From a virus, in the IMG/VR virus record IMGVR_UViG_3300045974_000102, positions 51,883 to 115,882 of that record: a DNA stretch of 64,000 bases, one strand, 5' to 3'. The notes under the pieces are model-generated. The model was given only the letters and a program-made list of their open reading frames with translations, did no database searches and was not told the origin of the DNA. Below, piece after piece: positions 1 through 64,000 of this stretch (position 1 is its first letter; every line of letters starts with the position of its first letter). The position numbers and the translations under genes were made by a program.

Positions 1-3000
1 TTGATAGTCTAAATAGTTAGTGAGATAGTCTCTATTAGGGATAAGTTTTCTATCCCAGAAGGTAGACTTATCTGTCATATTTTCCCAGTAGCCAGCGAGA
101 AAAGTATTATAAGAGCCTATCTTATCTTGCGCTAAGTTGTGCGAAGCTAGATTACCTGTATCTGCGAAAGGAGATCCTTCGTCCCACATATCTTCTTGCA
201 TGCCGCTCACATAAGCCTCAAGCCCTTTAGACATGTCTGGCATTGACTCTGGAGCAGCAACTTGCATATCTATTCTTTTGCCGGGCGATAGATGAGAAGC
301 CATTGCGCTCATAGAAGACTTCTGTATTTCTAAGGCGTCATTTGCTAATTGGCTTGTGTCATCATATCTAAACTTCTGAAGCAGTCTTGCTCTAATGTCC
401 TGCACTCTATTGGATACGCCAGCCGCTCTATATGTAGTCTCATCTCCTTCAAGGCCAAACTCACCAGTTTCTAGGTCTGCCCAGTCTACTACACCTGAGC
501 GATCTTCTGTCGCTATGCTCTGAGTATATTCTTGAGAATGTGCAAAGATCTGCTTCTTTAACTCACCAACTTGAGTTAATGTATCATAGTATCTCTGTTC
601 TTCTGCAGGAGAAAGGTTGTTCCCTATTGCTAGCTGCAAAACGCTAGCTGATGTATTTCTAAATTCTGACGAGTATGGAGCTATCTGCTGTAAGATTTCA
701 AGTCTAACTGGATCTGGATACTCTTCTAAGTCCATTCCTTTAACTTCAGGAAACAAGAACTCCCAGCCTTTACGTGATGTCATTAACCAGCCCTGTGGAG
801 CCTTATCAAATGTGGTGCCATGCGTATAGTCAATGCTTTGTTTGCTTCGCTCTGAGTTCCATATATCTTCTTCTCTTTGAGGTATCCAGTTAACACCAAA
901 TAGCTCATTTGGAAGATCGTTGATTGTCCACTTAGATCTCGGATTAGTAAACACACGACGTAAGAACTCGCCACCTATACCTGTAATATCTCCAGCTCTC
1001 CATCCCCACATGATCTGTGCTGGATCATACATTGCTGAAGCATCTGCTTTTCTTGGGACATAAGAATCAATACCCTTCTTCCCTGCAGCAAACTGATATA
1101 GAGAGCGGAACATGAAACCTTTGAAACCAGAGTATTCAGTTCCTTGATCCCACATCTTAATCATATTCTGTCCGAATAGATTATCAGATCTCTTCATAGC
1201 CTCATAGAGCTGCGGTGTAGAGTCTATAGCAGAGTTGTTATGTTGAATATCTACAGCTAGCCTTAAGTTCTTAGCTACTGCTCTTTCATAGTATTGGTCG
1301 GCCTTATCATCTGGGATGCCTCCACCACCAAAGAAGTTAGGCTTTATGCCACGAGAGTCTAACTCATCAAATACTCTCTGCATTTCCGCAGATGGGTCAT
1401 TGAAGTAGTTATCGGACCTTACGCGCAAGAAAGACCAGCCCTCTTGTTCAAGTTCCCTTTGTCTCTTAGCATCCTTAATCTTCTTCTTGCCACTATGGAA
1501 AGATACACCGTCAGCTTCAAGGGCAGCATATTTACTGCCATCTCTAATAACCATATCTATATAATAATTACCTTCATTTATCTGCGGGTAAACATCATAG
1601 CCCTGAGCCTTAAGTGATTGATAAATCCCTCTTTCAAAAGGATTGCCTAATTCGCCTTCGCCTGGCTTATGGTATTCTTTCTGAGGTTTGATTACTCTAC
1701 CTATTGTTGCAGCGATGAGTGGCCCGAGCAAAGGTATGTTCTGTCCATATTGGGATGATTTATATACCGGTTGTGATTCAGCGTGGTAGTCCTCTAGCAT
1801 GTATCTATCGAATAGGCCGAACGTAAATGAGTTGAGTAGTCTATGTCCATAGCTCGGATAGATAACTCCCTTGTTTTGCCAGTCAGACTGTATAAGATTT
1901 AATGCCTCTCTTCTGTATTGGATTACTTTGCCACCCTGATATGGCGTTGGCGATAAAATCCATCCTCTATTTTTTCTTACTTCAATATCTCTATTGCCAT
2001 TAATAATAGCCTTACGTTCTTCATAAGTTTTATTAGAGCCTAAGAAGCCAGGTAGAAATGGGATCATAGGGGCCATTAAGAGGCCAAATGCTGCAGTCTT
2101 TGGGTTTTGTATTAGCCAATTGAATGCTCTTTGAGAGCCAGTCTTAGTAACAGCGCCTACAAACTTCTCTGGCCTTAGAGCTTGTCTAAGCCATGGAGCA
2201 ACTTGTATATTAGATTTAAGTAGATCTCTACCTACTTTATCAAAAGATCTTCTAATATAAGATGGGCCTGTCTTATATAAGTGTTGAGCAAATAAAACTG
2301 TAGTAGCTGCACTAATAGCTGGAGCTAAAACACCTAGACCTGTAGATCCTGGAGCAGCTTGCTCTTGACGCTTTGCCATCCTCGTTAAGCCAAGAATATC
2401 TGATATCTTAGAATATGCTAGCTGAGCTTTGTGATAAGCAGCTATAGGAAGCCCTGTAAGCGGTCCTGAGCCTTTATCAAACGTTAAGGCACCTAACATA
2501 TGGTTTGCTAAATCAAATGCCTTGTAGGCCGCATATGCTGGCAGAATACGCTTAATGCCAATGTCCATGAAGTAGCGAGGAATGCCACCCTTCATATCAT
2601 ATACAGGTAGGCCTAAGTGTGGCGCATTGATAAATTCAAGAGCACGACCAGCCATAGTGTAGATTGGGTTATGAGACTTAGTGAGCTTGTCTATTGTCTT
2701 GCCCATGAATTTGTTGTCAACAAATAGAACCTCGAATGGAGTTTCAAGGAACTGGTTCATAGGGTTAATAGTTATTTCTCTAAAAGCCTTGCCCCAGTGG
2801 CGAGCCATTTGATGGATGCCTTCTTTGCTCCATCTCTTTGCGCCACGGTAGCTCTGAACAAGAAGTGCTGTGTCTGCATCTCTTGTCATTTTGCCCATGT
2901 TCTTATAGAGTAAGTTAGTGCCGCCACCAATGCCTTTAGGTAGCATGTCAAGGTGCCATTTAACTGTCTCAATTGCTTTCCATATAGGTTGGAAAGTTGG

Positions 3001-5466
3001 GTTGCGTTTCATGAAGTCAGATTTTCTTGCTGTCTTTAAATACTCATCTAGTGGTATCTTATAGGATGCTCCTGATCTGACCAAAGATTCTTGAACTCTA
3101 CCAAATACAATTGGGTTAACTTGTCTAGTAAACTCTCCAGTTGCTCTATTAAAACTATTAACATTCTTGGCGCTAGCTGTTCTTAATTTAGATATATTAA
3201 GGTTTACATCAAGGACAAACTTGCGTCCCATTCTATCACCATTAAGACTTTGATTTATAGCGTTAGATGCTTCGTCAAATTCTTGATACCATATTACTGC
3301 TGCACCATTAGGTTGTGTGCTTATCTTAATTATGTTCTTCTTAACCTTATCTGGTATTCTAGTAGGCTTAAGTATTTCAGATATTTCATCAAAGACTTCT
3401 GGGTTAGTATCTTGTATAGAGGCTAGTAGGTCATCAACAGCAATGCCATGATCATGTAAGCCTCTGATCCTCCCGCCGTTGATAGTAGAAAATCTTTTCC
3501 ATTTACCACTAAGTTGTCCAGTTGCTTCATCAACATCACCTATAAATCTCTGTGACCCTCTACCCATATATTCGTGCATAGATGAAACGCGAAAGAGTCT
3601 GAATGTTGGCACAGCAGCTTCTATTTTTCTTGCGCCATAAAGCATAGTGCGGCCAAGCATTGTCATTGCTTCGCCAAGATTTGTTGGTATAACTTTAGAC
3701 TTATGTGCCCCAAGTAAGTTTGGGTCATGTAACATTGCCGAGAAACCTACTGACCATAATGATAAGCCTGCTGTGAAGCCAAGTGCGCCAAGTCTGCCTA
3801 CCATAGTAAGTGCACTAGCGCCGTCTGCTTCATTACCAGATGAATAAGTTTTATATTCATTAGATATACCAGTCTTGTTAAAGCTCATACTACTGCTTGA
3901 AAGCTTTTGTTTCTTATCTCCACCACCAAAATAAGTAGCTGCACCAAGTAATGCAAAGACACCAGCTAAGCTTGAATATTGAGCTATCTTAGTTGCAGCT
4001 CTATTGTGCTCCATGAAGTTCATGGCGTTGTGAAAAAATCCACCGCCTCCACCTCCTGCACCTCCACCTCCACCAAACATGGAAGGTGTAAAGCCACCTG
4101 ACTTAGATGCATATATAGAAGAGAACCCTTTCTTTATACTGCTTGTTCTTTTGTCTATTAGACCTAGCATTTGTTGAGTAAGCTCTGAGACACTATAGCC
4201 TTGCTTCTGAGTTTCACGCTCCATAACATTTTGGAAAGCCTGATGTAAGAACTGGCCACCAATATCAGATCGTAATACCTTATCTATACCATGTTTTAAT
4301 TCGTCTCCATGATTGCCTTTTGTGAGCGAGTTCTTAAACTCATCCATAACATCACCAAAGGCAGCTTTTAGTGCAACCTCAAGGCGTGTATCAGCACCAG
4401 CTACGTGTAATTCTTTTCCATTAAAAAATGGCTTAACTTTACTATGCCAGGAGAATAGATTTGCTACATCTTCAACCTTCCAAAATATAGCGTGTTGGAA
4501 TTCTTCAAAAGTATTAGGCGCTCGCGCTATTCTGCCTGCAGTCTCTTTAAAGGCGATTGGGTTAATATTAATTGTTAACCGCTCCATGATATTTCTATCT
4601 TCTTTAGCAAGTCTGAAAGCTAATAGTTGCCAATCATGTTCAGCACCTATAAAATTAATTTTCCCTGCTTCATATAAACCTTTAAATCTTTCATAAGCTT
4701 TTTTATCTCGCTTAGCAAGCTGAACAAGCATTGCTGGAATATCGAAGTCTGTATTCCAGGTCATTATATTTTTAACCTTGCCAGCGGTAGCATCATTCAT
4801 TAGATTATCTAAAACATTAAACAAGCCTTGCTTCTCTGCTTTATTATAAAAAGCTTCTTGTGTCATAGATTTCATTTCAATGTTGCCGTTCAATCCTTCA
4901 AGAAGGGCTTGAACCTGGGCATCTGTTTGATTAAATATACCAAGTGACATGTCTGATATATTTAAGTATTTATCACCTACAGGTATTACGTTGTTAGTTA
5001 TTAGGGCTCTGTTAATCTCTCTGGGACCAAGCACTTCCATAGCATAGTGCACTTGTCTATCACTTAACCCCTTCCCTGCTATATCCTTTTTAGTTAGATA
5101 ATTATAAAGGCCTTCATGTGTTTGCGTCTGTATTCTTGACTTTTTAACATTAGTGCGTTGGCCGCGTATCATCTTGAATTCTTCTACGTGGCCTTGACTG
5201 TGGACATTTAGATCTCTTATTGAGTGAGGATTGGTTACTTGGATATGATGGATAGTGTCGCTTAAACCTGGTTCCATATAAGCCATTTGCAATAGCTCCA
5301 TATGTCCATGTGAAAGCAAAATTTCATCTGCTGATGGCAATGCCCTTCTACCATCTTGCATCTTCGATAAATTATAGAAGAAGAAATTTAAATGATTAGT
5401 TTCGATATCTATAAACATCGAGATGTCTTTTAGATATTTAGTGTAATCATTATTAGAAGCTGCCAT
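1..5466 (-). CDS. Giant tape-measure-position virion protein (>1820 aa, runs off window start) with N-terminal DEDDh exonuclease and internal DUF559/Vsr-like endonuclease domains
   Basis: ATG at 5466 (MAASNNDYTKYLKDISMFIDIET). The frame was open in every segment I translated down to base 1, and the track lists no terminated ORF from this ATG. Motifs FIDIET / WNTDFD / HVAGAD; NPFE..YYIDMVI..ALEADGVSFH..RQRELEQEGWSFLRV; poly-Gly linker and hydrophobic segments; lies right after two chaperone-like genes. Confidence 0.8.
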   Translation of the reverse strand, partial: MAASNNDYTKYLKDISMFIDIETNHLNFFFYNLSKMQDGRRALPSADEILLSHGHMELLQMAYMEPGLSDTIHHIQVTNPHSIRDLNVHSQGHVEEFKMIRGQRTNVKKSRIQTQTHEGLYNYLTKKDIAGKGLSDRQVHYAMEVLGPREINRALITNNVIPVGDKYLNISDMSLGIFNQTDAQVQALLEGLNGNIEMKSMTQEAFYNKAEKQGLFNVLDNLMNDATAGKVKNIMTWNTDFDIPAMLVQLAKRDKKAYERFKGLYEAGKINFIGAEHDWQLLAFRLAKEDRNIMERLTININPIAFKETAGRIARAPNTFEEFQHAIFWKVEDVANLFSWHSKVKPFFNGKELHVAGADTRLEVALKAAFGDVMDEFKNSLTKGNHGDELKHGIDKVLRSDIGGQFLHQAFQNVMERETQKQGYSVSELTQQMLGLIDKRTSSIKKGFSSIYASKSGGFTPSMFGGGGGAGGGGGGFFHNAMNFMEHNRAATKIAQYSSLAGVFALLGAATYFGGGDKKQKLSSSSMSFNKTGISNEYKTYSSGNEADGASALTMVGRLGALGFTAGLSLWSVGFSAMLHDPNLLGAHKSKVIPTNLGEAMTMLGRTMLYGARKIEAAVPTFRLFRVSSMHEYMGRGSQRFIGDVDEATGQLSGKWKRFSTINGGRIRGLHDHGIAVDDLLASIQDTNPEVFDEISEILKPTRIPDKVKKNIIKISTQPNGAAVIWYQEFDEASNAINQSLNGDRMGRKFVLDVNLNISKLRTASAKNVNSFNRATGEFTRQVNPIVFGRVQESLVRSGASYKIPLDEYLKTARKSDFMKRNPTFQPIWKAIETVKWHLDMLPKGIGGGTNLLYKNMGKMTRDADTALLVQSYRGAKRWSKEGIHQMARHWGKAFREITINPMNQFLETPFEVLFVDNKFMGKTIDKLTKSHNPIYTMAGRALEFINAPHLGLPVYDMKGGIPRYFMDIGIKRILPAYAAYKAFDLANHMLGALTFDKGSGPLTGLPIAAYHKAQLAYSKISDILGLTRMAKRQEQAAPGSTGLGVLAPAISAATTVLFAQHLYKTGPSYIRRSFDKVGRDLLKSNIQVAPWLRQALRPEKFVGAVTKTGSQRAFNWLIQNPKTAAFGLLMAPMIPFLPGFLGSNKTYEERKAIINGNRDIEVRKNRGWILSPTPYQGGKVIQYRREALNLIQSDWQNKGVIYPSYGHRLLNSFTFGLFDRYMLEDYHAESQPVYKSSQYGQNIPLLGPLIAATIGRVIKPQKEYHKPGEGELGNPFERGIYQSLKAQGYDVYPQINEGNYYIDMVIRDGSKYAALEADGVSFHSGKKKIKDAKRQRELEQEGWSFLRVRSDNYFNDPSAEMQRVFDELDSRGIKPNFFGGGGIPDDKADQYYERAVAKNLRLAVDIQHNNSAIDSTPQLYEAMKRSDNLFGQNMIKMWDQGTEYSGFKGFMFRSLYQFAAGKKGIDSYVPRKADASAMYDPAQIMWGWRAGDITGIGGEFLRRVFTNPRSKWTINDLPNELFGVNWIPQREEDIWNSERSKQSIDYTHGTTFDKAPQGWLMTSRKGWEFLFPEVKGMDLEEYPDPVRLEILQQIAPYSSEFRNTSASVLQLAIGNNLSPAEEQRYYDTLTQVGELKKQIFAHSQEYTQSIATEDRSGVVDWADLETGEFGLEGDETTYRAAGVSNRVQDIRARLLQKFRYDDTSQLANDALEIQKSSMSAMASHLSPGKRIDMQVAAPESMPDMSKGLEAYVSGMQEDMWDEGSPFADTGNLASHNLAQDKIGSYNTFLAGYWENMTDKSTFWDRKLIPNRDYLTNYLDYQ

Positions 5467-6028
5467 CTACAAACTCCCCATTTGGTCCCATATCGTTAAA
5501 GTAATTTGCAACAGCTTTAAGTTCCTCAGGCGTTACTGACTTAATACCCTTTTTAGGCTTAGAGCCACCTTTCTCTGCAGAGAAACTCTCACGCATCTTA
5601 TTGGTATCTATGGCTGGTTTGCCTAATACAGCCTCACTAAAAGCAAGCTCTTCCATAAGTTCATTAAGTGTCATCTGTTTTAAGTCTTTAAGTGTATATG
5701 TAGGCTGTGCTTGTATGATAGCTCTGTAGAACATAAAATATAAGCTGTTTTCTACATTTGCACGTGCCTTCTCAATTAGCACTGGCACATCAGTAAGCTT
5801 CATTATGAAGCCCGATAGTTTCATTGCGCAGCCTACTACTGCAAGGATAGCACCTGCTTCCAGCTCTTTAGCATTATATTTATGGTCTGTTATTTCGTTA
5901 AAGATAAATTCTTCAGTATTAGGATTTTCTTTAAGTAGAGCAGCACTGAACCTATCTGCTTCGTCAGCAGTTAGTGTTCTGAATATAATGTCTGTAGAGT
6001 CTGCCAGAGGAAGTTTATACTTCTTCAT
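5453..6028 (-). CDS. Putative tail assembly chaperone
   Basis: Small helical acidic ORF directly before the giant gene; shares LEAG.(I/V)L motif with its neighbour. Confidence 0.5.
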   Translation of the reverse strand: MKKYKLPLADSTDIIFRTLTADEADRFSAALLKENPNTEEFIFNEITDHKYNAKELEAGAILAVVGCAMKLSGFIMKLTDVPVLIEKARANVENSLYFMFYRAIIQAQPTYTLKDLKQMTLNELMEELAFSEAVLGKPAIDTNKMRESFSAEKGGSKPKKGIKSVTPEELKAVANYFNDMGPNGEFVDGSF

Positions 6029-6039
6029 GAAAGCTCCAA

Positions 6040-6447
6040 TTATGTTTCTAAGATTAGTTCAAGAGCCTTGTTAGGATCTTTAAGGAAGTTGCTTACTGCT
6101 AGGATTTGATAGACCAGTGTGAGGACTAGTCCTGCTTCTAAGGACTGTATGAGCACAGCTTCTGGCTTTGGATGGATTAGTGAAGCTTTAAGGATAGCTT
6201 CATGTGTAGACATCTTATCTAGGTTTGCTCTCCTGATATCAGCGAACTCTGCCCATGGTAGATATTTATACATAAAGAATTGTAGTTGATCTGCCGGACC
6301 TAAGAATGTGCAGTAGACACGCTTATTAAAAGCCTTAGCTCTTTCAAACTCAGGCTTGGTCATTTTGTAATAAGCAATTTTGTCCCAGTTAATTTCATCG
6401 TAAAGTGATTGTTTAACATCTTTTACTTCTTCTAGCTCTTCACTCAT
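6040..6447 (-). CDS. Putative tail assembly chaperone
   Basis: Position between tube-like genes and tape-measure-position gene; LEAGLVLTLVYQILAVSNF; AAGGAG RBS. Confidence 0.55.
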   Translation of the reverse strand: MSEELEEVKDVKQSLYDEINWDKIAYYKMTKPEFERAKAFNKRVYCTFLGPADQLQFFMYKYLPWAEFADIRRANLDKMSTHEAILKASLIHPKPEAVLIQSLEAGLVLTLVYQILAVSNFLKDPNKALELILET

Positions 6448-6478
6448 AAAAACTCCTTGGTTGTTTGATACGTGTTAA

Positions 6479-8044
6479 TTACTTGATTGTGCGGGCAATA
6501 AAAGTATAATATTCTTGCACAGGCTGTCCTTGCTGTCCTAACATGTGTCCATGTCCTGTAAGTGTGCATCCGTCTATAATTTTATGAACATAACCATTGT
6601 ATTCAATAGCTAGTGTAAACTCTGCTGTGTCCTCTGCTCTGCGGAGAGATGGAACTGTTTTTTCTGGTGCATCAAAGAACTTCTCTGAAGCTGATATAAC
6701 CTTAGCGGCCTTGACTTTCTCAAGCTGTGCACTTATATCATTTTTCTTTTGAGCAATACTGTCTATAATATTTTTTAATTTCTTCTCTGCATTATCTCTG
6801 TTTAGTAGAGTAATCTTTGTAGTCGCTCCGGTGTTTTCTTTAACTGCGTCTGCATTTAAAGATGCATCAGCGTAACTTTGCTCTAAATTAAAGGCACCAG
6901 ATACTGCTGGCTTTGCTGCTATTAAAGCCTTTATCTCGCTCTTCTTAGCAGCTAGTTGTTGAGGATATGCATCTATATAGTTATTATATTCAGCGGTTAT
7001 CTTGTCTAGATCTTTTTGTGTTGTCAGTATGCTCGACTGAGCTATAGTATATTGATTTTCATAAGTTGTTATTGTATCAACTGGTGTAGTAGGATCTGCT
7101 CTTAAGCCTGGAAGTCTTGCCGCTATTCCATCTGCTGTGCTTCTAAGTGCGACCAGCCTAGCATTAAGAGCCATAATTTGTCCTGCAGCTCCATCCATAT
7201 AAGTCTTTGCTCCTTGTTCAAAGTTAGCAAGACTACCTGTTGCTGATGGATTGTTTACTTTTGTCCAAAGAGTATTATAGTCTGCAGCAAATCCAGATGG
7301 CTGTGCATCCATATAAGCATCTCTGGTCTTCATGGCCTTGCTAAGTAACTCATTTGCTATGCCTGTCAAAGCGCTTGTAGCATCATTAGATACAATTGAT
7401 GCTGCATCTGCTACTGATAAAGCTTGCTGTGCAGCAGCCTGATCTCTTATAAGCTTATTGATTTCGTCTTGTATAGCCTTATACTTATTAAGCTCTTTAG
7501 AATAGTTAATTGCTTTTTGTTTTTCATCATATATTTCACTAACAATATCATCACTAGTAACTGAATAATCAAGGCCATCAACTTTATCAAGAACTCCTAA
7601 TAGATAGCCATCGAACTTATAGTTAATAGTAAATGTTCCGTGGACAATTATCTGGCCTCTAGCAATAGTAGTAAACTTCTGAGAGTTATAACCATAGATT
7701 GGTTCTTTTGTTTCTCTATACTGATAACTAATATCATAAGCATCATCTATATGTATTCCGCCAATATAAATCTTTGCTTGAGATGCGGTAACATAATCTG
7801 CCTTTTCAGGAGTAGCTTTTTCTTTTAAGAAACCAATAAGGTTATTAGTTGAATTAAGAGCTTGTTGTCTAGCTGTTGCAAGTTCTTGAGGAGTAGGAGG
7901 AGAATATGGAGTAGGAGCTGTGTTAGCATTAGGGTCATAAATAACAGAACTGTTATCAAGTAGTGTATATCCAGCACTTGTTTTACCTTGTTGCGGCACT
8001 ATAGCATTAGCACCTGGAACTGTTGAAAGAAGCGAGTATCCCAT
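6479..8044 (-). CDS. Tail tube-like (baseplate/tube initiator) protein with long coiled-coil insertion
   Basis: YRETKEPIYGY..ARGQIIVHGTF and C-terminal GCTL..QEYYTFIAR resemble segments of the tube protein; Ala/Gln/Lys-rich helical middle. Confidence 0.55.
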   Translation of the reverse strand: MGYSLLSTVPGANAIVPQQGKTSAGYTLLDNSSVIYDPNANTAPTPYSPPTPQELATARQQALNSTNNLIGFLKEKATPEKADYVTASQAKIYIGGIHIDDAYDISYQYRETKEPIYGYNSQKFTTIARGQIIVHGTFTINYKFDGYLLGVLDKVDGLDYSVTSDDIVSEIYDEKQKAINYSKELNKYKAIQDEINKLIRDQAAAQQALSVADAASIVSNDATSALTGIANELLSKAMKTRDAYMDAQPSGFAADYNTLWTKVNNPSATGSLANFEQGAKTYMDGAAGQIMALNARLVALRSTADGIAARLPGLRADPTTPVDTITTYENQYTIAQSSILTTQKDLDKITAEYNNYIDAYPQQLAAKKSEIKALIAAKPAVSGAFNLEQSYADASLNADAVKENTGATTKITLLNRDNAEKKLKNIIDSIAQKKNDISAQLEKVKAAKVISASEKFFDAPEKTVPSLRRAEDTAEFTLAIEYNGYVHKIIDGCTLTGHGHMLGQQGQPVQEYYTFIARTIK

Positions 8045-8047
8045 ATA

Positions 8048-9379
8048 TTATCTCCTAACGTCCTGCTTAACACTGTTCATAACTTCTGTAGCAGTTAACT
8101 CTTTGTTGAAGCTAGGCGTGCCACTGAATGTTCCATTAACAAAGCTTTCTGTAATGCTATTAAGTGATGAGATAGATACAAATTTTTCATTGCCATTATA
8201 TCTAACCATTGGAAGTATATCTGATGCGACATAAGATACTTTGTTTGTAATGTTAGGCATTGCCATACCTTGATACTGGTTCTCATCTATTATCTGCACA
8301 TTCTTAAGCATAAACTTGCTGAAGATACCACGCTCATTGCAACCCATAACTAATATATGGAATGGTGCTAAGGAGTCTAATAGTTGCACTTCATACATGC
8401 CTTGTATTTTCCTAAAAATATCTGAGCGCTGGTAAGCATCAGATTCATATGCAAATCGTTCACGCTTTCTTGTCCAGTCTTGTGAAGAGGATTGTGTTTG
8501 CGGTTGGAAGTTATCAAACTTAGAGCTTATAGTCTCTAGCTCTCTTGTTATTCTTGAGCGAAGTCTTCCAAGAATATCCTCAGTAAAAATAGCAAACGCA
8601 ATTGATCCGGCAATTGTTCTAAGGCCTGATGTATATTTAACTGGGTTAGACTGCCCAAGCTGCCTTACTGGATATCTTTCTCTTATGGTCGAGTAGGAGA
8701 TTGACATAACATTATCCATCTCAAACATAATAAGCTCTTTTTGCTGAGCTGCTTCTGGAACATCATTCATAAGGTCTGCTATAGATGGGACCTCTGATAT
8801 GTAGAAACATACTAGGTCAGCACCGCCTATTGTATTCTGTAGTATACTATTGTTATCTGCGTTGCCTGATTTCCAGACTTCTTTATAAGGATTTACTACA
8901 TCACCTGTAAAGGTCTGTTTGGTGTATTTAGAACTGCCATCCGAAGCATTAGATACTTTTAGAGATGCTGTTTGTGGTGGGTATGATGCTGTGGTTTTAG
9001 CTAAATCCAAAAGATAGTTAGCTGAAGCATTTTGTTCTAATTGTGTTTTTGTTGTGCCTATAGGTGTCTGAGAAGTCATTATACCATCTGGCCCAACAAC
9101 AAGAGTTCCTATATTCTTTATCTCTCTTTCATCTCTGGCGCACAACAAAGCACTTACTATTGTATTATTAAACTCATAAGTGTTAAGGGCAGATTTAGGA
9201 TTTTCTTGTCTATAATCATTCGTAGCCTTGGCTACAATTTCTTTGGCACCGTCTGGATACTGTTGGTCAACAAGCACAGAAGGCACAGTAACCTTCATGT
9301 CAGGATTTACAGCGCTAGTAACAACTAGAGCATCCTGTCCAAGGATGTCAAATGTGATATTGCTAGAATTTATTCCCAT
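8048..9379 (-). CDS. Tail tube-like protein (tube paralogue)
   Basis: GGADLV..SISYSTIRERYPVRQLG..GLRTIAGS..LAPFHILVMGCNERG parallels tube SGADTV..RESGPLYVMG..GKRGIGGS..IPPFNITVVGVNEQG. Confidence 0.65.
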   Translation of the reverse strand: MGINSSNITFDILGQDALVVTSAVNPDMKVTVPSVLVDQQYPDGAKEIVAKATNDYRQENPKSALNTYEFNNTIVSALLCARDEREIKNIGTLVVGPDGIMTSQTPIGTTKTQLEQNASANYLLDLAKTTASYPPQTASLKVSNASDGSSKYTKQTFTGDVVNPYKEVWKSGNADNNSILQNTIGGADLVCFYISEVPSIADLMNDVPEAAQQKELIMFEMDNVMSISYSTIRERYPVRQLGQSNPVKYTSGLRTIAGSIAFAIFTEDILGRLRSRITRELETISSKFDNFQPQTQSSSQDWTRKRERFAYESDAYQRSDIFRKIQGMYEVQLLDSLAPFHILVMGCNERGIFSKFMLKNVQIIDENQYQGMAMPNITNKVSYVASDILPMVRYNGNEKFVSISSLNSITESFVNGTFSGTPSFNKELTATEVMNSVKQDVRR

Positions 9380-9401
9380 GCTGCACCTCGTAAATTTTTA
9401 T

Positions 9402-9441
9402 AAAAAAGGCCCGAAAGCCATATGGATGACAAGTCGGGCCT
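9402..9441 (-). terminator. Intrinsic terminator after tail tube gene
   Basis: AGGCCCGA/TCGGGCCT stem followed by U-run on minus strand. Confidence 0.65.
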
Positions 9442-9466
9442 CAGTTTTCTGCCTTCAATAAAGAGT

Positions 9467-10111
9467 TTATTGATCTAGGCGTCTCATTGGAGACATCGAG
9501 TTGGCAATGAAAGTATATTTCTTTTCAATATTAAGTTCATCAATAGAGATAGCAACACCTTCATTAATAACTGTGCATCCAAAGATACGGAACGCCATCT
9601 TGTCGCCCTGTTCGTTTACACCAACAACAGTGATATTGAACGGTGGGATTTGGTCAGCATAGAATGGGTCTACTTCTGTCCAAAGATCTGACTTAGCAAG
9701 AGCTCCTCCTGCTGGCACGTTAACTGTTGCACCGGCAGAAGTAGTAGCAGGATTCAGTGCAAGATTTTTGTCTGAATAGCCCTTTGCTTGTAGATCAGAC
9801 TCATCTTGTCTAATCCACACTTTAGGTGCAGATGAGCTCTGGCTAAAGATTTTGCTTACATAAGAAATAAGCGCATCATAGCCAAGTTGCGCAAGGATGA
9901 AAGAACCACCGATGCCACGCTTTCCTTTAGGGATTGCGATTGGGCTTTTACGTCCCATGACGTAAAGTGGACCTGATTCTCTATTTACTCCAACTGTAAA
10001 CGACATGCATTCGCCAACGTATTCGTCGCCAAAAATTACAACCGTATCAGCTCCAGAGAAAACAGAGGCAAGGCCTGTCTTGTTTGAGTTGAACATATCA
10101 CCAGTACTCAT
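9467..10111 (-). CDS. Tail tube protein
   Basis: 214 aa directly downstream of sheath; beta-rich tube-type pattern; followed by terminator. Confidence 0.75.
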   Translation of the reverse strand: MSTGDMFNSNKTGLASVFSGADTVVIFGDEYVGECMSFTVGVNRESGPLYVMGRKSPIAIPKGKRGIGGSFILAQLGYDALISYVSKIFSQSSSAPKVWIRQDESDLQAKGYSDKNLALNPATTSAGATVNVPAGGALAKSDLWTEVDPFYADQIPPFNITVVGVNEQGDKMAFRIFGCTVINEGVAISIDELNIEKKYTFIANSMSPMRRLDQ

Positions 10112-10135
10112 AATTGTCTAAACCTCCGTAATGAT

Positions 10136-10158
10136 GGGGCAGGCTATTAACCTGCCCC
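10136..10158. promoter_or_regulatory. Perfect 8-bp stem-loop between sheath and tube
   Basis: GGGGCAGG-ctattaa-CCTGCCCC; U-run is on plus side only, so probably an mRNA stability/processing stem or antisense terminator. Confidence 0.5.
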
Positions 10159-10167
10159 TTTATTCTA

Positions 10168-12504
10168 TTAGGCCCCAGCGGTCACATTTCTGTCGATTAC
10201 AGCCTCAATGTCTACTTGTGTCAATTCTTCCGGTGGGTTAAGCGATGTTTTTAGGAAGAACTTACCAATAGCTTTTTGAGATTCGATAATCTGCAGATCG
10301 AATGTGTAGCCGTTTAGAAGGCCTTTATTTACATCAAGGCCGAAGCTTTCAGCTAGTTTTGTTTTAGCAGCTTCGTAGTAGTATCTGTTAACAGCCTTAC
10401 CAATGAAGCCAGCGAGAAGAGCGCGTTTGCCCTCGATTACAGTCTTGATAATTCTTGTAGTAGAGATTAGGTAGTAAGCTGACTGATCTCTTGCTACAGA
10501 GTTACCATTGTTAATTACCCAGCCAAGACCGTGCTCACGAGTAACTACAATGTAGCCCTTAGCTGCTAGGTCCGAATACCACTTGCGATTGACAATAACG
10601 CTAACAGTAACATTAGAATTAACACCAATCTTGCTGAATGAGATACCTTCATTCTTAGGCTTGCCAGCTAGCATACCAAGAGCATAAATACCACATGCAT
10701 CAATGTATGATTTACCAGAAGCTCTATTAGTGAAGGTAAGTAGACCAGCACCAACAAGAAGGAATTTGCCAAGGTCTACAGTATTATTGTAGGTATCATA
10801 GATGACATCGCCATCAATGAAGCCTTGGTCAGTCATTAGAAGTCCCCATGCAGGATCAGAGTAAGAGCCATTTATTGGATCACTCATACCACAGCGGTTG
10901 AATGCTGTAGAGCCAGACAGTGAAGGTTCACCAAGTAATCCTGTTCCATCGCTTGCAAGAGATAGAATTGTATTGTCAAGTCCTGCCACATACACAGGTG
11001 TAGGAGCTTTACCAATCCAGTTTACAATGCCTGATCTTGTGAACCCAGCTGCTGTAACTGTGTCGATATCTGCATTCATGCCACAAAGTGGAGTGTTATA
11101 ACCAATTGTTGCTTGATTGCAGAAGTTAGCGAACATATAGCCAAAGTGTGCAAGATAGTATCCTGGCAGTTTGACATCAGACCATGCACTGAATTCAATA
11201 TGGTCACCCATATCATATTCTTTGATGTATCCAAGGCCAAGTTGGAATGGCTGTGTGCCGGTAAATGTAGTCGAGACAGTTGTCCCGATGAAAGCACCAC
11301 CAATAACTTTAGTAGCCACTACAGCGGCACCAGAAGTAAATGGTGCACCAGATGCCATGTAGTATGAGAATGGCACGCCTACTGAACTATTTAGCGGACT
11401 AACAATATTAACTACATTGCCAGTTGCATCAACTGCTTTATACTTGATGGTATAGCCAGAGACTGATAGATAGCCTTCTGCCTTGATATCCGCCTGTGTA
11501 AAGCCGCCAGATGCAGTAAGTGTAAGCTGAGTAATACCAGAGGCACTGATAGGAGTTGTGAATACTGGCTTCTTAACGGTAAGTTGATAATCAGCAACTT
11601 GGTATACAGTCTTAGAAGTATAAGAGTGCACGTCGTTACCAGCAGTTGTCATTATAGAGACTGTGCCTGCAGCGGGCCAATCATCAGCAGCGTCTACGTT
11701 AAGTATAGAGGCTGATGTGGTATCACTTACAAGTGTAGTTGCTCTTGTGGTATTGCCAGTATAGCTATATGTTTCGTTATAAGCGACACCAGCCGGAATG
11801 ATATAGTCAGGTGTATATTGTTCAAGATCTGCTAGAGCATTACGGAAATACTTGTAATAGGCTCTATAGTCTGCCGATGATGGTGTTGAGCCGACTGCAC
11901 ATTCACTATCAGAAGCAGTTACAGATAGACCGAATGCGCTCTGTGAGTATGCTGTTAGTGTTGTTAGTGTTGTTGCAAGTGGATCACTATCAAGATCTAT
12001 ACCGGTGATTGTGCCAGTGCCAGCTAGTGTTGCAGTTACAGTGAAGTAACCACCATCTATACCTCTTAGTGAGTCGTAAACTTTCTGCTTGTTCTTATCC
12101 CAGATTTTAACGCCTCTGGTTTGAGTAACAAGGCTATCGTTTACACAAATAGTATAGTCATTACCAAGACCAGTGTATGCATCTTTTGAAGTAATATCAA
12201 TACCATTAGTTGTTTTTACGTGGAATGGAATGCCACCAATTCTCTTGGCAACAAATTTCAATGGAATAGTACGACCAGCGTCAGTGTAGCCATCCCAGAA
12301 TTCAAATAGAGCTTTTGTGATTGGGCTGTTAGTGCCGTAAAGGCCAATAGCAACATCTGGATTCGCAAGAGTTACAACATCAAGCGGTCCTTTGATAGCT
12401 GGGCCAATAAAAATCGCAAGCTCACCATCTGTATCTCTACGAGTGATGTCATCACCCAAAAATACAGATACGCCTGATAAGTAACGAGGTGCAACTTTAA
12501 ACAT
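10168..12504 (-). CDS. Contractile tail sheath protein
   Basis: N-terminal GVSV..FIGPAIKGP; C-terminal YYLISTTRII..FIGK..LNPPEELTQVDI typical of sheath; precedes tube. Confidence 0.85.
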   Translation of the reverse strand: MFKVAPRYLSGVSVFLGDDITRRDTDGELAIFIGPAIKGPLDVVTLANPDVAIGLYGTNSPITKALFEFWDGYTDAGRTIPLKFVAKRIGGIPFHVKTTNGIDITSKDAYTGLGNDYTICVNDSLVTQTRGVKIWDKNKQKVYDSLRGIDGGYFTVTATLAGTGTITGIDLDSDPLATTLTTLTAYSQSAFGLSVTASDSECAVGSTPSSADYRAYYKYFRNALADLEQYTPDYIIPAGVAYNETYSYTGNTTRATTLVSDTTSASILNVDAADDWPAAGTVSIMTTAGNDVHSYTSKTVYQVADYQLTVKKPVFTTPISASGITQLTLTASGGFTQADIKAEGYLSVSGYTIKYKAVDATGNVVNIVSPLNSSVGVPFSYYMASGAPFTSGAAVVATKVIGGAFIGTTVSTTFTGTQPFQLGLGYIKEYDMGDHIEFSAWSDVKLPGYYLAHFGYMFANFCNQATIGYNTPLCGMNADIDTVTAAGFTRSGIVNWIGKAPTPVYVAGLDNTILSLASDGTGLLGEPSLSGSTAFNRCGMSDPINGSYSDPAWGLLMTDQGFIDGDVIYDTYNNTVDLGKFLLVGAGLLTFTNRASGKSYIDACGIYALGMLAGKPKNEGISFSKIGVNSNVTVSVIVNRKWYSDLAAKGYIVVTREHGLGWVINNGNSVARDQSAYYLISTTRIIKTVIEGKRALLAGFIGKAVNRYYYEAAKTKLAESFGLDVNKGLLNGYTFDLQIIESQKAIGKFFLKTSLNPPEELTQVDIEAVIDRNVTAGA

Positions 12505-12530
12505 GTATCTGTCCTCCGTTAAGTAAAATC

Positions 12531-13241
12531 CTAACTTATTCCAGCTTGAATAACAATTTGCTCAAGCTTCTTTTCTTTCGTCTCTCTAATCTCCGAGAAT
12601 CTTATGAGGTACTTCTCAGACTTCATTTTCATAAAAGTCTTATTGTCCCACATATCGCTTTCGTGGCTGCCCATCCAAACTATTTCACGGAGCCCTTTGT
12701 GCTTAAAATACCAAATACTGTCATTTATAATTTCCCTAAGCAACCTGGATCTCTTTCTTATATCGAAAAAATCTATTCCCCACACTTTGAAATCAATTAT
12801 AGCCTCTATGTCTTTTGCGAATCTAATAATCGAGTATCCGGTGTAGTTAGGGTCATCATAAATGCCTACGGGTCTGAACTTCAAACTTCTTATTCCATCT
12901 TCGCCCATCCGATGTGCTGACACTACGGCTGGGGTTTCTGATGCAGAGTAGGTGACTATCCTTAAGTCTCTAAGTGTTGTGTCATCTATCTCTACTTCAC
13001 TTGACTGATTATTTAATTTTACTACAAGCTCTCTTGGAATGTCTTCAACAATGATAAGTTTATCTGTATCTGGTATGCTGAAAGTTTTATTCCAATTATC
13101 ATGAGCCTCTTGCAGAACTCTGAGAAACTCATTTACAGAAGTTACAATTCCTTCATTCTCTGGCTGTGGACTAAGATTTGCAATGCCAGGGGTTGATTCG
13201 TATATTTCTGCAAAAATTTTCTTAGCAAGAACTCTGCTCAT
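12531..13241 (-). CDS. Putative tail terminator/completion protein
   Basis: Position just upstream of sheath; size 236 aa. Confidence 0.45.
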   Translation of the reverse strand: MSRVLAKKIFAEIYESTPGIANLSPQPENEGIVTSVNEFLRVLQEAHDNWNKTFSIPDTDKLIIVEDIPRELVVKLNNQSSEVEIDDTTLRDLRIVTYSASETPAVVSAHRMGEDGIRSLKFRPVGIYDDPNYTGYSIIRFAKDIEAIIDFKVWGIDFFDIRKRSRLLREIINDSIWYFKHKGLREIVWMGSHESDMWDNKTFMKMKSEKYLIRFSEIRETKEKKLEQIVIQAGIS

Positions 13242-13275
13242 ATAAACCTCAATGTTATGTGTGTTAATAACTAAG

Positions 13276-13740
13276 TTATTCTGCTACCAGTGGTTTTAGG
13301 TAAATCTTCATGAACTGACGATTACTTCCGTCTGCACGCATATCATACGAGTCAGTAACTAGCCATTTTTTATATCTTCTAATAGGATTATATAAGGTTC
13401 CATCTTCCTTTACTTTTAATGTAAAGAAGTAGTCATTTAGGGTCACTTGTTCGTTTATCGGACTAATAGGTAAATATACAGAAACTATATTGCTATATGA
13501 TGCGCCATAGAAGAAATCTTGATCATGAGCAACCATTCTGGGTGTATAAAATGACATGCTCTTCACTAAGTATTCATTAAAGATCCATTTAGCCCCTTGG
13601 CAGTTTGGACATTCTGGATCTGCCGTACCAGACTCTTTGCGCACACAGTTGCATTGCTGGTCTGTTAAGTGTCTGAAAATAAGCCACATCCAGTGTTCTT
13701 TGCCAACAAGCTTTTTCATTTCTTCTTGTAAGTTTATCAT
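13276..13740 (-). CDS. Putative head closure/neck protein with Cys zinc motif
   Basis: CNC..CPNCQG motif, neck-region synteny. Confidence 0.5.
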   Translation of the reverse strand: MINLQEEMKKLVGKEHWMWLIFRHLTDQQCNCVRKESGTADPECPNCQGAKWIFNEYLVKSMSFYTPRMVAHDQDFFYGASYSNIVSVYLPISPINEQVTLNDYFFTLKVKEDGTLYNPIRRYKKWLVTDSYDMRADGSNRQFMKIYLKPLVAE

Positions 13741-15107
13741 TTAATCTTACCCCAAATATTATCTGAAGCATCAAGATTATCAAGTGCAATACGACTTGGA
13801 TATCTATAAACAATTGTTCTTTGTCCACGTGCTTCTACAGTATTGCCATTTGCATCCTGGTAAACAAAAGACTTAGATGAAGCATTAACAAATGGCCACG
13901 GGTCATTAGTGTCTAGATTAGCTCTTGCGAGATTAGGTCTATTAGGATCGTGGATGCCTTTAATAAATGTATGTGCAGCATAAGGAGTGTCTTTGCCGCC
14001 TGCATATATCATCTTTGAAATTTTATCAATTACATCACTAAGGAAAGACATCAGAGCTTTAGCGTCTGTTGTCTTTGATATCCTAAATGTGTCTAACGAC
14101 TTATCCTCATTGGTAACTGAGGTTAAAGAGCCTAGCATTTCATATGCCGTATAATATTTAGTAAAGTCTGCTACTGCACAATCAAACCTGTCTCTATAAT
14201 AGACATACTTAGAGTCTGGCTTCATATGCACATCTACATACTTAGAAGTGCCAAAGATAGTTCTTGCTATAGAGAATACATCACAGTTGCTAAAATTCTC
14301 TGCTGAAAGGTCGGTGATATCTTTTACTGTGCAATAGAATGGATATAGCTTAGTTGTGAATGCTATGGTAGTCGGATCAATAGTAGTGCCATCTTCTGCT
14401 GATATACCATCTAGGACACTTACATAAATTTCTGAGTTATCCTTTACTGGACTAGTGATTGTTCTCTTTACTCTAAATCCAAATTCTACAAAGCTTGTAT
14501 CAGGGAATATCCATTTATCAAATAATTGGAATATAGATGTATCAGCTTCTGCTTCTCTCATTATATTGTATTTCTTACTTAGCGAAACTGGCACTCTATA
14601 GAGCACAGAATAAAGTGGCGTAGTCCCTAGTCTGTTCGCTGTAAGAGTCGCCATGACATTAAAGTAAGGATCTAATACCTTAACTGGCATTGTGCTGCCA
14701 ATAAAGCTTAATGCTGCTGGATCAACTTCTAAAGTAAGCTCTACATATGAGCCAAGTTCATATTCATAGCCTTCTGCAGACTCTGTAATCCTATAAGCGT
14801 CTATACTAGGTTCTACATATATATCTGGATCTATAGGTGGTCTAGGAGGAATAACGTAGCCAGCAGAACTCTCAGTCCCATCTATAGCTCTTGACTTAAG
14901 TTTATGATACTTAAGCGGATCTGCTAGTGTAGAGGTCCAGGTATACATACTTGTTGGAATATCATATGCAAGTGTAGATAGAATGTGTGAGTCTACAGGC
15001 GTATTAGGCCAAATTAAGCCGTCTAAGCTTTGATACCAGTCAATAAAATATGGCACCGACTCTTGAGCTGTTGGAGGAGTAATTTGGAAAATTAATGTTT
15101 CTGACAT
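13737..15107 (-). CDS. Putative head-tail adaptor/neck protein
   Basis: 456 aa, FTTKLYPFYCT followed by helical adaptor-like region; synteny. Confidence 0.45.
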   Translation of the reverse strand: MSETLIFQITPPTAQESVPYFIDWYQSLDGLIWPNTPVDSHILSTLAYDIPTSMYTWTSTLADPLKYHKLKSRAIDGTESSAGYVIPPRPPIDPDIYVEPSIDAYRITESAEGYEYELGSYVELTLEVDPAALSFIGSTMPVKVLDPYFNVMATLTANRLGTTPLYSVLYRVPVSLSKKYNIMREAEADTSIFQLFDKWIFPDTSFVEFGFRVKRTITSPVKDNSEIYVSVLDGISAEDGTTIDPTTIAFTTKLYPFYCTVKDITDLSAENFSNCDVFSIARTIFGTSKYVDVHMKPDSKYVYYRDRFDCAVADFTKYYTAYEMLGSLTSVTNEDKSLDTFRISKTTDAKALMSFLSDVIDKISKMIYAGGKDTPYAAHTFIKGIHDPNRPNLARANLDTNDPWPFVNASSKSFVYQDANGNTVEARGQRTIVYRYPSRIALDNLDASDNIWGKIK

Positions 15108-15119
15108 AAGTATTATCCT

Positions 15120-15479
15120 CTACTGCTTATAATGCGCAGCTATACTACCTTGATATGAACTACTCTGTGACGATTTATTATAATGTGTGCTTATATTGCC
15201 TTTATATGAACTTTTTGGTCCGCCATTATAATGTGCTGCTATGCTACCTTGATACGAATTGCTTCCTGCTATGCTACCCAAATGTGTATGTATCGACCCA
15301 CTAGATAAGTGAATATATATATCAGCATAAAAAGCTGAACCAAAGTCTGGCAGTTTATACTGCGTATGCGAAGCTAATATATTACTAGGTTTTAGGCTAG
15401 CAGTAAATGCTGGTAGTCCAAGCGTTATTAAGTTTGATACGCTTGTTCCTAAACCTTGTGTAAAAAATGCAGTAAGCAT
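15120..15479 (-). CDS. Hypothetical protein with SYQGSIAAHY repeats
   Basis: Translationally coupled ORF; C-terminal repeats. Confidence 0.5.
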   Translation of the reverse strand: MLTAFFTQGLGTSVSNLITLGLPAFTASLKPSNILASHTQYKLPDFGSAFYADIYIHLSSGSIHTHLGSIAGSNSYQGSIAAHYNGGPKSSYKGNISTHYNKSSQSSSYQGSIAAHYKQ

Positions 15480-16117
15480 TATGTTGCTCTTGTAATCGAA
15501 GTTGGAGCTACACCATTATCTAGTGAGAATGTCATTGATACATTGCCGTTATCAAGACGTTTGGTTGAAATAATAGTTTCTCCAGTCTTAGCCTTTTCAG
15601 ATAACATGCCCCATATCATAAAAAGCAATTGAGATAGTGTAGGACTATCTCCCTTGATAGCATAAGCTTCTGATAATACAGATGTCGCTGTTACTCTTGT
15701 GCTGATAGGCGCGTCTAGATTGTTAAGTCTTATGTCATTAGTTAAGAGCGGGTTGCTTGGTATAGCTGCAACAATAGTATTCTTAGCTGCTGTTACATCT
15801 GCTAATGTAGCCATTCCTGAAACTGCTAGTGCTTTAGCTAATACTGGTGAATCTGATACTCCTAATAATTCTGTAGAAGCATAGTATTCAATGATATAGT
15901 CTCCAACTGGTAAGTCGACTGATTCGCAGTATAGGGACTCGTATGTATCTGTAGTAGCATATTCTTTAAGATATTTGATAGTCGTGCCATCATCCGTTGC
16001 TTGGAATAAGCCTGACGAAAATATTAAGAGATAGCCATCGCTAGGTCTTCTAACTCTTATTTTTACATAAGAGTTGCCTTTAGTTTTAAGATATGGCACT
16101 GATACAGTAGTTAACAC
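15479..16117 (-). CDS. Hypothetical virion-module protein
   Basis: ORF with AGGAG RBS and GTG start inside the structural operon. Confidence 0.6.
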   Translation of the reverse strand: MLTTVSVPYLKTKGNSYVKIRVRRPSDGYLLIFSSGLFQATDDGTTIKYLKEYATTDTYESLYCESVDLPVGDYIIEYYASTELLGVSDSPVLAKALAVSGMATLADVTAAKNTIVAAIPSNPLLTNDIRLNNLDAPISTRVTATSVLSEAYAIKGDSPTLSQLLFMIWGMLSEKAKTGETIISTKRLDNGNVSMTFSLDNGVAPTSITRAT

Positions 16118-16128
16118 TGGCTATCTCC

Positions 16129-17376
16129 TTAAATGTTTATGATGCCTGGAGGTCTATTATCTTTAAGGGCAACTAAGTTAGCTTTAACCCAGCATACTTG
16201 CTCTTGGTTCTTCTCTGTTGTATAAATACGGTCTGCCATAAATCTTACTGGTATATCTATATAACGTGCCCAATTATAGTGAGTATAATATAAGAAGCTA
16301 TTCTCGTTCCAATATGAGACATGTGTTGGGTCCTGAAATGCTCCACGTCCGTCTGTAGATGGCACTTGAATGAAAGCATAGCCTCCTGGTGCTAATACTC
16401 TGTAGAGTTCTTTCATTGTATGTAGTGGATCGGCAAGATGTTCAAATACATCAAAGGCCCTAACGGCTCCAACTGAGTTATCTGCAAAAGGCCAAATGCC
16501 ATTAAGATCGGCAATAATATCGGCGTCTTTAAGATCTACAGACAAATAGCCTGGTGCTGTATCAAATCTACCACCTAAATCAACTGTTAATAAGCCCTCT
16601 CTGTTTGCCCAGGCCTTAACCATATCTTCTATGTAAAGATCATACAATCTCCAGCAGTTAGCTTGTATCTCGTCTGAATACTTAATCCAGGTGTTTTCTC
16701 CAGTAATTCTATAAGCATATAAGAACTCATGAATAGCATGGAACTTAGTTATCATATAAGTACGAGCCATTAAGTCCTGGTCATCAAGCACTCTCATGTC
16801 TATGCTGTGTCCACCTGCTTGCCAGTATATATCTTTACGCCATGCTCTTAAATGGTCAGGTGCAGTCCATATCTTTGAGATAGCTGTAGGTGAAGGATCT
16901 GGTGTTCTGTGAACTCTAAAGTTTCCAGTAATATAGTTAGACCAGCCCCAGGCAGGATTAAAGGCTTCAGCGGGCGTATAGACGCCATTAGTATCAACAA
17001 ATCTACCATCGTCTGAGTAAACAAAACCTACCTCTGGGTCCTCAAAGGCTTCTCTTATCTTGTCAATAGCTCCAGGCATTAGCATGTCGTCGTGGTCAAG
17101 TTCAACAAGGATATCACCTGTGCACTTAGAACAAGCAGCTCTCTTAAGAGCTCCAACATATAATGCTTCATCATAGCCCCAAAATACTTTTATTCTAGTG
17201 TCTGTCTGTATACCTAGTAGACCTGAGTTGCTATATGGTATATCTGTGCCACTTACAACTATAACCCATTCATCAAAGGATTGGTCTTTAATGCTGTCGT
17301 AGAGTTCAGGAAGCCACTTAGTATTATGTGTAGGAGTAAAGATACTTATCATAAAGTTGTTCCTATTGGTATCCAT
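16129..17376 (-). CDS. GT2 glycosyltransferase fused to SAM-dependent methyltransferase-like domain
   Basis: ISIFTPTHN, ELDHDD (DxD), DDQDL; C-terminal VDLGG, FDVFEHL, YRVLAPGG, FQDPTH. True start probably MISIF near 17352. Confidence 0.85.
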   Translation of the reverse strand: MDTNRNNFMISIFTPTHNTKWLPELYDSIKDQSFDEWVIVVSGTDIPYSNSGLLGIQTDTRIKVFWGYDEALYVGALKRAACSKCTGDILVELDHDDMLMPGAIDKIREAFEDPEVGFVYSDDGRFVDTNGVYTPAEAFNPAWGWSNYITGNFRVHRTPDPSPTAISKIWTAPDHLRAWRKDIYWQAGGHSIDMRVLDDQDLMARTYMITKFHAIHEFLYAYRITGENTWIKYSDEIQANCWRLYDLYIEDMVKAWANREGLLTVDLGGRFDTAPGYLSVDLKDADIIADLNGIWPFADNSVGAVRAFDVFEHLADPLHTMKELYRVLAPGGYAFIQVPSTDGRGAFQDPTHVSYWNENSFLYYTHYNWARYIDIPVRFMADRIYTTEKNQEQVCWVKANLVALKDNRPPGIINI

Positions 17377-19361
17377 GTTCCACTTGTAAATTTCATTAAA
17401 GGAAGTCTTGAGAAGATACCTGAATGGTAGTCATCTATAAGCGTCTCTTTCCACTGTCCACCACTGTATCTAAAGAGAGTTCCACTTGTCATCGCAGACA
17501 TAATCAACTCTGGTGTCACTATCATTAGCTTCTTAACTAAAGTTCTTGTATCTAATGGATAGAAATTTACATTGCTGTTACTTCCGCCGTTGATGGACTT
17601 CTCAGCGTAGAGTGACTGACCAGTTACCTTGATATCCTTTATGTAGCATTTACTGGCGGTTAGTGGTCTACCGGTAATATTTTTAATGGTTGCTTTAGTT
17701 CCTGCGCTCGTTGAAATGATGCTATTAGTTGCTATCGGTTTGGTCGGCACCAAGAATGCTGACGGATTCAAACGTATTTCTGAATTTATAACTTGGTAAT
17801 TTTGTGGATTGAAGTTGCCTGCTGCTACTGTCAGTTTATTATTGGTCCCACTGGTAAGAGTGAGGCCATTGGTTAGAGTGTAAGTGCCACCGATAGAGTT
17901 GATGGTGATACCGGTGTTAGACGAAGAACCATAAGGACTTGTAACATTTATAGCGTGAGTAACCGTATTGCCAGCAGCATCTTTATTCCTTCCTGCTAAA
18001 ACTAGATTACCTCCGCCTCTAGCATTAAGGACTACTCCGCCTATCAATGTTAAACTTCCATATATGTAGTGCGAACCTCCACCACCATCATACACATAAA
18101 AAGCCGTATTTGCATCCTGACTCATAGCTAAATTAGCACACAAATGGGGACTTGTTGAAGCATTTGTAGAAAGTCTTTTTACATAATCACAACTGATTGT
18201 CACATTGTCTTGAGGTAAGGCAATCCTTGAGGATGTGGTTCCATCAAGTAGAGTCCACGCAACATTTGTCCCATCGTTAACATGCCATAATGCGGCAGTT
18301 GTAGCATGTGATTTAACTAGTAGTTCTAAGTCGGGAGCAAAAGTAATCCCACTATTTCCCAAACAATTCCCTACGGTTTCAGTGGCATCGACACCTGTAG
18401 TCAAATCCCACGGAGTAGCTCCTACGGCGGCGATGTCTTGAAAGTTTGTCCATGAAATATTCTTAGTGCCAGAACAAGAAAGAGTTCTTTGAATGCCTAG
18501 ACTATCAGAATTTATCATGAGCCTATTGGTGACAGAGCCACTAGTTGCTAAACTAATAAAAGTTTGATTTGTAATTAAAGCAAATCGTGCGTTTGGACTA
18601 GTTGATGTTATACTGACCTTTCCACTTATATAACCAGCCCAGCGTCCTTGAATTGATGGGAAATTAATACTTCCTAAAAAGTTTGTAATGTAGATAGGTT
18701 GAGCATAACCCAAATCAGTGGAGCCTAAAGAATTAAGCGTTATGGTACTGTCTGCATCACTTATTAGTGTAGTATATGTTATAGCAAGAATAGAGGCTGT
18801 TCCACCTTGACCTAATATTATTGTGCTTCCATTTATACTAAGTGTTTTTAAAGAGCCAGAAATAAACTGAAGACAGCCACCGCTAAATGTTATATTATCT
18901 AATATAACATAACCAAAATTTCCTGTTAAGATTGTACTACTACTTCTACTTATTAGATTATCTTGAAAAACCCATTTTCCAACAGCATTAAAAATAACAT
19001 TACCAGGTGCTTTTCCGCCCCATGTAATAGGCCAGCCAGCTCCATTATTAGTCGAAGTAGAATAAAAGACTATAGCAGAACTATCACTAATAGTATTATA
19101 AGTCCATGCACCTGAGAAATCTAAAGTCCCACCAGAAGCGTCTCCAACAGCTAAAATAAAAGCATTGTGAGTTAAAACATGTCCTGAAGGATATGAGCTC
19201 ATATTAATAGAGCGACACGAGGTAGCAGCGTTAATAGTGCAGTTTGGTGATGTAGCATCAAATACAACATCATCACTGGCTAGTGGAGCTATGCCTCCTG
19301 TCCAATTAGTGCCTACTGACCAATTAGCATCTGTTGTTCCTCTAAAATAGAGAGTAGCCAT
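17349..19361 (-). CDS. Beta-rich (beta-helix-like) fibre/spike protein
   Basis: NWSVGTNW..P..DDVVFD start typical of passenger-like beta-helix proteins; Thr/Ser/Gly rich. Confidence 0.55.
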   Translation of the reverse strand: MATLYFRGTTDANWSVGTNWTGGIAPLASDDVVFDATSPNCTINAATSCRSINMSSYPSGHVLTHNAFILAVGDASGGTLDFSGAWTYNTISDSSAIVFYSTSTNNGAGWPITWGGKAPGNVIFNAVGKWVFQDNLISRSSSTILTGNFGYVILDNITFSGGCLQFISGSLKTLSINGSTIILGQGGTASILAITYTTLISDADSTITLNSLGSTDLGYAQPIYITNFLGSINFPSIQGRWAGYISGKVSITSTSPNARFALITNQTFISLATSGSVTNRLMINSDSLGIQRTLSCSGTKNISWTNFQDIAAVGATPWDLTTGVDATETVGNCLGNSGITFAPDLELLVKSHATTAALWHVNDGTNVAWTLLDGTTSSRIALPQDNVTISCDYVKRLSTNASTSPHLCANLAMSQDANTAFYVYDGGGGSHYIYGSLTLIGGVVLNARGGGNLVLAGRNKDAAGNTVTHAINVTSPYGSSSNTGITINSIGGTYTLTNGLTLTSGTNNKLTVAAGNFNPQNYQVINSEIRLNPSAFLVPTKPIATNSIISTSAGTKATIKNITGRPLTASKCYIKDIKVTGQSLYAEKSINGGSNSNVNFYPLDTRTLVKKLMIVTPELIMSAMTSGTLFRYSGGQWKETLIDDYHSGIFSRLPLMKFTSGTWIPIGTTL

Positions 19362-19370
19362 TTAAGCTTC

Positions 19371-19802
19371 CTAAGCCGTTGTCTTTAGTAAAGCTGCAGC
19401 ATAAGTATGAGAGCTAGATGCACCAGCACCACAGCTAATTCTTACTTTAAGATAATGAATACCTTCAGGATATGCTATTGGAATAGTAACAGCCTCTTGG
19501 TTTGTCACGCTTGCTGTGAATGTTAGAGTATATGAAGCATAAGGATTCGCAACATAACCTGTCTGTGTTGGTGTATCATAAGTGGTGCCATCTTGACTTG
19601 TGAGGACTTCTATAAGATCTGTTGTATTGGTAGCTGTATTTGCTACTGCAGTTGTATATACTTGCAGATTAAGCCCTATGGCTACACCTGCTGTGGATAA
19701 TGTAGTTACGTCTACAGGTGTAGTTTCTATATAAATCTGAGCTGGCGTTAGGATGCCACTAGCATTGAAAGCTAGAGCTGTTCTTACTTGAGTTAATGCC
19801 AT
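19371..19802 (-). CDS. Hypothetical virion structural protein
   Basis: Thr/Ala-rich beta-sandwich-like ORF in fibre cluster. Confidence 0.55.
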   Translation of the reverse strand: MALTQVRTALAFNASGILTPAQIYIETTPVDVTTLSTAGVAIGLNLQVYTTAVANTATNTTDLIEVLTSQDGTTYDTPTQTGYVANPYASYTLTFTASVTNQEAVTIPIAYPEGIHYLKVRISCGAGASSSHTYAAALLKTTA

Positions 19803-19804
19803 AA

Positions 19805-20104
19805 CTATATCTCCTGATTAGCTACGTCTCTCATATATAGTGAATATATGACAGCCTGCACAAAGCCATCATTAGCAGGCATAATAACAGAGTCATCAAC
19901 TGGGTTTATAATAGTAAGTGAGTTTGATATATCACTCATTGCAACAGTCTTGCTGCCGCCTGGTAGAGAAGACTGCACTCCATCCTTATCTATTATCCAT
20001 TCAAGTTCAAAAGTAACAGATGGAATTCCGTCTTTAGGGTTGTTAATAATTACTTGATGCGCCCTTCTATAGCCGCTTACTTTGTCTAGTTTATCTAAAA
20101 CCAT
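19805..20104 (-). CDS. Hypothetical protein
   Basis: AAGGAG RBS, tight packing. Confidence 0.6.
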   Translation of the reverse strand: MVLDKLDKVSGYRRAHQVIINNPKDGIPSVTFELEWIIDKDGVQSSLPGGSKTVAMSDISNSLTIINPVDDSVIMPANDGFVQAVIYSLYMRDVANQEI

Positions 20105-20136
20105 TTGAAGCTCCTTATTAATCTTACTATTGATAA

Positions 20137-20580
20137 CTATGGCCTCTCTACTGGTGATATTGTAGCGTTTATAATAATGTCCGCCCTTCCTGCAGCTAAA
20201 ATTCCATATTGCTCTAGTGTCTGTAGTCCAGTTAATAGTTCAGGCAAATCTAAATCAACATAATTTGCCATTGTTATTTTATTGAAAAAATATCTTAATG
20301 TAGCTGCCGGAACTGTTGCTCCAATGCTTCCTAAGTCTATAGCAATCGCCTCTTCAGGCAACAGTCTATTATAGAATGCAAGCTTAGTTATATACCGTGT
20401 ATTACTAACATCTGCCAAAGCAATAACTGCCTCTCCTGAACTTTCAAACCAATACCACCCATCTTGGGGATAAGTATAAGTGTCTTTATCTTCTCGATTA
20501 AGGGATACTGTAGGTGTGTCTACAAAATTTGGTGCGTATTCTAACTGATCTACTACTTTATAAAACCCTGATGTATCCAT
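20137..20580 (-). CDS. Putative fibre assembly/accessory protein
   Basis: GGAG RBS before MDTSGFYK; YTYPQDGWYW; follows the LRR fibre gene. Confidence 0.5.
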   Translation of the reverse strand: MDTSGFYKVVDQLEYAPNFVDTPTVSLNREDKDTYTYPQDGWYWFESSGEAVIALADVSNTRYITKLAFYNRLLPEEAIAIDLGSIGATVPAATLRYFFNKITMANYVDLDLPELLTGLQTLEQYGILAAGRADIIINATISPVERP

Positions 20581-20591
20581 TTTATTCTCCC

Positions 20592-22124
20592 TTATCCACT
20601 TACTGTCCAACCCTTGGCTGTTGCTATGGTTCTAGTGCAACCAGCTGACCCAGGATTATTTGTTATTGTTACTATCTGACCTGTTGTGTTACCAAGCGCA
20701 GTAAATAAATTATTTAATGCTGCTGCTCCGAGAATAGAATTTGAAATGGAAATATTTCTAGTAACTTGTATAGGAGCACTTGTTAAAGACCAGCAGCTGG
20801 AGAACATGCTAGTAAAGGCAGTTCCTGTTGCTGATAACATATTAAAAGATGGTATTGCATACAAAGAATAACAGCTGGTGAACATACTGGTAAATAGTGT
20901 TCCTGAAGATAGATTAAATAATGGAACTGTTTGTAAGGTATAGCAACTATTAAACATATTACTGAAATTTGTTCCTTTACTAGTATTGAACAATGGAACT
21001 CTTTTTAAAGAATAACATTGCTGGAACATAGCTGCGAAGTTTGTAGAATTTCCTGTATCATAGAGCGGAACAGTTTCCAAAGAAAAACAACTCGTTAGAA
21101 AATTTTGAAAGGTATTTCCTAAGGATGTATTTAGTAATGGAGCTTTTTGTAAACTATAACAGTTGGTGAACATACTGGTAAAGATTACACCGTGCGATGT
21201 ATCGAATGACGGGACTGTTTGTAAACTATAACAGTTGTTGAACATACTACCGAAAGCTGAGACGTTAGCTGTATTAAGTAGCGGAACTATTATCAAATTC
21301 CAGCAGCCCTGGAACATAGTAGTAAAGATTTGTGCTGCTGATGTATTGTATAATGGAACTGTTTGCAAGCAATAGCAGGTAGCGAACATGGATGTAAAAT
21401 TTATACCTGAAGATGTATCCAAAAATGGAGCTACTACTAAAGAATAACAGTACCAGAACATCTGGGTAAAGTTTATTCCATGTTCCGTATTAATTGAAAC
21501 TGACTGCAAAGAATAAAAGTTGGCAAACAGATTAGTGAAGTCTGTCTGAGCATTTGTGCCAATCCATATAAATTCTTCTAGGATACTGTGGCTCCATACA
21601 GCGGAGAACGTTGCTAAGGTACCAGCATTATTCAAAGCCATCTTGCATGATAACCATTTACTGAATCTGGTATTAGTTAGAGAGGTAGGTGTGCCAAGAT
21701 TAATGCTAGATAATGTTTGTCCTGCTTGCGGAGTAACGACTATTAGAGCCTGTCGATATCCACGACTGCACCACGAGCCAGAAGGAACTCCAGCATAGAC
21801 AAGGTTATGTTGAACTGTAATGCCAGACGCTACATTTTCTGAAGTTCCATCCCCCCAGTCTACATGATAAGCCCCAGCTGCAGCTAAAGTCACATAGTTG
21901 GTATCATAACTGAATACTGCATAAGAGCCAGCGAATATTTGGTCAGTATCAACAATCGTAGGAAAAGTAATCCAATCATCTGGACGAGCCCAGGACTCTT
22001 TAGTTCCAGTAATAATATTGCCCCATATGCCTTGTGCCTGTAATTCTTGCTGATTCTCTATAGGGAAAATTCCACCTAAGCCTGGTCTGCGATAACCAAT
22101 GCTACTAGAATCTGTTCGTCTCAT
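20592..22124 (-). CDS. BspA/DUF285-type LRR protein, putative receptor-binding/fibre protein
   Basis: About ten 24-aa repeats NFTSMFxxCYSLxxVPLxNTSxG; VDWGDG PKD-like motif; TAKGWTV end. Confidence 0.8.
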   Translation of the reverse strand: MRRTDSSSIGYRRPGLGGIFPIENQQELQAQGIWGNIITGTKESWARPDDWITFPTIVDTDQIFAGSYAVFSYDTNYVTLAAAGAYHVDWGDGTSENVASGITVQHNLVYAGVPSGSWCSRGYRQALIVVTPQAGQTLSSINLGTPTSLTNTRFSKWLSCKMALNNAGTLATFSAVWSHSILEEFIWIGTNAQTDFTNLFANFYSLQSVSINTEHGINFTQMFWYCYSLVVAPFLDTSSGINFTSMFATCYCLQTVPLYNTSAAQIFTTMFQGCWNLIIVPLLNTANVSAFGSMFNNCYSLQTVPSFDTSHGVIFTSMFTNCYSLQKAPLLNTSLGNTFQNFLTSCFSLETVPLYDTGNSTNFAAMFQQCYSLKRVPLFNTSKGTNFSNMFNSCYTLQTVPLFNLSSGTLFTSMFTSCYSLYAIPSFNMLSATGTAFTSMFSSCWSLTSAPIQVTRNISISNSILGAAALNNLFTALGNTTGQIVTITNNPGSAGCTRTIATAKGWTVSG

Positions 22125-22483
22125 TAAGAAATCTCCTCATATGAAGCAATTGCCTCAAGATAAGAGTTTAGGTCCGCTGTAACACGGAGATCATCACCTT
22201 CTTCAAGATAAATAGGTATATCCTTACCTATTACAATAAGTGTTGATTTAGGAGGAACAGATATCATATATGCTAATCTATAAGCAACTGATGAGCGATA
22301 TATGTCAACTGTTATATTACCATTCAGAGTTCCATTCACATTAGCTATAGAAAGTCCATTTATCTTTAATACTTTACCACTAGCTTCTGGATTAGTAATT
22401 ATTGTCTGTGCTGAATTAGTGACAGCTAGAACTGCTGTTTTGCCAATAATTGTAGTGACATTTACTATATTAGGTGCTGCCAT
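22124..22483 (-). CDS. Small fibre-associated structural protein
   Basis: MAAPNIVNVTTI..YLEEGD..ASYEEIS, coupled to neighbours. Confidence 0.55.
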   Translation of the reverse strand: MAAPNIVNVTTIIGKTAVLAVTNSAQTIITNPEASGKVLKINGLSIANVNGTLNGNITVDIYRSSVAYRLAYMISVPPKSTLIVIGKDIPIYLEEGDDLRVTADLNSYLEAIASYEEIS

Positions 22484-22484
22484 T

Positions 22485-24263
22485 TTAGCCTCCGAAGACT
22501 ATGGACATTGCTATTGCTTTTCCTGTAGATAAGCCACCACTAAATGAGCCACCACTAGATGGCTGCGCTAAAGTATTTATCCATAGCATACCTTCTATTG
22601 GCGATGGTGGTGCTGATGCTGAGATGATTATTTGATTGCCTTGAGGACCAGCACTTCCTGATGCGCCCTGCGGACCGATAGCTCCTGAGGCACCCTGAAA
22701 GCCCTGTGCGCCAGTTCCAGCAGGCCCTTGAAAACCTTGTGGTCCAATAGTGCCAGACGCTCCTTGTGCACCAGCAATAGACAATCCTGAGGCACCTTGA
22801 GTGCCCTGAAAGCCCTGCGTACCTTGGTTACCGCTGGCACCTTGCGTTCCAGTTCCTGTAAGTCCTTGGAAGCCTTGTGGTCCAATAATTCCAGATGCAC
22901 CCTGATTGCCCTGAAATCCCTGAGGGCCCGCTGCTCCGCTAGCTCCTTGTGTGCCAGTTCCGGCAAGTCCCTGAAAGCCTTGAGGCCCCATTGCTCCTGA
23001 TGCGCCTTGTGTGCCAGGTCCTCCAGAGGCACCCTGTGGCCCGGTAATAGAGAGACCAGAAGCACCCTGTGTGCCTACCCCAGTAAGTCCTTGGTATCCT
23101 TGTGGACCAATAGCTCCGCTTGCTCCCTGAAATCCCTGTGGACCAGTGGAACCAGAAGCGCCTTGGTTGCCAGTAAGACCAGTTAGTCCCTGTAAACCTT
23201 GAGTGCCCTGATTTCCACTAGCCCCTTGAGGACCAACTACGGTAATGCCTGATGCACCCTGAACGCCTATACCACTTGCACCTTGAAAACCTTGAAAGCC
23301 CTGAGGTCCTGGTCCTCCCGATGCACCTTGTGTCCCATTATTGCCATTAGCACCTTGGGCTCCTTGAGAGCCAGAGGCACCAGTCAGGCCTGTTAAGCCT
23401 TGAAAACCTTGATATCCTTGAGGGCCCTGTATAGTCCCAACATTATTCCAATAAGTGCCTGTCCATACATATAAATTACCAACTACTAGATAGCTATCTC
23501 CTGGAGCACCAGATGGGTGTGCTGCAACAAGAGCACCAGATGTAGCATAAGAGCCAAGTATAGATACACCTGTGCCAGCTGAACCTTGATTACCTTGTGT
23601 TCCTGTGCCACCTGAGGCACCCTGGTATCCTTGAAAGCCTTGATATCCCTGGCTTCCTTGGTTGCCTGATGCTCCTTGATATCCCTGGAAGCCACGTAAA
23701 CCAGAAGCTCCTTGTGTGCCATCAATACCAGAAGCGCCTTGGAAACCTTGAAATCCTCTTAATCCAGATGCGCCTTGAGTTCCTACTAGGCCACTTGCTC
23801 CCTGAAAACCTTGAGGACCTGTAATAGATAGACCAGATGCACCTTGAGTTCCTGCAAGGCCTTGTAATCCACTTGCGCCCTGAAACCCTTGGTAACCCAT
23901 AGCACCAGATGCTCCCTGAGCTCCTGGGGCACCTTGTGGGCCTGTAATGGTTAATCCTGAAGCTCCCTGAGTGCCCTGGAAACCTTGTGGGCCTGTAGCG
24001 CCTGAAGCGCCTGATGTAGATAGTATTTTCCAGTTAGCATTTGCGATACCACCAACTAGTTGATAATTCCCACTTGCAGATACTACATATACAAGCATAC
24101 CTTCACGGCGTCTTTCAGTGGTTATATTGTCACGCTCAGTTAGATCTGCGACTTCTCTATGTCCACCTTTACCATATAAAGAGTCGTGAACAGGATAGAC
24201 GTCTGTCGTATCTGATGGTGCTATAAATCCGCCTACACGGACTGATCCTGGTATAGTAGCCAT
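22485..24263 (-). CDS. Collagen-like (Gly-X-Y) fibre protein
   Basis: Two long GXY blocks (GPQ, GFQ, GAS, GTQ) separated by a globular GDSY..LYVWTG..WNNVG spacer. Confidence 0.9.
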   Translation of the reverse strand: MATIPGSVRVGGFIAPSDTTDVYPVHDSLYGKGGHREVADLTERDNITTERRREGMLVYVVSASGNYQLVGGIANANWKILSTSGASGATGPQGFQGTQGASGLTITGPQGAPGAQGASGAMGYQGFQGASGLQGLAGTQGASGLSITGPQGFQGASGLVGTQGASGLRGFQGFQGASGIDGTQGASGLRGFQGYQGASGNQGSQGYQGFQGYQGASGGTGTQGNQGSAGTGVSILGSYATSGALVAAHPSGAPGDSYLVVGNLYVWTGTYWNNVGTIQGPQGYQGFQGLTGLTGASGSQGAQGANGNNGTQGASGGPGPQGFQGFQGASGIGVQGASGITVVGPQGASGNQGTQGLQGLTGLTGNQGASGSTGPQGFQGASGAIGPQGYQGLTGVGTQGASGLSITGPQGASGGPGTQGASGAMGPQGFQGLAGTGTQGASGAAGPQGFQGNQGASGIIGPQGFQGLTGTGTQGASGNQGTQGFQGTQGASGLSIAGAQGASGTIGPQGFQGPAGTGAQGFQGASGAIGPQGASGSAGPQGNQIIISASAPPSPIEGMLWINTLAQPSSGGSFSGGLSTGKAIAMSIVFGG

Positions 24264-24272
24264 GTAGTCCTC

Positions 24273-25346
24273 TTAGCTTATAATAATGCCTACAGCTCCG
24301 CCCATTACATTGGTTGACCTGTGAACATTATAGTTAGTTACAATTCCATTTGCATTAGTTACAGAGACTGTATAGACTGCTTCAAATGGTATGTCTAGAT
24401 TTGTGCCAGAGTCCTTGAAGGAAGTAGCTGTGCCTAATACAGATGGGTAGCTTAAATACTTATAACCGCCTGCAGCAAATGAATATGTTGCTGCAAGGCC
24501 TGCCGACAAGCCTGGTATTCTTAATGCTTTAATATTTGCTTCAGCAAGAGACGTAAGTGCGCTTTCACCATAATACCTCATCCATTGCCAAGAAACTGCA
24601 TAATCTCTTATGAAATTAGCTGACTGAGTATTAGTTCCTGTTATTCTCCAAGTATTAGAGGTAGCAGTTACTTTCTGCACTGAACCCATCGCCAACACTT
24701 CAGTTCCGTCATTTAGCAGACTGGAACCCAGTGTGGAGCTTCCAGTAATGTCTTGTATCATTATGCTATTAGTATTTATATTGCCTGGATTTGTAGTGCC
24801 CCAAGTGAATGTTTTGGAGCCTGAAATAGTCGTGCCTACTTCAACTGGTGTAGATACGCCTGTAATGCCGAATGAGTTGAAGGCTGGGACTTGATATGGG
24901 TAGAGTAGTGAGTCCCACATTTGTGTCATTGTCTTATTAGAAAAAGTTGTATTTTGTGCTATACCGCCTATAGCTGTTGGAACTAATGTGGCATTAGTAT
25001 ATGTTGGTGCCGATACTACTGTTTTATAAGTTCCATCGTCAGATAAAAATGTAGAGCCACTACCTGCTGCTGTAATGACATCTAAGGTTGTTTTATTTAA
25101 GTGTGAATGTCTTGCTGAGGTATTTAGAGCTATATCTGAGTGAACAAAGGCTCCTAAGTGTGTTGCTACAGCACCACTAGCGGCACCTGATGCATCTGCA
25201 CCTATAGTAGCCGCTGTTATTGTTATAGCCTCTATGCCTGTTTCATCTGTCTTAACTCTAAGCCACTTACCACCTGAGCCAGTATAAGTTGTCAAAGTAT
25301 CAAGTAGGTCAGTAAACTTTCTATACGCTCTGTTGATAATACTCAT
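24273..25346 (-). CDS. Putative fibre/virion structural protein
   Basis: Thr/Ser/Gly-rich; FTDLLDT..YTG and FLSDDGTYK fibre-type motifs. Confidence 0.6.
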   Translation of the reverse strand: MSIINRAYRKFTDLLDTLTTYTGSGGKWLRVKTDETGIEAITITAATIGADASGAASGAVATHLGAFVHSDIALNTSARHSHLNKTTLDVITAAGSGSTFLSDDGTYKTVVSAPTYTNATLVPTAIGGIAQNTTFSNKTMTQMWDSLLYPYQVPAFNSFGITGVSTPVEVGTTISGSKTFTWGTTNPGNINTNSIMIQDITGSSTLGSSLLNDGTEVLAMGSVQKVTATSNTWRITGTNTQSANFIRDYAVSWQWMRYYGESALTSLAEANIKALRIPGLSAGLAATYSFAAGGYKYLSYPSVLGTATSFKDSGTNLDIPFEAVYTVSVTNANGIVTNYNVHRSTNVMGGAVGIIIS

Positions 25347-25400
25347 TACCTAACCCTAGCGTGCCGCTACTTATTTGGTAGCGGCACTTGTTGTGGGATA

Positions 25401-25583
25401 TTACTTCTTGTCACCTTTGCCAGAAATGCCAACTACCATAGTATTCTGCATGCCGCTTTTCTTTCCGCCAGTAGTCTTAGCTCCAGCCATTGCGTGCTGT
25501 GAACCGGAAGTCTTCATTTTGCCACCAGTAACTAGTGGTTTGTTTCCGCCTGATGCTGTAGTTTTCTTACCCATTTTTGCCAT
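25401..25583 (-). CDS. Small basic Lys/Gly-rich protein
   Basis: AGGAGG RBS; 60 aa. Confidence 0.7.
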   Translation of the reverse strand: MAKMGKKTTASGGNKPLVTGGKMKTSGSQHAMAGAKTTGGKKSGMQNTMVVGISGKGDKK

Positions 25584-25598
25584 GTTATTTATGCCTCC

Positions 25599-25715
25599 TT
25601 AGCACTTTTTCTTGTCTTTCATTGGCTTGCTGCTTTTGCAAGCGTCTGTTGTCTTCTCTTTACTGCCACTTGTCTTCTCTTTCTTTGCGAAAGGATTTGG
25701 TTTCTTAGTTGCCAT
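25599..25715 (-). CDS. Small basic Lys-rich peptide (38 aa, not in track)
   Basis: AAGGAG RBS; MATKKPNPFAKKEKTSGSKEKTTDACKSSKPMKDKKKC*. Confidence 0.7.
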   Translation of the reverse strand: MATKKPNPFAKKEKTSGSKEKTTDACKSSKPMKDKKKC

Positions 25716-25726
25716 GTGTTTCTCCT

Positions 25727-26266
25727 TTATTCAGGTAGTTGGAAGTTAACAATGTCTACGCTAGTGCCTTGGCGGTTAGCGTCGGAGTTAAGATAAATAG
25801 TAATAGTGCAGTCACCTGCTGGGACAACAAATGAGATATCACTCCAGTTAGTAAAAGGCTGTGCCTTAGTGCCTGGGAATGGTGCATTCCAAGCCTTGCC
25901 AGCTACACTACATTCATCAACCCCATTAACTTTCTTTGTAATATAAATGCTAATAAACTGATAGCTAAGTGCAGCACATCTAGCTTTCAGTGTAGCAGTT
26001 CCACCTTTACTGCCGACAATAGACTTTTCAAGTTGGTATTGATTGCCTGTAGTCTGTCCGACTGGCATATAAGGTAGCTGAGGCGGATTCCAATACTTGC
26101 CTGGATGCGCACTTAGGCCTACTTCGCCAGAAGGGCCGATATTGGGGAAGCTGAATGTTGGTGGATCAGCTTTTGGTCTTGCTGGCCCAGTTGACTGGTC
26201 CCATGTTCCATTATTAAGTGTTAGTTTCCATCCACTTAGATCGCCTTGATTAAATTGTGCTTTCAT
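25727..26266 (-). CDS. Hypothetical protein, possible beta-sandwich/carbohydrate-binding-like
   Basis: AAGGAG RBS; aromatic/beta-rich. Confidence 0.55.
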   Translation of the reverse strand: MKAQFNQGDLSGWKLTLNNGTWDQSTGPARPKADPPTFSFPNIGPSGEVGLSAHPGKYWNPPQLPYMPVGQTTGNQYQLEKSIVGSKGGTATLKARCAALSYQFISIYITKKVNGVDECSVAGKAWNAPFPGTKAQPFTNWSDISFVVPAGDCTITIYLNSDANRQGTSVDIVNFQLPE

Positions 26267-26281
26267 AAACTCTCCTTAGTT

Positions 26282-26525
26282 TTACTTCCCCATTTTTACA
26301 CGGAAAAGTGCGTGACATCCACTCATTAGTTGCTGTGAGCCTCTTTTAAGTTCACCTGCTGGAGCAAATGGTATGTGTAAATCTTTTTCTTCTATGGCAT
26401 TAGCTTCAGACGTTGCAAAGCATCTTGGGACGTTATCATGTATATTATCATGATGCTCTTGCCAAGCTAACATTGATGTTACGAAGACTAATAATAATAG
26501 TGTTACAATGAGCATTTTATTCATA
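26282..26525 (-). CDS. Hypothetical protein with N-terminal signal/TM segment
   Basis: MNKMLIVTLLLLVFVTSMLA after AGGA RBS. Confidence 0.5.
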
Positions 26526-26531
26526 TTAGTC

Positions 26532-26720
26532 CTAGTGCTTCCAGCGCTTTGCATTTAAAGCGAATGTAGCACGCTTGCGCTGTAGTGTAGTAGACTTTGG
26601 ATTAGCCATTACAGATTTAGCATGTTGCTGCACTGTCTGCCCTGCGCGTTTAGCTGATGCTGTAAATTTACCTTTGTTCTCAGGCTTTATGCTGATTTTG
26701 TCTTCGATCTTCTCTGCCAT
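26532..26720 (-). CDS. Small basic protein (IKPENKGKF..FALNAKRWKH)
   Basis: GGAGG RBS; basic helical peptide. Confidence 0.7.
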   Translation of the reverse strand: MAEKIEDKISIKPENKGKFTASAKRAGQTVQQHAKSVMANPKSTTLQRKRATFALNAKRWKH

Positions 26721-26959
26721 TTTGCCCTCCCTACCATTAGATCTTTAAGCTCAGGATGTTTCTCCACGTGACACTTAAGACATAATGTTATACCATTTTC
26801 TATAGTATACCTCAATTTTGGATATTCTTTATAACTTTTTATATGGTGTGCGTGCATATAACGCTTTTTACCAGTATTACCGCATTCTCTACACATATAA
26901 CTATCTCTTAACTTAACAGCCTTAGCCCACATTATGTGCTTAAGTGAGCGCTTCTTCAC
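26687..26959 (-). CDS. HNH endonuclease
   Basis: RDSYMCRECG..HAHHI..NGITLCLKCHVEKH. Confidence 0.9.
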   Translation of the reverse strand: MKKRSLKHIMWAKAVKLRDSYMCRECGNTGKKRYMHAHHIKSYKEYPKLRYTIENGITLCLKCHVEKHPELKDLMVGRAKWQRRSKTKSA

Positions 26960-27889
26960 TTAAGCGCCAGAAGTAGTTAAATATACTTTTAGTGTATCAC
27001 CTGCAATATTGCAATAATAGTTAAGTGGAACAGATAGTCCTGTCTCTATGTCGTATCGTCTAATGTTTATGTATCTAGATACATCTTGGTCTGGATTTAA
27101 GTTCTTATTAAATCTAATAACAATTGGGTTGCACTTAGTGTTGTTTACTGATTCATGATCTGGAATGGTTGAAATAACTCTAAGTGGAATAGCGTGGTCC
27201 GATAGTGTGTGTATAATTGTAGACGTTGGTGTTGTTATTGTATATTTTGATGTAGTGAAGTCTATTTTAAGTATAGACTTAGTGCCTTCGGCTTTATAGC
27301 AATCAAAAGAGATAGTATCATTGTGTAGCCAAGTTCCATTGAGCGAAATTGTAATATCGCCAAGGTTTATAGGTTGATTAATGATATATGAAAATGCACC
27401 AAGATAAATACCATTTTTTAATACGTCTAGCGAGCCAGAGCTTGCTATTGTAATAGAATATGTAGCACTAGAGCTTCCAGTGTATGGACTTAGAACATTA
27501 ACTGTGCCTGAACTACTTTTTGTGAAAGCACTTATTGTAGACTTAGAAAGATACCGTAAGGGATCATTTCCTGGCAAAACTGTAAGATAATACTTCTTAT
27601 CTGCTACTAAACTTACAGTTGGAGATATTTTTACCTTGCTGCCTTCTATAGTAAAATTAAATGGAAAATAAGTATATTCACCAGATGTATCAAGGACATC
27701 GCTCCATTGATTGTCTAAGATAGACAATTCAGGCCCAGTCCATAGTCCATTTGTTAACGTATATAGTGCTATACCATTTTGAACAGTAAAAGGGTCAATT
27801 GGCTGATTAAACTCTATTTCTATTTTTGTATCAAGCGGCACACTAATGCTGCCTGCTAATGGTGTTGAGTTTAGTGCTAATAAATCCAT
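26960..27889 (-). CDS. Ig-like (Big_5/SbsA-type) domain virion protein
   Basis: STP..VPLDTKIEIEFNQPID and second ISTIP..IVIRFNKNL repeat. Confidence 0.65.
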   Translation of the reverse strand: MDLLALNSTPLAGSISVPLDTKIEIEFNQPIDPFTVQNGIALYTLTNGLWTGPELSILDNQWSDVLDTSGEYTYFPFNFTIEGSKVKISPTVSLVADKKYYLTVLPGNDPLRYLSKSTISAFTKSSSGTVNVLSPYTGSSSATYSITIASSGSLDVLKNGIYLGAFSYIINQPINLGDITISLNGTWLHNDTISFDCYKAEGTKSILKIDFTTSKYTITTPTSTIIHTLSDHAIPLRVISTIPDHESVNNTKCNPIVIRFNKNLNPDQDVSRYINIRRYDIETGLSVPLNYYCNIAGDTLKVYLTTSGA

Positions 27890-27901
27890 TATCTGCTCCG
27901 A

Positions 27902-28285
27902 TTAAATGTAAATCGCGTCTTCTTCATCATCGTGAAGGCCAAAGAGGACTATGCCGTCTTCTGCGTCAGCAACTGGGGATAAAATCATTCCTTGACCATC
28001 ATAGCCCTGCTTAATCTCTATAGTCTCAATAAATTCTTCTTCGAACTCTTTAAGCCCTGCATTACTTACATTAGCATACAGACTTACAAGCTTATGAAGT
28101 TTTCTATAGTAAATTTCGTCTAAAGACGTAGAGAGTTGGTCCATTACCTGTCTATAGACCCTATCGGGAATATCAAAGGCATATCTGAGAATAGCATATG
28201 TAGATACTTGATCTTCAAGCATTCTATCCATCTTTGATAGATCTTGTTTAAATGAAAGCCATTTTAGATTAATTACGAAAACCAT
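27902..28285 (-). CDS. Hypothetical acidic protein
   Basis: AGGAG RBS before ATG at 28285. Confidence 0.6.
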   Translation of the reverse strand: MVFVINLKWLSFKQDLSKMDRMLEDQVSTYAILRYAFDIPDRVYRQVMDQLSTSLDEIYYRKLHKLVSLYANVSNAGLKEFEEEFIETIEIKQGYDGQGMILSPVADAEDGIVLFGLHDDEEDAIYI

Positions 28286-28331
28286 ATTTATACTCCTGTC
28301 CATTAGTATTTATAGGTGTTATTAACGCACT

Positions 28332-28373
28332 AAAAGAAAAAAGGCGACTCTGTGAAGAGCCGCCCTTTCTTTT
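28332..28373 (-). terminator. Intrinsic (possibly bidirectional) terminator after major capsid gene
   Basis: GGCGACTCT-gtga-AGAGCCGCC stem flanked by A-run and T-run. Confidence 0.75.
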
Positions 28374-28395
28374 ACTACTAGTCGCAATCTTTCGA

Positions 28396-29574
28396 TTACG
28401 TCATTGCTGTCCAAGTATTCATTTCCGGATACTGGATGCCAGAAGCAGCAAGAGTAGCAGTAGTGTAGCCGAAGTCAGCCATACGGTTAGGTACGACTTT
28501 AACGTTTTTAACTACGCCAACACCACGACCTTCGTTCAGCATCGAGATACCATACTTCTCACGAAGTCTGATAGCTTGGATGTCTCTCTCTGGGTCAGTC
28601 CACTGGAAGTGGTTGATGTTTTCTGCTTGCACAATTGCACCAGCGTTTTCTGGGTCAATGAAATAAATGCTAGTTGTCTTAGCAACCGGATCAAAAGGCA
28701 CCTGAGGAGAAACCATTACACTGAACGGAACGTTTAGGTAAGGTGGAAGAATAGGTGTGCCTTTGAAGTCGACAGGCATATTTTCACCAGGTCTCGGGCC
28801 GCCTTTCGACATACCAAGTCCTGAGAAGAAGTCGTCACGCTTTACGCCCTGGACATCATAAGCATTGAATAGAGGACCAGAACCGTTTCTCCATGCGAAC
28901 ACACGTAGAATCGGGTCTTTAACCCACATTGCCCAAGACATTGGGTGCATAACGATAACAGTAGGAGCGAAGCCTTCTTGAAGCATTGCAGCATAGACAT
29001 CAAAGAAGTCTTCTGCTGTGAAGCTATAGTTCCAGTTGCCAGCACCATCGCGGCCTGTAAGAGGACGCTGTAGCACTGATGCAGTTGGGTTTTTGTTGTC
29101 AACAAGGGTAAGAGCTTGTTTCTCGAAGAGATTGAAGCAGATACGGTTTTTCTTTCTTGCGAAAGCTTTACCAGCTGCTTTTAGCCAGAATGAGATGATA
29201 TCCCACTGAGACTGCTCAATCATTTCTTCAGTAAGAGCAAGTTTGATACCGTATTTACGGATATCAACTCTGATTACTGCCCCTCCGCCCATTGTGATCT
29301 CTTCAGTGCCATACTCGGCACCGGGAGCTACTTCTTCGATAGTGTCCATTGCGCCAAGAGCAGGAAGCTGGATATAGATACCATCTCTCTGATTGATCAC
29401 ATTAAACAGTTGGTTAGCAATAAGATGTGGCTCAGCGGCCTCTCTTACTACTTCACTAATGGCAATCGGGACAAGCTTGGAAAGATCTGTGTTGTTCAAC
29501 ACGTCTTTTAGTCCAATATCGCCTTTTGACTGTCCATCAGTCAGTTTTAGAAGCTTGTGTTCTAAATCAAACAT
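28396..29574 (-). CDS. Major capsid protein (HK97-like)
   Basis: 392 aa; EVAPGAEY..IRKYGIKLALTEEMIEQSQWD; IVMHP; follows protease and decoration genes; GGAGG RBS and terminator. Confidence 0.9.
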   Translation of the reverse strand: MFDLEHKLLKLTDGQSKGDIGLKDVLNNTDLSKLVPIAISEVVREAAEPHLIANQLFNVINQRDGIYIQLPALGAMDTIEEVAPGAEYGTEEITMGGGAVIRVDIRKYGIKLALTEEMIEQSQWDIISFWLKAAGKAFARKKNRICFNLFEKQALTLVDNKNPTASVLQRPLTGRDGAGNWNYSFTAEDFFDVYAAMLQEGFAPTVIVMHPMSWAMWVKDPILRVFAWRNGSGPLFNAYDVQGVKRDDFFSGLGMSKGGPRPGENMPVDFKGTPILPPYLNVPFSVMVSPQVPFDPVAKTTSIYFIDPENAGAIVQAENINHFQWTDPERDIQAIRLREKYGISMLNEGRGVGVVKNVKVVPNRMADFGYTTATLAASGIQYPEMNTWTAMT

Positions 29575-29601
29575 TACTTAATTCCTCCATTACCATTAGT
29601 A

Positions 29602-30777
29602 TTAGTAGTCAAGCGTATTAAAGTTTACAGCGATTCTTGCCACAAGTTTAGGAGCATTGGCAATAGAAAGCTGAGTATTACGGCCATCAGTTGAATTACC
29701 TGGTTGTTCCTGCCATAGGCCTTGATCACGGAAGTAAGTTCTTACAAGAGCAAGATCTTTATCGCTACCAGGCTTAATGTCAAGAACACGTCCAACTTTT
29801 TCAGTTGCCTGACTAACAGAAAGCACAAAGTTAGAGCTAGAATCATATGTAACTCTCTTGCCGTAGAAAGTTCCTTCTCCAACTTGTGCTAGCGTATTCG
29901 TGCCAACAGATGTAGAGGAGTTACCATAGTCATAGCTTAGGCAAGTAAACGGAGTGTTGATTATTGGAGTATACTTAACAACCCAGTTAGCAGGGATTGG
30001 TCTATTGAAGAATATAGTTCTTCCTAGAACTGCATACTCAGTTGGGTTACCAGAAGCCATACCAGAAGGTGTGAAGTTAGTAGGAGTAGCAAGTGGCTTC
30101 ATACCAGTAACTGCAGTGCCAAGTGTATTGCTTGTGAAGAATGAAAGCTGTGGTACTCCAGAGGCTACTGTAGGCCAAAGAAGGATACGTGAATCAAGTG
30201 TCGTAGAGTTAAGTGCTTCAACTCTTGGGTTAACTTCAACGATAGGCACTTGGATATAAGCCCAGCGAGAGAATGCTCTTGCTCCACCTGTATCATAGCC
30301 ATGCTTGAAGAATGTTGCGGGATTGCTCGGATCTGTACCAGGAGCGGTAAGAGCAGAGTATCTCATAATACCAACTGGGACTGTTCCACTTAGACCAGCA
30401 TCATTCATTGCTGTAGCAACTTTGTAGCCAGCATAAGCTCTGACATTCGGGTTTGCCATTCTGATACCAGCATCTTCATCAAGAGTCGTGTAAGCAGTAA
30501 CGAAACTTGATGCTGGTAGTGCACGCTGCTCATAACCCAAGTAAGCTGGGATTAGGCGACCTGCTGTATCAAGTGCGGCCACTTTACCCGGCATGAACAC
30601 AAAATGACTACCAGCGATTCTGTTTTCAGAAATCAGAGCAGGTAGGTAATGCGCAGGGTAAAATTCACCAGGAGGGTTTTGACCTTCACTAATTTCAACG
30701 TTATAGTTAGGTGTACCCTGAAGGACTTGTGGGGCATTTACGAAATTTGCAAAATAGTTAGTTCCTTGTCCTGCCAT
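29602..30777 (-). CDS. Putative head decoration/minor capsid protein
   Basis: Between protease-scaffold and capsid; strong RBS; beta-rich. Confidence 0.6.
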   Translation of the reverse strand: MAGQGTNYFANFVNAPQVLQGTPNYNVEISEGQNPPGEFYPAHYLPALISENRIAGSHFVFMPGKVAALDTAGRLIPAYLGYEQRALPASSFVTAYTTLDEDAGIRMANPNVRAYAGYKVATAMNDAGLSGTVPVGIMRYSALTAPGTDPSNPATFFKHGYDTGGARAFSRWAYIQVPIVEVNPRVEALNSTTLDSRILLWPTVASGVPQLSFFTSNTLGTAVTGMKPLATPTNFTPSGMASGNPTEYAVLGRTIFFNRPIPANWVVKYTPIINTPFTCLSYDYGNSSTSVGTNTLAQVGEGTFYGKRVTYDSSSNFVLSVSQATEKVGRVLDIKPGSDKDLALVRTYFRDQGLWQEQPGNSTDGRNTQLSIANAPKLVARIAVNFNTLDY

Positions 30778-30803
30778 CTGTATATTCCTCCAATTAATTC
30801 AAT

Positions 30804-32795
30804 TTACCTTCTAATGAAAGTAAATAGGGTTTGTAGACTTGCTACTTTTTCGTGTAGCGAAAGCTCTTTATTTTCGTCTTCGATCTTATCGGCTACTTTT
30901 TGATCCTGGCTTGTCAGAGAAGGATCTTCTGAGTCTGCCAGCGTGGGGTCTGTTATTGTCTTGATTGATATATTGTTATTAACTAAGCTGTCTTTTAATT
31001 TTCCTCTTAGTTTACGATACTCTCCAGCGGACTCAGTTAGGAACTCATAGTTTTTCTTCATAAGTCTTGTTTTTTCGTCTTCACAAGAGTCTTCAATTAG
31101 ACCAAGAGCATTCTTAGAGGTAACAATCTCGTCAACAAGGTTAATTCTTAGTTGATAGTTAAGGTCAACATTCTGCTTATCAAGCATGTCGATCTCTTCA
31201 TCCTTAAGCTCAATGTCTGTCTTAAGTGCAGCAACTACCTTCTCTCCTTCTGCAAGCTTGTCTGTTAGCTCAGTAACTAGTGCGTCTTTTTGGGCAATAG
31301 AGTCCTTAGCTACAAGTGACATCTCAGAATCTTCTAGATAGTCAGTAAGGCCAGAAGTGATAGCTTCACCAGCCCACTTAAGATCTGTGCCAAATCCTTT
31401 CATCAACTGGAAGATTTGCTCAATAGGATTCTTTCTTGTTTGAGCTTTAGCGTTAGCTACTGCTTCATCTGAACGTGCATCTTCAAGCTGCTCTGGTGCT
31501 TCCCATGCTTCAATAGCGTCTTTAAGAGCTTCGATAGCTTCGTCGATGTCAGTAATCTTGGGAACTTCAGTTACTACTTCAGTTGCCTCTGGCTCTTCTA
31601 CCTTGTCAGCAATAAGTTCAATACCAGCCTTTTTAGCTGCTCTACCAAGAGCTGCTTTAGCCTTCTCTCTTTCCTGCTCTGTTAAATTCTCTGCACTATC
31701 AATAAGCTGTAGACCAGCCTTGATATCAACTCCATTACGCATAGGGAAGCGTCTTATGATCTCACTATCTGTCTTTTGAATAACTGCGAATGTTTTGTCA
31801 GTAAGTTCGTCGTCTGACAGAGCAAGTGCAGAGACTGCTTCTTCATCTGATAGTTTAATAGCTTGAAGTTGTTCGGCAGAAAACTCGTCACTAAGAGCAA
31901 CAGACTTAACTGTTTTCCCAGCAACCTTTTCTTTTGTTGTACCTGCCATTTGTCCTTCCTCCTGATTAATAATTGTGCAGATATTATCCATACATACGAT
32001 CTTTTTACCTTCAGCTTGTTTAAAAAAATCTTTTATATCAATAACATCTACTGTAGCGTCTAACCAATTAGACTCACGCTCAAAGGTTGTTTCTTCTTCT
32101 ATTCCGTCGTGGATCTTAGTTATTCTGCCAAAAGGATCTGCTGGTTTATTTACGAACGACAATTCCTCATACTCTAAAGATTCAGCAAGCATAAAGATAT
32201 GTGGCGCTTTCTTTAAAGGAAAATGCTCACAAATCTTGTCTACTTGGTCTTGTCCACATACTGAACAAACTAATCTTCTTGGACCAGCTCCAATAGAGAC
32301 AGTTAAGAACTCTCCATCAAGAACTCTCTTAATACCTTCTTTATTGTCAAGCTTACCTATTACTTCAACATAAGCAAGTCCATCATAACCAGGGTTGCGC
32401 CTTTGTGTAGGTATAAGCGCATCTCTACATAAGGCCATATAGCCATCTGTATCTAAGTCTTCAAGCTGGTAACTTCTGCTAAGTTGATCATAAAACTTAG
32501 TAAGTTTATAATCTGCAGCTATTACATGGCCAAATATTTCAGAGTCTTTAGGCTTATGCTTTTCTATGATAGGTCTGGGCCTGGGTGCAACAAATGATGG
32601 AATATCTAAAGCCACTGTATCGTGGCGATAGATAACTCCATTCCCATTTTTAAGCCCGTAATGACTAGCAGCTATAGTTAAGAGTAATTCTTTCTTGTGG
32701 CTAACTGCATCTTCTATCTTAGATAAGACAGCATCAGTTAGTTTTATTTGATAATCTTCAAATAGTCTGAAAGAATAATCCTTATTAATTACCAT
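30804..32795 (-). CDS. Prohead protease fused to scaffold
   Basis: TVSIG..CSVCG..CEH..ELSFVNKPAD; acidic coiled-coil C-half; internal GGAGG-ATG (MAGTTKE). Confidence 0.85.
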   Translation of the reverse strand: MVINKDYSFRLFEDYQIKLTDAVLSKIEDAVSHKKELLLTIAASHYGLKNGNGVIYRHDTVALDIPSFVAPRPRPIIEKHKPKDSEIFGHVIAADYKLTKFYDQLSRSYQLEDLDTDGYMALCRDALIPTQRRNPGYDGLAYVEVIGKLDNKEGIKRVLDGEFLTVSIGAGPRRLVCSVCGQDQVDKICEHFPLKKAPHIFMLAESLEYEELSFVNKPADPFGRITKIHDGIEEETTFERESNWLDATVDVIDIKDFFKQAEGKKIVCMDNICTIINQEEGQMAGTTKEKVAGKTVKSVALSDEFSAEQLQAIKLSDEEAVSALALSDDELTDKTFAVIQKTDSEIIRRFPMRNGVDIKAGLQLIDSAENLTEQEREKAKAALGRAAKKAGIELIADKVEEPEATEVVTEVPKITDIDEAIEALKDAIEAWEAPEQLEDARSDEAVANAKAQTRKNPIEQIFQLMKGFGTDLKWAGEAITSGLTDYLEDSEMSLVAKDSIAQKDALVTELTDKLAEGEKVVAALKTDIELKDEEIDMLDKQNVDLNYQLRINLVDEIVTSKNALGLIEDSCEDEKTRLMKKNYEFLTESAGEYRKLRGKLKDSLVNNNISIKTITDPTLADSEDPSLTSQDQKVADKIEDENKELSLHEKVASLQTLFTFIRR

Positions 32796-32796
32796 G

Positions 32797-34923
32797 TTAT
32801 GCCTCTGTTTCAGTAATAACTCTAATCTTTAGTCTTGAGTTTGGTCTAAATGGTGGTATTTCCTGCACTATATTTCTAAGATTAAGTGTTAATTCTTTAC
32901 CAAGATATTCACTGCTATCTGCAGCGACATCATTAAAGTCAGAATAAATTATGAACTTATTATGGTTGTTATTAACGCATGTTAGCGCATAACCATAATT
33001 ATAGGCTCTATTCTGCTCAGTTCTATTGGCAGTAGCTACTCTTGCTGTAGCACGGTTAAGATTAGTTGAATCTTTATATATTGAGTCCACAACTTCGTCT
33101 CTAATCTTATCTAGTGGCGCGAAGATATTATGCATCACTTTATCTTCATAGTCTGTTAATTCTAGATCTTTTGCAGCAGCTTCCATGCCATCATGTATTT
33201 TATCTAGCATATTAGCTTTTATCTTGTCATATGTGCACTTAGAAGCCATTATGATGTCCATACGCTTACGAGCATCATTTGCGTGATCTACTTTGTCCAT
33301 AATCGCTCTAAACTCATCTTGGAGACTAATTGACTCTTCAATGTCCAAACTATCGCGTTGAGACTTAACAATATTGGAATTTGACTTAGCAGCCTTAATA
33401 GAATCTCTATCTGCGGCACTACGCTTCATTGGGTCCTTCTTACGTGCTGTAGAGGCTTTATGCTTGATCTGAGTGATGGTTTTTGCAGCTCCTACCTCAA
33501 CTTGCTTATGTGCGAGATCAATCTCGGCATCTTGAGCAGGTTTTTCGTAAAGACCATGATGCGTTTGGTTAAAGTTCTCTTCTGTGAAGTCTTCACGACC
33601 CATAGCCTTACGAGCTTCATTGACATCAATAACATTCTTCTGGAATAGATCTGCATGGTGATTCTCTTTGCGTATCTGCCACTCTAAGTCTATCTCAGTA
33701 AATACAAGTTTAGGCAAGTTCTCTGGGTATAAGGAGTTCTCAATTGGTGACTGCAATGCGAATTCTAAGAGGATCTTCTCTGAGAACTGCTCTGCAATCT
33801 CTTGTTGTATAAATCTAACTATATCAGTAAGCGACTTCGACATAGAGTTAGCTGTATTACCGGATATTTCATTACCCATGCCCATATCTGTTGCTGAAAC
33901 GCCTAATCCAGAGAAAACACGCTCTTGGAAGTATTTAAGGTAGTCTTTAGCGTCTAGACCCTTGCTACTATTCCCAACATACTCAATTGTGTGTCTAGCG
34001 TCAGTTGCAATACCACCATCTTGTAAAATGCTCTGCAAATCCTGTTTTGCCTTATCTAGCTCACTTGTTTGCATAACATGGTCTACCATTGAAGGATTTT
34101 CCACTTTATAATGCAAAATAGGGAATAAGTCTCTGTAAATTAGAAGCTGGACATCTTCTTCTATCTTTCTAAGGGTTCTAATGTCGTCTACAACAGGTAA
34201 TACATCTGGAGTGCCGAATACCATCCCGTCTTCTTTGTAAAGCGTAAAGTGAACTACGTCTTCTGGTTCAAACTCTTTAACTATACCTCTTCTAACAGAC
34301 AGGTAGATCCACTTGTCTAATACCATCTCATAATACTTGCCTTTCTGCTTATACTTAAATCTAGGTTTAATAGTAGTAGGATGAGGAATAAACAGACCTA
34401 CAACTGGGGCTTGTTCTTTGCCATCAAGGTCATATGAGTGAGCTACCTCGCAATCTTTGTCTCTAACCTTAACTACCCAGGCATTTGAGCATACTAATAG
34501 ATACATTGAGATTTGCTTCACTAAATGTGTTAGTGAAATACCAGTTTGGAGCTGCATCATCATAAAACGAGCTTCCATATACTTAGTCATCTCGTCATTT
34601 TCACTTTTTATCCCTACTCCTGATTTCATAAGCAAAGAAAGCTTCTTTTGCACAGCTTTCATGAAATATGCTTCGTGTTTCATTAGTTTAAAGAGTGAGG
34701 TTAAGTCATATTCGCCTTCAGCGAAATATGACGATATCTGATTGGGAGATTCGAAGAATCTGGGTATTGCTGGTTGAATTGTCTTAATATTCTTTGCTAG
34801 TTTCGATACCATAGCAGGAGAAGACTTCATTATGCCTTTAGCTTGGTCAAATAGCCCGATTACTTCTTGAGCTTTAGCAAATGTTGCCTGGTTAGGCTTT
34901 ATAAGCAATTTATTCATGTTCAT
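32797..34923 (-). CDS. Portal protein
   Basis: NAWVVKVR, HPTTI, EDVVHF, FGTP, RVFSGLGVS, INEARKAMG-like end; precedes protease. Confidence 0.85.
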   Translation of the reverse strand: MNMNKLLIKPNQATFAKAQEVIGLFDQAKGIMKSSPAMVSKLAKNIKTIQPAIPRFFESPNQISSYFAEGEYDLTSLFKLMKHEAYFMKAVQKKLSLLMKSGVGIKSENDEMTKYMEARFMMMQLQTGISLTHLVKQISMYLLVCSNAWVVKVRDKDCEVAHSYDLDGKEQAPVVGLFIPHPTTIKPRFKYKQKGKYYEMVLDKWIYLSVRRGIVKEFEPEDVVHFTLYKEDGMVFGTPDVLPVVDDIRTLRKIEEDVQLLIYRDLFPILHYKVENPSMVDHVMQTSELDKAKQDLQSILQDGGIATDARHTIEYVGNSSKGLDAKDYLKYFQERVFSGLGVSATDMGMGNEISGNTANSMSKSLTDIVRFIQQEIAEQFSEKILLEFALQSPIENSLYPENLPKLVFTEIDLEWQIRKENHHADLFQKNVIDVNEARKAMGREDFTEENFNQTHHGLYEKPAQDAEIDLAHKQVEVGAAKTITQIKHKASTARKKDPMKRSAADRDSIKAAKSNSNIVKSQRDSLDIEESISLQDEFRAIMDKVDHANDARKRMDIIMASKCTYDKIKANMLDKIHDGMEAAAKDLELTDYEDKVMHNIFAPLDKIRDEVVDSIYKDSTNLNRATARVATANRTEQNRAYNYGYALTCVNNNHNKFIIYSDFNDVAADSSEYLGKELTLNLRNIVQEIPPFRPNSRLKIRVITETEA

Positions 34924-36419
34924 TCCCCGCAGTTTCTACTAGTTTTATAGACTACCTTAATTTTCTTATTATTGTCTGTATAGATTGTATAAGAGTTATC
35001 TTGCGATTTAAGCATTTCGTCCAAGGCACCTTCGTTAATCAGTTTAAGTATGGTCTTAGGTGGATCATTTGGCAAATTATATGTTGTTATAATACTATTC
35101 TGAGTAACTACAACATCACCAAATGGGAGTTGCAATACAGGAGCTAGCTTCTGCGCTATAGTGGCCACATTATCAGTGTTATTTATATTCAGCGAAGACA
35201 GTGGTATTATTGGCACAGTCTTATTTTTATCTGGGACAGGCTTATCTCTATAAGTAGGCGATGCTGTCGAACCAGGAATAGGAGGTTGTGGACCACATGC
35301 TTGCACGCCACATGCTATAGCTATATCACCAAAATATGCTGTAATGGTCTTTAGTGTAGTTGTAAACTGGAGAAGTAATATTGAACCGCTGCAGCTCATA
35401 TTGAACTTATCAAATTTTAGTGTAAAGTCTTTATTGCTTATGAACAAGTCTGCAATATAACCTTTAATTGTTGATTTTATAGCCTCTATTAGCCCTATGA
35501 TCTTAAGCACAAGCATCTGAGCCATGTTGCCTATACAGTTCTGTGGAGTAGCTCTTTTAAGAGCATCTTCTACTGGTTTAACCACTTTATTAAGTGCTGA
35601 ATCTGCTAATGCTAGCGCTTGTGCCTGTAAGATAAAGAGAACTTGTTGTGCTAATGTGTAAATCCCTGAAATTAGTGATTCTTTAAAAGAGCCACTGAAT
35701 TTAGAGCTTAAAGTTAGAGCCTTTGAGAGTAGATTAGCAATCTCTGCAATGCTACTTGGCACTGCAATTAAAGTAGCTACTGCTGCAGGTAAAGATATGT
35801 CTTGTTTTTTATTAAAAAGTCCAGCGGCAGTATTTGCTATGCTTTGCACACTAGTCATTGTGGCATTATAAGTTTTAATGCCTTCATTAATAGACGTTGC
35901 AACTTGATTAGCTCTTCTCATTGTGCTATTTATATCTTTTATAGCATTATATACATTATTGCGAGTTTCACAAGATAACATAGACATAAGAAGGCAGAAT
36001 ACAGAACATAATATTTCTGTGCCCTTAATGCCCATTGCCTGAATAACTAAACTGCCCTTAATGAGATCATCTATTTCTTTCCCTGCTTTTTCAAAGGCAG
36101 TAAGACTGAGGGTTGTTGGAGTTATCCAGCTATTAAGAATTGCTGTAGGCTTAGCAAATGCTTGGCTTACTGTAGTGTTGACAAAATTATTGGCTGTAGT
36201 TATTCCTGCTGCCGCAGCTTGTGCTCCACTTTGAAAACCGTTAATAAAAGACTGTGTTGTAGACACAGCCCCATTGCTTACTTCAACAGACTTATCATTA
36301 ATTTTTATAATACCAGATTCTTGTGTTGCAACATTATTTAACTTGGCATAAATGCTTGAGTTTGTAAAAGCTGCTATTGTAGTGCTTTTAAGTGTATCTG
36401 TTAGAAATACAGCTCCCAT
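34920..36419 (-). CDS. Hypothetical helical protein
   Basis: 499-aa ORF between terminase cluster and portal. Confidence 0.65.
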   Translation of the reverse strand: MGAVFLTDTLKSTTIAAFTNSSIYAKLNNVATQESGIIKINDKSVEVSNGAVSTTQSFINGFQSGAQAAAAGITTANNFVNTTVSQAFAKPTAILNSWITPTTLSLTAFEKAGKEIDDLIKGSLVIQAMGIKGTEILCSVFCLLMSMLSCETRNNVYNAIKDINSTMRRANQVATSINEGIKTYNATMTSVQSIANTAAGLFNKKQDISLPAAVATLIAVPSSIAEIANLLSKALTLSSKFSGSFKESLISGIYTLAQQVLFILQAQALALADSALNKVVKPVEDALKRATPQNCIGNMAQMLVLKIIGLIEAIKSTIKGYIADLFISNKDFTLKFDKFNMSCSGSILLLQFTTTLKTITAYFGDIAIACGVQACGPQPPIPGSTASPTYRDKPVPDKNKTVPIIPLSSLNINNTDNVATIAQKLAPVLQLPFGDVVVTQNSIITTYNLPNDPPKTILKLINEGALDEMLKSQDNSYTIYTDNNKKIKVVYKTSRNCGE

Positions 36420-36598
36420 TATTCCACCTCTACAGGATAAGCTTCAAGACCATCTTTAAGAGCCTTTGTTCTGTGCCTTAGGGAATGCAGTGCTGCATAT
36501 TGCATAGCATATTGAGCCTCCTGAGTTTCTTCCTCAGCTAACTTAGCTACATACCAGTCCATTATTCTTTTAGCGCTTGCAAATGTGCCATCACTCAT
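36419..36598 (-). CDS. Hypothetical 59-aa protein (not in track)
   Basis: AGGAG RBS; MSDGTFASAK..YPVEVE*; fills the gap, stop overlaps next ATG. Confidence 0.65.
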   Translation of the reverse strand: MSDGTFASAKRIMDWYVAKLAEEETQEAQYAMQYAALHSLRHRTKALKDGLEAYPVEVE

Positions 36599-36606
36599 AA
36601 ATTCTC

Positions 36607-37047
36607 CTAGATATAAGAAGCTGCTTCTGAAACTGCGTCTGGCACTATATTAGCACACCCAACGCCATAGCCTATCGCATTAACTGCGCTTGTTGCTCTA
36701 ACCATAAGAGGCTGAGCTTCAGTTAGAGCAGTGCTAGCTATGGCTTCATTTGGAACATATGAAGGAGGAGGAACAGGTCCATGCATTGGAGTTGTAGAGC
36801 AGCCAATACCATTATGTGCGAACGAGTTAACATGTCCATTTAAACTATTCTGCATATTAGTCCATACTTCTCCTCTAGTTGGATAGTTCGTATGAAGAAA
36901 TGGGTAAATAAGGTCATATACACCAATTACTTGATTTTGCCATCTAGTCTTAGCAATAGAAGTAGGTAAATAGCTTGTAAACTTGCCTGTTGTGTCAAAG
37001 GCTAATGCTTTAGCGTTACTTGTAGCGTCTAGTATGCTAGTAGCCAT
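36607..37047 (-). CDS. Hypothetical protein
   Basis: GGAG RBS, overlap-coupled. Confidence 0.6.
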   Translation of the reverse strand: MATSILDATSNAKALAFDTTGKFTSYLPTSIAKTRWQNQVIGVYDLIYPFLHTNYPTRGEVWTNMQNSLNGHVNSFAHNGIGCSTTPMHGPVPPPSYVPNEAIASTALTEAQPLMVRATSAVNAIGYGVGCANIVPDAVSEAASYI

Positions 37048-37423
37048 TTTTTACTCCAGTAATAGAAACTAATGCCATTTGCTCAAAGCAGATATGCATA
37101 ATGTCAACTGCCTTCTTAAACAGTGCAAAGTCTATAGTATCGTTAGTTCCACCTAGATCATTGACTGCAGCTATCATAATTGGATCTTTTGTAATATATT
37201 TATGATTTCCTGCTAGTCTATCAGCATTTTCGATTAAATAATCAATTGCCTTTATTCTTTCTTCATATTCTCTAATTAGTCTTAAGTGATCCATTAACTT
37301 ATTAGCTACAGCAAGAATAGAGGCATCTTCTGCTGATATAGACTTTTGCGTTTGATCTATAGCAAGATTATCTATATGATCAGGCGTTCTCTTAAGAGTT
37401 TCCGTATTGAAGATACTCGCCAT
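37037..37423 (-). CDS. Hypothetical protein
   Basis: Coupled ORF in operon. Confidence 0.6.
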   Translation of the reverse strand: MASIFNTETLKRTPDHIDNLAIDQTQKSISAEDASILAVANKLMDHLRLIREYEERIKAIDYLIENADRLAGNHKYITKDPIMIAAVNDLGGTNDTIDFALFKKAVDIMHICFEQMALVSITGVKNGY

Positions 37424-38067
37424 TAGCCGGTCACTCTTAGTTCTGAACCATAAGAGATATCAATGAAATAGTCTCTTATAGTAAGCATGGTTGGAGGATT
37501 TTGTCGCCATGACATACGCATTCTAATAGGTATGTATTGAGTATTCGGCGCTCCAGGCACACCTAGACTTGGAATTACTAACACTGGACGTTTAGTAGCC
37601 CACATTGCACCAGAAAGCTCACTATAGCCCCAACTAAATCTAACAGTTAGATCACCAGTATCTACAAGGTTATATCCGGCCTTATACATACCAGTCACAA
37701 CAGCAGTGCCAGTTGGAACTACGGTAGTGGAAATCTGAGCTACAGTGGCAGAATGATCAGTGCCATTTAAGTTGAATGTAGAATAAACATCAGTATATGT
37801 GATAGTGCCAGTAGATGGTGCCTCACTACTATTTAATGGTGCAGTCATTAAAGAGACAACTACATTTTTATAGTATTTGTCTACTGCATCATTACGTATA
37901 TACATAACAGTCTCTAGCGAGTTGTTATATGCTGTAAAGTCTAAGGCAAATGGCATAATTACTGGATTGGTGTAAGCGCCATTCATGCTGATAGATTTAT
38001 CTAACACCTTGTTAGAAAAAGGAATTTGCTCTTGGTATAAATTAATCATGACGACTCCATTAATCAA
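37423..38067 (-). CDS. Hypothetical protein
   Basis: ORF following terminase. Confidence 0.6.
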   Translation of the reverse strand: MINGVVMINLYQEQIPFSNKVLDKSISMNGAYTNPVIMPFALDFTAYNNSLETVMYIRNDAVDKYYKNVVVSLMTAPLNSSEAPSTGTITYTDVYSTFNLNGTDHSATVAQISTTVVPTGTAVVTGMYKAGYNLVDTGDLTVRFSWGYSELSGAMWATKRPVLVIPSLGVPGAPNTQYIPIRMRMSWRQNPPTMLTIRDYFIDISYGSELRVTG

Positions 38068-39865
38068 TAGATCTTCTTATGACAGAATTAGTCCTCTTCC
38101 ATGAAATCATATGCGGCCTTTTTATATTACCCCTATTTAGAGTGCGAGAGATAATTATTTCTGGCCCTAATTCACTTCTGTCTATGAAACTACGCTCATC
38201 CAAGTATATTGGCTCTGGACTATTATCTGTTAATAAAATAATACTTCCATATTTGGTCTCATTTTTTTGAGACTCATTAGGAGCTAGGATATCTTTGGTA
38301 GAAAACGTAGCTGATGACATTAGTATTCTTCTGAATAATTCGCCATAGAACTTAATTATACCATACAAAGCTAACATTAAAGAGTCTATATTATGGTCTT
38401 CAATGCCATCTTTCTTATCAAATCCATATTGTTCTACACCTTTAGCTGTTACGTTAAGTAGTTTGTAGTTTTCTAAGCTTTTTACCAAGTCTTCGTCTTC
38501 TTTGTCAAAGTTCAAGCATACCATATTATTTATAGGCTCAAATAGTCTAGAAACCTGACCAACTATGAATGATTTAGTAGTTTTACGTTGAACTTCTCTA
38601 TTGAATGGATCTTCTATCTCCATAAAGGCACCAAACTCAATTGCCTCTAAAGTATAGCGTATTTGTGCATCTGGGTGTATTCCACCTACTTTTGGTGCAA
38701 TCATCATAGACCAGCGTTTAAGCTCTTCTATTATTGTATGTCCATAGCCATAATCTGCCATCCAATGCTTAGGTATCCACTTTCTGTTAAGGTCAATGAA
38801 TGCTTGCTTAGCTATTGTGCTATTCCAGGATGCAGATGAAACTATCTTCTTGTCTACAACGTTGATATGTCCTGAATCAGGATTAAAGCCAACAATATAA
38901 AAGTAAGTGCCAACTGCAGGACCATTCCAGTCTACTCCTCCAAAGTAAATATAACCAGGCTCTCTTATATTATCTTCATAGCGCCTGTCTACTTTTGCTA
39001 AATCTATACCTCTTAAGTTGAAAGGACCACCAGATAAATCAGGGAATTCAGCTTCGCATTCCTGCATAAAGCCTGTTTCGCCTAATAACTTCTTAAATCT
39101 CTTAATCTGGCCAGCCATTTCTTTAACGTCATAGATAGAAACATGTATCTCAGTATACTCAGGATCGTCTCTACAGCCTTTATAAAACATATTACCCCTA
39201 CCCTTAGGAGTAGAGGTCATTAAGATAGAGGCATTGTCTTCTTTAGACAAAATAACAGCTAAAACGTCTGCTAATACTTCAGAAGGCACAATTGCTGCTT
39301 CGTCTATGTAAATCCAGTCTGCTGTCTGTCCACGGACGCCAGGTCCAGCAATCATAAGGGTAATCTTAGAGCCGTTTTCAAAATTAATGATGTATACGGG
39401 ACTCATACTCTTATTGCTAATAGCATGTTTAAGCTCTGGTGTCTTATATAAGCAGTCTCTGAGAATATATTCATCCCATAGTTTCTTGATTTGCACCTCT
39501 TGTGGGGTGATGATTAGGGCGGAAACGTTCTCGTTAGTAAGGACAAAATGCATAATTCTATAAACAAATGCTAAAGACTTGCCAGACTGACGACATTGTC
39601 GTGCAACTATATTTTTAGAAGAACAAAGAAGAGCTTTTCGTTGATACCAACGTGCAGGTTTGCCATATACCTTCTCAAAGAAATAGGTAGCATCAAACAT
39701 CCATCTAGCATCATGCTCTTCAAAACCATTCTCAATAGCGTATTTAACATCTTGCTCTACAGTAATACCTGTGCATCTAACAGTAAACTCACCATATTTA
39801 GCTATTTGCTTCTTTATACAGTCTTTACATATAGTATTCTGGAAACACTTTGCATTTAAGTTCAT
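38060..39865 (-). CDS. terL: Terminase large subunit
   Basis: WYQ Q-motif, RQSGKS Walker A, YIDEAA Walker B, TSTPKG motif C, GGVDW and DHNIDS nuclease motifs. Confidence 0.93.
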   Translation of the reverse strand: MNLNAKCFQNTICKDCIKKQIAKYGEFTVRCTGITVEQDVKYAIENGFEEHDARWMFDATYFFEKVYGKPARWYQRKALLCSSKNIVARQCRQSGKSLAFVYRIMHFVLTNENVSALIITPQEVQIKKLWDEYILRDCLYKTPELKHAISNKSMSPVYIINFENGSKITLMIAGPGVRGQTADWIYIDEAAIVPSEVLADVLAVILSKEDNASILMTSTPKGRGNMFYKGCRDDPEYTEIHVSIYDVKEMAGQIKRFKKLLGETGFMQECEAEFPDLSGGPFNLRGIDLAKVDRRYEDNIREPGYIYFGGVDWNGPAVGTYFYIVGFNPDSGHINVVDKKIVSSASWNSTIAKQAFIDLNRKWIPKHWMADYGYGHTIIEELKRWSMMIAPKVGGIHPDAQIRYTLEAIEFGAFMEIEDPFNREVQRKTTKSFIVGQVSRLFEPINNMVCLNFDKEDEDLVKSLENYKLLNVTAKGVEQYGFDKKDGIEDHNIDSLMLALYGIIKFYGELFRRILMSSATFSTKDILAPNESQKNETKYGSIILLTDNSPEPIYLDERSFIDRSELGPEIIISRTLNRGNIKRPHMISWKRTNSVIRRSID

Positions 39866-39867
39866 AA

Positions 39868-40695
39868 TTACCTTCTGCCGTTTCTTTGACCATTTACAGG
39901 TTTTGTTAAAGAACCAAAGCCGCCCAAGCCAGCTCCAATAGCTACAGCGCCTCTCATAGCCTTACCTTCCATCCAACCTCTTGTTTGAGGATCTGCGACA
40001 TTGAAGTCAGTCATTTTAAGTATTTTATTCATCATAGCATTCTTTTGTAGGAGTGGGTTCTTTATCTGAGCATTGTATGTGCCCATATGTATGCCTTTCC
40101 TAATACCACCTGCCATTCCAGCTGCACCACCTAGTAATGCTCCACCAACAGTAGCCTTAGCCATTCCCCAAGCATCATCACCATCAAAACCGCGACCATT
40201 AGCCATATTAATAGCTGCACCTGCGGCGCTGCTAACGCCACCTGCTATAGCACCTGTCTTAACCATTCTACCAAAGTGACCACCCTCTACGTGCTTCATG
40301 AAGCCTGGGCCGAAACCGGCAGCTGCATCTTTCATTCCAGGACTAATATGGCCTCGTATCTTATCAAAAGCGCCAAATGGACCAGATCCAGAGAAGAAGC
40401 CACCTCCACCAGCGCCAGCATTTACAGCTTCTACGCTTGGGCCCCCTGGTCCACCAACTCTTCCGCCTGGGCCACCACCCATGGCTCCTACCTTAGCACG
40501 TGGTGCATCAGCAGCGAATAGTTGATCACCTAGTTGTCCAGCATTACCAGCAGCTGTTCGTCCAGGATGAGGTACATGTGCAGGGATAACATCACCAAAC
40601 TGGCCAGCTAATTTATCTGCTTCTACACCTACTTGCGCTCCTTTTCCTCTTAGAAATTTTTTAGCCCATCCCATTCCCTTATTAATTAAGCCCAT
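39868..40695 (-). CDS. Gly/Ala-rich protein with glycine-zipper-like segments, putative internal/ejected protein
   Basis: GAIAGGVSSAAG, GGALLGGAAGMAGG; basic. Confidence 0.55.
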   Translation of the reverse strand: MGLINKGMGWAKKFLRGKGAQVGVEADKLAGQFGDVIPAHVPHPGRTAAGNAGQLGDQLFAADAPRAKVGAMGGGPGGRVGGPGGPSVEAVNAGAGGGGFFSGSGPFGAFDKIRGHISPGMKDAAAGFGPGFMKHVEGGHFGRMVKTGAIAGGVSSAAGAAINMANGRGFDGDDAWGMAKATVGGALLGGAAGMAGGIRKGIHMGTYNAQIKNPLLQKNAMMNKILKMTDFNVADPQTRGWMEGKAMRGAVAIGAGLGGFGSLTKPVNGQRNGRR

Positions 40696-40704
40696 AGTTT
40701 ACTC

Positions 40705-41436
40705 CTATTTTAAATTCTTTAAAACTGCATACATTGCTCTTTTACCACTTTGCTGCATTTTGCTACCACCTGCAGAAGTTAATTCAGCAGAGAATGTTTT
40801 TGCCTTTGATCTGTTCTTATATGCGCTATTAAGCATCTTTCTAAGTCCAATAGCTTCGTCTTCACTAACATTAGGAAATCTAGACTTGTTCGTGATTTTT
40901 CCTTCTGGCCTGACTCCATCTAAGTCTAATATATCAGTTCTCTTCTTCCATCTTGATGATTGACTAACAAGGCCATGTTCGAGAGTATCAGCGTTATGCG
41001 CATATCTATATAGGGCCGCTCCTTCAACATTTGGATAATTCTTAAATACAGTATCTTCTGGCTTAAAGTGAAATCCCATCCTCTTTAGACCTTTACCATA
41101 AGCACGGAAGCGTTTCTCGTCTGTTCCTTGAACAATCATAAGCCCTGGCTGAAGTCTATTCTCTTCTATCATATCTCTTAGCAGTCCTTTGGCCCACATT
41201 AACCCTTCAAGGCCAGACTTGCCAGTTGACTTATCATTTATAGCCCTTCCGCCCAATTTACCATTCCACCAAGACTTTATTTGCTTTTCAGTGTCGCCTA
41301 TTCCAAAGCCTATTTCATACCAAGGTGACCCGCCTTCTTGTGGAAACTTATTTAAAAAGAAACCAGCTTTCTGTCCTGAGTTTAACTCCTTGAACCATCT
41401 CGCATGGCTGCTATTAAAGTATGAAGGAGCTTCCAT
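40705..41436 (-). CDS. Hypothetical protein (possible GNAT-like fold)
   Basis: TGKSGLEGL..IVQGTDEKRFRAY..LKRMGF; fold assignment tentative. Confidence 0.5.
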   Translation of the reverse strand: MEAPSYFNSSHARWFKELNSGQKAGFFLNKFPQEGGSPWYEIGFGIGDTEKQIKSWWNGKLGGRAINDKSTGKSGLEGLMWAKGLLRDMIEENRLQPGLMIVQGTDEKRFRAYGKGLKRMGFHFKPEDTVFKNYPNVEGAALYRYAHNADTLEHGLVSQSSRWKKRTDILDLDGVRPEGKITNKSRFPNVSEDEAIGLRKMLNSAYKNRSKAKTFSAELTSAGGSKMQQSGKRAMYAVLKNLK

Positions 41437-41439
41437 TTC

Positions 41440-42228
41440 TTATCTCGAATGGTAGATTCTAGCTACCGATTGCATTCTTGATGAATAGTTCTGCATAGCA
41501 GCGCCTATTTGGTCATAAGAGCTCATATCCTGTTTTCTAGTGTCAAAATAGTTGGTATCATAGTGTATTCTCTTAAATGACTTAGAATCTGCATTAGCCA
41601 TATCCATTATCCCGCCAACTGCACCTAAAGCTGCAGAACCCAAGATTCCTACACCCATAATGCCTAGAGTAACTCCTACATCGAACTTCCATGTCTGGCG
41701 CATGGTAGACATACCACTTTTCAGTAGATATCTCTTATCTGCACCTTTGATAATAGCCTTAGCCTCAGCTCCTGCTAATGACAGCCCTGTGCCTTGAGCA
41801 ACTCCTCTACGGCTTATTCTTTCAAGCATTTCACCGTTTTCACGGTAGAACGTCTTGCCTCTAAAAGCCCCGCCAGTTCTAAAGACCTCCTGGCCTCTAA
41901 GACCTAAGGTATCTCTTATAGATTGGTGTGCTGTCAAGCCAAGGAACAAAGCGTCCATCCCTAGCATCCCACCCTGTTCACCAAGCTTCCTGAAGCCGTC
42001 AGGATCATTAGTAAGAGCATTGTTCCAAGCTGTCTCACCAATCTCACCTACACCTTTCGCTGTATCAGCCAAGGACATAGCAAAGAATAAAGGATTTATA
42101 TTAATCTTAGCGCCAAATACTGGTTTATCAGAGACCTTTGCATGATGGTTAAGAGCTCTAGAGCCGCCCCTCATTACCTGCTCTAAAAGCTCTCCAGCTA
42201 GCATTACTCCTACGAATCCAAAACTCAT
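41440..42228 (-). CDS. Hypothetical membrane-associated, Gly-rich protein
   Basis: VGVTLGIMGVGILGSAALGAVGG segment; AGGAG RBS. Confidence 0.6.
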   Translation of the reverse strand: MSFGFVGVMLAGELLEQVMRGGSRALNHHAKVSDKPVFGAKININPLFFAMSLADTAKGVGEIGETAWNNALTNDPDGFRKLGEQGGMLGMDALFLGLTAHQSIRDTLGLRGQEVFRTGGAFRGKTFYRENGEMLERISRRGVAQGTGLSLAGAEAKAIIKGADKRYLLKSGMSTMRQTWKFDVGVTLGIMGVGILGSAALGAVGGIMDMANADSKSFKRIHYDTNYFDTRKQDMSSYDQIGAAMQNYSSRMQSVARIYHSR

Positions 42229-42238
42229 AATAAGCTCC

Positions 42239-42601
42239 TTATTCTATAACTTCTTCTACGTGTGTTTCGGGGCGCTCTAACTGTAAGGCGCAATGATCTT
42301 TACCGAATATAGCATTAATTACTTTAGCACATATCTTAGCTAACCAATTAGTGCCTTCATATCTACCAATTCTAGAACTTAGAGTTTCATCAGGAGAACC
42401 ACCAAATATCGTATTAATGTCCTGGTCCCAGCCTATAAAGGCATTCTTTATATAAAGCTTGATCTCACCCTTATTAAAGATGAGATAGAGTGGTGCAAAG
42501 ACAATAGTAAGAGCAAAAAACCTAATTAGCACCAAAGGTGCGCTTATCGCAGTATTATAAGCAACTAAACTTCCTATAATAACCTTTTCATACAGTTTCA
42601 T
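42239..42601 (-). CDS. Phage membrane protein (DQ..N..GG.PDETLSSR motif)
   Basis: GGAGG RBS before MKLYEK; two hydrophobic helices. Confidence 0.6.
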   Translation of the reverse strand: MKLYEKVIIGSLVAYNTAISAPLVLIRFFALTIVFAPLYLIFNKGEIKLYIKNAFIGWDQDINTIFGGSPDETLSSRIGRYEGTNWLAKICAKVINAIFGKDHCALQLERPETHVEEVIE

Positions 42602-42797
42602 TCTTAGCCTCCAATAGCTCTTTAACAGTAAGAGGGATCTCAAATACTGTTAGGTCATTAGCATCAACAAAACTATCAATGGAGCCGAAAAAAGTATTCG
42701 GCTCCTTCATGAAGTTAGTTTCAATAACACTATATTTTCTATCTATATCATTGAAAAATACATTTACATTGAAGCCTTTAGATTTATCAATACTCAT
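42588..42797 (-). CDS. Hypothetical protein
   Basis: Overlap-coupled small ORF. Confidence 0.5.
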   Translation of the reverse strand: MSIDKSKGFNVNVFFNDIDRKYSVIETNFMKEPNTFFGSIDSFVDANDLTVFEIPLTVKELLEAKNETV

Positions 42798-43917
42798 ACA
42801 TTAATCTCTCTAGGCTGATTTGCTCAAGGTCGAATCTTCCAGGAGCCCAGTGGGTTAAGATTGAGAGTCCTTTCCAGTAAGCATTTGCGCCACCTTCCGC
42901 GTATTCATCAGTATTTTCAAAGAAACAACCAGCAGTATAAACCTGCACAAGATCATTACTTCCATGCCGAAAACAATTCGAAAGCTCAGCACGATGAGTA
43001 TGACCAAACACAAGAGACTTAGCAGTAAGCTTAGAGGCCTTTTGAGTACAAGACTCACCTCCGACAGGCATGTTTGCAGCATTTTGAGGGGCATGGGTAA
43101 ATAGTACTCCTTCGACCTCGTAATAGCGTCTGTATGGGATAAGTGAGGTAATACCCTTACTATAGAGCTGTAAGTCCTCTACAAGGTCAATATGGCCGTC
43201 TAGCGTAGGGTTTTGTTCTAGGTATTTATCCACCCAAGACTCGTGGTTGCCTAATAACCAAATTATAGATGGGTTATAAGATTTATGTTTCTTGATAGGA
43301 GCCAAGATTCTATCGAGGGCTTCCCTACCTGCAGCTATATCTTCCTTATATCTTCTACCTTCCATAACAAGTCTATTATTCTTTTCCCAATGGGAAAGAG
43401 AAGCTAGAGTAAGAAAGTCACCCATGAAGATGATATTGTCTGGACGTCTTTCCTCTATGAGCTTAGCGGCACATGAGAACCTGGTTAAGTTGTCTTCTGG
43501 ACTTACATGACAATCAGGAATGACTAAGGTCTTGACCAAGGTCATCTCTGGAACTACAGTGGGCTCTTCTAGTCTTATCTTCTCTACTAGAGCATAATTA
43601 GCATTATCTGCCAGTATCTCAGTAAGAGTAGGCTTAATCCCTACGATAGTTCCTTTCTTCTGGACCTTATCCCAGAACTCATGGCTCTTTTCCTTAAGCA
43701 TAGGATTATTCTCTAAAAGGTCATGTGTTTCCTGGGCTGCCTTAACATGAGCATCATCATAAGTGCAGACTCTTGCCTTTTCTCTCTTTCTCTCTACAGC
43801 CTTAATGCTCCTTTCATATCCAGCATCTTTCAGTAGAGAAACAACTTCTACTGGTTTTCTATTAAAGTTCTTAGCTAATATTTTATTCTCTTCCAAAGTC
43901 CATTCATTTGATCTCAT
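42787..43917 (-). CDS. Calcineurin-like metallophosphoesterase with N-terminal HTH/Myb-like segment
   Basis: PDCH, GDFL, LGNHE, FTH, FGHTH; N-terminal WTLEENKIL. Confidence 0.88.
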   Translation of the reverse strand: MRSNEWTLEENKILAKNFNRKPVEVVSLLKDAGYERSIKAVERKREKARVCTYDDAHVKAAQETHDLLENNPMLKEKSHEFWDKVQKKGTIVGIKPTLTEILADNANYALVEKIRLEEPTVVPEMTLVKTLVIPDCHVSPEDNLTRFSCAAKLIEERRPDNIIFMGDFLTLASLSHWEKNNRLVMEGRRYKEDIAAGREALDRILAPIKKHKSYNPSIIWLLGNHESWVDKYLEQNPTLDGHIDLVEDLQLYSKGITSLIPYRRYYEVEGVLFTHAPQNAANMPVGGESCTQKASKLTAKSLVFGHTHRAELSNCFRHGSNDLVQVYTAGCFFENTDEYAEGGANAYWKGLSILTHWAPGRFDLEQISLERLMYEY

Positions 43918-43922
43918 AAAGT

Positions 43923-44699
43923 TTATATCCCGTCCTCAAGTATTTCAAAGTCTTGTAAAGCATTAAGCTCATCGTGAACATCATCAGCAGAGACAGACTT
44001 GGCTCTAGCATTCTGGAGCTTCTTTTTCATTGAAGAGATTTGTTTAATAGGACCATCCTTCGCCTCTTTCAATGCAGCCTGCTTCTTATACTGTTCTTTT
44101 CTTGTTGCCGTAAAGGATTCAAGCAATTGGATCTTCTTAGCCTGGAATTTCTCCTTAATAGATAAAGCATGGGAGATTTCTTCCTTTTCTATGATATTCC
44201 CGTCTTTGTCAACACCAATAACACTTCTCATACGCATATCAGTGTGCAAGTTAGAAAGAATAGCATTACAGCGATGTTCGATAAGTTCATACTCCACTAA
44301 TTGATTGATTAACACCATTTCTGAATAGTTGTCCAAATCTACTCCTAAAGATGTTATATACTTGCCAATGGCATCTGTCAAGATTTTATTCTCGTGAACG
44401 CACTCTCTACCTGTTGGACACTGGTCAATTCTGTATAGAGCACATCTGCTCTTATATAAACACTTAGGCTTGGTGCAGATCATTACCAGACCAGTAGAAG
44501 ACCCAAGCTCTATATTCCAAAACTCTTCCTGAAGTTTCTTAGCAGAAGCTGCATCAAACTGGATATCCTCGTATTGTGCCATCCTCATTGCAAGCACGGC
44601 ACCAACTTTCTCCATGCCTGTTTCTAGGTTGGTAGACATCCTCGTCATTATTTCTGCTAGACTTCCTCCCGGTGCTACTATCTCCACTATATTTACCAC
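43923..44699 (-). CDS. Cys-rich protein, candidate terminase small subunit
   Basis: C..C..C..CPTG.EC motif then helical region with G.I..KEEISHAL; upstream of terL cluster. Confidence 0.45.
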   Translation of the reverse strand: MVNIVEIVAPGGSLAEIMTRMSTNLETGMEKVGAVLAMRMAQYEDIQFDAASAKKLQEEFWNIELGSSTGLVMICTKPKCLYKSRCALYRIDQCPTGRECVHENKILTDAIGKYITSLGVDLDNYSEMVLINQLVEYELIEHRCNAILSNLHTDMRMRSVIGVDKDGNIIEKEEISHALSIKEKFQAKKIQLLESFTATRKEQYKKQAALKEAKDGPIKQISSMKKKLQNARAKSVSADDVHDELNALQDFEILEDGI

Positions 44700-45057
44700 G
44701 ACTACCTCTCTTTATTACAAAGACCACAGCAGATAAGAACTCTTTAGGATCTAACTTGATATTACTAACCATACATTTATCTAAAAAGGTTCTTACAGAC
44801 TGGAAAGTCTTTTCATCAGCTTTTATATAAGACTGATAAGTAAACTCTTCTTTCTTAGGCTTAGTTACCTTTAAAAACTCCAAACTTCCATATCTAACGT
44901 AAACATATCTATTTTCGTCATATCTAATTAAAATATAGTTCTTCTTTATTGGGCTCCAAGAACCGTGGGTAAACTTATTCCACATAGTGCTTGGTTGCCA
45001 AAGTGATATCTCAATGTCCAAAAGCGTTGCCGCTTTAATAGTTGCTTGCGCACCCAT
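44554..45057 (-). CDS. Hypothetical protein
   Basis: GGAGG RBS; 3' end overlaps next gene. Confidence 0.55.
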   Translation of the reverse strand: MGAQATIKAATLLDIEISLWQPSTMWNKFTHGSWSPIKKNYILIRYDENRYVYVRYGSLEFLKVTKPKKEEFTYQSYIKADEKTFQSVRTFLDKCMVSNIKLDPKEFLSAVVFVIKRGSRGKYSGDSSTGRKSSRNNDEDVYQPRNRHGESWCRACNEDGTIRGYPV

Positions 45058-45115
45058 AAATGCCCTCCACGAGACGAGCCCGTAGTGGCACCACGGACTC
45101 TAAATTTTATTTGGT

Positions 45116-45511
45116 TCAGATTTGTTCATAATAACTTCTCTCTTCCTCATCAGATTCATGTCTGATATCCATATCTCCATAGCTAGCGAGTTTAATTACA
45201 ATTGTGCTGGGCATATCTACACTAATAGATTCAGCATTAAAAGTGCCTTCAAAATAAACTTTAGTATAGCCTTGAACATAACACACAGAGACGTCCAAGA
45301 CAGAGTTTTTAAGTAGCCAGCCCCTAAACTTCTCTACTCCTGGAGCAATCTTCATAGCGATTATCAAGTTGTTATCTTTATCAAAAGTAGCACCTGTTAT
45401 TAAGTCCCTAGCGAGTTGATATCTTTTATTCCTACGAGCCAATCTTATACCATCAAGATAGTCGCCCATAGGGAATAAAGGATCTATACAGCAGTTAATG
45501 AAGTCTTCCAT
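45116..45511 (-). CDS. Hypothetical protein
   Basis: AAGGAG RBS. Confidence 0.6.
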   Translation of the reverse strand: MEDFINCCIDPLFPMGDYLDGIRLARRNKRYQLARDLITGATFDKDNNLIIAMKIAPGVEKFRGWLLKNSVLDVSVCYVQGYTKVYFEGTFNAESISVDMPSTIVIKLASYGDMDIRHESDEEERSYYEQI

Positions 45512-45660
45512 TAGTTCTCCTTTCTTTCATCAGTTAGAGCTTTACGTAAAAGGTCTAATACTGCTGGGGTAAATTTGTATTTCTTCTGTTCATGAGCATA
45601 GTCCATAACCTTAGTGAAAAGGTCTTCTGGTATATCAATGCTTTTCTTAATTGTAATCAT
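45511..45660 (-). CDS. Ribbon-helix-helix (CopG/Arc-like) DNA-binding protein (not in track)
   Basis: MITIKKSIDIPEDLFTKVMDYAHEQKKYKFTPAVLDLLRKAL; AAGGAG RBS. Confidence 0.7.
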   Translation of the reverse strand: MITIKKSIDIPEDLFTKVMDYAHEQKKYKFTPAVLDLLRKALTDERKEN

Positions 45661-45689
45661 GTTCACGTCTTTCTCCTTGCCAGTAAAGG

Positions 45690-45722
45690 AAAAGCCAACC
45701 CTCTGTGAAAAGGTCGGCTTTC
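45690..45722 (-). terminator. Intrinsic terminator
   Basis: Minus-strand AAAGCCGACC/GGTTGGCTTT stem with U-run. Confidence 0.6.
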
Positions 45723-45724
45723 TG

Positions 45725-45928
45725 TTATTCTACTATATAGTTTATGATTGAAGCTGCGGCACTAATGGATGCGATTGGACCTAAAATAGCTGCTACACCA
45801 AAACCTAGAACATTAATCTTGTTCCAGGCATGATTAGGAATATTTATATTATTTTTCCAGGCTTCAAAGATGATAAGGCTCATAACTCCAATTACTCCAT
45901 TTAAAATCCAGTACAAGACAAAAGTCAT
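45725..45928 (-). CDS. Small two-TM membrane protein
   Basis: AAGGAG RBS; two hydrophobic segments. Confidence 0.6.
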   Translation of the reverse strand: MTFVLYWILNGVIGVMSLIIFEAWKNNINIPNHAWNKINVLGFGVAAILGPIASISAAASIINYIVE

Positions 45929-45977
45929 GTTGTACTCCTTGAATGTTTAATTGGTAATAACTGGGAGCCTTATTTTA

Positions 45978-46751
45978 TTATTTTATTATTTCCAGATCTG
46001 CATGTTCTTCTGAGCAATAGAGTTGTGGATTCTGTTCGAAGCCCATCATGTTCATGACTTCATTGAGCTGGAGACACAGGTTTCTATAAGTCAGATTTGG
46101 GGTCTGCTTTAAGAGGTTAGTGAGGGCGAAGGTGAATGCTCCCTGGAAAGTTTCGTTGATGAACGCGTCAGCCGAGGTCTGGTCAGATTGACACCCAGAA
46201 AGAAGTATCATATTGCCCATTGTAGCGTCCAAATTTATCTCTGTAGCCACTTGTTTTATTGAATTAATAGGAAGACCGCTTGGTGCCTCGAATAAGGTTA
46301 CTGAGCGGCTTTTTTTATAATCTAGAGAGAAGTCTTTAGTGCTGTCTCCGGAGTGGCAGCAGTCTAGCAGAACAACAAGATGAGCACCAGGAACGAGATT
46401 GCGAAACACGTTGTATAGCTCGTCATCAATAATAAGCCCACCAGAAGCATAATCGTAAGGTACCAGCGCTTCGTCCATTCCATCTATTTCGTCTCCATGA
46501 CGGTCTGGGACCTGTGTCCCATGTCCGGAGTAGTGGAAGAAGATCTTGTCGCCTTCCTGTGATTTGGAGATTAAAGAAGCAAGCGCTGCTAATATATTTG
46601 CTTTAGTTGCCTCTTGTTCAAGGAGAATAATCTTTTCTGCTATTTCATACTGTGAGAGGAGAGCGTCTATATTAGAAGCGTCGTTTAAGCAGCCTCTAAG
46701 TTGTGATTGTGTGCCAGTGTAGTTGATGCCTGTAAGTAATAAACGGATCAT
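45978..46751 (-). CDS. Caspase-family (peptidase C14, metacaspase-like) protease
   Basis: GINY..LRGCLND, HYSGHG, DCCHSG, SGCQSDQTSAD, GAFT, QNPQL. Confidence 0.93.
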   Translation of the reverse strand: MIRLLLTGINYTGTQSQLRGCLNDASNIDALLSQYEIAEKIILLEQEATKANILAALASLISKSQEGDKIFFHYSGHGTQVPDRHGDEIDGMDEALVPYDYASGGLIIDDELYNVFRNLVPGAHLVVLLDCCHSGDSTKDFSLDYKKSRSVTLFEAPSGLPINSIKQVATEINLDATMGNMILLSGCQSDQTSADAFINETFQGAFTFALTNLLKQTPNLTYRNLCLQLNEVMNMMGFEQNPQLYCSEEHADLEIIK

Positions 46752-47159
46752 GTGAACCTCCTATGTGAGGCACTTGGAGTGCCGTCTTACTTAGGTGTTA
46801 TTAAAGGTTTCTGTGGAATTTGGAAATGAGTTTATATATATTTGGGAGTCGAGTATTTGGAGAGTTTCTATAGGAAAAGGGTGGGGGTGGGGTAAGAAAA
46901 ACCCAAATAAAGCATAAATATATACAAAGGTAAAATAAATGATAGACGGCAAAGACCAGGTAGCATATTGGAGATGAGACTCCTCTCGTCAACAGTATGC
47001 AACCCCGGCCTCGGTCTGAGGTCTGTATCTTCCCTGCTTCATCGGACACATCCTCAACTCAACAACATCACACTCAGTCGGTTATGGTATCTATGAGTAC
47101 ACTAGAGATCCATTGTAAATCCCGTTATGAGTATCACACATTGTCCATAGGAGGACATC

Positions 47160-47387
47160 ATGAAAACTTCCGCTATCATCATGAGCATCATCGCCATCAT
47201 CGTTGCTATCGCTGGCTGCATCTGGGCATGGCCCATCATCATGTTCGTGGGCTACAAGCTCCTCAAGGCTCTCCTCGTCACCAAAGACAAAGTCGTCTCC
47301 GTCTCTGGTTCCCTCAAGGGCAAAATGGTCTCCGCTGCTGAGAAGGCAGCTGCTGATCACGACGCATTCATGAAGGGCCGCCCGTAA
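47160..47387 (+). CDS. Small membrane protein, first gene of rightward arm
   Basis: AGGAGG RBS; N-terminal hydrophobic helix. Confidence 0.7.
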   Translation: MKTSAIIMSIIAIIVAIAGCIWAWPIIMFVGYKLLKALLVTKDKVVSVSGSLKGKMVSAAEKAAADHDAFMKGRP

Positions 47388-47407
47388 CATCAACGCCCAA
47401 CCAACCC

Positions 47408-47453
47408 GTAACTGAAACCCTCAACCGCATCGCCCCTGTGCGTAATCAGGGGC
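47408..47453 (+). promoter_or_regulatory. GTAACTGAAACCCTCAAC motif plus stem-loop, copy 1
   Basis: 18-mer identical to 48557-48574; followed by CCCCTG/CAGGGG stem. Confidence 0.6.
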
Positions 47454-47504
47454 TCACCTGCAGCACTACTCCAATAGCAGCACTACATACAAAGGAGACA
47501 CACC

Positions 47505-47870
47505 ATGCGTCAATACAAATATGCACCTCATGTCCTCTTCATCGTCCTGCAGTTCACGATGCTCTTCTGTGCCCTCTGGGGCATGGATAACAACATGCCA
47601 CTCTTCGCAATGGGTGCAACGCTTACCTCATGGGCACTCGCCGGGCTCAACATCCGGGCCCTCCTTATCCACCACCATGACGAGGTAGATGTCATGGACG
47701 TTATCTACCTCACGGGCTCACTGCTAGCATACATGGGTGCATTACTGGCCCTTAATGTGGGCATTGACAGCCCTACTACCCTGAAGCTGGCCGTCATAGT
47801 GCTGACCGCTTGGACAACCATGAACATAGCCTTCTACCACGAGAAGGCAAAGGGAGGTGTAACATGCTAA
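47505..47870 (+). CDS. Four-TM membrane protein
   Basis: AAAGGAG RBS; four hydrophobic segments. Confidence 0.7.
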   Translation: MRQYKYAPHVLFIVLQFTMLFCALWGMDNNMPLFAMGATLTSWALAGLNIRALLIHHHDEVDVMDVIYLTGSLLAYMGALLALNVGIDSPTTLKLAVIVLTAWTTMNIAFYHEKAKGGVTC

Positions 47871-48034
47871 CACGTATACTTGACAAGATTAAGACCCTGG
47901 AAGCCGAGATCACCCAGATCCAGATGGAGAACGCCCGTAAGAACGGCTGCGTGCACGAGTTGACCAGGGACGCACTTGGCGACTTGCAAGGCCTTAGGAA
48001 GCTCGTAGAAGAGCTTGCTAACACCTGCGGCTAG
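47864..48034 (+). CDS. Small coiled-coil protein
   Basis: GGAGGT RBS before MLTRILDK. Confidence 0.6.
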   Translation: MLTRILDKIKTLEAEITQIQMENARKNGCVHELTRDALGDLQGLRKLVEELANTCG

Positions 48035-48114
48035 AAACCCTAACAAGCCCTGGCTGAGACTAGACCAGGGCAGAAAGGAGGATGTAACATCAACCCTGAA
48101 AGGAGGTGATCAGC

Positions 48115-48168
48115 ATGCTGTACATCATCATTGGCTGCATCTTGGTGTGGGTGTCCGGTACACTGTAG
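48115..48168 (+). CDS. 17-aa hydrophobic peptide (not in track)
   Basis: Perfect AAGGAGGTGAT RBS; MLYIIIGCILVWVSGTL*. Confidence 0.5.
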   Translation: MLYIIIGCILVWVSGTL

Positions 48169-48195
48169 GACAACCGTAGGGTAGCGGAGGCTATC

Positions 48196-48369
48196 ATGAA
48201 AGCACCAGCAATCAACAAGAGTGAGATGTATGTGCTCATGCGTCACATGGGCTTTACCAACCAGGAGGTCGTGACCTGTTGTTATAAGGTCATCGACCAT
48301 GTCAAGTCGTACAACGCTGTTAACAAGGCACTCAAGGCATTTGAGGAGCCTAAAAGGAGAGCATCATGA
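48196..48369 (+). CDS. Hypothetical 57-aa protein (not in track)
   Basis: GGAGG RBS; MKAPAINKSEMY..; ATGA overlap with next gene. Confidence 0.6.
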   Translation: MKAPAINKSEMYVLMRHMGFTNQEVVTCCYKVIDHVKSYNAVNKALKAFEEPKRRAS

Positions 48370-48560
48370 GCAACAATATGCAAGCACTGTTGGTATGCGC
48401 GTTGGGATTAGTAGCCATCTACCTGTCGTACCCTAAGCGGGTACACTACTACATGGATCGCATCATCATGAGCACTGGGTGGTGCCCACGGTGCCACAAG
48501 CACACCGTGTACTCCGTGAACGGTGCTTACAGTGTGTGCTCGCACTGTAACAAAAGGTAA
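48366..48560 (+). CDS. Membrane-anchored zinc-ribbon protein
   Basis: TM helix then CPRC..CSHC. Confidence 0.65.
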   Translation: MSNNMQALLVCALGLVAIYLSYPKRVHYYMDRIIMSTGWCPRCHKHTVYSVNGAYSVCSHCNKR

Positions 48561-48598
48561 CTGAAACCCTCAACAAGGCACGGCTACCAGAGCGTGCC
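48557..48598 (+). promoter_or_regulatory. GTAACTGAAACCCTCAAC motif plus stem-loop, second perfect copy
   Basis: Followed by GGCACG/CGTGCC stem. Confidence 0.6.
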
Positions 48599-48679
48599 AA
48601 AGGAGGACACCAGCAGTAGCGGGGTAGGTAGACCCGTGTAGTGTCACTGAGGCCATAATCAACCACAAAGGAGAACACA

Positions 48680-49033
48680 ATGAAACGTCTTATCTATGAT
48701 GCAGCAACGATGCCCGTATTCGACACCCGCACCTGGCAGCAGAAGCTCCAGGACGCAGAGGCCAGGTATCAGAACAACATTCTCAGTGCCTATCAGTTGG
48801 CTTGCCAGTATGACGAGTACGAGGACGTTATCCCTACCGTGACCGCTAGGGACCGCAAGGACCGCGCTGCTAAGGACCGTGGTAACCCGAATATCTGGAA
48901 GCGGATCGTCCAGAGCCAGGTACGTAAGCACGGTAAGCTTCAGCACTACGATCGCCATGCCCTCGACCAGCAGGTTGCACAGCGCCTCGAAAACGAGCAT
49001 GAAGCCAAAGCTTGGGCCTTCCGCCTCGCCTAA
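48680..49033 (+). CDS. Hypothetical protein
   Basis: AAAGGAG RBS. Confidence 0.65.
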   Translation: MKRLIYDAATMPVFDTRTWQQKLQDAEARYQNNILSAYQLACQYDEYEDVIPTVTARDRKDRAAKDRGNPNIWKRIVQSQVRKHGKLQHYDRHALDQQVAQRLENEHEAKAWAFRLA

Positions 49034-49139
49034 CAGTCACTCCCGCCAGACTGTCGTGAGATAGACTGTTAGTTGTTATAAGCAGTTTTGCCCCGAAACC
49101 GTGGCCATCATCAACCAGTTGTCCACAGGAGGACACACC

Positions 49140-50087
49140 ATGAACGCAATCGAGAAGTTGATCCAGGCAGCAGCAATCGCAGCTACTTCGGTAGCCGCAC
49201 AGGCCATCACGGCCAAGCAGAACCAGATCATCGCTGAAGATGCGGTGGTTAATGCTGAAGGGCGGAAGTTCGCTTCCGCTATGACCGCCAATGTGGCGGC
49301 ACCTATTAAGCGGGACCTGCTTGAGAAGCAGGGCAACGCTTTGGACTTGGCATTCGAGAAGCTCGATGCTAAGACTGTGGGCACCACTAACGCCATCGAG
49401 GCGTTGTGTGTGTTCATCCGCAATGGGAATGCCAGCTTGAAAGAGCTGGATGCCTCTCGTGTGCAGGTGGGTACCGCACTGAGCTCTGCTGCCATTAAGG
49501 TAGTGGAGGCGTCCAACCCGTCTTATCGGAAGTATGACTTCAGCACCCAGACTGCCTTGAAGGAGAAGGCTGTCAATATGGTGCCTGAACTCAAGGCATT
49601 GTCTGTCCTGAAGAATGAGCTCGATGACGAGCGTGCTAAGACCGTTGAGTGGGTACTTGTGTTCGAGGGCAAGCTCGTAAGGGCAACTGCAAAGCTCAGG
49701 TATCTCGTAGTTGAGTATGAGGCACTGGGTGAGGAGTGCGTGTTCGAGTCTGAGGACATTCAGGCTGCTCTTTCTGAAGTGCCCTTGCCTTGGGGTCTGG
49801 GTGCATTCAGGTGGAACCTGAGCAACAAGTTTGAGCTGTGTGCTCATACGGTTAAGTCCATCAGGGACAAGATCAAAGCCGCTAAGGAGCGGTCTGCCAA
49901 GGAGCGCAAGGCTCTTAAGGCTGCTGCTATTGAGGACATGGCTACAACTAAGGTCGTCTTCTCTGAAGATGACGCTGTTGTGCATCTGGCAGATGTACGG
50001 GCACTCCGCGCTCTTAAGGATGCTGCACGTCCGTCTCAGCGCCGGGTGACTGCTCGTCAGGTCGAGCAGGCCCGTCGGGCTCTGTAG
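49140..50087 (+). CDS. Ala-rich helical hypothetical protein
   Basis: AGGAGG RBS before MNAIEK. Confidence 0.7.
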   Translation: MNAIEKLIQAAAIAATSVAAQAITAKQNQIIAEDAVVNAEGRKFASAMTANVAAPIKRDLLEKQGNALDLAFEKLDAKTVGTTNAIEALCVFIRNGNASLKELDASRVQVGTALSSAAIKVVEASNPSYRKYDFSTQTALKEKAVNMVPELKALSVLKNELDDERAKTVEWVLVFEGKLVRATAKLRYLVVEYEALGEECVFESEDIQAALSEVPLPWGLGAFRWNLSNKFELCAHTVKSIRDKIKAAKERSAKERKALKAAAIEDMATTKVVFSEDDAVVHLADVRALRALKDAARPSQRRVTARQVEQARRAL

Positions 50088-50111
50088 TCTATTAAGCACT
50101 AGGAGTCTGCA

Positions 50112-50345
50112 ATGAGACTCGTAGTCCATAACCAAATTACTAACCAGCATTTCCTGGCTTGTAATGTTGTTGGTATTGAGATTACACCTTTTAAGGTGAT
50201 CTGCCTAGTTGCTTCTAAGGTGGAGAGTTATACTCTGCCTAAGGACTATACTATTAATGTCTTTGATGAGTCTGCGGCCTTTGGGCTAGGCTTCTTGCCA
50301 TTCCCTTGGGATAAGCGTCCTAATGCTAGTATTGTATTTGAATAG
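50112..50345 (+). CDS. Hypothetical protein
   Basis: AGGAG RBS. Confidence 0.6.
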   Translation: MRLVVHNQITNQHFLACNVVGIEITPFKVICLVASKVESYTLPKDYTINVFDESAAFGLGFLPFPWDKRPNASIVFE

Positions 50346-50357
50346 GAGTATATAGTA

Positions 50358-50564
50358 ATGGTTGCCTCTATTCGTACTGCAACGAAGAATCGTCTTCGTG
50401 AGCATGATCATTATGTTCAGCAAAATGGGGAGCTTAACTCTTTACTTGCTGATCGTGATAGGCTGATGGTCTTGGCTGGCAAGGCTAAGAACAGACCTGG
50501 GCAGTTTCACTACCTCAATCAGGTTGTATTGGTTGAGGAACAAATGAGAGCTATTAAGCTCTAG
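50358..50564 (+). CDS. Hypothetical protein
   Basis: AGGAG RBS. Confidence 0.6.
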   Translation: MVASIRTATKNRLREHDHYVQQNGELNSLLADRDRLMVLAGKAKNRPGQFHYLNQVVLVEEQMRAIKL

Positions 50565-50575
50565 GAGGCATTACC

Positions 50576-50704
50576 ATGAGAAATCCTAGTTACATTTACA
50601 AGAATGATTTTGTGTGTCCCTATTGTGGGGGCACCGTTGTATCTGAGGATGGTTACCTGGTGTGTGTAACACCTGGAACCTGTACCTGGACAGAGGAGAT
50701 ATAG
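50576..50704 (+). CDS. 42-aa zinc-ribbon protein (not in track)
   Basis: AGGAGG RBS; CPYCGG..YLVC..C. Confidence 0.65.
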   Translation: MRNPSYIYKNDFVCPYCGGTVVSEDGYLVCVTPGTCTWTEEI

Positions 50705-50706
50705 TC

Positions 50707-52269
50707 ATGAGAGCAAAGCATTTTCCGGTTGACATTGTTGGTTCGCCCGACAGGTATGGTGTCCGTACTGATGTTAACAATCTCTCGTTGTTCGTCAACG
50801 AGGCGTCTGTCAAGATCTCTGTTGGTACCATGGTTTGGTTGCCAAGGACTGACAAGGATAAGAATGGCCTTAGGATCCCTGGCACGGAGCGTCTGTATCC
50901 TGTCAGCCATTATGATGCGCTACTTATTAATTTCGATAGGCCGCGCGTTGTTAGGCGTCATGATCAGTTGTATTTTGGCAGTCATATTGCTTACCTCGAG
51001 TTTGCAATGTCTAATATGTTTGCTATGGTGAAGGCTCAGTATAATGATGAGTCTGTCTTCTACCATGCACTCTATGACATGATGGATGCTGAGTACTATT
51101 GTAAGCCGGGTAAGGATTTCTGGCGTGATAATATGTTCGATACTGTGTGGAGGGCATTCTACTCTACTAATCAGCCTTTCATGAAGGAGTGCCTATTTGC
51201 TGTGGCATATCTTAATGATGAGTGCTACAGGCGTGTCAGGGACATGCTTAAACGTGCTGGGTATAATTCTGCTGCTGATTGCAGCTTTATATTGGCATGT
51301 CATAAGCTTGGCTATGATATACAGCCTGGATGCACTAGGTATGATATAGTCAGAGCTCTTGAGGCTATTTGGCTTGAGCGTGTGTCTAAGCGTGCACATA
51401 TACCTAACGGCAAGGTTAAGTCTGTAGCTGAGTATGATAATTGGAAGCGTAATGGTTATAACTTCCTTGAGCAGCGTCAGGTAGATGAGCGTATTCTTGA
51501 GAATGCCTATTTTGGTAACATTGAAGATGTCATTGCCAATCATTGGGCATATGGAGACTATATTCAGACTGGGCGTGTATTTATCTACAGATATGAGGCT
51601 GGCATCATGCCTGATGAGGGTGATACATTCCATACGTGGGATAAGTATAAGCAGGTTGCTCTTGCTAAAGAGTGGTGGGCACGTGATATATCTATTGACG
51701 ATCTACTTGATCGTGCTAATGCCAATTATTATTGGTTTAGCCATGGTGCATCTGTGCCTATGAAGCATACACTCATTGAGATCTTTAGAGCTTATGAGCT
51801 TGAGATTCAGTGGGCTAACTATATTAATCAGGATGATGAGGATGGCTCTAAGGGTGAACTGGATTATCAGTATCCTCGTATGGAGGATAGTGACTTTGTT
51901 CACCCTCTTTACACTAGCTACTTAGATCCTCCTCAGCCAGGCTTTGATGAACCAAAATCTAGTATTGGTGGTCAGGCATCAGCAAGCTTTCCTATGGATC
52001 GCTTTGATGAGCTTGAGAAGGAGCACATGGGCGATTTCGAGAAGGGCACTGGTATTTATAATCCTGATTTAATAGCTCTTCAGAAGCAGGTGTTTGATGC
52101 TGTGCCTGTTATCAAGCCCACTGATGTTGAGCATGTGTGGATATCCCTTAGTGGTAAGTATTACTGGAGTGATGAGACTTCCGCTCTTAGTGAGCCTTAT
52201 GCTACTAAGGAAGCTGCTGTTGAGGCACTCAATGCTTATGTTGAGTGGCTTAATGAGGTTCCCTTTTAA
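50707..52269 (+). CDS. Hypothetical aromatic/acidic protein upstream of RNA polymerase
   Basis: GAGGAG RBS before MRAKHFP; contains SSIGGQASA. Confidence 0.75.
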   Translation: MRAKHFPVDIVGSPDRYGVRTDVNNLSLFVNEASVKISVGTMVWLPRTDKDKNGLRIPGTERLYPVSHYDALLINFDRPRVVRRHDQLYFGSHIAYLEFAMSNMFAMVKAQYNDESVFYHALYDMMDAEYYCKPGKDFWRDNMFDTVWRAFYSTNQPFMKECLFAVAYLNDECYRRVRDMLKRAGYNSAADCSFILACHKLGYDIQPGCTRYDIVRALEAIWLERVSKRAHIPNGKVKSVAEYDNWKRNGYNFLEQRQVDERILENAYFGNIEDVIANHWAYGDYIQTGRVFIYRYEAGIMPDEGDTFHTWDKYKQVALAKEWWARDISIDDLLDRANANYYWFSHGASVPMKHTLIEIFRAYELEIQWANYINQDDEDGSKGELDYQYPRMEDSDFVHPLYTSYLDPPQPGFDEPKSSIGGQASASFPMDRFDELEKEHMGDFEKGTGIYNPDLIALQKQVFDAVPVIKPTDVEHVWISLSGKYYWSDETSALSEPYATKEAAVEALNAYVEWLNEVPF

Positions 52270-52284
52270 TAGGGAGATATAGTC

Positions 52285-52782
52285 ATGAGACAACCAATAT
52301 TAGGAATGACTTGTAAGGGTCAGCCTGTGTATAATATGGGCTCGACTTTTAAGCTCTCAGTTGTTGATGGCCTTCTTACAACCTGGACTGAGTCCTTTTA
52401 TGTTCTCAAGGACAGTGTTGAGTGTGAGAATAATTATCAAGTTGTTCAGCCTGGCGTCTGGTCTTCATATGGTGAATTAGTTGTTGGTGAAGTTAATGGC
52501 AAGTTCTGCATTTGCTGTCCTTCTTTGTCATTCCGTTTGGATGGCTTAGAAGGTAATATGCATGAGGAATTTCATGAGATCAGAAGGTGGGAGACAGCCT
52601 GGCAGCTTGGAGTTTCTAAGCCTGGTGAAAGGACTGTTAGAGGCTTTGGTGAATATGGTTATATCTATTGGCCTCAGGCTTCTCATTATGAGCTTGACTT
52701 TAATGAAGAACTTAATTTTATTGCTGATGGCGGCGAGCCTTGGCGGGGACCTAATGCATATCGTTGGGAAGAGGTTTACTAG
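52285..52782 (+). CDS. Hypothetical protein
   Basis: GGGAG RBS. Confidence 0.6.
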   Translation: MRQPILGMTCKGQPVYNMGSTFKLSVVDGLLTTWTESFYVLKDSVECENNYQVVQPGVWSSYGELVVGEVNGKFCICCPSLSFRLDGLEGNMHEEFHEIRRWETAWQLGVSKPGERTVRGFGEYGYIYWPQASHYELDFNEELNFIADGGEPWRGPNAYRWEEVY

Positions 52783-52783
52783 A

Positions 52784-53056
52784 ATGGATGCATGGAAAAG
52801 TCATGATAAGTATCCTAGTGTGCAATGTGGAATGTGTGAGAAAGACACACTTGTTGCCACTAAGGTCAGAAAGCGTCGTCGCAAGTATGTATTGTTGTTC
52901 TGTGAGTACTGTGGTGCTATTACGCTTGATGGTCCTGGCTGCTATAGCGTCGAGTTTTATCGTGGTGATTATGAGCCTTCTCTCGCTTATATGGATAAAG
53001 GGAAGGTATATCTTATCGAGAAGAACTGGGATGTTATTCCAGAGGATGAGTGCTAG
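52784..53056 (+). CDS. Zinc-ribbon protein
   Basis: GAGG RBS before MDAWK; CGMC..CEYC. Confidence 0.6.
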   Translation: MDAWKSHDKYPSVQCGMCEKDTLVATKVRKRRRKYVLLFCEYCGAITLDGPGCYSVEFYRGDYEPSLAYMDKGKVYLIEKNWDVIPEDEC

Positions 53057-53096
53057 TTCTCTTAACTAGCGTATCTAAATTCGGAGGTATATAGTC

Positions 53097-56000
53097 ATGG
53101 CAAAAGAAAACAAGTTGCAACTGGCGTTCAAACCGCTGAACGCTAACGATGTGGGTATTATTACTACCCACGGAATTGCCTTTCAGACTGATGAGAAAGG
53201 CAGGGTGTTCAAGGCTGTTAGCAGCCTGTGGAAGGAAGAGCTTCCGATTCTTGAGTATGTGCCCGAGGTGAAACTCGAGGTGGCGTGTAATACGCCTATG
53301 TATGAAGCTTATCAGCGTGGCTTGCTCACGGGTGATAAGATCTCGTTCTATGCTCTTATGGGCAAGAACTCTGATGATAACTTCATCTTGTATAAACTCC
53401 TTATGGAGTCTCTGTTGTCTGTTGCTATCGGTCCTGATGGTAAGATAGAGGAGAGCAAGATGAAGTATCCACTCTACAATCCTAAGAAGAAGCACGGGTA
53501 TGTGTGCTGTGGATCTCGTCAGGCCATGATCAATATGTTTGGCTCTGATGTTCTTGGTGCTAGTGATAATCCGTTAAAGGTATTTCCACTGGTATCTGGT
53601 AACTCTGCATTCGTTTATGATGCTGAGACTACTGAGGAGTGGAATGGGCATGCACCTAGTATGCTTAAGGTGCTCATTACTGCTGAAGAGTATCTTCATG
53701 AGCATCCTGTTGCTCCTGGTTGCACCATGTTCCATGATGGTTGTATTCACTGGAAGGTGGGCTTTAAGATTAAGAAGTGGAGTCAGAGGGATACTGATAA
53801 CTGGTTTAGTGTGTTTGGCACACAATCCAGGACTATTATACCTGCTCTTGGTAAGTTCAAGGGTAATAGTGATTCTACTCTTGCATTTGAGACTGCAGTG
53901 CGCTGTGGCTACGAGCATCTGTATGAGCAGGTGGATGGAGTCGCTAGTATCTCTGTACTCAAGAGCTGGCCTCAGGACTGGAAGCCTGGTCAGATCGTTG
54001 AGATACCTATGAACAATTTCCGTATTGTTCAGGCTAAGGTATCTGACGGCAATAGTTCTATTGGTGGACAGGCTAGTGCTAGGCTGGACTTTAAGTCCAC
54101 TGAGGCCTTGTTGCGTGAGCATGGTGCTCATGAGCGTGCTAAGATACTCCGTGATGCTATTAGGGGTAAAGCTAGTGCTTATCAGCATATTTTAAAGGCT
54201 GATAAAGACAATACACTGGGTGATGCTGTTAAAGAATACATCCAGTATCTTGCCTTTGCATCTGATGATGGCCAGGGTGACTGGCAGTGTCCGATGTATG
54301 AGAGTGCATGGAATCATGCTATGGCACGTATGTACTCTTATTATTTCCGGAATGTTATCAAATGTCCTACAGCTAAGGTATCTCTGTATGTTCAGGTAGA
54401 TCCTAAGCTGGATAAGGCTGAAGAGAAGCATTTCGATGAGACTGGTGAGCGTGTCAACTTTGTTAAGTGGCCGCGTATCAGGAAGATTCGGTCTATGCTT
54501 AATCAGCACCGGTTCCAGAACGTAGGGCGTAACCCTATGGTTGGTCCTGGTAATGCTCAACAGGTTATACATCTGTTGGATGATAAGGGTGCTCCTGTGT
54601 GGAATCCTACTACAGATACTATTTATGTATCTGCACGTATGCTCTACTCTATGTTTGGAGATGAGGACGGCGATGCCGTCATCATGATTCCTTCTAACAA
54701 TGTAGCATTCCCTGTAGTGCGTAGGCCTGCAGGTGCTAAGAAGAGCTTTGAGTCTAAGTATGTTCAACCTACTGTGCTCAGAGACATGGATCCGTGGGAT
54801 ATTGTTGATAAGCTCATGGATGTTACTTACATGACTGTTCAGGCAGCCATGGATACTGGTTCTGCTGACTTGATCAGTCGCCTTGTTGTAATTACTTATA
54901 AACTCATTCAGCAGCCTGTAAGTGTGTTAACTCTTCTGGAGATGGCTGAGTTCTGTGAACTTCAGATCCAGAAGATGAAAAGGAAGACTGGTAAGACTGC
55001 ACAGTCTGATGTTGGTGCTGATGCGAACCTTCGTGTTCGTGATGCATTTATTAAGAAGTTCTGGAAGAAGGGCAAGCTCAACCAGGGCACTTATGCACCT
55101 AAAGAGCATATCCTTCTTTGTAAGAATGCTGACCTTAAGGGTAATCCTAAAGAGAGCTCTGTGATGTCTCGTATTATCTTTAAGCTCGCTAATATGATTC
55201 CGTTCGATAGAACGGTGCCACATCATGTTGTGTGGGATGTTTTGCAGGGCGTTAAGCCCTCTATGGAGCATGCTGCTTCTGATCGTATTCAGAAGTTCTT
55301 TGCAGCACGCTGGAATGCTCTTGTGCCATACATCAATTCTGGTGGATGGACTTATGTGGTGCCTAGTGTGCCCACTGAAGAGCATAAGCTTTGGGCTGCT
55401 AAGAAGCATCTGCTCAACAAGAATCTTGTTGGTATGTCTGATACTGATATTATGGCTCTTGCTATTACGGAAGGCTTTGATGCTAGCACTTTGGTTGCAT
55501 CTCGTCGTCCTCGTATAGATGACGTTGAAGCTGCTATCCAGGCTAATGGTTTTACTCTCATGGATTATACCAATGAAGAGCTCAAGGATATGATGGATAC
55601 CTGGGTTCCATTTGAGTATCCTGGTGAGACTCGTGCTATTGAGCTTAACTATACCATTCCTTTGATTAAGGATGTGGCTAAGTCTATCGTTGAATACTAT
55701 AATCAGTATTCTAGTATAGCTAAGGACATTGAGGATAATTATTCTCGTAGGATTGCATTCTCTATGATTAAAGAGAATATCCGTGTCACTATAGCTAAGA
55801 ATGCACCTGTACCTCCTGAAGAGGGCTGGGTGCGTGATCTTTGGGGCATGACTCCTTTGGATTACTACTATCGTGCAGTTCTCTGCCGTATTGGTAGTCA
55901 GGGCTTTGGTCTTTGGACCAAGAAGCCTGATCTTGAGAGTTCTGTGCCTGTTGAGCATCAGAAGCTCAATGGTTCACGTGGTGGCTCTGCATTTTGGTAT

Positions 56001-56162
56001 ATGCCTGAGCAGTATCTTGTGGACTATGCACTTATGATGAATCCAGGTAATCCTTGGGCTGAGAAGGCCAAGCTGGAACTCATCGTGCTCAAGCGTAAGA
56101 GTCTTGAGGCTGAAGCTCGTCGTGGTGAGAATGACGACGACGAAGAGAACGTAAACTACTAA
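53097..56162 (+). CDS. Single-chain double-psi-barrel RNA polymerase (YonO/RdRP-like)
   Basis: Ordered motifs FHDGCI, TQSR..GKFKG, VGRNP, FGDEDGD (DxDGD catalytic), MKRKTG. Confidence 0.8.
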   Translation: MAKENKLQLAFKPLNANDVGIITTHGIAFQTDEKGRVFKAVSSLWKEELPILEYVPEVKLEVACNTPMYEAYQRGLLTGDKISFYALMGKNSDDNFILYKLLMESLLSVAIGPDGKIEESKMKYPLYNPKKKHGYVCCGSRQAMINMFGSDVLGASDNPLKVFPLVSGNSAFVYDAETTEEWNGHAPSMLKVLITAEEYLHEHPVAPGCTMFHDGCIHWKVGFKIKKWSQRDTDNWFSVFGTQSRTIIPALGKFKGNSDSTLAFETAVRCGYEHLYEQVDGVASISVLKSWPQDWKPGQIVEIPMNNFRIVQAKVSDGNSSIGGQASARLDFKSTEALLREHGAHERAKILRDAIRGKASAYQHILKADKDNTLGDAVKEYIQYLAFASDDGQGDWQCPMYESAWNHAMARMYSYYFRNVIKCPTAKVSLYVQVDPKLDKAEEKHFDETGERVNFVKWPRIRKIRSMLNQHRFQNVGRNPMVGPGNAQQVIHLLDDKGAPVWNPTTDTIYVSARMLYSMFGDEDGDAVIMIPSNNVAFPVVRRPAGAKKSFESKYVQPTVLRDMDPWDIVDKLMDVTYMTVQAAMDTGSADLISRLVVITYKLIQQPVSVLTLLEMAEFCELQIQKMKRKTGKTAQSDVGADANLRVRDAFIKKFWKKGKLNQGTYAPKEHILLCKNADLKGNPKESSVMSRIIFKLANMIPFDRTVPHHVVWDVLQGVKPSMEHAASDRIQKFFAARWNALVPYINSGGWTYVVPSVPTEEHKLWAAKKHLLNKNLVGMSDTDIMALAITEGFDASTLVASRRPRIDDVEAAIQANGFTLMDYTNEELKDMMDTWVPFEYPGETRAIELNYTIPLIKDVAKSIVEYYNQYSSIAKDIEDNYSRRIAFSMIKENIRVTIAKNAPVPPEEGWVRDLWGMTPLDYYYRAVLCRIGSQGFGLWTKKPDLESSVPVEHQKLNGSRGGSAFWYMPEQYLVDYALMMNPGNPWAEKAKLELIVLKRKSLEAEARRGENDDDEENVNY

Positions 56163-56169
56163 CCAACCA

Positions 56170-56196
56170 AGGGCCCTGGCTTAGGCTGGGGCCCTT
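56170..56196 (+). terminator. GC-rich stem-loop after polymerase gene
   Basis: AAGGGCCC/GGGCCCTT stem; weak U tail. Confidence 0.5.
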
Positions 56197-56276
56197 AACT
56201 ACAAGGAGACTCTTATGAAGATGCAGAAGCTTTGGTGGAAGCTTGAATCTCTTAAGGACAAGGGGAGGCATTAGTA

Positions 56277-56615
56277 ATGTCTAGATCTACTACTAATATC
56301 AGGAAGAGAGTTAGAAGGACTACTCTCTGGTTAAAGAAGGCACCTGCTGCTGTTAATACAGTGGTAGGACCGTATGCTTACCTAGGTACAGTATATGCTG
56401 CTGTATTGCCACGTATTGGTCAGATCTGGCGTTTGCTAGAGATTGACTATGTAGTAGTGGCATTTGAGTTTGTTGATTATACTAGTCAGGATGATAGGAA
56501 TAATCAGCAGCTCTATAATGTAAGAGTTAAGCTCAAGGCAGATATAGATCTGTTCTTTGAGCGTTATGGCAATCAAGAGCCTATGGAAGTCTTAGACTAC
56601 GATTGGAGTAAATAG
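56277..56615 (+). CDS. Hypothetical protein
   Basis: GGAGG RBS. Confidence 0.6.
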   Translation: MSRSTTNIRKRVRRTTLWLKKAPAAVNTVVGPYAYLGTVYAAVLPRIGQIWRLLEIDYVVVAFEFVDYTSQDDRNNQQLYNVRVKLKADIDLFFERYGNQEPMEVLDYDWSK

Positions 56616-56617
56616 TC

Positions 56618-57058
56618 ATGAGAAAGAAGCAGTCTGATAGTTATGCTTTCCATAATCGTGTTGGTAGTCATTCTACTAAGGGTTATGGTGGTGGGCATGT
56701 AGAGGTTCTTCCTCCTGAGTATAAGGCATTGGAGGTGCTTGTTACTACTATACAAGAGCGTATTGATATGCTTAAGGTTAGTCGTGAGGCGGCCTTAGTC
56801 GAGCTTCAAGCTATTAATAATAGGCTTGATAAAGTTCATATGAGTCTTGATGAGTATAGTAGGACTCGCACTAAGAGAGACTTTCTTATCCATCGTTTTA
56901 ATGGTGTTAACGGTCAGTTGACAGATGCCATTAAAAGACTTAAGGTTTCTAAGAATGAAAGCTGGTCTTTCTTATTTACTTGGGTTGCAAGGTATTTGCT
57001 TACCCATGAGGCATTTATGATTGTTGCTGATGAAGTAGAAAGACTCAAGCAACTTTGA
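56618..57058 (+). CDS. Coiled-coil hypothetical protein
   Basis: GGAG RBS; heptad-like middle. Confidence 0.6.
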   Translation: MRKKQSDSYAFHNRVGSHSTKGYGGGHVEVLPPEYKALEVLVTTIQERIDMLKVSREAALVELQAINNRLDKVHMSLDEYSRTRTKRDFLIHRFNGVNGQLTDAIKRLKVSKNESWSFLFTWVARYLLTHEAFMIVADEVERLKQL

Positions 57059-57422
57059 TGTCAGGCCCTTGTAAAAAAGTTGCCTTTTAGGTAGGACTTA
57101 AAAACCTAGGGCTCAAGTCTTAATGGCTTGAGCTCTATCTTTTAAGCCTTATTGTTCTTTCTTTTCAATGGTTTAACTAGTTTAATCCCCCAAACTGCGA
57201 ACTGCATCGTAGTGCATGTATTGTCGTGCTATCCATGATGACGGTGTTATGCCTTTAGCGGTTTGTGCTATCTGTCGAAGGATATGGTTGATACCATACA
57301 GCTTTCAGCCGAAAGCGACGTTAGACGGTAACGTCTTATAGGCCCGGAACATAGCGAGGGCTAGTTTTATGGTATATATCTGTATCTGATTCATGTTAGG
57401 CCCTTGTAAAAAGGTCGCCTTT
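57058..57422 (+). repeat. 30-bp direct repeat (27/30) at 57058-57087 and 57393-57422 flanking a hairpin-rich non-coding segment
   Basis: ATGTCAGGCCCTTGTAAAAAAGTTGCCTTT vs ATGTTAGGCCCTTGTAAAAAGGTCGCCTTT. Confidence 0.75.
57108..57370 (+). ncRNA. Candidate structured non-coding RNA
   Basis: At least six consecutive stems, many G-U pairs favouring + strand; no ORF. Confidence 0.4.
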
Positions 57423-57497
57423 CGTGAGTGTCGTGCTATCGTTGAAGGACCTGCTAGTCTATCGGCAGGATACTATAGCGGAAAAAGGAGAAACATC

Positions 57498-58106
57498 ATG
57501 GCAGCACGTGCCACAGAAACACCCGTAGCACCGACAGAACCTGTAAAGGAATTGTCCCCCGGCCTGGCTCCACTCAAGCATTCCAGTCAGACGTCTTCAC
57601 ACGTCTATGTTTGCGGCCCTATCACCAGGGTTGGCGTAACGGACTGGCTCGACGAGAGCGAAAAGGAAATTACCGGGCAGACTCTCCAGGTTAGTCTGGA
57701 GGGTGGCTGGAGCTTTCGGATAAACGAAGGCGAACAGATGTATGCAGCCTTCGACAAGTACATCCGGGCGGGTTGGATGTGCGAGTTCATTGCTGGTTCT
57801 GTTAAGACCAGCACGTCCACCAAGGACAATGAAACCGATACCGGCTCCACGTATCAGACCAAAACCGACTATCACAACTGCAGCGCAGTGCGGATTCTGC
57901 AGATGATTCCGCCTGAAGTCCCGGAAGTAATCCGTAACCTGGAAGAGATCATGAAAGCGGCTGGTATCGACATCCCGGCACCGTTGCGCCATGTCTCTAA
58001 AGTCAGCACCTACGGCAAGGGCAAGCCTGCAGCGACAGGTCCTGGGACCATGGACAGGTCGAGTTTAACGCCTGTAAATGCGGCTGTAGCAGCCCCTCCA
58101 GGGTAG
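57498..58106 (+). CDS. Hypothetical protein, possible OB-fold/SSB-like
   Basis: AAGGAG RBS before MAARAT; beta-strand core with disordered Pro-rich ends; C-ending codons. Confidence 0.6.
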   Translation: MAARATETPVAPTEPVKELSPGLAPLKHSSQTSSHVYVCGPITRVGVTDWLDESEKEITGQTLQVSLEGGWSFRINEGEQMYAAFDKYIRAGWMCEFIAGSVKTSTSTKDNETDTGSTYQTKTDYHNCSAVRILQMIPPEVPEVIRNLEEIMKAAGIDIPAPLRHVSKVSTYGKGKPAATGPGTMDRSSLTPVNAAVAAPPG

Positions 58107-58121
58107 TAAAAATGGGTAGGC

Positions 58122-58151
58122 AGGGCACTAGATAAGGCAATCTGGTGTCCT
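58122..58151 (+). terminator. Stem-loop after 57498-58106 gene
   Basis: AGGGCACTAGAT/ATCTGGTGTCCT. Confidence 0.5.
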
Positions 58152-58278
58152 GCTTAACTTAACGATTTCCCACCTAATCCTTTGTTCTTTGCTATCTTCT
58201 TGTTTTTATTCAGCTTTCTCACCTTCTTAACTACTTCATTCTGATATGGCTTATTAAGCCAGAAAGGACATTTACCTT

Positions 58279-59826
58279 ATGGTATCTAAAGCTAATCTAT
58301 CTCAACACCAACGTCGTCTCATTTTAGACAATGTTGGTGAACTTCCAACTGATTTAATAGCTAAACTACCGAAAGGTCTAAGGAAAGATTATCTACACTT
58401 CTATCCTTATGGTTTTCATGCTTTACCTGATTCACTTGCATTAAGATATAAACTATGTCCTCAGTCTACCAAGATACTGAATGCTTTACAGCAATTACGT
58501 GATGCTTGGGAGTTAAGCAAATTTATTACAATAGACCAAGAGATGTCTTCTCTTATCTGTTCTTACAACAGTGATGAGGAGTTCAATGATTATATTGATT
58601 CTCTTGCTCCTCGTAAGATTACTCGTAAAGGTACTTCGGTACTTATTAAGTCTGATGTAATGTCTCTTATGAATTCTAATGAGTTCATAATTGCTTCTGA
58701 TGTTTCTAGTGTTCTTACTGCTGAGGTGGTTGAGCCTGTTGAGACTGATGTTGCTAGAGCTATTAGATCTGCACGTGAGGTTGCTGATACTATTGCTTTG
58801 TCTTCTCGTAAGGAAATTATTATTGTTCCTGAAACTTCACGAATATATACTTCTCCTGAAGTATTAAGAACTATTGGTGTCAATAGATTTAAATGTTGTT
58901 ATGGTAAGAAAGGATATCCGTCTGAGGTTGAGGCTTCCGATGCTATAGCACATCAGTATGATGTTGCTGTTCGGAAGGGAACTCCTTTGGATGTTGAGAT
59001 CTCTTCTTATCTGTGTCCGTATTGTAGTCTTTGGCATAAGGCTAAGTCTTCAACTGTTGATTGGTTTAAGCGGAACTTTGTTCTTAGTGTACCAACTGAT
59101 TTAAAAGAATATAAAGAGGAAATTGAGATGGCACGTGAAATCCAACGTAATACTGTACTATTATCCCTGCCAGGTAGATGTCTATATGCTATACATATGA
59201 AAGGACATCATGACCTTAAAGGTCTAAGCATCGGGGTTATACTACAAATGTTAAGACAAGGTCTTGCTGAATTTGAGGCTTATAATCCTGCTGAAGGTGT
59301 TTTATGGTTGGATAGACAAGGTAACCGTGCTATTACTCAAGCATATGAAAGAAACATTATGAACAACAGTATTGTTCTTAAAACAAATGCTGTTCCTCGT
59401 ATTCTTGAATTGTTTAATGATTGGAAAAATATTCAGAACAAGTCTTTAGATGTATGTGTAGATGAAACTGTCGAGACGGTTGATGAGCCTGTCGAGACTG
59501 TTGAACCTGAGCGTATCATCAAGTCCGATACTATTGTCAGGTGTAAACCTGCTGTAGTATCAGAGCACGAAACTGAACCAGTAATTACATTCTTTGGTCC
59601 GGTTACACCATATACACCTGTTGATGATAATCTTAAACCATCTGAATCTGATGCTCTTGACTTCTCAACTGTAACTGCTCAACTATTATCTAATGATATA
59701 GAAAAATGGAGAGAAAAATATGAGGCATGTCATAATGTCCTCATGGAGGTATGGACACATCTGGAAAATGGTAAATCTGGTGACTATGTGCATTGTCTAC
59801 TAGATATAAAACTACCATCATTGTAA
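58279..59826 (+). CDS. Multi-domain hypothetical protein with zinc-finger-like motif
   Basis: CCYGKKGY..EA..YLCPYCSLWH. Confidence 0.7.
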   Translation: MVSKANLSQHQRRLILDNVGELPTDLIAKLPKGLRKDYLHFYPYGFHALPDSLALRYKLCPQSTKILNALQQLRDAWELSKFITIDQEMSSLICSYNSDEEFNDYIDSLAPRKITRKGTSVLIKSDVMSLMNSNEFIIASDVSSVLTAEVVEPVETDVARAIRSAREVADTIALSSRKEIIIVPETSRIYTSPEVLRTIGVNRFKCCYGKKGYPSEVEASDAIAHQYDVAVRKGTPLDVEISSYLCPYCSLWHKAKSSTVDWFKRNFVLSVPTDLKEYKEEIEMAREIQRNTVLLSLPGRCLYAIHMKGHHDLKGLSIGVILQMLRQGLAEFEAYNPAEGVLWLDRQGNRAITQAYERNIMNNSIVLKTNAVPRILELFNDWKNIQNKSLDVCVDETVETVDEPVETVEPERIIKSDTIVRCKPAVVSEHETEPVITFFGPVTPYTPVDDNLKPSESDALDFSTVTAQLLSNDIEKWREKYEACHNVLMEVWTHLENGKSGDYVHCLLDIKLPSL

Positions 59827-59833
59827 GTAACAA

Positions 59834-59857
59834 AGCACCCAGTTTATACTGGGTGCT
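59834..59857 (+). terminator. Perfect stem-loop after 58279-59826 gene
   Basis: AGCACCCAGT-ttat-ACTGGGTGCT. Confidence 0.55.
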
Positions 59858-59877
59858 ATCTTCGAGGGAGACGTAAG

Positions 59878-60090
59878 ATGAATGGCCATAAGGTTAAACA
59901 AGCAAAAGTAATCGGAAGTTTAGCATCCAAGTGCATCTTGGTCTATAACAGTATTAAAATTGGTGAGATTGAATGTGAACCTGAAAATCTTCCTAACACT
60001 GTAGCTATTAATGGTGCTCAGTATGAAATTATTGATGCTGACAAAGTAGGTGTCAAAACCTGGAATCTGTATCTTGAAATAATTCATTGA
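59878..60090 (+). CDS. Hypothetical protein
   Basis: GAGGGAG RBS. Confidence 0.55.
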   Translation: MNGHKVKQAKVIGSLASKCILVYNSIKIGEIECEPENLPNTVAINGAQYEIIDADKVGVKTWNLYLEIIH

Positions 60091-60100
60091 AAGGAGAGTT

Positions 60101-60364
60101 ATGGGAAAGACTGTAAGACCTTTTTTCATTGTATATGTTATCTTTGTTGTTTGTTTAGCTTACTTCATACCTTTGGCTTATAAGGAAGGAGTTAAAGTAG
60201 GATATGCTGCTGGAACTTCTGAAATGCGAGCTAGAGAACGTAAGTGTCGTGAGATACTAACTAAAGCTTCCATATTATCTAATCATTCTACTATTACTCG
60301 TATGTTAAAGGATGGTCGACATGGAGGACAAAGAAAAGTTATACCAAGCAAAATTAAAAGCTGA
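60101..60364 (+). CDS. Single-TM protein
   Basis: AAGGAG RBS; hydrophobic N-terminus. Confidence 0.6.
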   Translation: MGKTVRPFFIVYVIFVVCLAYFIPLAYKEGVKVGYAAGTSEMRARERKCREILTKASILSNHSTITRMLKDGRHGGQRKVIPSKIKS

Positions 60365-60486
60365 AGCTGCTATTGTTAAATTAAGAGATAGCCTTGATGC
60401 TTTAGCTGCTGCAATGAAATCTATTAAACTTAAAGTTGATAAGGATAAAAAAGAATAGTGTCGTGCTATCAGTGAAGGAGGTGTGT

Positions 60487-61137
60487 ATGGAACGTATATT
60501 TAGACGTATCATCATGCTCCTCATTGCTGCATGGTGGTGGAGTTTCAGACGTAAAGTCAAAAAGTGGGCGAAATCCAACCGAATTCCTAAAGGAGAAAAT
60601 GGAATTATGAAAACAACACTGAAGATTAAAGGCGTCAATGTAGGCCTGCAATTCTGTGAAGGATTTGGGCCAGTGGCTGCTCGTATGTCATTTGACGAGC
60701 TCAAAGAAATTGCTCCGGCTAAAGATGCTCGCACAACTGTTACCGAGTTCAACTACGGTATCGACGAGTATGAACACGAGCTCGAGATGAGCGAACAGGA
60801 AACCACTGAAACCTATGGTTTCATCCGCGGAAACGACACTGAAATCCGTAAAGGTCTTAAATGGGCCTTCGAAGGCATTGGCAACTTTGTTGCTCCTGAG
60901 CTGAAGAAATGGAGTGACCTCGGCCTCAACCTCGCCACTGCTGCCAACTCTCCGGTTGACGACAAAATCGAAAATGCTGTCAGAGATGCTAAGCGTGTTT
61001 GGGAACGCGAAGCAGAAGACAAAGCATCCGATCTCCGTCGTGCTGAATTCGAACGTAAACAAGAAATCCGTCAAGCTGTTGATACCGCTGTTCTCGAAGC
61101 TCGCATGAAATGGGAAGCTTCCAGTGGTCATCAATAG
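60487..61137 (+). CDS. Hypothetical protein with two in-frame starts (60487 membrane-anchored; 60607 soluble)
   Basis: AAGGAGGTG before 60487, AAGGAG before 60607; C-terminal coiled coil. Confidence 0.65.
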   Translation: MERIFRRIIMLLIAAWWWSFRRKVKKWAKSNRIPKGENGIMKTTLKIKGVNVGLQFCEGFGPVAARMSFDELKEIAPAKDARTTVTEFNYGIDEYEHELEMSEQETTETYGFIRGNDTEIRKGLKWAFEGIGNFVAPELKKWSDLGLNLATAANSPVDDKIENAVRDAKRVWEREAEDKASDLRRAEFERKQEIRQAVDTAVLEARMKWEASSGHQ

Positions 61138-61144
61138 CTAACAT

Positions 61145-61330
61145 CTATTCCCTTGTGACACTTGAAGGGTAGCCATTGCGCAATGGCGAAGTATTAACTT
61201 CCTAAGGGCCACCGGTACTTACCGCCCCGCACTTGCCTCTAGCAGGCAGGGATAGTTGATGCACAAGCAGAAGGTTAGGGCAGCCCGGTAGGCCATCGGT
61301 GACTCCGAATTAAAGCCCTTTATCCTTAAC
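61145..61330 (+). ncRNA. Candidate structured non-coding element
   Basis: GC-rich intergenic stretch with several stems incl. GCCATTGCGCAATGGC palindrome. Confidence 0.35.
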
Positions 61331-61360
61331 TTCCACTCATTAACCCTAAAGGAGTAACAC

Positions 61361-61456
61361 GTGAAAATAATCTTTGGCTTAATAGTAATCTATTTTATTT
61401 TACTTGTTACAAACGTTATAACTGCTTCACTTTCAAAAAAACCCAACTTTGTATAA
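61361..61456 (+). CDS. 31-aa single-TM peptide (not in track)
   Basis: AAGGAG RBS, GTG; MKIIFGLIVIYFILLVTNV.. Confidence 0.55.
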   Translation: MKIIFGLIVIYFILLVTNVITASLSKKPNFV

Positions 61457-61493
61457 AACGCTTTAGCGTTTACATAAGATTAGGAGGTGCTAT

Positions 61494-61601
61494 ATGATAC
61501 CTTTACGAACAATAGTATTGTTCATCTGCATGATTGTTCATGCTTTACTAAAACCTCAAATTGATAAATGGAACAAAATATGTGAAAGGAGTAGAAAATG
61601 A
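61494..61601 (+). CDS. 35-aa single-TM peptide (not in track)
   Basis: AGGAGGT RBS; ATGA overlap with next. Confidence 0.55.
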   Translation: MIPLRTIVLFICMIVHALLKPQIDKWNKICERSRK

Positions 61602-61792
61602 TATCTTGGGTAATAGCAGCTGTATTATGTTTACAACTGTTTCTCTGGTCTGCATGGACAATACTTATATTGTTCCATTGGGACGAGAAAATCTCAGGTA
61701 ACAAAGAAAAAGAATTAAAAGCTAGTTATATCAATAAATGCTTTATCTTTACATTCGTCGTTTGTTTCTGCGCTTGGCTAGCTATCATATGA
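61598..61792 (+). CDS. Small two-TM protein
   Basis: AAGGAG RBS. Confidence 0.6.
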   Translation: MISWVIAAVLCLQLFLWSAWTILILFHWDEKISGNKEKELKASYINKCFIFTFVVCFCAWLAII

Positions 61793-61803
61793 AAGGACTT
61801 ATC

Positions 61804-61962
61804 GTGCAAATAATTCTCTGGATTATACTAACATACTTTATCGTTACTTGTCTTGCTGCAGCAGTAAGCTGGTGGAAAACATTAACCATTATCAAAAATC
61901 ATAACGAGTGGGTAAAAACTCAATATGATGATAGTCCTTACACTGTAGTAATCAATATCTAA
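61804..61962 (+). CDS. Small single-TM protein
   Basis: AAGGA RBS, GTG start (MQIILW). Confidence 0.55.
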   Translation: MQIILWIILTYFIVTCLAAAVSWWKTLTIIKNHNEWVKTQYDDSPYTVVINI

Positions 61963-61976
61963 AGGAGGTGCTATCA

Positions 61977-62240
61977 ATGAAGAAAACAATTAATACTAAA
62001 CCCGCTTGGTGGGAGAAGTTCATTAACTTTATCTCTGCTATTTGGCAGTGGATTACAACAAGATTCAAGTCTATGAGACAAGATGTTCGTGAGTTTTATG
62101 AGGACTTACGCTGCGTGTTCAAAAAGCATGGTTGGATTAGCAACACAACCATGATAGCTGGTGCTCTATTCTTCGCTCACTTACTATTTGACTTCATACT
62201 GTTAGGCTTTGCTGCTGTAGGCGTAGCCTCATTGATTTAA
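61977..62240 (+). CDS. Small protein with C-terminal TM segment
   Basis: AAGGAGGT RBS. Confidence 0.6.
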   Translation: MKKTINTKPAWWEKFINFISAIWQWITTRFKSMRQDVREFYEDLRCVFKKHGWISNTTMIAGALFFAHLLFDFILLGFAAVGVASLI

Positions 62241-62250
62241 AGGAGATGTT

Positions 62251-62445
62251 ATGGATCGTCCACACTACAAGCCTTTCATTAGGAATAGCCTCTGGAATCA
62301 AGAGCAGCATAACAAATTCGCTATGGCTGCACTCACTGGTATTCTTGCTCGTCCTATAACAAATCCTTTTACAAGTATGAATGAAGTAGTAAAACTAGCA
62401 GCAAACTACGCCGATCTTATGATGATCGAAATGGACAAAGAATAA
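62251..62445 (+). CDS. Small phage protein (FAMAALTGIL..A..YAD.M motif)
   Basis: AAGGAG RBS; motif common in phage hypotheticals. Confidence 0.65.
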   Translation: MDRPHYKPFIRNSLWNQEQHNKFAMAALTGILARPITNPFTSMNEVVKLAANYADLMMIEMDKE

Positions 62446-62468
62446 CTCTAACAAGAAAGGAGAATGGC

Positions 62469-62774
62469 ATGCATCCTACTCTCAGAGAGGAGTTCTGGAT
62501 GATTCCTATGCCAGAGGCAAACCTTATGGTCATTCCATTAGTTGGCGGACTGTTCCTGTTTATCTGTGCTTGCTGGTGGATAGCGAATCGCTTTAAAGGC
62601 AAGCCGTATATCTATAGTCGAACTACTGATGCTCAACTCGACGAAAAGATGGAACAACTTCATAAGTCACGCAGAGAGCTTCAAGAGCTTTATCAACAGT
62701 CTGGTAATTGGACTCAATTGTCCTACAGACTTAAACATGGCGAGGATATCGCCAAATTGCTTAAATCCCTGTAA
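62469..62774 (+). CDS. Single-TM protein with coiled coil
   Basis: AAGGAG RBS. Confidence 0.6.
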   Translation: MHPTLREEFWMIPMPEANLMVIPLVGGLFLFICACWWIANRFKGKPYIYSRTTDAQLDEKMEQLHKSRRELQELYQQSGNWTQLSYRLKHGEDIAKLLKSL

Positions 62775-62788
62775 GGGAGGTGCTATCA

Positions 62789-62989
62789 GTGAAGATAATC
62801 CGCTTCATCTTTTGGTGCTTTGTCATGATGCTATTAGTAAGTATACCATTGTCTGTAGTGAGCTGGCTAGGTAGATCTTGGTATATTCTTGTCATAGGAA
62901 TTCCAGTAATGCTTGGACTTGTAGCATCTTACAAGATATTCGGATACCTATGGCGAATTGATAAACCAAATTTCAGAGGAGGTGCATGA
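62789..62989 (+). CDS. Small two-TM protein
   Basis: GGAGGT RBS, GTG start. Confidence 0.6.
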   Translation: MKIIRFIFWCFVMMLLVSIPLSVVSWLGRSWYILVIGIPVMLGLVASYKIFGYLWRIDKPNFRGGA

Positions 62990-62990
62990 C

Positions 62991-63278
62991 ATGAACCAAT
63001 TGATGCCAGGTTTGGTTCTTGGTTGCATGATTTACGTAGGGTGGATGGGATTCTACTTCTTATATGTGCCTAAGCGCATTAAGAAAAGTATTGAGTCCTC
63101 AATGCCCTTACTGTTTATCATGGATGTCATGTTGACTGTCCTAGGGACTATTGGCATGTCAGCAGCGAGCGGGACTCTCACTGCGGCCTTTGGTGGGGCT
63201 ACTATAGCCTGCCTTGGCACCATTACCTCACTTGTCCTGAGAGGCAAGCGAAAGTTGTATAACCTTTGTTCAAACTAA
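62991..63278 (+). CDS. Three-TM membrane protein
   Basis: GGAGGT RBS. Confidence 0.6.
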   Translation: MNQLMPGLVLGCMIYVGWMGFYFLYVPKRIKKSIESSMPLLFIMDVMLTVLGTIGMSAASGTLTAAFGGATIACLGTITSLVLRGKRKLYNLCSN

Positions 63279-63288
63279 GGAGTCGTCT

Positions 63289-63387
63289 ATGGATTTCTGG
63301 AATTCAAAAGAAGGACAATTTTCAGGACTTGAGATTACTATAATTCTGGTCTTTATTGCACTTATTGCTTATAAGATATTCAACTGA
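63289..63387 (+). CDS. 32-aa single-TM peptide (not in track)
   Basis: AAGGAG RBS; MDFWNSKEGQFSGLEITIILVFIALIAYKIFN*. Confidence 0.6.
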   Translation: MDFWNSKEGQFSGLEITIILVFIALIAYKIFN

Positions 63388-63413
63388 ATACATCTCTCAG
63401 AGAGGAGATTAAC

Positions 63414-63500
63414 ATGAAAGGCTTTACACTCATTGAGCTTGTCGTTAACATTGCTACAACTGGCTTTGTTGCTGCATGTCTCTACATACTCTTCACTTAA
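63414..63500 (+). CDS. 28-aa minimal type IV prepilin-like peptide (not in track)
   Basis: GAGGAG RBS; MKG|FTLIELVVNIATTGFVAACLYILFT*. Confidence 0.75.
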   Translation: MKGFTLIELVVNIATTGFVAACLYILFT

Positions 63501-63511
63501 AGGAGCATATC

Positions 63512-63724
63512 ATGTTTATATTCGAAGGTTTCATAGTTCTCTTCGTCCTTGCCTTTGCATTTTGCTGGGCCATGGGTTGGTCAAGTTCATTGAGCGTTAT
63601 TGCTATCGGTACGCTCATGCTCATCCTCATCAGTGCTATCAGGGAGTTGGCACTCTACTTCATATCGAAAGGAGAAACAGAAAATGGCATGGAAACTGAG
63701 GAACCCGTTCGTGCGGGAGCCTGA
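63512..63724 (+). CDS. Small two-TM protein
   Basis: AAGGAG RBS before MFIFEG. Confidence 0.6.
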   Translation: MFIFEGFIVLFVLAFAFCWAMGWSSSLSVIAIGTLMLILISAIRELALYFISKGETENGMETEEPVRAGA

Positions 63725-63971
63725 GACCGCTAAGGCACAGCCATCAGCGAAGTCTCTCGAAGCGCTTCAGGAAAAGGCAGAGAACAGTATCCGTCTGTTC
63801 ATCACCGCCTCTGCTGTAGCAATGGGTCATCTGAACAACTTCACGGAAGCCATGAAAGGCATCGAAAAAGCCAAGGCAAAACAGCCTTGGTTTGGACACC
63901 GTTGGATGCAGAACTATCGTGAACAGAAGTATGCTCGCAAACTCCGTAAATATACGGTAGTCGCATCCTGA
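63684..63971 (+). CDS. Hypothetical basic protein
   Basis: AAGGAG RBS before MAWKLRNP. Confidence 0.6.
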   Translation: MAWKLRNPFVREPETAKAQPSAKSLEALQEKAENSIRLFITASAVAMGHLNNFTEAMKGIEKAKAKQPWFGHRWMQNYREQKYARKLRKYTVVAS

Positions 63972-64000
63972 CATCTGGCAAGGCGGAGATGGGTCTCTTA

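Follow-up and report, generated by a model that had tools for sequence, protein, structure and literature searches.

A 28-codon phage gene for a headless peptide with a prepilin-type N-terminus

The 64,000-nt stretch of DNA analysed here (hereafter the window) contains, close to its 3′ end, a 28-codon gene whose product joins a prepilin-type signal to a single membrane helix and then stops. Judged from its sequence, this peptide appears to belong to the widespread and already known class of truncated pilin-like proteins of virulent phages, of which it is a minimal and unusually divergent example. Our best explanation, taken as a whole, is a translated phage gene for an N-in inner-membrane peptide that would derive from, or mimic, a pilin N-terminus and act on host type IV filaments; we hold the case for and against this complete reading to be about equal. 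The gene and its signals are as follows.

63414..63500, plus strand: headless prepilin-like gene, 28 codons with a TAA stop; product MKGFTLIELVVNIATTGFVAACLYILFT, 28 aa
63402..63407, plus strand: Shine-Dalgarno sequence GAGGAG, 6 nt ahead of the ATG, read directly
63414..63422, plus strand: leader M-K-G, with a predicted prepilin-peptidase cut after G3
63423..63497, plus strand: predicted mature peptide F1 to T25, 25 residues, scored with a positional PSSM; one predicted transmembrane (TM) segment
63498-63500, plus strand: TAA stop, overlapping the AAGGAG ribosome-binding site (RBS) of the following gene
63500..63505, plus strand: AAGGAG RBS of the following gene (ATG at 63512), overlapping the stop of the ORF at 63414..63500

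The initial annotation had described this ORF with its GAGGAG RBS, its MKG leader cut after the glycine and the overlap of its stop with the next RBS, and all of these were read in the sequence where it had placed them. The 28-codon ORF is a real gene, as seen from the spacing of its RBS, its coupled stop, its packing among its neighbours and an identical second assembly. Omitting it would leave a 124-nt gap in an otherwise tightly packed array, every gene of which has AAGGA, GAGGA or GGAGG 5-10 nt ahead of its start in an RBS scan. Translational coupling between the 28-codon ORF and the gene at 63512..63724 is likely. The second assembly is a Logan re-assembly of a pond metagenome run, probably built from the same data as the IMG/VR record, in which positions 62400-64000 lie in one contig with no indel and an identical ORF; the single substitution relative to the window over this interval is at 63632, outside the ORF. 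Contig sequences can show neither variants nor expression. Among public sequencing runs only one was found to hold the sequence, this pond metagenome, which is probably its source, and no RNA run was among them. The Logan contig covering 62400-64000 is 26,323 nt long and extends about 2 kb beyond the end of the IMG/VR record (the window ends at 64000, where the record's contig ends). With this overhang, more of the pond phage could be recoverable from the same run.

The N-terminus of the peptide is of the prepilin type. The MKG leader also heads more than 100 full-length bacterial pilins, which makes it a natural prepilin leader, and G↓FTLIE (the arrow marking the cut) represents a genuine prepilin-type (class III) N-terminus. 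In mature numbering, the peptide keeps F1, E5, A11, G14, A17, A18 and F24, and it stops at T25 with nothing past the membrane helix and no head domain; the translation thus bore out an earlier reading that F1, E5, A11, G14, A17 and A18 are kept and the head is absent. The sole basic residue of the peptide is K2, at the N-terminal end of the TM helix, which favours an N-in orientation. Atypical residues are found at N9, T12, T13 and C19, and position 22 is Ile instead of Pro.

Profile searches gave a split result. The initial annotation had suggested matching the peptide to PF07963 and TIGR02532; TIGR02532 scored 18.1 bits, above the cutoff of 16.3, whereas PF07963 scored 19.7 bits (18.6 in a genome-wide scan), under its cutoff of 21.2. 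The 28-aa peptide is nevertheless the sole PF07963 match in the 115,882-bp contig. The best match among PHROG families was phrog_13280 (E = 5.6e-4), with the remaining families at 0.02-0.05, and all PHROG alignments, that to phrog_3433 ('pilin') included, span residues 1-23 only. A profile search gave no Flp family match, and the Flp/Tad processing motif G↓xxxxEY is absent, as E5 is present but followed by L6 and not Y6. The peptide lacks the α1-C helix and globular β-sheet head of type IV pilins proper (PF00114, GspG, ComGC). It also lacks Pro22 (T4a) and the canonical hydrophobic core, having Ile22 and negative scores at N9, T12, T13 and C19. With the head domain missing, the product is not, strictly speaking, a type IV pilin.

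We assessed the helix separately from the motif, using a position matrix for mature residues 6-25 built from 101 full-length bacterial pilins that start with MKGFTLIE; the matrix is independent of the motif itself. The scores were:

window peptide: -1.75 bits
shuffles of the window peptide: -21 +/- 7.8 bits; p = 0.007
real pilins: median 17.2 bits
Aeh1 stub: 18.8 bits
PX29 stub: 24.6 bits

On the same matrix, the window peptide outscores 98.7% of the hydrophobic 20-mers of the contig. The helix is therefore pilin-type yet divergent, with N9, T12, T13 and C19 and without P22. These figures also bear on the alternative that both the ORF and its motif arose by chance. The frame is very short, PF07963 stays under its cutoff and about 250,000 windows were read, so that M[KR]GFTLIE (5e-6 per window) would be expected about 1.2 times under a model of independent residues with the six-frame residue frequencies of the contig. 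With the hydrophobic tail added, the expectation falls to about 0.015 per 250,000 windows, the positional p value is 0.007, and the RBS and packing fit a gene; we regard a chance origin as very improbable.

Searches for relatives of the phage region itself returned almost nothing. A blastn search of the region against GenBank phages found no relatives, locus searches with the neighbouring 515-aa and 95-aa proteins found no related loci, and profile-guided locus searches of metagenome and viral contigs found no related region. A protein database search with the 515-aa protein (58279-59826) recovered only itself, and one with the 41-aa open frame was empty, a weak test given that ORFs below 30 aa are rarely called. 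The peptide patterns MKGFTLIELVV (in viral contigs) and GFTLIELVVN (in metagenome contigs), searched at the DNA level, yielded no relative of the region. Among 5.8 billion proteins, the 1021-aa protein (53097-56162) had just one relative, P0003, with 40% identity, on a 3.2-kb Logan contig that offers no usable gene context. GenBank MT838545.1, matched by the peptide search, was considered as a phage relative and rejected as a bacterial fragment. This record ('UNVERIFIED Bacteriophage sp.', human faecal) has ORFs that by eye resemble ribosomal proteins L13 and S9, and carries three full-length pilin paralogues of 167-186 aa. One of them is inverted, so the pilin locus could be subject to phase variation. 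The phage lineage is essentially unsampled and the 28-codon ORF is a singleton; it is without relatives, so support from conservation and selection comes from the class and not from this copy.

The class was found by its N-terminus. The initial annotation had pointed to small phage ORFs as a place to look for headless pilins, and examples of 27-29 aa were indeed present in Aeromonas phages. A scan of IMG/VR for MKGFTLIE gave 25 loci, with 27-29-aa ORFs of the TM type in four large T4-like Aeromonas phage genomes; of the other ORFs, one has 37 aa and most have 49-87 aa. The median length of MKGFTLIE ORFs is 67 aa in viral contigs versus 163 aa in bacteria (115 complete bacterial ORFs). Only two of the 115 bacterial ORFs are shorter than 100 aa, neither being hydrophobic after the motif, and none of the 115 is a TM-type ORF below 100 aa. 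A tblastn search with the Aeh1 peptide detected pilin-like N-termini in 174 GenBank phage records (hosts Synechococcus, 49; Pseudomonas, 46; Vibrio, 32; Aeromonas, 27; Acinetobacter, 8; and others). Across these groups the phage proteins range from about 28 to 127 aa, the forms of 107-127 aa being those of Acibel004 and cyanophage ACG-2014f. PHROGs holds six families of such proteins of 59-187 aa (phrog_13280, 10597, 11263, 27437, 11596 and 3433, the last called 'pilin').

The shortest forms were compared in detail. In Aeromonas phages Aeh1, Ah1, PX29, phiAS5 and phiWae14 the RBS, start and stop of the 27-29-aa stubs are retained to within +/- 1 codon. Codon differences among them are about equally often synonymous and non-synonymous, and replacements are conservative (I/L/V), a pattern that fits purifying selection. 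At mature residues 24-26 both these stubs and the window peptide terminate in [IL]F(x), and they thus stop at the aromatic residue with which the membrane portion of pilin α1-N ends. Over residues 6-25 the window peptide shares 10 identities with the phiAS5 and phiWae14 stubs, compared with at most 8 with sampled full-length pilins; this is suggestive of the two headless stubs being its closest counterparts, with homology not proven. The earlier concern that homologues would be full-length, and this copy a truncation of them, was thereby set aside: the nearest look-alikes are 27-29-aa phage ORFs, and full-length forms are the rule only in bacteria. On these comparisons the design recurs in unrelated phages and appears to be under selection in Aeromonas phages.

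Several of these genes have escaped annotation or are annotated unusually. The 28-aa Aeh1ORF040c carries the GenBank note 'similar to N-terminal sequence of bacterial secretion protein pilin'. In phiAS5 (HM452126/NC_014636) the 27-aa stub at 126211-126291 is unannotated, and in phiWae14 (LC778249) no CDS covers the 27-aa stub at 132205-132285, the preceding CDS overlapping its first 4 nt. ORFs below 30 codons are missed by standard gene callers, and the class is therefore undercounted. Distinct from the headless stubs is a recurrent family of 57-90-aa mini-pilins in which the pilin helix is followed by a short tail with a conserved Cys pair, for example ...RC(I/V)xGYKF...G.GV.C, at the following IMG/VR loci:

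Cys-pair mini-pilins: L005, L006, L007, L011, L021, L022, L023, L169, L199, L200, L209, L215, L243, L267

Aeromonas phage AhFM11 (ON042478.1, locus L274; CDS 167-625) encodes a 152-aa protein with G↓FTLIE at residue ~79, and from there onward it resembles the 72-aa mini-pilin of locus L025. Either its start is mis-called or it has an unusual N-terminal extension of 78 residues.

The stop shared by the shortest forms is relevant to a second alternative, that the ORF is a decaying, non-functional remnant, namely the 5′ end left over from a host pilin gene that the phage had acquired. Capture of pilin genes by phages does occur, as the 107-127-aa proteins of Acibel004 and ACG-2014f illustrate, and both the divergent helix and the absence of relatives showing selection would fit decay. 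There is, however, no trace of a head domain downstream, where the two-TM gene that follows is independent and has an RBS of its own; the Shine-Dalgarno sequence is strong and the packing tight; and the stop falls at mature residues 24-26, as it does in the conserved Aeromonas-phage genes. We consider a remnant unlikely.

The window is the final 64 kb of an IMG/VR record with a CheckV completeness of 56%. Structural genes occupy 1-46751, and the terminase, portal and sheath genes, which are on the minus strand, indicate that the source is a phage, apparently an orphan myovirus. Its terminase is less than 30% identical to that of any isolate, including jumbo phages of Acinetobacter, Moorella and Bacillus. 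No tRNA genes were found in the 64-kb window. The ORF lies in the non-structural arm, in the following setting.

60101..63971, plus strand: small-gene array in the non-structural arm, ~18 co-directional genes of 28-216 aa, mostly small
63289..63387, plus strand: upstream single-TM peptide, 32 aa, class III/Flp motif absent
63512..63724, plus strand: downstream two-TM protein, 70 aa, in a different frame with its own AAGGAG and ATG, no family match above noise

Eleven genes of the array encode 1-3 TM helices, and Pfam and family searches of the array neighbours gave no matches. Within it, 61361-63724 is a tight stretch of small genes, mostly for 1-3-TM peptides of 28-101 aa, with strong Shine-Dalgarno sequences and no family match. 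The gene at 62789-62989 shows a faint match to Phage_holin_2 (PF23778, E = 0.035). Three other ways of reading the locus were tried and rejected: a frameshift fusion with the downstream ORF is ruled out by that ORF's own AAGGAG and ATG and its two-TM product; a split pilin of the Geobacter kind, its head encoded by an adjacent gene, by neighbours that have no family match; and the 32-aa upstream peptide as a second class III/Flp substrate, by its lack of the motif. Neither a prepilin peptidase nor any other pilus gene was found in the 115,882-bp contig (~56% of the genome), so processing would require the host enzyme. The initial annotation had also read the peptide as pointing to a piliated host, but this proved uninformative, since the prepilin peptidase is close to universal, being present in 12 of 14 control genomes.

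No pilin feature is seen in about a dozen of the neighbouring TM peptides, so pili need not be the target of the entire array. This raises the alternative that the product is a small membrane peptide with another target, its pilin-like N-terminus serving as an insertion or anchor module that is perhaps processed. Together with the neighbouring TM peptides it might then act in lysis timing, in a block of DNA injection or on another envelope machine; T4 Imm, for example, blocks DNA injection. The array of ~18 small, mostly TM genes, its neighbours without pilin features and the one with the faint holin-like match all fit such a role, as does a helix that is weakly pilin-like past E5 and whose polar N9, T12 and T13 could drive other helix-helix contacts. 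A plain anchor has, on the other hand, no need of G-1, F1 and E5 in exact register, a charged E5 is costly for a plain TM anchor, and the motif together with truncation at about residue 25 recurs across unrelated phages. We judge another target to be doubtful, if credible.

Comparison with named systems places the window peptide among the truncated phage pilins, and the ORF has their features: a tailed, apparently virulent phage, a position outside the structural module and a missing head. Like the window ORF, the Aeromonas-phage stubs consist of MKG↓FTLIEL followed by ~19 hydrophobic residues, have their own RBS and belong to large virulent myoviruses, where they are placed among small early-region ORFs. 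They differ in having canonical pilin helices (19-25 bits versus -1.75 for the window peptide) and in lying between nrdB and nrdD, whereas the window ORF is in an array of TM peptides in an unrelated lineage; homology between them is not demonstrable at such length. The KVP40-type mini-pilins (phrog_13280, 61-82 aa, annotated PF00114/PulG-like) likewise lie in a non-structural region of large myoviruses, and in KVP40-like phages this 61-82-aa version is syntenic, adjoining td. Unlike the window peptide, they have a conserved C-terminal tail with a Cys motif. Natural pilins that are mostly N-terminal helix do exist in bacteria, namely Geobacter PilA-N (61 aa, with PilA-C as partner) and the Flp/Tad pilins. 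PilA-N depends on a head partner from a separate gene, the Flp pilins have the motif G↓xxxxEY, and both are in mature form more than twice as long as the window peptide. In contrast to PilA-N, the window ORF has no head-partner gene beside it.

Truncated pilins of virulent phages have been considered in recent work. Sztanko et al. (Cell Rep 2026; PMC12952977) reported that a prophage FimU (P-FimU) is built into the pili of P. aeruginosa and blocks tip-binding phages, and described PilA-like proteins in four groups of virulent phages (PMC12952977). For the ~60-residue truncated phage PilA (P-PilA) they proposed either incorporation without phage-binding sites or inhibition of assembly (PMC12952977). 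The P-PilA of virulent Pseudomonas phages is probably phrog_10597, e.g. vB_PaeM_G1 orf026 / KPP10 gp132. It resembles the window peptide as a virulent-phage gene with only the N-terminal segment of a pilin and with the same proposed action; it differs in its ~30 hydrophilic residues after the helix, where the window peptide ends with the membrane helix, and the match between them is restricted to the motif (E = 0.041). The best functional analogue is PfsE of Pf phages, a 30-residue inner-membrane peptide that blocks type IV pili (T4P) through binding to PilC and gives superinfection exclusion (PMC8764522). Like the window peptide it is phage-encoded, has ~30 residues and is N-in in the inner membrane, but it is not pilin-like, and the YAWGW aromatic cluster (YxWGW) with which it binds PilC is absent from the window peptide. 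Full pilins are also encoded by the archaeal provirus SNJ2; they rely on the machinery of the host and are incorporated into functional pili (PMC12426801). Both P-FimU and the SNJ2 pilins are virus-encoded members of the type IV pilin family that use host machinery, as proposed for the window peptide, but they are full-length, are found in working pili and come from temperate elements. Our literature search found no paper on a class of 27-29-aa headless phage pilins.

In type IV pili, it is the head domain that forms the surface of the filament and, outside the core, makes the contacts between subunits. With only 25 residues, a subunit would leave the hydrophobic core exposed, which makes silent incorporation unlikely and weighs against a further alternative, that the peptide is a substituting subunit which joins host filaments without stopping them and alters their surface or dynamics, as P-FimU does. 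P-FimU and the SNJ2 pilins do enter functional pili (PMC12952977; PMC12426801), and incorporation is one of the two options offered by Sztanko et al. for truncated P-PilA (PMC12952977). For the window peptide we think substitution quite improbable.

The reading that we prefer, interference with host type IV filaments, has its precedents in PfsE, P-FimU and the P-PilA proposal. In this scheme, the 28-residue peptide would derive from, or mimic, the N-terminus of a pilin or pseudopilin, comprising the MKG↓F signal and the α1-N helix. It would be expressed from the host-takeover arm and inserted like a prepilin; the host prepilin peptidase would recognise it via G-1, F1 and E5 and probably process it. 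The headless product would then act as a dominant negative on type IV pili, type II secretion or competence pseudopili. That the peptidase recognises or processes the peptide, and that it acts in this dominant-negative way, we regard as an even call. Four routes can be envisaged. The peptide might compete for the prepilin peptidase; it might dock through E5 and its N-terminus on host pilins or on the assembly platform and poison assembly; it might sequester host pilins; or it might, by mimicry, signal to a sensor such as PilS that the pool of pilin in the membrane is full. The fourth route rests on pilin-PilS sensing, reportedly the subject of work by Kilmury & Burrows in 2016. The polar face formed by N9, T12 and T13 might, speculatively, strengthen helix-helix binding. 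The benefit to the phage would be the exclusion of pilus-dependent competitor phages, or a shutdown of envelope functions; exclusion of competitors would be the payoff, rather than loss of the phage's own receptor. The decoy mechanism is plausible but unproven. More tentatively, peptides that consist of α1-N only (the window ORF and the Aeromonas-phage stubs) may represent a minimal inhibitor that works in trans on type IV filament biogenesis and evolved more than once, in which a 25-residue N-methylated helix would suffice and the N9/T12/T13 face would lock onto a TM partner in the host; we think this possible but lean against it.

Part of this was already known: a 28-aa phage ORF annotated as pilin-like is in the Aeh1 record, and the decoy or inhibitor idea is in print for the ~60-residue versions (PMC12952977). 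The window copy alone adds little, being a singleton of an idea already published for longer forms. At 28 codons, such stubs fall below the usual floor of 30 codons and most gene callers miss them. If the stubs disable type IV filaments, they would be a common and overlooked tool by which phages act on a major receptor, a secretion route and a DNA-uptake route. In that case, the shortest stubs would place everything required for engaging the machinery within the first 25 residues of a pilin. Should the minimal-inhibitor reading hold, it would define the minimal determinants of pilin recognition, and the peptides would offer a natural scaffold with which pili, type II secretion or competence might be blocked.
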